From the NCBI GenBank assembly GCA_965644295.1, contig CBFFRP010000350.1, forward strand, positions 1 to 33,803: 33,803 bases of DNA, written 5' to 3'. This stretch comes from Paraphysomonas bandaiensis (lineage: Eukaryota; Protista; Chrysophyceae). Below are positions 1-33,803 of the stretch, piece after piece. Made by a program: the position numbers and the translations under genes. Each line of letters opens with the position of its first letter. Within the stretch, counting starts at the first letter, position 1. The notes beneath the pieces were generated by a model that saw only the letters and a program-made list of their open reading frames with translations, had not been told where the DNA came from and did not search any database.

Positions 1-417
1 CACAAACCTGACTCAGTTAGTTTAAACTTCAGATATTTTGTTTAGTACTTTTAGCTATACACTCTCCACTTAACAGTCAATGTTCATTCTTCAAAACCAT
101 ATTAGGTGTGCATATACGGTTAAGCGCTATGTACTATATACTAGGTTCTAGGTTCACCACTATAAAATATAAAGCTATACATATATATAGAGACTGAGCA
201 ATATCTAGATACCACCACGCTGCCACTCTTACTTGGTGTGTGAAATGGTAACTGCAAAGACATACTGATTTGCAATACTCATGACAATACTACAAAAAAA
301 AAGTGACGACGTGAATTAACTTTCTCGTATTGCCATCTGCACCATGAAAATATTTATAATGATTACATATTAGAAATTAATGCGTCAATAATGAATCAAT
401 AAATTATAACAAACTCT

Positions 418-762
418 TCAGTGTCCCAGTCCCTTTACATCACTCGTTGAGGTAGAGAGTAACTCATTTAACTCTACGTCGCACTTGGCCTCTAACTCGC
501 ACAGGCTCCTCTCTAGTTCCTCTATCTGCTGTATTGTGTCATTTTGCCTCTCAGAGAGAGAGTTTATCTCTAGTTCCTGATCTTCAGGTGTTCGATTAGC
601 TCCTTTAAGGTTATCGATAGTTTTACATATGGACTCTAACTGATTCGTCACCTCTGCAGACATGAGTTCGCTATCGCTCTGTGCTCCTCTGTAATGAACA
701 GCCTCGAACACTGCACGCATTAGTGAGTCGAATCCATCCTGAACATCGTCTACGCTCGACAT
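418..762 (-). CDS. Mediator subunit Med21 (Srb7)-like protein
   Basis: Intronless 114-aa helical ORF, ATG at 762. The segments VDDVQDGFDSLMRAVFEAVHY and IDNLKGANRTPEDQELEINSL resemble yeast Med21 ([21 protein letters not shown]), followed by a coiled coil. Recognised from memory. Confidence 0.55.
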   Translation of the reverse strand: MSSVDDVQDGFDSLMRAVFEAVHYRGAQSDSELMSAEVTNQLESICKTIDNLKGANRTPEDQELEINSLSERQNDTIQQIEELERSLCELEAKCDVELNELLSTSTSDVKGLGH

Positions 763-1234
763 CACACTATACGCCTAGTGGCATGAGATTGTGCTGGTGA
801 TAGAGTGCTATATGTAGCTATATGTACATATATATGGGGGGCTTATGTATGTGACTTCCATATACATACATACTCCTATGGACGTGCAGTATGTAGTAGC
901 GGTATACACTGCTGTATATCGTGTACAAAATACTGCGGTAGACCAACTGAGTTTTCAGTTCAGTACTTTATTGGGCGACCATTTAAGATTCCCAAGCTTC
1001 AATCTGGTACTCCTCCTGTCTGATCTTGTCACTGCGATATGTATGTCGGTATGATGGTATTTTATATGTATGTATGTCTGTGTACACATATCTCTGTTAG
1101 GCTGTGTATGCATACATATACTGCAGTGTATGTGTGTAAAAACTTGTCGAGGCTTTGTGCCCCTCTTAACATACTGCAAATATTGATCGTGGTGCAATAA
1201 GCTTCCAGATCGATTAAGAGCTGCTATTTTTATA

Positions 1235-2501
1235 ATGTCAGACGAGGAAAATGAAGTAGAGGAGGTCACTAGTCTCAGTGCTCTTATATGTTGTGGTTAT
1301 GTTTTGTTTTCGATATGCAGATCACTGATGAAGAGAAGCTTCAAATTGCACAGCACTTTCTACTCTCAAGCCCGCCCGGACAATTTCAAGAAATATTATC
1401 TGGTCTCGAAATGCAATTATTTGTTTTATACAGCTTATGTTGTGTGGGTAGATGTGAGAAAACTGCTCCCTGACGGGCTTCTTGGGGAACCACTAGCTGC
1501 AGGAATCGCAAGAGCTTACAATACGAAAACGAACAAGGTGGTCTCAGCACCCAGTGGAAACAAGGTTTCTAATATATATGTTTCGATATGTTGTCATGAT
1601 ACATTACGCTTTAAATATAAGGTTGTGCTCGCTTCAGCTGGCGAAATTGACCCCACACATTATGTGGACTCCAAGACTGGTGCCCCATTTGCCGTAGATC
1701 ATTTGTCTTTGGTACGATATATATTGTCATTATTATACACTTTTTTGTAATGTTCTTGTTCATGTAACAGACAACTCTGGAGGACTCGTCCCCCTCGAAT
1801 CAAGACAGTTCTAGGGAAGGTGAACGCGCTGCCCTGCAGTCAGCGCTTGACGATTACGTCGCGTCAAGGTATACATACTAGCGAGACGGTGATGTGTTGC
1901 TAATCTGGAAACATTACAGGTTTGTGACAGAGACTGCAGCAGCCGGGGTATTTTGCCGTGACGGGAACATAATTGCTGTCGTTTCTGGTGAGAGGCCGAA
2001 TTTGAGAAACTTCTGGAGTGGCAAGTGGACCTCATCATGGAATATTACCTTCAGCCCAGGGCAGGCAACCATTAGTGGTGACATTAAGGTATAAATAGTG
2101 CTCTTTGAAATTTTAGTTTATTTCGTGCAAGTACAATCTTCGTTCGAAGTCTAACTCCTACATATAGGTCCATGCGCATTATTTCGAGGATGGCAATGTC
2201 CAGTTGCAAACGACTAAGCAGGCCCCAAGCACAAGCTTCACGTACTCCTCTGAGGGTGAATTTGCCTCTCAAATTGTTTCCCATATCAATGTAAGTATGG
2301 AAAGCATGTGTTATTTTATAGTTTTTATAATCTGAGGAACTACAGGCGTCAGAGGGTGATCTACAGGGTGGCCTAGAAGATATGTATGCCAACATGAACG
2401 ACGAGACCTTCCGAGCTATGAGAAGAATCATGCCTGTGAAGAGAACAAAGATGGAGTGGAATGTCAATTCAGTGCGCATGAATAGACAAGTTAGAAAGTG
2501 A
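1235..2501 (+). CDS. CAPZA: F-actin capping protein alpha subunit (8 exons)
   Basis: Exons ~1235-1264, 1321-1402, 1452-1564, 1622-1711, 1771-1868, 1920-2088, 2168-2290, 2346-2501, all GT-AG. Motifs EKLQIAQHFLLSSPPGQFQEILSDVRKLL, NFWSGKWTSSW, VHAHYFEDGNVQL, TFRAMRRIMPVKRTKMEW. Confidence 0.95.
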
Positions 2502-3116
2502 ATGCAAGTGTGTGAACGGCAGCTATTCCTATTCTAGCATTGCTATGTTTCTTTGACCAATTAAATATAACAAAAAAGTGGTGGAAATAATCGGAGAGCG
2601 TTTTTTCTCGATAACTATAAAGCATAGTGCCAAACATAGGTAACTTACACCTCACTCATGAAGTATGAATTCAGGTTTCAGGTTATAATACATGAAGTAG
2701 CAGAGTGCTATTATGACTCGTAAATAGTTCTTTCCAGCTAAAATGAGTATTGTCTGTGGCAAATGTAAGTTATATGTAAGTATGTGGTACTTAATTTACG
2801 TACCTTAAAGTAGAGAGTAAATACTATAGCTAACTACTTACTATATAAAATATCCGTGTGGTGGTTAATAAAAAAATGGCTTACTTCACCTATATGACTC
2901 ATTCAATTCAAAAAAGCTTCAAGAATAGGAGAAAAATAATCGGCTTTACAAATCAAGACTACAGAGTTATAACTTACGAATATATAACACTATCTCCAAC
3001 GCAACAAAACAAAAAAATTGCCATATTAGACGGATTGAAATATAAGCATTATATCTCTCACACATTTCACAACAATCAAGCTGCAATATACATATAAAGC
3101 TCAAACACTGATAGGT

Positions 3117-3581
3117 TCAGCACAGTGGGTCTGAATCGATCCCTCCGAATTGCGCCTTTTGACTATCTTGACCGGGTTCTGAAGTAGCCGCAGTAGAATC
3201 TCCATATAAGCATGACACCGCGCGCACTGCCTGCATCCATTCAATAATTTGCTCTTCACTTTCAGCCAGAAGTTTTAGACAGCGTCCAGAGTCAGATTTT
3301 AATACTTCTGTTGCTATTTCGAAGCATAACTCACCTTGATCCGTCACCTGATACACTTCTGCATCACGACAGTTCAGTGAACCCTTCGGTTTCATCATCA
3401 TTTCATCTTCATAATAGTTTAAAACTCCATCCACAGATAGTACAAAAAATCTGCGCTTCCAAGACTTCCAACTGCCTCCTTGTTTCGTTAGGAACCCCTT
3501 CAGCAGCACATCACAATAATCTATCTTAGGGATATCTCCGTTTTTAAATAAACTCGATTTGGGAGGTGAAGGAGAGCTCAT
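3117..3581 (-). CDS. small PH-domain protein
   Basis: LLKGFLTKQGGSWKSWKRRFFVL...LNYY...PKGSL...FEI...LLAESEEQIIEWMQAVRAV is a canonical PH domain with a basic beta1-beta2 loop. Confidence 0.9.
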   Translation of the reverse strand: MSSPSPPKSSLFKNGDIPKIDYCDVLLKGFLTKQGGSWKSWKRRFFVLSVDGVLNYYEDEMMMKPKGSLNCRDAEVYQVTDQGELCFEIATEVLKSDSGRCLKLLAESEEQIIEWMQAVRAVSCLYGDSTAATSEPGQDSQKAQFGGIDSDPLC

Positions 3582-4284
3582 TAAATCGCGACGATGAAAA
3601 AGTTAGCGCCAGTTTATGAACCTGGACGCTGACTTAAGTGCTACAGAAGTTTGCTCGCATCGCATCAGTGTCATGATGCAAACAGTGTACTGAGGAATAC
3701 AGACACCACACTGGCGTATGATATTTCGTAACTGTATTCGGTATTCCACAGTATTACCACGACTCTCAGTGTTGAATATCAACATAACGTATACTTCTCT
3801 ATACTGATTTTACTGAAATTTAAGATCAAAAATCGGGATATTGGCATGTAGTATCTCATAAAATACTCATTTGTCCACCTACAGCATGAAGAAAACTCCA
3901 GTTTTTTCCGACGCCGTGTTGCAAGCACAGATCTTCAAAATCGCTGTTGATGGGTGATGTTTTCCTCCTGTGTAATTCTAATCACACAATCCAATAAAAA
4001 CTGGGGTTTCCAATTACACACTTCGGTGGGTTTTTCCTGTCCGGAATATTGTATACAGCCCCCTACGCTGCTGTACAGCTGTGTATACCGCAATATATGA
4101 CAGCTGCAGGTTTGACGGTTAGGATGCATGGGGTGGTAGGTGGCCAATACGATCGCCTGGGCATCAATTATTCCTTCAACTGACCAACTGAAAGATGCCC
4201 TGGCTATCGTTACATTCTGCTTACATCAAAGTCTTCTGGATTATGAGGGCCAATCATTGATCTTCTCTATCTGTGCAGTTAACC

Positions 4285-7200
4285 ATGCAAAACCCCTTCA
4301 ACGACATTATTGTTAGTACAGCACCATCAGGTGTAGACTTATGCAGAACACCGTCCTCTCTCGTCAAGTTAGAGAGCCCCCGAAAGGAATTGGTGTGTAA
4401 GCGAGTGATTTCGACTGAAACGACATGCAGAACCCCAACTCGCCCACCACAGCAGGAAGTAATGCGTGAGTCTTCTGCTGCAGTGTCGGCTCAAGATGTC
4501 ACCGAGTCCCCAAACACCATTGCTTCTGAGGGTAACGCTCCTCTTAATATAGATTTGGTTCTCACACAAATTTGTGCGTTGGAAATACAAAATCTCAAAA
4601 TTCAGAGGTGTTTGGGACACCTTTGCATTGAATCCTTGAATGAGCGCGCGTTGCAATTAGAGCGGCAGAATAGATCACTGTTAGACACCATTAGAAATCA
4701 TAATCCAGACATTGAAATCCACTCCTGTAGTGACGAAAACAATAAAGTTGGATACGTCAATATTGATTTTGGGAGCGATGGAGGCTTAGAACTAGAATGT
4801 TTCGGAATTACGGAGATAAAACACATTTTTAGAGAAAACAGTTCAAATATGAAAATCTCATCGAAATGCAGGCCGCCATCATTTGGTGAACATTCTACAC
4901 ATTCTGTAGAACCGCATCGGAAAAGTATACGGCAATCTATTGGGGCTGGGCGATTTTCACTGGCGAATAGAGTTTCTCTTGACTGGACAGACAAAGACGG
5001 AGCTCGACGGAGCTTTCTTCCTCCCGCCTATGATAGTTATGTAGGTTCCCAAAGACAGAGCATCGATATTGCCATCAATTCCATGAGGCTCAGTATTAAT
5101 CAACCTCTACAAGACGCCGATATAAACTGTAACTTTATGGAGTTCTGCATTGTGGGTGTGAAGCGTGAAGTTCTCACGGGACTTGAAAAGCCACAGATGG
5201 GATCGACACAACCAGCTGCTATTCTGGACAACTTTCCCAGACAAAATCAACCATTTATTGACTGCATAGCGGATTTTGCATTTCCTGCAGGAGTTTTTCT
5301 GCATATGACAGAGTCGAAACGATATGCTGAACTTTTGTGCAGGAAGCGACGGGATCAATACACTGTTCTCCAATTTTCTGACTCGTTCGGCACCCCCACT
5401 TATGCATGTTGTCTAATAGTGACTGATGCAATACCACTACATAGAGAGCGACACGCGAATACGATTGCAGCCTTGTCTTATTTGGAACGTCTTGAACGTT
5501 GTGCCTATGTTGTGAAACGATTCATGCGATTCGCTGTGCGAAAATGTCGCTCTATGTACCGCCGCGAAATAACCAATAAAGCTGGAGCGATAGTGGGATA
5601 TGTGTCGGTTAAACCTCCACTTTCTGACAACACCAACACAGACGGCTCTTGTTCTCACGGGAAGCAAGTAGGTGTAATTGAACGATCGAAGAGTGCTAAA
5701 TTCGGCGCAACGTTATCGAAGCTTAAGGACACAGTTCAATCCCGACTACACAAGGACAAATCTCCGAAATCACCGAAAAAGACTCATAAGTACTTTGAGA
5801 GAGCCCTAGACATCATGGACGGTGATAGTGATGTGTCAGAATCATTGTCAGAGTCGAATGCGTCGTTCTCCGGGTCAGTCCACTTCAATTCTTCAGGACG
5901 GAATTCCGCATCAAAATTGCCAAAGAGACACTCTGGAAGGGCGACTGTGCAGTATGTCGTTACCCAACGCGCATACTGTATTTTAAGTGCGCAGCCCATG
6001 CACTCTAAATTATTCCAGGTACATTCCTCTGAATATGGCTACTAATCTGTGTATGATTACCTATATGTTGGTAGATACTTGAGGAGATTGCGAAACGTGA
6101 GAGTAAACAGTGCAACGCATTAATGTGGTGTAATGATGGAATTGAGTCACGATTCAGCTGTGAGAGTTCAATATCTAGTCTGAGTGCAATGAGTTGGGAG
6201 GGTTGCAATAGACCGCTGCCATCTGTCACCGAGGAAGCGGATTCGAATCGCCTGCATCGCCTGTCATCAGGAATGAGCTCCATATCCCTAGCGGGGCTCT
6301 GCCAAGGCCCAGACTATGGAGTAGGAGGGGAGTGTTTTACTGAAGAACACAGGTCCTGCCGCAGGAAGTTTCTCGAATATGTTCAACACCATCCCATGAT
6401 TACCGGTGTGATTAATAAGGAAATTAGACTTTCGTTTCCGTCATACCTTGAGAGAAAGATTATACTACCTTCGGAGTCGGTTACTATGGAGGTATATGAA
6501 CTGATATGTATGCACCAGAACTCACATATTCATGCATGTGTAGGAATGGGCCAGTGCGGTTGTCTTATCTATAATGAATCCCTCCACGATAATAAGCGTG
6601 CTCAACCTTCTCGTGCTAGAGAAATCATTAATAGTTTTTGGAACTAATGTTAGTATGGTGACAGCTGTTGCCACTGCTGTCGTTGGGTATCTAGCACCTT
6701 TTACGTGGCAGGGAGTTTTTGTTCCGTTAGTCCCTGCGAATGCAGTTGAAATACTTCAAGCTCCCGTTCCTTTTGTTGTGGGTACTTGTTGTGACTTTGA
6801 ACTGTCTACTGTTGCCAATTCAGCTGCTGTTTTAAACCTAGACAAAATTCTTGATTTTAATGAAGCCCACTCAAAATGTGACAAAGTGCTAACCATGCCT
6901 GATATATCTGTGATGATGCCACTAGACCAGGAGTTACGAGCAACTCTCAATAACGCCGCGAAAGTGTTCTCATCTAGGTTAGCAGACGACAAGAAAAATC
7001 TCCAACTCTCCTCTTTTCTTTATGACATTAGTTTGACGGAGAAGTCAATACTGAAAGAGGTACGGGAGGTCATTGAACAACACAATCAGATGTTTTGTGG
7101 CGATTTGGTCGTTGCCGATGGTTGGCGTAAGTACGGGTATGTAAAAATGGATATCTACTTATTTTGATGACTAATATTGTATTGCAGTACCTACGATCCG

Positions 7201-7499
7201 TCGACAGGTGATTTTGATTTCTACCCACAATGGTTTCTTGATCACCAGCGTTCTATTTTGGAATTCCAAGACAGTGTGGTTCATACTCAACTCTTTGCGT
7301 CATATGTTGACAAACTCAGAAATGAATACATTGAGAAAAACTCGCAAAGGTCTTTTCTGTTGTTTATTAAATATTTGTTTTTGATGTGGTATGTATCAGA
7401 CTATTCTTAGCAGAATGGATATACTTTCGGTACTTGCAAAAGAAAAAACGAAATGGTCTTATTCCAGCCCATAGTGCAGTGAGGCAAAGAAGTATGTAG
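4285..7499 (+). CDS. DENN-domain protein (putative Rab GEF), 5 exons
   Basis: Exons ~4285-6018, 6075-6491, 6544-7136, 7188-7349, 7400-7499. uDENN: FMEFCIVG..ILDNFP..IADFAFPAG..YACCL. cDENN: RAYCILS, LLVLEKSLIV, YLAPFTWQGVFVPLVP..ILQAPVPFVVG. dDENN: VHTQLFASYVD. Confidence 0.88.
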
Positions 7500-8383
7500 T
7501 TGATTGGTTTCATTTCACATTATTGTGGACTGTTGAGTTCTAAATTATATCTATGTAGTGTATGTCTTTTATTATTTATAGCACAAAATAATGGTCTCGA
7601 TGATCGAAACATATCACGCAATGTCGATTATATATATCGTTTTTATGCGTGGTAATTTATGTCTTGTTGGGCACTTCACGTTGGTTGCTTTGGTAACCTA
7701 GTAAGGAGTGCAGTCGATTACTATTGATGAAGATTGTTGTCATTTTAACGTATTAGAGTTTGTCAGAGTAACGAAAACCGAAATTATAGAACAGAATTAT
7801 CCATACATTACATTCTATATTATGATTTCACAGAGAGTCCTAATGTTCAATCGTATATAATTAGCAAAGTCGTATACTAAGGTGTTAAACAATAAATTAA
7901 TCGCTTAAATTATGCAAAATAATCAGTTTAGTATATTGTATATTGACTTTTGGTCATTATTTACAGTTAGATCGTTAAAGAAAAGTTAAGTAATCAGACT
8001 AGTCCTAGATAGATTTATTATTATTGCTCATACAATTGTGTCATTGCGTATAAAACACGTCACCAACGTAATTTCATCATTCTGATAGCAACCACAGATA
8101 AACTTCCGTATCTTGAATCGCTATGATCCTATTTTACTTCTCACGAGTCGTATTACCGTTTAGCGTATACTACAGTTCTATTTTAAAACTACATACGTGT
8201 TACAACACTCCCATTCAACGAAGAAACGAGTAATCGTCAGTATACTTCAGCCAATCATCTCTTCTAAATGTAGGCATATTATACAAAAAATGAATGTGAA
8301 ATCTTCATAATGCATAGTGATACTGTGTACCCCACACTAACTACTGTACCACAGTCATGCGATTATTTGTTTTAGTTGCCTTG

Positions 8384-9262
8384 TTATGATGGTTAGGATA
8401 CATGTTAAGATAGTGTGTTTACAGTGTGAAGTGTGGTGGTTGCGTGGTATACGGGGTCGTATTTCGTATATATGCGGTATTGTTGTGATTATTGTTGTGC
8501 GTTGTTACTATACACTGTACTGTGTATGTATGATGGTGTAGGAGAAGTGCAACGGGAAGAAGAATTTCGTCGACATTCGTGGCGAAATATCCAACGACGA
8601 CCCGGAGGCGGAGGAAGAGATACCACGAAAGCTCACGAGCAGGGTAAGTAATACTGTTCATAAAGATGGTGACGGGGTCGTATTTTGTATATATGCGGTA
8701 TTGTTCTGGTTATTGTTGTGCGTTGTTACTATACACTCTGTACTAACTGCTTATGATCCTCCACCTACTAGTAATGTGCCTCCAGCGGCTGTTGCCGCGT
8801 CGTTTCCGAGCATAGGTACTAATACTACTGTAAGTAGTAGTGGTAAAGATAGCTATATGCTTATGCAATGTATTCAAAATCAGGCTATTCGGTTGGAGCG
8901 TTTGAAGTCTCAAGCGAAGCAGATGTAGCTATATGAGAATATGATATTACAAAACACAAGTAATAATAGCAGGGCCAACTTTTAACGCAATAAATACTGC
9001 TAATAACAACTATACTTGCGACTTTTTCTTTATCTTTAACCTCTCAGATACAAATTACAGTAAAATAATAACTCAATACTTATATATGAAACCTGGTGAA
9101 ATTGCTTTACCAGATTTCGGTATTACCTCGACTTATGATGGTTAGGATGCATGCCGAGAGAATGTATTTATATTGTATCGTGTGGTGGTTGTGTTGTTAT
9201 GATGGCTATGTTGCATACCGAGAGAGTGTGTGTTAAAAATGTGACGCGTGGCGGTTGCGTTG
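8384..9262. repeat. degenerate ~64-nt repeat units plus a 66-nt direct repeat
   Basis: Units of TTATGATGG(T/C)TA..GTGTGGTGGTTG at ~8384, ~9133 and ~9197. Near-identical 66-nt direct repeat at 8451-8516 and 8672-8737. Confidence 0.8.
8542..8928 (+). pseudogene. orphan exon-like / decayed coding fragments
   Basis: TAG|102-nt open segment (EKCNGKKNFVDIRGEISNDDPEAEEEIPRKLTSR)|GTAAGT at 8542-8643, then a coding-looking stretch at ~8750-8928. No complete gene can be assembled. Confidence 0.3.
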
Positions 9263-9812
9263 TTATTGTTTGGATACACTGATGTTGATTCTTCAAACTT
9301 CTTGTAGCAAGCGGAAGTTTGCAGAATCGACTTTAGTGTATCCAAACTTTATGGTCCCAGTAATACTAGATGAATTGGCAGAACTATACGTTTTCGGAAG
9401 CCGATGGCAATGCTTTCATATAGGTCGTACGACTTCTAAATTGAATTCAACAGCTGATGAAAATGATGCTTTAAGCCAATCTACACTCTTGAAGTATCAC
9501 AGATATGGTTGGAAAAATATTGCCTTGTTATGATTTTTACCCTCAATGCTTTCAAAGAGTGAGCACATATCTGTTAGAACTTATTATATATATAGTGCTG
9601 AGTTCTACTGTATGATGCAATATAGATGGTGCAGTTGAAGTGAGTTAAGAGTATGAAATAGATGAAAGCACCACCTAGGTGAGCTTTAGCAGATTTGCAT
9701 GACCCTGGGCATCCAATACTTACGAATTACGTATTCTACTTTACTTAACTCGCTTAGAAATAAGGTAATACTATGCTATGCATACTGTAAATACATAAAC
9801 ATGAGTGCAGTA

Positions 9813-9830
9813 TAACCCTAACCCTAAACC
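9813..9830 (+). repeat. short interstitial telomere-like repeat
   Basis: TAACCCTAACCCTAAACC, i.e. TTAGGG/TTTAGGG type on the opposite strand. Confidence 0.5.
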
Positions 9831-10502
9831 ATATTCTTATATCCAGGAAAATTAGAAACTTTCACGCATTTTGTGATACAACGGGTCCTTTTGAGGACTA
9901 ATCTACAGCAGGACCTGGTAAGCATTAATGGTAATGGCATGTTTTCAAAGCACGATGAGTTGTTTAATCGATTGGAAACTGGAGATGTAACTATTACTGA
10001 TGGCCAAACGGAAAGAACCAATGCTTTTGTCAGCTTCAACCCCATTTTGTTCCAAGAAGAATTGTGTTTCCATATGATATAAGATGTGAAAACTATATGT
10101 GTGATCTGTGGTGGTAGTTTGGCGACCCTAGTAGAAATATAGAACTAGTAACGAAGGTAAAGCCTGCAGATCATTGTTCGAGGAAGACTTGCGGCGATCC
10201 GAAACTGCTATCTAGAGTTTATACTAAACAATCATACAGGCTCAATGATATATAGGCATATAGTCAGGTCTGTTTCATTGAGCACTCAAATGTAACCTAT
10301 GTGTGCGGTCTCATCTACTCGCATCACACAATCTCAATGAGCCGCATTTCTTCTATAGATAAGACAGCAGAGGTGTGCAACTCAGTGCCAGTTATTGTAT
10401 GATACATACAGCATATGAAGGGGCGTGTATGTTACATATGGCTGATTAGATATATGAGCGAGTGCTACTGCAGTGTATCCCATGTACAGCAGTATACAAC
10501 AT

Positions 10503-10650
10503 CGTATCGGCATCCTTCGTATATTTTTGTTCAAAGATGCCCCTAATATTGAGACAACAATTATCTGTATTCCAGCCGTAGTTTTATTGCAGGAATATGG
10601 AGTAATTTTGCTTCAAATATTTTCCGAAAAAGATGATGACTGCCGAGACG
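10503..10650 (+). mobile_element. MITE-like element family A, copy 1
   Basis: Terminal inverted repeat CGTATCGGCA...TGCCGAGACG, flanked by AT on both sides. Aligns along its length with the reverse complement of 21458-21607. Confidence 0.75.
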
Positions 10651-10898
10651 ATAATACCTACCAATATACAGATTTTCATACTTTTCTCTATGTTTAGAAA
10701 TTTAGACGAAATTTTCTCTATTTTTCTGTGTGTGTTTCCGCCTCTTGTCTGCGTATCTTTCTTTTTTTTTTCCGTTCCGGGGATCGTGAAGCAGGAGGAT
10801 TCTTCCATCACACACAGTAATATACATATGCATGATCAGGGTATATCAGAGTCCTATTGTCGTATTGTTATCTATCCACACAACTAACTCGAACAGCC

Positions 10899-12715
10899 AT
10901 GGGCAACCAAACAAGCTCTCCAAAACAGCAGCAACCACCTCCCACTCCGCGACCCCCTCGCCGCCCAAACTACTCCATGAACTGGAACTCGCGGGTCATT
11001 GGTATGGAGCGTGCGAAGCGATGTCTGGACGCCACACTAAGCTTGCCAGCCAAATTTCCAACTTTTTGCCAACGGGTACCTCCCGTGCGATCAGTTCTCC
11101 TGTGGGGTCCTCCTGGCACAGGTTTACGCTTTACACTCTCACCGACAACACTTTAAAACCTTCAATGGCAGGTAAAACAATGCTGGCGAAAGCATTCGCA
11201 GAAGGAACGGGATTTGAATTCGTAATTATCAATCCAGGAAACACCATGAATGCATACTGGGGAGAAACGCCTACGCGAATTAAGCGAATTTTTGATGCTG
11301 CCCTTCGCACTCCCACTGTGATATTCATTGATGAATTGGATGCATTTGGATCGAATCGACGCGGTGGCCAAACCAACAGCACCTTTATGCTCCAGATTCT
11401 GACTCAGCTTTTACAGAGCATGCAAGATCTTGTGGACGCAGAAAATTGCAAGAGTGTGTTAATTGGTTGCACGAACTTAGTTTGTGAATTGGATGATGCT
11501 ATCCGACGGCGCTTCACCTCACTTATATTTTGTGATTTGCCCAATGCACAGGAGCGCTGTGAACTGATGAAGACGAATATTCCCGCAGTCGAACGAGATG
11601 TTTCACTAACGGATGATTTCTTGCTGAGGCTCGCAGAGAAAATGGAACTATTTTCTGGATCTGATATTAAACGGTTCGTTAATTATGCTCGCGAGGCTCC
11701 ACAAATAGAAATCCAAAGTGCCACGCATTTTAGACGCAACAATGACAACAAATGGGAACCTTGCTCTCCCACTGATCATGGAGCTGAAGAGATGACGTTG
11801 CAACGAATGGGACACGATGAATTGAACGTCCGCCGCCGGGTGACCAGTGCAGATTTTGAGCGTGTCTTGGAGTCATGCCTACCGACGCTCACTCAGAGTA
11901 AGTATGGCGTTTATTTGAAGGAATTGGGAGAAATTGGTGGTGGAGATCTCTCTCGTCGAGTGGGTCAAGTCCAAGATACCGTACAAGCATATAATCCGTC
12001 CAGAAAGGAAGCTGAAATTGATCGCATCTTTTTCAGTCGTGATTTACCAAGTTTGAGTGCTGGACAGATTATCCAAGAAGCCTCGGCTTCAATCTCAGAT
12101 CCACTAAAACAGGTGGAATGTGTGCAGAAATTTATTGTTTTTTCTGCGGATACTACTTCGGAGAGTCATAAGGTTTGCAAACAGATCGGACTATTGGTAA
12201 TGATTCTGCTTTGGATCTTCTCCTTTATTCCGCAGTTTATATGGATCGTGGCCACTCTCGTGAGCTTGCTTGTGCTCGCAAATGTTGTGATTATTCCATT
12301 GAAGTTTTGGTACATATCCATGCACAGTGGTGCGAACACAGACATGCTGACTTCGCAGCTGGAAACCGCGAAGGAGTACCTTTTCATTTTCCTCATTTCT
12401 GGAGTATTATGCGTGTTCAACTTTGTGCACATCACATATTTCCTTCTCATTGACGTTTTAGTCCTAACTTGGATATTTCATTCAATTCAGACGACCGTGG
12501 TGGCCATTGCTGGGTTCATGATGTTTGCATCTAGGCAGGATGTGAAGGCCAGGTGCAATTATGTGAAACGTTTTGTGGAGCAGGGACACTCATTTGCACC
12601 GTGTGATGTGCATGCAGTCAATGCCACTGGGACAGGTTCACCTGTTGCGATGGTGGGTTTGGCTATGGAGCAGGAAGCGGAAATTGGTGATGAGACAAAG
12701 AATGGAGATGCTTGA
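10899..12715 (+). CDS. Vps4-family AAA+ ATPase lacking MIT domain, with N-myristoylation motif and C-terminal transmembrane region (588 aa)
   Basis: Exons 10899-11121 and 11172-12715; the 50-nt GT-AG intron splits Walker A GPPGTG/KT. Walker B IFIDE, sensor-1 TN, arginine finger LDDAIRRRF, Vps4 beta domain IQSATHF..WEPCSPTDHGAEEMTL. Hydrophobic segments at ~12185-12530. Confidence 0.88.
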
Positions 12716-14165
12716 GGTCCATAATTGTAGTAGTTTCTTCTGGCAAGCTGTATCTATCTGCTGGAAGTTGCGAAGCTATCTGCAGTTTTTTGTATTCTAT
12801 ACAGGCCGTTAGCTGTCCTATTTTAGATAATCTAATAATTATTGCATATGTAATCGAGCTACAAAGTATGTACATTGTAATGTACTTAATAATTTCCTAT
12901 AGTTATTCTGTATCTTGTTATTTAGCTGGCCATCGAGTATACTACAATTTGGCATTATACTACGATTTGGGATACAGAGCATATAATAATAGAAAGCTTC
13001 ACGCAAGAATGACTCGTATTGAGTATGTTTATACTTATACGAGTTATGAGTGTAAGATATATTACTTTCTCACTGTGCCCTATACGCATTGATGTAAATG
13101 AGGATGATGTTATGAAGTCTGTCAATCATTGTCGCCTACATATTGTGTAATTTGATTTCCACGAACTTACATTATTAGGTTAGTAAGTGCTACCTGTGCA
13201 ACACTCTGCGGAGGATGAATACATCACCCTATCAGTAGAATAGTATGTTGATATTTTATAGAGTGAATGTTTATTTCGAATAATTTTTACATTTATAGGA
13301 TGTGTTAATTTGGTTGGAATAACGTTTATACACCTGTTTTTAAGATAACACCATGAATGAATACTTACTAGGGATTCTCGCAATCGTGGATGGACTCTGC
13401 TAATATGCACGTAAAGTGTAGATCTAGAAACACACAAAGAAAATACCGAGATTTGAATAAAAATTTATGCATTGCTTATCTTAATCGGCACGATCACTTT
13501 AATAGGGCACGCTCTCGGAACGGGGCGATATCTGTTCAGCATGTGTTGTTGAGCCTGTCTAAGGCAGTTGTAGACGCATAATACCTTATTGGGAGAACCT
13601 TACAGGATGACCACTGAGCACACCTTCTGCAAAATAACGGCTCAAGCAGTATCTCATCCGATCCCTCTTCCACTTCACTGTCTCTTCTGATGGTAATAGC
13701 CACACACATGAATCAGTTGTATCAAGCGGTTAAAAGTCATCGTACTGGTCTTGCACAGCATGAAGCTTGCGGTACAGTGAAGTCATGTCAGTCCATTAAC
13801 GACTCCATCAATCGTCCTTTGTTTTAATCTGCAGGTTGGGTCATAATTTCACCCCACAATAGACTGTCTGTGTGTCTATATATGGTCACATGACCCTCAC
13901 ATCTAACACACATACTCCTGCAGTATACAGCAACCGTATATACAAAATACGTACTCAGACTGACAGGACGTAGTTGTACACAGGAGTGTATTCTATTCTG
14001 CTCTCGTATAAGAGTACATACGACATACAGCAGCACCAGCAGGACGAGTACATACAAGACCCTGTACGTCATGTGTGTATGCTTATAATATTTAAGTAGT
14101 TGCCAGGGACACGGGCTTACTGTATAACTTGTTTTATATATAGCCTTTTTCGCGAAGGTTAAAGT

Positions 14166-15461
14166 ATGGACGTTGCAATGCCATCTCTACAGGATACTGG
14201 CCTGCGCAGGTAGGAGAGTAATGCCATATATACATCTCTCTCTGAGCTTTAGTTTCAGTTATTATATTAACAAAATAGAAGAAATGCAAATACTCATATC
14301 GGAAAAAACTCAAAATCTTGAACGTTTGAAGGCACAGAGAAATGAGTTGAATCACAAAGTGCGGATGATACGTGAGGAGTTGACTGAACTCCATGAGCCG
14401 GGGTCATATGTCGGCGAAGTGGTCAAGCCAATGGGAAAGCTGAAAGTGTTAGTTAAATGCAGCCCCGATGGAAAGTATGTGGTGGATTTAGACAAGGATA
14501 TCGATGTTAACAAGTGTACTCCTAATACACGGGTAGCCCTGAGATCCGACTCTTACACACTGCATAAAATTTTGCCAACGAAAGTCGACCCACTCGTGTC
14601 ACTCATGAAGGTGCTGTATGAAAGTTGTATAACCTATTATTATAATATACTATACAGGTAGAAAAGGTTCCTGATTCTACTTACGATATGGTTGGTGGTT
14701 TGGATAAGCAGATTCAGGAGATAAAAGAGGTAATTGAACTTCCTATCAAACACCCGGAGTTGTTCGAAGCACTCGGTGTAGCCCAACCTAAGGGTGTGCT
14801 GTTGTACGGTCCACCTGGAACTGGGAAAACCCTCCTTGCTAGAGCTGTGGCACATCACACGGACTGTACATTTATCCGTGTGTCCGGGGCAGAGCTCGTA
14901 CAGAAGTATATTGGTGAGGGATCACGAATGGTTCGTGAGCTCTTCGTGATGGCTCGTGAGGCCGCCCCTACAATCATATTTATGGATGAAATCGATTCCA
15001 TCGGCAGCTCGAGAGTAGAAGGGTCTCAAGGAGGCGACAGTGAAGTACAGCGCACTATGTTGGAGCTCCTAGCTCAGCTTGATGGCTTCGAGGCAACACA
15101 GAACATCAAGGTCATCATGGCAACCAACCGAATCGACATACTCGATAGTGCCTTGTTGAGGCCGGGTCGTATTGATCGAAAGATTGAGTTCCCTAACCCC
15201 ACGACGGCTTCAAGAGCGGATATTATTGGTATCCACAGTCGCAGAATGAATCTTCTTAGAGGGATTGATTTGAATAAGATTGCTGAGATGATGAATAACG
15301 CGTCAGGCGCAGAGTGCAAGGCCATTTGTACCGAGGCAGGGATGTTTGCACTTCGCGAAAGAAGGATTCACGTCACGCAGGAGGATTTTGAAATGGCAGT
15401 TGGTAAGGTCATGAAGAAGGATGCTGACCAGAATACATCAATGGTTATGCTGTGGAAATAG
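14166..15461 (+). CDS. PSMC5: 26S proteasome regulatory ATPase Rpt6 (3 exons)
   Basis: Exons 14166-14209, 14259-14610, 14658-15461. Motifs [63 protein letters not shown], and C-terminal LWK. Confidence 0.98.
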
Positions 15462-15963
15462 ATTTGATTTTCTTACAGGACAGTTGTCTATTATTTTGGG
15501 TGCAAGTAGTGACAGTTAGGTGTTGGTTACGGTGAATTTATCCCAATAAAAGTATAATGGGCTGTATTTGTTGATTGTCCAACAATGAAGTGATAATGTC
15601 CAGTTTCGTTGCACCCTTTTGTAAGCACCATGAAAGTTCATGCAGCATTGCGACTATATATTATATATATAGTATGTGGTCTCTATTCTCTATTATACGT
15701 TTCAACAATACTCCTATAACACCAGCTGTATACATATTCATTTTGTAATCATATCACTTAATAGAATAAAGTATAAAGTAGCGTCAACTTCAGAGACACT
15801 ATATTTGTTTCTAAGTTTCTAATTATTGGTAACGTGTCTACATGGTGGAGCAGCTAAATAACTGCAAGAGGGATGGGTCCTGTTTTCCCGTAAGTAGCAG
15901 TCAATAGATTTTATAGAAGTGAATCAGTGAATCTATTTAGATACTGTATTTTTAGATAAGTAA

Positions 15964-16774
15964 GGAACAGCAGAGCTGTGTACCAAATAATTGATTTTAA
16001 TTGACGAGTTCAATTAATTGGTCGGCAAATTAGAATAGAAATATAACAATTAATGAAATAGATATTAATGAAAAACCGCTGGTTCTACACTTACTAAATG
16101 TGAGAGACCTGCACTAAGTCTATCACCCTACACGTCTACCTCTCCCAAAGGTCATGCACAAGTGGAAGCGCCACGGTGTAGCCTCCGCCAGCTACTTCTT
16201 TGCCCTTTGCCCAGGCCCAACTCGAGGCCCGCGCCATCTCCAGACACGGCGGCGCCCCAATCCACCCCCTCGCCCATGTTTCTCAGGCTAGGCACACTCG
16301 ACTCACGACTCAATAATTCAGAATCCTGTGCCTCCACAAAGTCCTGCAGAGCCCTATCCCATTGGACTCCCCCCTGACTAATGACTAACCCCCATCTGCA
16401 CTTCCCGGACTTACGTTTAACGAGGGCTTCTCCCTCACATACAAGAACGGAAGTGGTCGCACATATACACAAACCGCATTCGTAGCGTTATATAGTAGGA
16501 TATGAGAATTTGTACTAACTAGTTACAGGTAGAAGTCTATCTACTTGACTAGTTTTCATTTTTCATCTAGCCTTACCTTGTGCTGATTCTCGACTCCTAT
16601 TGCTAATAATAAGACTGCCATATATAGGGAACAGCAGAACTGTGTACCAAATAATTGATTTTAATAATTGATTTTAATTGACGAGTTCAATTAATTGGTC
16701 GGCAAATAATAATAGTAATAATAATTAATAAAATATGCATTAATTAATTGACAATTAAATTTTACCCACCCCTG
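15964..16774. mobile_element. hAT-like non-autonomous element with duplicated left end and GC-rich internal segment
   Basis: Direct repeat 15964-16030 / 16628-16707. The left terminus CAGAGCTGTGTACCAAATAATTG pairs imperfectly with the right terminus (reverse complement CAGGGGTGGGTAAAATTTAATTG, ending 16774). Flanking 8-mers are AGGAACAG and AGAAACAG. Confidence 0.6.
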
Positions 16775-16849
16775 AGAAACAGGGACTACTCGAGCATAAA
16801 ATTCTCTAATCAAAACTTTTCAGTAATACGAAATTCAACAACACAGAGC

Positions 16850-17494
16850 TCAAGATTCGAAAGGGTAGCTGATGGCATTCCATGGGTGAAAGCCAGTCAT
16901 ATCGTTATGATAACACAGCTGTGGACTGTCTAAATGTATATGTTCACTTGGCAAGGCATTACCAATTGCCTTTAGAATAGTTTCTTTTACATTTTGAGAA
17001 GTGGAGTCGGACATAGATTTGTATTGATATGCAAGAGTAATATGAAATTCTCGGGGTTTTCTGTTTGAAAAAAATGGGAGAAAGCTTGTGAGGCCATACT
17101 GTTCTGCTAATTCGCAAATACTTCTTTCATGAGATTCATCAATAGTTCCCATTAAGAAAATGGCCGACGACACTAGTATATATTTGACGGAAAATACTGG
17201 CTTAATATTCTGCTGATCCACGCTGGCTTTAAGGTGCTGATAAAACTCCATATTCTTGTAAACAAACTCTTCCCAGCTTTCCGAATCGTTGAGATTACTT
17301 TTGTTATGAAGCATTGTGGTGGTCATGTGGTAACTATCCAAAGGCAAGGGTGAATAATAATTAGATATAAGCTCTGATTTAGCTAATGCATCATATACTG
17401 TCTGTAGAGATGAGAGGACCGCTCGGTCCACACATGAGACAATAGTAAACCCCTCAAAGCGACAGTAGTTGCCAGAGGTATCCACCTTTGCCAT
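16850..17494 (-). CDS. DUF1868-like 2H phosphoesterase
   Basis: Intronless. N-terminal KVDTSGNYCRFEGFTIVS, two HxT catalytic motifs (LPLDSYHMTT and FHITLAYQY), C-terminal LCYHNDMTGFHP. Confidence 0.8.
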   Translation of the reverse strand: MAKVDTSGNYCRFEGFTIVSCVDRAVLSSLQTVYDALAKSELISNYYSPLPLDSYHMTTTMLHNKSNLNDSESWEEFVYKNMEFYQHLKASVDQQNIKPVFSVKYILVSSAIFLMGTIDESHERSICELAEQYGLTSFLPFFSNRKPREFHITLAYQYKSMSDSTSQNVKETILKAIGNALPSEHIHLDSPQLCYHNDMTGFHPWNAISYPFES

Positions 17495-17639
17495 TTTTCG
17501 TTTCAATAGTCTTTTGAACTACCCCTTTTCAAGTACTGTACGTCCTGTCGAGCTATATCTGTGCTTATCTGCTGTCTGTCTGTGCATCAAACACCCACCC
17601 GTCCACTGCACATATTTACTATATGTATCTGTATTTCCA

Positions 17640-17679
17640 CGTATCGGCATCCTTTTTGCGTATATTTTTGTTCAAAGAT
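17640..17679 (+). mobile_element. MITE-like family A, truncated left end
   Basis: CGTATCGGCATCCTTTTTGCGTATATTTTTGTTCAAAGAT matches 10503-10538. No right end found. Confidence 0.65.
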
Positions 17680-17962
17680 TCCTTTCTGCGGAAATGTCTA
17701 CGAACTTATCAAGTACACACAGTGCGTCTTTATAGGAAATATCTACAGCAGATAGCAGTACACGGCAGGTATGTACTGCTGCACATGTACTGCAGTATGC
17801 AATTTGTGTGGAAGCAAAAAAGTACACTTTTCTGATATGTAGAGCATAGTTTTGGAAGTCATCTTCAGTCTTCAGTCTTCCGCTTATAAGATAGCACACA
17901 CACAAGATGTTCGAGCTTGACACTTATATCCATATTGATAGTTAATACACATCATCAGCACA

Positions 17963-19609
17963 ATGAAGGAGGAGAGAAGTAAGAAACACAAATCAAAATC
18001 CGATAAAAAGGAAAAGAAATCTAAGCATTCGAAAGAAAAGAAGCACAAGAAGTCCCACAAGAAGCGAGGCCATGATGACGACTCCATAGACTCGGCCGAT
18101 CACGATACCATATCATCTGAAGACTACTTTCTAAAGAGCGAAGAGTTTCGTGTATGGTTGAAGCTAGACAGGAAGAAGTATACTAACTGTACACATATAC
18201 CTCTGTCAAGATTCTTATACATGCATTGTTAAACAGGTCATTCGAAGACATCGATTCAGCACTCTCTCACAAACTGTTTGAGGATTTCTGCAAACTTTGG
18301 AATGAATCTAGGTTGCCCGATATGTATTATTCAGGTAGCTTAAGTTGTGGTGTAAGAAAGCCAATATAAATGCAAAGTAGGAATCCCTCCTGAAATAAGA
18401 CAGGAATGCATGAAAACAAAGCACAAGTACGTGATGATACATAATACGAATGACACTCATATTTTTAATAGTTGGGGGCTGAAACTTTCTTCATCTGAAA
18501 AAGCAGAGGTGAAACCTCGTGCCCATTGGTCATTGAAATGAGATATATGTTTAGGTATCGGACCTTGCGGACAGAGTTGATATACACACGAGAAAACGAT
18601 TCGACGTAAGCTAATAATATGCATAACATCTTGCTTTTTACGAGTATATGTATATACGAATATTGTAGAACGCATGGAATCATATGGCAGCACCAAAAGA
18701 AGACGATAAACCCCGTGGCAATAATTCCAGTAGCAAGCGCCCATCAAGAGATGCATATGACAGGTTTTATACACTACTCTTCCGCTCCAAAATTTAAGAT
18801 GTTCGTGTAGAGAGGAGGAGAGGGAGAAAGCAAGCAAATACAGAAAGATGGAGAGGCGGAATGAAAGGTAACAACATACCGCAAGATGATTAATTTCCTT
18901 GAGAGTGTAGAGTATTGAGTTTATAATTTCCCTATGTACAGAGAAAGAGTCTCTGTGGTGCTAGATGAAGTTGCCCCCAAAGAAACGGGTAAGTAGACCA
19001 ACGTTTTTGTGATATTTGTAATCTGTGCAGGCCGTGAGGCGCTGATTGATAAGAGGAGGGAGGCTGGAAGTCGTATGAGAGCCGCAGCGATGGACAAGGA
19101 AGATGGGCAAGTAAGGATCTGAAATACCCACTCATGTTGCTACTACTTCACATTACGTTGCTTTGTATTCGAGATGTGTTCATAATAGTCTTGCATATTA
19201 ATCGAATTTTACAAAATTAAACTCTATTCTGTTCAGGACGGACTTAACATGCGTGAGAGCGATGTTATGGGTGGTGGGGATGACTTCGCCAGGCAAGTTT
19301 TAACGTACATTAGCATGCAAAACTGACCAGCATATATCAGTGTGAAAGCCCGTATAGAGCGTGGCAGAGAAAGAAGGGAAGAAAAGAAAACAGAACGCTT
19401 AAGGTTTAGTTTGATTTACTGTATTGTGTTATGCGTAATCTGTCTGAACCAAAGAGAGCTACAAGAAAAAGAACGTGAGCGCCAGACGAATTTTTTGAAT
19501 CAGTTGGGATTGGATAAGGTTTCAGGTATTTCGAAGTCTGTGTTGCTGTATACATATGATTTGGATTAATCTTTTAGGGCCGATTAGGATTGCGCCAAGG
19601 GAAGACTGA
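17963..19609 (+). CDS. Lys/Glu/Arg-rich protein with SCI1 (style cell-cycle inhibitor 1)-like domain, many small exons
   Basis: Lys/His-rich N-terminus, then ISSEDYFLKSEEFRVWLK..SFEDI..LFEDFCKLWNESRLPDMYYSG..TKHNWGLK, LDEVAPKETGREALIDKRRE, ending GPIRIAPRED*. More than 10 short introns, including one GC-AG. Confidence 0.7.
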
Positions 19610-20199
19610 AGTATGTGTGGTATATACCTATTAGGTTAGAGGTTTATTAGTATTTTTACTCTTGATAATGGCTAAGTTCTACTGCCAACCATATTTGTGA
19701 ACTTTCAGTCATCCAATCTCGTCGTGCTACTTTGGTCTTCATAGGATTGTAAGAACTGAGAACTAATGAACATCTTTTCTTGTAGAATAGGGTTGAACCT
19801 CGTTATATTGAACTACCAACCGCTAACATATTAAATGAAGCTTGTAGTAGTGCAGTATTGCCTGAATCCCTGAATTACGTTAAGACAGTTATAGTAAAAT
19901 TACTATGTTGTTATTATGTTGTAGCACTGTGATTTAGGTCAGGCAATACTGCAACTACAAGCTTAATTTAATACGTTAATCTATCAAAGAATTTGTTGCG
20001 CGTGTTCGTACTAAGTTTGAGAAGTTAGAGTGCAAGCAGTATTCCATCATCTATTACTTTATATTCACCTGTTTCATTATAATTTTTTGTATTTCACTGT
20101 ATCTGCACATTTATTTATTATTTGTGGTATCAATTAACAGTTATAATACAGATCACCACTGCATCGATCTCTATGGTAATATCTTACAAAGGTTTACTG

Positions 20200-21213
20200 C
20201 TAGAATGAAAATTTAATGTTTTCATCAATGAGTCCGTGTTGTTTCATTTTCACCCATATTTCTGGAGGTATGGAATCGTCAATCATTTTGCAATTATCAC
20301 GCATTTGCTCGGCAGAGCTAGCATTTAAAGCAACACAAACAATACCTCGAAACAAGAAAGAAAATTGGACGCACACATGTGCCGGATCAATCCCTTCAGC
20401 AGCACATAAGTCAAAAAAACGTTTCCTCCATGAAAAAAGCTGTGCATGTGTCGAGGGTGACACCTCTTTGTAATTAAAATAACTTCCTCCCACTAGGAAT
20501 CCAGCATTAAAAACAGCTGCATTAATAATAGGAATGCCACGAGAATATGCAAAATCAATAAAATTTCGAGTTGGAACGGGGTGAACCAAAGGTGTCAAAC
20601 TACATGCTAGCATTATCCAATCTAACTGAAAATGAGCACATACATATTCTATTACTTTGAAATCCTTCGCTCCTATTCCAACTGATATGACTTTACCTTG
20701 TGTTTTTAGTTCTTCCAGAGCTGCATAAGCAGATAGTAAATTTCGACGACGTTGCTCAAGAACAACAACATCGCCCTCTGCACCCAGTAAATATTCATCG
20801 GGGTCGTGAACAGATACGATATCCGCCGTGTAGTGTCTAAGAAGCTGATTTCCTTGCTCAAAGCACTCCATCATGCCTGCATAGGATATATCTTGCACAG
20901 CATCATATTCCAGATTTATCCATACGCCGCATTCAAATGTTGGGCACGATCCTTTAAGAGGAACTCGTTTCCATCCCAATTTATTGGATATGTGGACTTT
21001 GTATGGGTCAATTTGAAGTTCAAAGAGAATAGCACCTAAATTTTGTAGAGCTAAACCAGCTCCATACTTTCCAGCTGTATCAAAAGTTATTGTTGAAGAG
21101 CCATTATAGTTTTGTAGTGCTGCTTCAACAATTTCCTTTTTGGTTTCATGTGGGAGCTCTTCGTACAGGTTTCCCAGACTTGATGTCCCGAAAATAATAT
21201 TAGGGATCACCAT
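20200..21213 (-). CDS. aldo/keto reductase, D-threo-aldose 1-dehydrogenase (L-fucose dehydrogenase)-like
   Basis: Intronless. IIFGTSSLGNLY, FDTAGKYGAGLA (catalytic D/Y), ISNKLG (K), VSVHDPDEYL (H), LKTQGKVISVGIG, INAAVFNAGFL. Confidence 0.9.
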   Translation of the reverse strand: MVIPNIIFGTSSLGNLYEELPHETKKEIVEAALQNYNGSSTITFDTAGKYGAGLALQNLGAILFELQIDPYKVHISNKLGWKRVPLKGSCPTFECGVWINLEYDAVQDISYAGMMECFEQGNQLLRHYTADIVSVHDPDEYLLGAEGDVVVLEQRRRNLLSAYAALEELKTQGKVISVGIGAKDFKVIEYVCAHFQLDWIMLACSLTPLVHPVPTRNFIDFAYSRGIPIINAAVFNAGFLVGGSYFNYKEVSPSTHAQLFSWRKRFFDLCAAEGIDPAHVCVQFSFLFRGIVCVALNASSAEQMRDNCKMIDDSIPPEIWVKMKQHGLIDENIKFSF

Positions 21214-21457
21214 ACACAATACTCTGAATAGTTATGAGGGAACTGTGATTGCACGAACAACACTGTCAGGTCTCATGTAAGAGGGGTGTCGTTTCATTTC
21301 ACCATGGTGAGAGACACGAGAGTAGTAAGACCAACTCAATGCTCCGCCTCTCTGAACAGCAGCTGCCCCATGTGCGTGGTATTCCCTGTACTGCTGCATG
21401 CTGTATACCGTACCGGTATACACACAATACGCACCTAGCGGCATGTACGAGTAACAC

Positions 21458-21607
21458 CATATCGGCAGTCAGCATGTTATTTTTCGTAAATAGATTGAGG
21501 CAAATATTCTCTATATTACTGCGATAGAACTACGGCTATAATACAGAAAATTATTGTCTCAATATTTGAGGCATCTTTGAACAAAAATAAATAAGGATGC
21601 CGATACG
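21458..21607 (-). mobile_element. MITE-like element family A, copy 2
   Basis: CATATCGGCA...TGCCGATACG terminal inverted repeat, flanked by AC on both sides. Homologous to 10503-10650. Confidence 0.75.
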
Positions 21608-21747
21608 ACATGTGCGAACAAGCCACCCCCACTGGCTCTATTGGACACACTGTGCGCATCAACAACAACAAGAGAAACGATCACATTGATAAGGCCATAC
21701 TCATATTTTGTACTGAATTGGACGCAGTTTACTGCGATCGCATTATC

Positions 21748-22379
21748 ATGGATATCGAGAAAGTGACTCCTCCTAAGCTAAAAACATACTCCACATGCTT
21801 TCAAAATTTAAGATGGGGACGAATGGGAAATATGTACTTGTTGTTAGATAAGAATAATAGTCTCCTTGTGTCGGTGGGGCCGCATTGGCCTGGGGTAGTT
21901 TTTACCAGTGCAGTTATAGTAATTGCTGCCTATGTTAATGTTTTGGTCATAAGAAATCTTCGAAACCCAGAGTTGACCACATCCTTGATTATTTTTGTTG
22001 CAATCGACAGTATATTGGCGGAATTATTTTTATTTCTTACTGCCTTATCTGATCCTGGGTTGCATCTACCGACAGAAAATAGCGCTGATGAGTCAGAGTC
22101 GTTATGTGGCGAAAGCCAAAGTTTCCCGTATTGTGACGTGTGTGCGATATACCAACCTCTTGGGACCTGCCACTGTACATTATGCAACTGCTGCATTCAG
22201 AAGCTGGACCATCATTGTCCGTGGATGGTAAGTGATACCCCATTCCCTAGCGTTGTTTGTCACAACAATTGTCGCAGGGAAAGTGTATCGGAAAGAAGAA
22301 CATGTTGTGGTTTCAGTGCTTTATAGGAGTCGTTATCATCTACATGGTTGAACTATTAATTGTTGGATTGGTATTGTAG
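21748..22379 (+). CDS. short DHHC palmitoyl acyltransferase (193 aa, 2 exons)
   Basis: Exons 21748-22227 and 22278-22379. VGPHWP, two TM helices, SDPG, CDVC..QPLGTCHCTLCNCCIQKLDHHCPWM/GKCIGKKNMLWFQCF. Confidence 0.88.
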
Positions 22380-22894
22380 CAAAGCGTTGTACAGTCTAAT
22401 CATGTATATATACTGGATGGTGGGTCCCAATCTGGAGTGAAAAGAAGCTGTGGAATTGAAATTTCTGGTTTCAGGTCACAATATCTAAGAATGACTATGT
22501 CCGTGGTAGTTTAGTTTGTGTTGGTGTCTATGTTCCTGTTCTTAACAAGTCGTAGAACGTATTTTCAAGTTGCAATAGCGACGTATTATGTCTTATGTAT
22601 CACAGTAGGTATGGAGTTCTGAATACTGCCTAGCTCTTACTGTTGAAAAAGGAAAAGGTATAGGATAAATAACAATAAGCAGCATCGACTGTTATTGTGA
22701 TATGTGAGGTTAGAACAACAAAGAAATCGACTGTAAGATATATATCCGAATACTATTTCATTAGTATAAGGTATACATGAAAATGGAATGAAAAAGGTCA
22801 CGACTGAATTGAAAATTAGTACTCCGGGTGTATGTTGCCATCTTCTTACCCTTGCTTAGCTACTGGTAATCAATAATCTATGCAGTTTCCTGAC

Positions 22895-23140
22895 ACCATG
22901 TTGATTTTTAAAGCTTTATGTGTTTAATTATGTTTCTCTTGACTAGTGGTAGTTATTTTACAGAATTCGGGATCAATATAATCTAGTCAATTCGGTGTAA
23001 TTTCCTAGTCACACCAAAATTCCCTGTGTTTGAAAAACCTAGTCCCTTAAAAATTCATACTTTCAGTTTACAATGACTAGGTTGACTAGGTGTTATGGTA
23101 TTCACCTAGTCAGAAATAAATATTTTCACTCAAACATGGT
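22895..23140. mobile_element. MITE-like element with seven CTAGTC/GACTAG motifs
   Basis: Ends ACCATGTT...AACATGGT. The hexamer occurs at 22941, 22983, 23005, 23039, 23075, 23084 and 23106 in both orientations. No TSD seen. Confidence 0.45.
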
Positions 23141-23926
23141 AGCTTACTTTAGCCATCAAATAATAATTAATGAATGGAGAGATTGTATATATGCAATATG
23201 CCATTCATCACATTTCATATTCGCATTTCAATGAGAATTGGACAGTTTCTCGTGACCAAGTCCGATGCAGTTCCACAGCTTCCAATGGGCCATGACTTTG
23301 GTGGGTTCATAGTTGATGAGGGATCTTGTTGCATTGAGGCCGGCAGCGTGTCCGTGTAGGCTTGATGGAACTCGACATGTGTTTCACATCAATGTCCCCA
23401 GAAAACGTAATGTATTTCTCAATCATAAAGCATACTAAAGATCACGTCTCAAACATGCACTGCTTGTGGGAACAGTGATGGGATTATCCTTCATGTCAAC
23501 TTAATATTCTTGTGCTCTGAATCGCATCGAGTGTCACCAGACATGTGGTTAGCTGATATGGCATGTAGTAATAAAAGCCTTTATTCCACATCAGTATGAA
23601 ATATCGAGTAGTCCATGCTTGTAAGTCAGCAATATCAGTAGCGGTCACTGTCAAAGTCAAGAGAAAAGATACTGTGGACTCCTATGTCGCAGATAACAAG
23701 ATCTGGACAGCATTGTTTGGTGTGTGGGTGGAAGGAAGATATGCTGCACATTACAGGACATTTTTATCTCATTTTCGCACAATTTCCCTGTTTTTCAGTG
23801 TTTTTCTTGACGGAGTAAGAAAAACTATTCGTTTTCATGATGATTCAGACCACACTCTAACTTTCCAACTGTGAAAAGCGAAGATTTGAATTTCTAGTTG
23901 TTTGCTACAATATAAATGAACGCAGT

Positions 23927-23961
23927 AACACACATACATACACACACATATATATATATAT
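23927..23961. repeat. compound (CA/TA) microsatellite
   Basis: ACACACATACATACACACACATATATATATATAT upstream of the large ORF. Confidence 0.7.
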
Positions 23962-24042
23962 GCTGCTGTGATATGATAGCCCTTCAATTGAACCCAGCCT
24001 ACACTTGAAGATAAACGTCGTCTCTCAGCTGTATCATTCCGT

Positions 24043-27000
24043 ATGTCGGACGCAGAGGCGGATGATCAACAGGAGAATGAGGGGTTTAACTTCACAGCTG
24101 ATTCACTGGCAGATGCTTGTCACAGCAGAGGGAGCCCTTCATCAGATGTTTCGAATCTATCAGACAGTAACAGCGGGATGGGTGATGACTCTATGAGTGA
24201 TTTAGGAGACAGCCCTGCCCCTGATAGCCCCAGAGATCGTATCATTCAACAGAGTTCAGACAGCAGAGGGACAGATAGTGATGTGGCTGCGGAACATGAG
24301 AATAATGAAGATAGTTCCTTATACAGTAATTCGAATAGAAATAGTCGAGATAATTCGAGTTCTGGAAGTTTAGCTATGAGTGATGCTGATGCGGACAGTA
24401 CTGCTGGAGTTGTGTCTGGTGTACAGAAGAGCGTTGACAATGTGCCAGATACTTTACGAGAGGGGAAGTCGCCGTTATCTGAAGAAAACATTGCACTATC
24501 GCCAAATGCGGAGGAATCTCAGCACCATCCTGATTCATGTGATGTCGACGCATTAGAAACACACGATCCTCCTGTTATCGTTATGTCTTCTGTAAAGGTC
24601 GATCCTCTGGATACGGAGGATATTCAAGAGCCTGTATTCGATAGTGCCAACCCCGCGCTGAATATTACGCAAGATACAGAGAAACCTCCAGAGTTTGCTG
24701 GATCTCTCACTCATTCTTTGACCAGTATGCCACGTCAGGAAGCTCCAGCTCCCACAGAATACCCTGACTGTCCCCCACCACCTCTCGACGAGAGGTATTT
24801 GAACTCCCCCGCTGATCCTTCGCATGTCTGCGACAGAATGACAAATGATGTCCCCAGTACCACTACTTTTGACAACCCTGACCAATCCATACCTTCCATT
24901 CCACAGCTTGATACAGAGGCCTCGTGGGGTGAAGAGGGTGGTCCCGAAACTGGACGCATAGATACTAATAGGGGCCAGTCCGATGCGTTCAGCCCTGGCC
25001 CCACCTCCGATCATGATGAATGCACTACAACCTATGACAAGAAGGGTGCCAGTACTGTGGAAGTTAAAACTCATGCAGAAACACTGCAGCTTACACTAGA
25101 CGAATCGGACGAGGAGGAAGATCTTCGCGTTCTTCGCAAGCGAAGACAGCAGGCTTCGATGCACGCTTTTGGGGTAGAGTCGGAATTGGAAGATAAGGAA
25201 ATCGAAACAGGACGGGTATCAGAATGCTCTGTAGAGGGCCACTCCGCTCCAGTCGGAAAAGCTGCAGCAGAATCCGAATATATAGCCCAGGATTCGTCGT
25301 TTGCAGATCGAGAAGCTCGAGTGAGAGATGTTCAACTCGATTGGGGTTCGTATAGGTCTTCCTATGAACAGAAAGAATACGATCTGTGGAGTAAGCGATG
25401 GCCGGAGGATTCACAGCCAAAGGATTCTAAGATAAACGTGGCATTCGGCCGAACATCTGGAGAGAAAGACACCATCATGGCTCATACAGGTGGGGCGAGC
25501 GCTGGTTTGAAACTTAAGAGACCCGTCGGTACTCGCCTGGGGTATGATACAAGAAAGGAACAAAGTGATTCGAAATGTGTATTGCCTCCAAGAAAAGATC
25601 GACGACAGTGGAACACATGTGACGGACGACAACCGTCTGCACGAGTTGCGACTATTGTGCCAGGCAATAGGAAGAATATTAGTAAGCGTGCTAACCAGAC
25701 AGCCACGATATCTCGCACCTCACAATTAGAACGCAGCGATAAAAATAATATTCTAAGTCAGTCAATGGGTGTGAGTAATTCGAAATGTGAGGTAAAGGTA
25801 AGGAGGCCAGAACATCCCCGACCGTGGGGTAGTGGTATACCGAGAGCGCAATCTACTGAGAAAACACCGCGAGTGGAGAATAGGAGACCCGCTAGTGCTC
25901 CGAGACTGCATAGCAGTCGTTCAGAGAAGCGTACCACAACGGAAAATTTTGCTCCACGCCAAGAGGGCGCTGTAGAAACTGATAGAATACCGAAAGATGA
26001 TGACGCCACAGCAGGTGAGGAGTGCTTGTCAGCTCCCGCGAAGGCTCTACAGACTCGCTTGAGACAACAGCGGCGTAGTTTACCCACTTGTAATCGTGCC
26101 GACGAAGCCACTTTGGATAGTTCACTAGATCACAAAGTTCGAGTTCTTACGGAAAAAGTTAAGGTAAGATTTGTCTTGTGTCCTGGAGAAATAGTAATTG
26201 TACTGAGTAGAGTTTAACTGCGTCAAATGCTGATATCACAGAGAGTATTCAACAGGTAATCCCTTTCTGATTTTTGCGCCGCTTGTCTAATATAATTATG
26301 TGTAGTTAAGTGATGTAGTTTGCAATGAAGTCGGTTCGATGGAGGAAGCTGTATTGAATCAAGTACATGTCATTAAAGAGAATGTGCGAGACTTGGACAG
26401 AAAACAATTGTTGACGAGGAATGCTGTTATACAGTTACAAGAGAAACATTCCATGGTGGACACCAAACTGAGGTCATCTCTTCGTCAGTTCCGCATGGAG
26501 GAAGAGATGCGGGTGGCAAGCTATGTTCGCCGATCTCTCGACAAAAACAAGGCAAATACAGTTGCCTACCGAACCGCCCCAATAAGAGCAAACGAGATAT
26601 GTGAAAGCGGCATACTACGACAGAAGATTCCCAACTATGATCACGTAAAGCCGAAGGTGGATTGCAGGAGGCATAAAGTTGATATAACTGAAGCAAGACA
26701 GACTGTGCGGTCATGCTCCCGGGGTGTACAAGTGAACGACAGTATTGACGAATGGCAGGATCAGGACTATACTGGGGGTGGGGAGAGATCCGACGACCCT
26801 GAAAGCGTTGCGGATTTTAGTGGTGTTAACAGTGGATCGGCAGTGTGTCCTGAAGACGGAAGTGATGACAATGATTTATCCGCCATGACCACATCAATAG
26901 ATGGCAATGAAACTTATGACAGCGATAAGGCCGTATTAGACTCCTCACGCAGGAGCAATACGGTGTTCTCTCCGTATGTATCACATCATGTAGAATCCGC

Positions 27001-27593
27001 TACTATATGTTCAGATTCGCCAAGTAGAAACGTGTGTGTTCCTGTACCGGTTAAGACTTCTAGTTATCCTAGGGAGAGTGTACCAAATGTGGAACCTTCT
27101 TGTTGCCATAAGCCGAAAGGTGCTGGACATAAAGAAGATCAAGAATCCCGTCGGGTGATTACTACCGATAAGAAAAGTTGTATAGAGACACACCCCGACA
27201 AACCATATATCGAGAGGTGGGTTTATATATCGAACAGATTAAATCATATATCGTTATCTCTATGCTTACAGGCACAGGTGGGATTTAACTCTCAGAGATG
27301 GGGGTGTATCGAAGTGTGATGATGTTCGTGACGTGGGCTTCAGTGACAAGTTGGCACGAAGGAGGAGTCTATTTGAGAAAAAGCAGCGGCTGCAGCTGTT
27401 ATCTCATAGCTACCAACGACAGGTGACTGAGAGCCCTAGTCTGGTTTCTACGCCTGTGCCAACAATAGTGCAATCAGTAAGTGACTCCAAAAAATTAAAC
27501 GCGACATCAGATTGGTGGACTGATTTGATGCTACGGAAAGCTGAAGCAGAGAGACGAGGTTTTGAATCGCACATGAGAGTAATGAAATCGTGA
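24043..27593 (+). CDS. large, mostly disordered Asp/Ser/Glu-rich protein with a central coiled coil; function unknown
   Basis: Long first exon 24043-~26163, GT-AG introns near 26164, 26255 and ~27217, last exon ending at TGA 27593. No recognisable domain. Confidence 0.7.
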
Positions 27594-28217
27594 TCTCCGC
27601 GGTTAAGACAACTTTGTAGATTTGACACATTGTATATAGTTTATATGTCAGTAGATTTTATTACCGTCAAATATTGGAGATGATGTGAATTTTGCCCCCG
27701 CTGAAATAGCACATTGCTCCTTACGGTATAATTTATCAATCAATTTATCTCTGGCAACAAAAAGATGATTTGTCTGTTGTTCTGCACACACCTCGCAACT
27801 ATACTATTCTGTGTATTATTCTGCCTACAGTTGTAAATACTTATTATCTGCTGCTTCAGTTCGCCACATTTAGACATTCAGTGATCGAGGTTTGGGCAGG
27901 ATCTTGTTCTCCTACCACACTTACAAGCGAAAGTATTCGCCGTTACTATTCTATGTGCTATGTGCACTGCTAGAATAAAAAAGTGATACTACTTCCCGTA
28001 TACTTCATTGATGCATTGTGTACACAATATAATCTCTTCTCAAAATTGAACAGTATGATAAGTAGGTGGTAGGGTAGGTGGTTGTACGGTTGTACTTTCC
28101 TACAAACTACCAAAGGACCATAACTAGATAACTAGTACGTATTTTCAAAATATATCCTATTTTATTAATGAATAATAATTTTTTTAAAGTAGTGAAAATG
28201 AAATAATCACGAGCAAT

Positions 28218-29039
28218 TTATGTATCACCGTCAGGGTATACCATTTTGGTAGACACTCCACCATCAACAACGAACTCCTGCCCAGTAATGAATCCAGACC
28301 GCTCAGATTCGGCTAGAAAAGAGCACAGTTCTGCAACATCTTTAGGCAATCCAACTCTTCCCACAGAATGCCACATATTATCTGCGTCAGATATTGGATA
28401 TCCACCGGTATCGATCCAGCCTGGGAGAACACAGTTAACACGTATCCGCTGAGTGCTTAATGAGGTCGCCATTGCATGGGTTAGTCCACATAGTCCGGCT
28501 TTTGAAGCTGCATACGCTTCACAGTTTGGCTCGCTCTGTCGTGCACGTGTACTTGATATGTGTATGACAGAAGAGTCGTTGATCATATACGGGAGACATA
28601 TTTCTGAGACAATGAAGGCACCAGTTAAATTCACATCTATACAACGGCGCCACGATGCCACTCTCTCTGACGCAGTAGTAGCAGTTAATGTTGGATCCGA
28701 AATCGCCGCATTATTTACTAGCACATGAATGTGTTCACTGGACAGTGCAGTCAAAATGTTTCTTATTGCAGTCTCGACAGACTCCGTTGACGATATATCA
28801 GCCTTCGCAAAAGCAAAACGGTTACCGTTTATGTCTGACTGCAAGTCATCTGAATCAACAACATCAGTGTGGTCAATTCCACCAACTTTAAATCCTGATG
28901 ACAGAAACTTATGTACAATGGACCTCCCTATCCCCTGCGGCAGAGACACTCCTGCATATATATACATACACGGGCTCAGCGCTGATCACTCATACACAAT
29001 ACACAAACCTGTTACGATAGCTAGTTTGGATGTGGCCAT
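28218..29039 (-). CDS. classical short-chain dehydrogenase/reductase (2 exons)
   Basis: MATSKLAIVTG/VSLPQGIG, with an intron at ~29008-28953. Motifs LVNNAA, ISSTRA..SEPNCEAYAASKAGL (YxxxK), IRVNCVLPGWIDT, FITGQEFVVDGG. Confidence 0.92.
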
Positions 29040-29580
29040 TTGATATCCTGTAATATGATCGGATCAAGAGTTAGTCGATTCTGACACGTAGGAATCTTGA
29101 AAGCATTGCACTGATGCCACATGAGCTGCGCTTGTAGGTGATCTAAAGAGCGAGCAGATCCATAGTCACACATCATAGCATCAAATACAGTATTGTATAC
29201 CGTGTAATACTGAAAGAACTCCAGCATATAGATCTGTGTCGTATGCACTGCTTATTGGAGAAGGAAATTCAACATACGGCCGAATACACGTACGCAGTGC
29301 GGCGGATCCGTCATCAACACCTTCCCATCCCTAAAATCTTCTACACAACAGTCCATATAAAAAAATGTGCTTGAACATCCTATACACTGTCCCGTAGATG
29401 TATACAGCAGTATCCGCATTCCTCTTCACTAACACACATGATTACAAGTCATTACCAGTGATACACACAAGCTGATCAGGTTGTTCATTGAAGCAGCGCG
29501 CTAACACTATTATTTTATAAAATTAATATCTAGTTATATATCTATTTGTGATAGTCGTCGCAGTGTATTAGTTTTGCAGT

Positions 29581-31279
29581 ATGTCAGATAGAGATGCGGC
29601 CACTATGCGTGTCATTGAGGAGCTTAAAAGAATATATAAATCTAAAATAATGCCACTTGAAAAGCTTTATCAATACGATATATTTCACTCTCCGATACTG
29701 AGTGATGCAGAGTTTGATTCCAAGCCTCAAGTTATGTTAATTGGACAGTACAGCGTTGGAAAAACATCTGTAAGTGTTACTATACTAATTATCACATGTC
29801 ATTTGATGATTCCTTTCAGTTCATTCGCTACTTGCTTGGAAAAGACTTTCCTGGTGTTCGTATTGGTCCAGAGCCTACAACTGATAGGTTTGTTGCTGTT
29901 ATGGATGGTCCTGACGAGAGAATTATTCCCGGAAATGCCCTCGCGATATCGAATGATTTACCTTATCGTGGACTCGAACAATTTGGTGTGGCTTTCTTGA
30001 ATCGTTTTGAAGGTTCACAATTACCTTCTCAAGTCCTAAGAAACATCACGCTCATCGATACACCTGGAGTTTTATCTGGTGAGAAGCAGAGGGTGTCCCG
30101 GGGGTATGACTTTCAACATGTCTGCGCATGGTTTGCCAGTCGTGCGGATTTGATTCTCCTACTATTTGATGCCCACAAGTTAGACATATCTGATGAATTC
30201 CGGGGGGTGATAGAATGCTTGAAGGGAAATGATGACAAAATTCGATGTATTCTAAACAAAGCTGATCAGGTAACCAGCGATTGCGCCCATGCATGATATG
30301 TACTAATTGGCGATTTAGGTTGATAGACAAAAATTAATGCGTGTTTATGGTGCATTGATGTGGTCGATGGGAAAAGTTATGAGAACTCCGGAAGTATTAC
30401 GTGTCTACGTGGGGTCTTTCTGGTCCGAGCCATTGATGTACAATGATAATGCTGAACTCTTCGAAATGGAGGAAGCTGATTTAATGAGAGATTTGCGCAG
30501 CCTTCCTAGAAATAGTGCCGTCCGAAAAATTAATGAACTTGTGAAAAGGGTTCGGATTGCGAAGGTCCATGCCTACATCATTGGGTACTTGAAAGAGCAA
30601 ATGCCAATGTTTATGGGTAAGGAGAGTAAGCAAAAGAAGGTGTGAATGATTACGTTGTCACAATTTAGTGTATTAATTTCTTTTACAGTTGTGTGCTGAA
30701 CTTCCTCAAGTGTTTCGAACTGTAATGAAGAGGCATAATCTTGCTCCAGGGGACTTTCCGGATATCAAAGATTTCAAATCTAAACTAGAAGAGCAAGACT
30801 TCACCAAGTTTGCGACCTTGAAGCCACAGCTAATTGAAGCCGCAGATATGACCCTTGCGTCCGATATTCCAAGGCTTATGGAAGCGTTGCCGAGGTCGAT
30901 CGACCCTGCAGTTGATATTAAGTTGATTACACCTACTTTTGTCGATGAAACGAAAGAAGTGGTGGAGTCCAATCCATTCGACGAAGAAGGCGATACCACG
31001 TGGTGTATGGAACAGTTTGTTCCCGAATATAAGCCACTTTTCGAGGAGCACCAGGTAGATGGATTTGTGTCAGGGAAAGCAGCCAAACAAATTCTAACAG
31101 CATCAAATATGGAAGTGGGGACTCTACGAAAAATATGGGATTTATCAGATATCGACAAGGATGGGCGACTGGACTTACAGGAGTTTGTAATTGCAATGTT
31201 CTTGACTGCACGTGTGAAGGAGGGCGACGAGCTTCCAGCAACCCTAGATCCTGATATGGTACCTGTTGAGAAAAGGTGA
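29581..31279 (+). CDS. EHD: EH-domain-containing dynamin-like ATPase (EHD/RME-1 family), 4 exons
   Basis: Exons 29581-29769, 29820-30269, 30319-30639, 30689-31279. Motifs GQYSVGKT, GPEPTTDRF, IDTPG, NKAD, and C-terminal EH domain LRKIWDLSDIDKDGRLDLQEFVIAM. Confidence 0.96.
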
Positions 31280-31808
31280 ACACGATATCATTATGAATAC
31301 TTCTTTTTGCCGGTATTTATAAATTACCACTCGGTTTAGTAGTAGCTAATGATCTTTCTGTTGACCACGTTTCAGCGTAGTTTTTAACTAGGCTTTTGTT
31401 ACGCCGATCTGTGGCGATGGTAATTCTGTTGCGCAAGGAACTAATAAAAGATTATTGTTTTGAGACTTCACTTTTGACTTGCTATGCGCTTTACATGCTT
31501 CGTGAGCAGTAATTATGTAACAATCAAGTAATCCTTAATTGAGAAATAGTTGTGATTCATAATACACAACATACATACGTTATACATTCATAATAAAAAT
31601 TACTAACGCTGCATACGATATATAAACATGCGACAATAATTGTCAATAGCTTTTACATATCTCATGGCAACAATTTTTCGAAGTAAGATATTAAGTCGTA
31701 CTATTCGGCAATGCTAATGCTTGATCAACATAAAGTTCATACTAATCCACATATTTCATATAATTAATACGTTAAACATAAATTCAGTCTGAAAAATACA
31801 CAAAATAG

Positions 31809-32225
31809 CTACAGTTTTTCTCGCCCAAGCACCGACCTCTTGTAAGCTAGTTGTTTTTGGATCAATTGTAATTCTGAATCAATTTTCTGTTTACGTTTGT
31901 TCAAAGTTGATGCAACATCAACACTTGTTTCGTCTGTTGTCATCATTGTCCTATCACGACCAGTAAATGTAGCACTGAAAGGCGGTGGAAAATGCGTGGC
32001 AGGTAGCCACAGTTCTGTGCTTGGAGGATCATTCGGCCCTGTACGCGGAGTGGCTTCTCCCATGATAGGATCTCGGGGTCTCCTCATAGTAGGTGCCTTT
32101 TCATGAAATTTATCACATGAGTTCCTTTCGCCGTTATATATTTCTTTTAGAAATTCTTGTTCCTGATAATTAAAAGTTTTGTGTCCATTGTTGAAACGCC
32201 TTTTCGGTTTAGGCTCCTTAGACAT
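31809..32225 (-). CDS. hypothetical 138-aa protein with C-terminal coiled coil
   Basis: Intronless ATG-TAG ORF with protein-like composition, divergent from prefoldin 3. No family recognised. Confidence 0.6.
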   Translation of the reverse strand: MSKEPKPKRRFNNGHKTFNYQEQEFLKEIYNGERNSCDKFHEKAPTMRRPRDPIMGEATPRTGPNDPPSTELWLPATHFPPPFSATFTGRDRTMMTTDETSVDVASTLNKRKQKIDSELQLIQKQLAYKRSVLGREKL

Positions 32226-32693
32226 TGTGTTACAGTCTACCTAGGTCTCAAAGAGTTTCACTTGTCGTTGTATCTATGTGAATGAGTAGTGTAGGAGCAG
32301 TTAGATCTTGGTGCAGTAAAATAGGGCATGCTAGTGTGAATACACTGAGCTCTGCTGTATATTGCACACATATGGACTATATGGCAGTTTCGTTTCTCAC
32401 CGTTTTAATGTAGCCCGTTAATTCAATTACGGCCACATCTGAATATGTGACCATACCGTACACGTTCCATACCACTCCATGCAAGACAACAAGGAGTTCA
32501 AATGCATATACAGTATTGCGTACACCGTATACCAGTGCATTTATACCGTGCATAAGCATATGAGCACCCTACCACTGTACAAGCCCACTGGCACTGCTGT
32601 TGTGAAGTGCACGCAGAGCACCATATGAATAACTTGCAGCGCCGACATACAGCTCTAGTCTACTTGACCACATAACAATAATTGGCTAATTCC

Positions 32694-33462
32694 ATGTCAG
32701 AAGAAAGCAAAAGCTCTATGCAATCTGAGGTCGCAGCTGATGCGACTGGAGATGTGACTCTTTTACAGTTGATAACAGAGGGCAAGAACCCTCGCGGCAT
32801 TCCATCTGCTATATTCATTGTGAGTGTCTTATATGCAGTAATGATGAGTCCGCGTTATAATTTATATGTGTTTTGATAGGAAAATGTGGAGCAGTATCTT
32901 GGTGGTCACTCTGTTGAGTCGACACTTGGAGCCCTACAAGAACTATACAGTAAATATAAATACATGGAGCAGAGTTTTGAAAGGTCCAAAGGCGTATACA
33001 AGTCTAAAGTTCCGCTCACAGAACAAACTTTGGACCTTTTACGCACTCTAAAGAAACGGAAGGATGAGGAAGAGGAGTTAATTACACGTTATAGTCTTTG
33101 TGACACTCTTTTTGCAGAAGCGAAGGTGTGTCAGTTGCTCGCGGATTGAACATGGGTTTGATTTGATATGCAGGTTGATACATCTGAGTCCAAAGTGTAT
33201 CTCTGGATTGGAGCAAGTACTATGGTTGAGTACACATACGATGAAGGTATGAAAACTTGTGCTTTTTCGGTAGTTGTAATTTTTTATTTCAGGAATCGAA
33301 CTTTTGGAAACTCAGCTAAAGCAGTTTGCAGAGAAGATCAAGGAGTTAAACGAAGACCTCGACCATCTACGTACTAATTCGATCACCGTTGAGGTGAACA
33401 TGGCTAGATTATTTAATTACAACGTCAAAGTTAAGAAGCTGGCCCAAGCCTCTGCCAAGTAA
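32694..33462 (+). CDS. VBP1: prefoldin subunit 3 (4 exons)
   Basis: NPRGIPSAIFI/ENVEQY, LQELYSKYKYME, VYLWIGASTMVEYTYDE, ITVEVNMARLFNYNVK. Three GT-AG introns. Confidence 0.95.
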
Positions 33463-33576
33463 GACCTCCTTGTTCTGAGTAGAAAAAAGTATTTATTTTG
33501 TGATTGGTACTGTAATCCGTCATTCTTTAATAATATTTTTTTCAACCAAGATACCAATCCCAGATTATTATATCTT

Positions 33577-33803
33577 TCAGTAGTTTTCAGAAACAAAGAT
33601 CTTGTGAATATATTTTTCACCCACCTCACTGCATACAAGTAGCAAGCTATCTGAGCTTACTTTGTATTGCAGATAGTAGTCATCGTATTCCTGAATCGGA
33701 TATATAAATGTTAAAAAGCTTCGTTTCTGCTGAAGTCTGGACGGACTGTGTGATTTGAGTGGAGTGGGGTAGTGATTGTCCAATTATTAGCAATATAGGC
33801 GTG
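33577..33803 (-). CDS. possible 3' end of a gene running off the window
   Basis: Open frame ending at TGA 33577, convergent with prefoldin 3. No recognisable motif. Confidence 0.3.

Follow-up and report, generated by a model that had tools for sequence, protein, structure and literature searches.

A gene in the window, by which is meant the whole 33,803-nt stretch of Paraphysomonas bandaiensis DNA analyzed here, encodes a 588-residue protein of a conserved and apparently undescribed design, in which a Vps4-like AAA+ ATPase lacking the MIT domain is joined to a predicted C-terminal membrane domain. A keyword search of the literature, with most subscription journals outside its scope, retrieved no description of such a protein. 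Sequence comparison places the protein in an old, patchily distributed family that includes a member from Paulinella. The tentatively preferred reading, held at somewhat less than even confidence, is that this Vps4-derived ATPase of the meiotic clade is a permanent membrane resident that would work as an extractase in the manner of Msp1/ATAD1. The features of the gene are collected in Table 1.

Table 1. Features of the tailed ATPase gene, in window coordinates
Feature	Position	Strand	Basis
5' UTR; contains stops in frame and two upstream ATGs out of frame	10815..10898	+	transcript ends, sequence
First 23 residues, MIT-less: Met-Gly start as a candidate site of myristoylation, then a linker rich in Pro/Gln	10899..10967	+	
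Remainder of exon 1: start of AAA large domain to Walker A loop	10968..11121	+	alignment
50-nt GT..AG intron inside Walker A	11122..11171	+	RNA contigs
AAA cassette in exon 2: K76, E129 (Walker B), N176 (sensor-1), R186-188 (arginine fingers); C-terminal helix 11894-11938	11172..11938	+	
Pore loop 1, A-Y103-W104-G	11252-11263	+	alignment
Vps4-type beta-domain insertion	11714..11836	+	Pfam, alignment, AF2 model
Helical linker, about 80 residues, family-specific	11939..12181	+	alignment, AF2 model
Hydrophobic block 1: predicted TM1 and TM2, short turn	12182..12304	+	AF2 model
Polar inter-block loop, acidic in most members	12305..12385	+	
Hydrophobic block 2: predicted TM3 and TM4, invariant D502 and W508	12386..12532	+	alignment, AF2 model
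Amphipathic basic helix ending at 12586, then a tail that is not conserved and the stop codon	12533..12715	+	
3' UTR; one run has poly(A) after 12857	12716..12863	+	RNA contigs

As read from the window, exon 1 extends from the ATG at 10899 over 74 codons to the Walker A loop, and beyond the intron the frame continues in exon 2 to the stop at 12713-12715. The intron is skipped exactly in RNA contigs from four runs belonging to four studies, and the whole gene is present on three single RNA contigs (10826-12863, 10840-12857, and 10830-12859), the second of which is polyadenylated; two of the three runs that supplied whole-gene contigs are typed as RNA by guess only, the contigs themselves being without the intron. 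These contigs confirm the original prediction of one transcript across 10899-12715 once a 50-nt intron is removed. The complete transcript-derived record P0001 (588 aa) starts with exon 1 and is 100% identical over exon 2. Sources from MMETSP and from marine samples are consistent with Paraphysomonas as the host. Transcript 5' ends fall at 10815-10841, and stops lie in frame at 10818 and 10833, within the 5' region of the transcript and upstream of the ATG, so that an MIT-coding exon cannot be in frame; the two out-of-frame upstream ATGs are at 10828 and 10832. With these stops and the full-length contigs, neither an upstream MIT exon nor a transcript end before about 12000 was seen. An unspliced ORF of 627 aa from 10832 was rejected, having no intact Walker A and an equivalent frame that is closed in the orthologue P0002. 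The homologue, family, genome, and fold-library searches described below were run per exon or with the tail alone, and the joined protein P0001 served for look-ups and pairwise comparisons, for the alignments and trees, and for a single fold.

Directly downstream lies an ordinary gene for a 26S proteasome ATPase (Rpt6-like; 14173-15461, + strand), with no functional link apparent, followed by a 2H-phosphodiesterase-like (DUF1868) gene with a weak Pfam match of 5.9e-05 (16850-17506, - strand) and an EHD-family gene with Dynamin_N, DUF5600, and EH domains (29581-31279, + strand). Short dispersed repeats at 10503-10583 and 13045-13104 draw many unrelated transcript contigs, and three telomere-like TAACCC units are internal to the contig at 9814-9831. 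A stretch of contig C385 (G000:C385:6000-15999, L036) is 95.7% identical to window positions 7091-17122 over 10 kb and contains many single-base deletions. Because of this identity and of similar deletions in its Rpt6 gene, C385 is taken to be a redundant, error-rich contig and was rejected as the site of a second paralogue; pseudogenes read from it are probably artefacts.

Exon 2 matches Pfam AAA (5e-22) and Vps4_C (2.7e-10), and yeast Vps4 is the top single-domain PDB match (104 bits). The AAA cassette comprises residues 24-330. All catalytic residues listed in Table 1 are intact, the arginine fingers are adjacent (RRR) with no RPGR insert, and the alignment indicates that the catalytic motifs are kept throughout the tailed family. 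Strands of the beta-domain are visible in the AF2 model, with the C-terminal helix at residues 316-329. The intact AAA core and Vps4-type beta-domain of the original prediction are thus found in Pfam matches and conserved motifs alike. Its claim that the MIT domain is missing also holds, since only about 23 residues, Pro/Gln-rich and poorly modeled, precede the AAA region, exon 1 has no Pfam match, and no N-terminal MIT domain is found by Pfam, in the AF2 model, or in the transcript 5' sequence. The N-terminal transmembrane helix and linker (fishhook) domain of Msp1 are likewise absent from the 588-residue protein.

The protein begins with Met-Gly, a feature that the original prediction does not mention. 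The same start is seen in each of the four lineages whose N-terminus is intact, and the residues that follow do not align. This conserved dipeptide is a possible N-myristoylation site; the PROSITE pattern PS00008 occurs in three of five sequences, including the protein studied here, and an N-myristoyltransferase gene is present in the genome. Of 135 fetched proteins, 8 start with Met-Gly, and no fewer than four of these belong to the family; the set is largely prokaryotic and a poor control.

Pore loop 1, likewise not remarked on in the original prediction, reads A-Y-W-G or A-Y-Y-G in four of five lineages and K-W-V-G in Paulinella, so that the lysine ahead of the aromatics is replaced by alanine in the non-Paulinella lineages. 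The second of these aromatic positions is aliphatic in all six canonical Vps4s compared. Extraction of membrane proteins by ATAD1 requires both pore-loop-1 aromatics, and the same trait has been noted in Cdc48 (PMC9273213). The double-aromatic loop lends indirect support to the dislocase option of the original prediction.

Beyond the C-terminal helix the protein continues for 258 residues, close to the 250 originally estimated, and these include the two predicted hydrophobic blocks of approximately 40-50 residues each, which are conserved in six relatives. The AF2 model of the whole protein (mean pLDDT 80, pTM 0.56) places four further helices in the linker at residues 332-399, then four long helices in the hydrophobic region (405-424, 428-460, 466-489, and 499-528), and finally the basic helix at 530-544. 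Membrane residence of the protein is predicted from this tail. Four crossings arranged as two hairpins are the simplest reading of the model, which may also accommodate two crossings with interface helices. The hydrophobic region is bordered on either outer side by several Lys/Arg residues, and most members have an acidic middle loop. This charge pattern points to an even crossing number, which would leave the ATPase and the C-terminus together on one side, presumably the cytosolic one. Relative to P0002, synonymous sites are saturated, and the pN values of the AAA core (0.17) and the hydrophobic region (0.19) are similar, indicating that the membrane domain is as constrained as the motor; purifying selection is therefore present together with the expression seen in RNA contigs, as the original prediction would have it. 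Searches of Pfam, PDB sequences, Foldseek, VIA-align (best Z 5.3), and ESM Atlas turned up no match to the tail. As the tail model used for the fold search has a pLDDT of only 64, the missing fold match is no proof of a new fold.

A tail-only search of 1.84 billion cluster representatives yielded five true relatives: P0002 (63% identical over exon 2), P0135, P0136 (a tail fragment), P0137, and P0138. The last is a protein of the cercozoan Paulinella chromatophora from EukProt, and the others derive from metagenomes or runs. The original prediction suggested looking for the same fusion elsewhere, and it occurs in the four relatives that include an AAA domain, Paulinella among them, all with identical part order, all MIT-less, and, if full-length, with one open frame across the junction; the gene of the orthologue P0002 also has its intron at the same position. 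The gene next to that of P0136 is matched at 47% in the Paraphysomonas genome, which suggests a related host for P0136. Contamination of the Paulinella transcriptome is conceivable as the source of P0138; this protein branches deepest in the family and is the one most like Vps4, and it is thus unlikely to have been copied from an organism closely related to Paraphysomonas. Distribution over a chrysophyte and a cercozoan requires transfer or many losses. Paraphysomonas and Paulinella are both scale-making taxa, and a possible connection with silica-scale formation was considered. Among the matches listed from GTDB genomes, IMG/VR, and JGI contigs there are no family members, only generic AAA proteins at 28-39% identity, a weak negative on which a prokaryotic or viral origin was set aside. 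P0139 was rejected as a spurious bacterial repeat protein. In two separate assemblies (L070:780-800 and L071), the P0137 relative is missing approximately 13-14 codons downstream of Walker A and its frame changes, possibly owing to mis-splicing, a broken copy, or assembly error.

The five family AAA domains form one clade (support 100/100), which lies within the meiotic clade and has a stem length of 2.69 changes per site, and the family together with Vps4, katanin, spastin, and Msp1 is split from Cdc48 at 100/100. Family and Vps4 occupy one side of a weakly supported branch, at 58/95 in one tree and 85 in another; this grouping is not recovered in a larger quick tree, and the stem is long. 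Grouping with Msp1 appears in no best tree and is not rejected (AU p=0.07), direct grouping with the host Vps4 is not preferred and likewise not rejected (AU p=0.10), and the trees do not group the ATPase with spastin, katanin, or fidgetin; single exons, not joined, represented the Vps4, Msp1, and katanin genes of the host in these comparisons. The ATPase appears nearest to Vps4 in the tree, a placement that is not firm. Stronger evidence for Vps4 ancestry than the trees is provided by the beta-domain, which within the alignment is confined to the family and eukaryotic Vps4-type proteins. In the trees the tailed family has as its nearest neighbor P0034 (94/90, with long-branch attraction as a possible cause), a 698-aa MIT-less Vps4-like protein with a beta-domain (cluster of 13, JGI/Logan) whose repetitive 375-residue N-terminus has no Pfam match.

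The search for a canonical Vps4 in the same genome, also proposed originally, located an MIT-Vps4 gene on contig C65 (G000:C65:138218-139710, - strand; L063). Its beta-domain contains a long Cys-rich insert with two CxxC-type motifs, possibly a zinc site, and this difference disfavors a recent duplication in the Paraphysomonas lineage. The proposal of a neofunctionalized paralogue accordingly stands with respect to the Vps4-type cassette and the loss of MIT, but a recent paralogue of the host Vps4 is not shown, the protein belonging instead to an old and patchy family. An Msp1/ATAD1-like gene with an N-terminal hydrophobic segment is present as well (G000:C348:169469-170600 region, - strand; L008); its pore loop 1, K-Y-V-G, lacks the second aromatic that is usual in Msp1/ATAD1. 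Since candidates for both canonical genes exist in the host, the tailed ATPase is considered additional, and replacement of a lost Vps4 or Msp1 was rejected. The genome also contains katanin-like, fidgetin/spastin-like, and Snf7-family genes. Vta1_C (the VSL domain) was not found in the genome, a weak negative given the short model.

In the preferred extractase reading, the ATPase would form hexamers, as its intact motifs suggest, and the aromatic pore loop would grip a polypeptide, so that ATP hydrolysis could pull membrane-embedded or membrane-bound clients from the bilayer or from a complex. Fixed tethering would replace MIT-MIM recruitment, the C-terminal multi-helix membrane domain would determine the organelle, and the pore-entry face would be kept at a membrane by a probable N-myristoyl group carried on the short Pro-rich linker. 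From membrane insertion to organelle, each of these steps is deduced from sequence. Consistent with this reading are the family-wide catalytic motifs, the Y-W or Y-Y loop, the constrained transmembrane region, the Met-Gly starts, and the host's separate MIT-Vps4. The SP motif of the beta-domain loop, which in Vps4 contacts Vta1 (PMC5413351), is not conserved among the tailed family, and this also counts in its favor. Against it stand the Vps4-type loop of Paulinella, the replacement of lysine by alanine, the lack of a fishhook domain, the Msp1-like gene in the host, and the occurrence of the myristoylation pattern in only three of five N-termini. ATAD1 is oriented with its N-terminal face close to the membrane and its C-terminal helix towards the cytosol (PMC9273213). 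The anchor of the tailed protein follows the equivalent helix, implying that the linker wraps the ring or that two membranes are involved. By analogy, either the 80-residue linker would pass around the ring, or the two ends would sit on different membranes, or the exit face would rest on the membrane domain.

The tailed protein could instead have remained a Vps4 in function, an ESCRT-III remodeler resident at one membrane for which MIM recruitment would be unneeded. The beta-domain and the branch shared with Vps4 are compatible with this, as are the Snf7-family genes and the still Vps4-like pore loops of Paulinella, but the absence of MIT, the loss of the R-R-I-K motif of pore loop 2 in four lineages, a stem length that implies a changed job, and the presence of a canonical Vps4 make it less likely than the extractase reading. 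Less probable than this is a motor whose membrane domain is positioned beneath the exit of the pore, or else in another membrane, and which would drive proteins into a membrane or across it, or transfer them from one membrane to another, instead of only extracting them. We know of no translocase precedent of pore-exit or two-membrane design in the meiotic AAA clade. In its exit-face form, judged slightly less probable again, a ring seated on its own membrane domain would act as a translocase or insertase, pushing cytosolic polypeptides through a six-domain membrane assembly. Such an arrangement would fit an anchor that comes after what, by analogy with ATAD1, is the exit-side helix, and a membrane domain that exceeds the requirements of simple anchoring in size and conservation and includes an invariant Asp and Trp; nevertheless, the tail matches no channel fold, and an N-myristoyl group would favor the entry face at the membrane.

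Marginally lower still stands the possibility of a reticulon/REEP-like shaper combined with a spastin-like motor, in which hairpins and an amphipathic helix would bend ER tubules and the ATPase would remodel microtubules or coats. The two hydrophobic blocks with short turns, followed by an amphipathic basic helix, resemble such a shaper by eye, and M1-spastin provides a precedent. However, the tail has no match to Pfam TB2_DP1_HVA22 or Reticulon, its hhalign probability against the host REEP is 0.45% (with shallow profiles), so that homology is not supported, and the ATPase falls outside the spastin, katanin, and fidgetin groups. Finally, a read-through fusion of two genes, a pseudogene, or a mis-assembly, as the frameshifted copy on C385 and the frame-breaking gap in L070 and L071 might suggest, is effectively excluded by the single poly(A) transcript seen in several studies, the open junction in all full-length relatives, and the redundancy of C385.

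If the extractase reading is correct, the meiotic AAA clade would have gained a membrane-resident motor twice, the second one on the Vps4 side and anchored at the end opposite to that used by Msp1. The family offers a natural test of the double-aromatic loop as a specialization for membrane clients, Paulinella having a Vps4-type loop and the others an ATAD1-type loop, and a test of whether plain tethering can stand in for an MIT domain. It also adds a conserved predicted membrane domain without known match.

Among known systems, M1-spastin is an AAA motor tied to the membrane by hydrophobic hairpin(s). The tailed protein, with its predicted hairpins, resembles M1-spastin and its REEP/reticulon partners in this respect, but spastin retains MIT and has its hairpin at the N-terminus, and the present tail has no detectable REEP/reticulon homology. 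Giardia has diverged Vps4 paralogues, GlVps4a-c, with distinct locations, which are not known to have a membrane domain, and GlVps4b conceals a non-canonical three-helix MIT (PMC12611102); the 23 low-complexity residues ahead of the AAA region here are too few for such a domain. Msp1/ATAD1 shares membership in the meiotic clade, an anchor (here predicted) in place of a recruiting N-domain, and two pore-loop-1 aromatics (PMC7018516, PMC9273213), but the Msp1 anchor is one N-terminal helix with a linker domain, and Msp1 has no beta-domain. With Vps4 and VPS4A/B the tailed protein has in common the single AAA cassette, the RRR arginine fingers, the beta-domain, and the C-terminal helix, and it differs from them in its missing MIT, its diverged pore loops, and its long separate branch. 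Canonical Vps4 is soluble and ends at the C-terminal helix, whereas the tailed protein continues from that helix into its membrane-domain extension.
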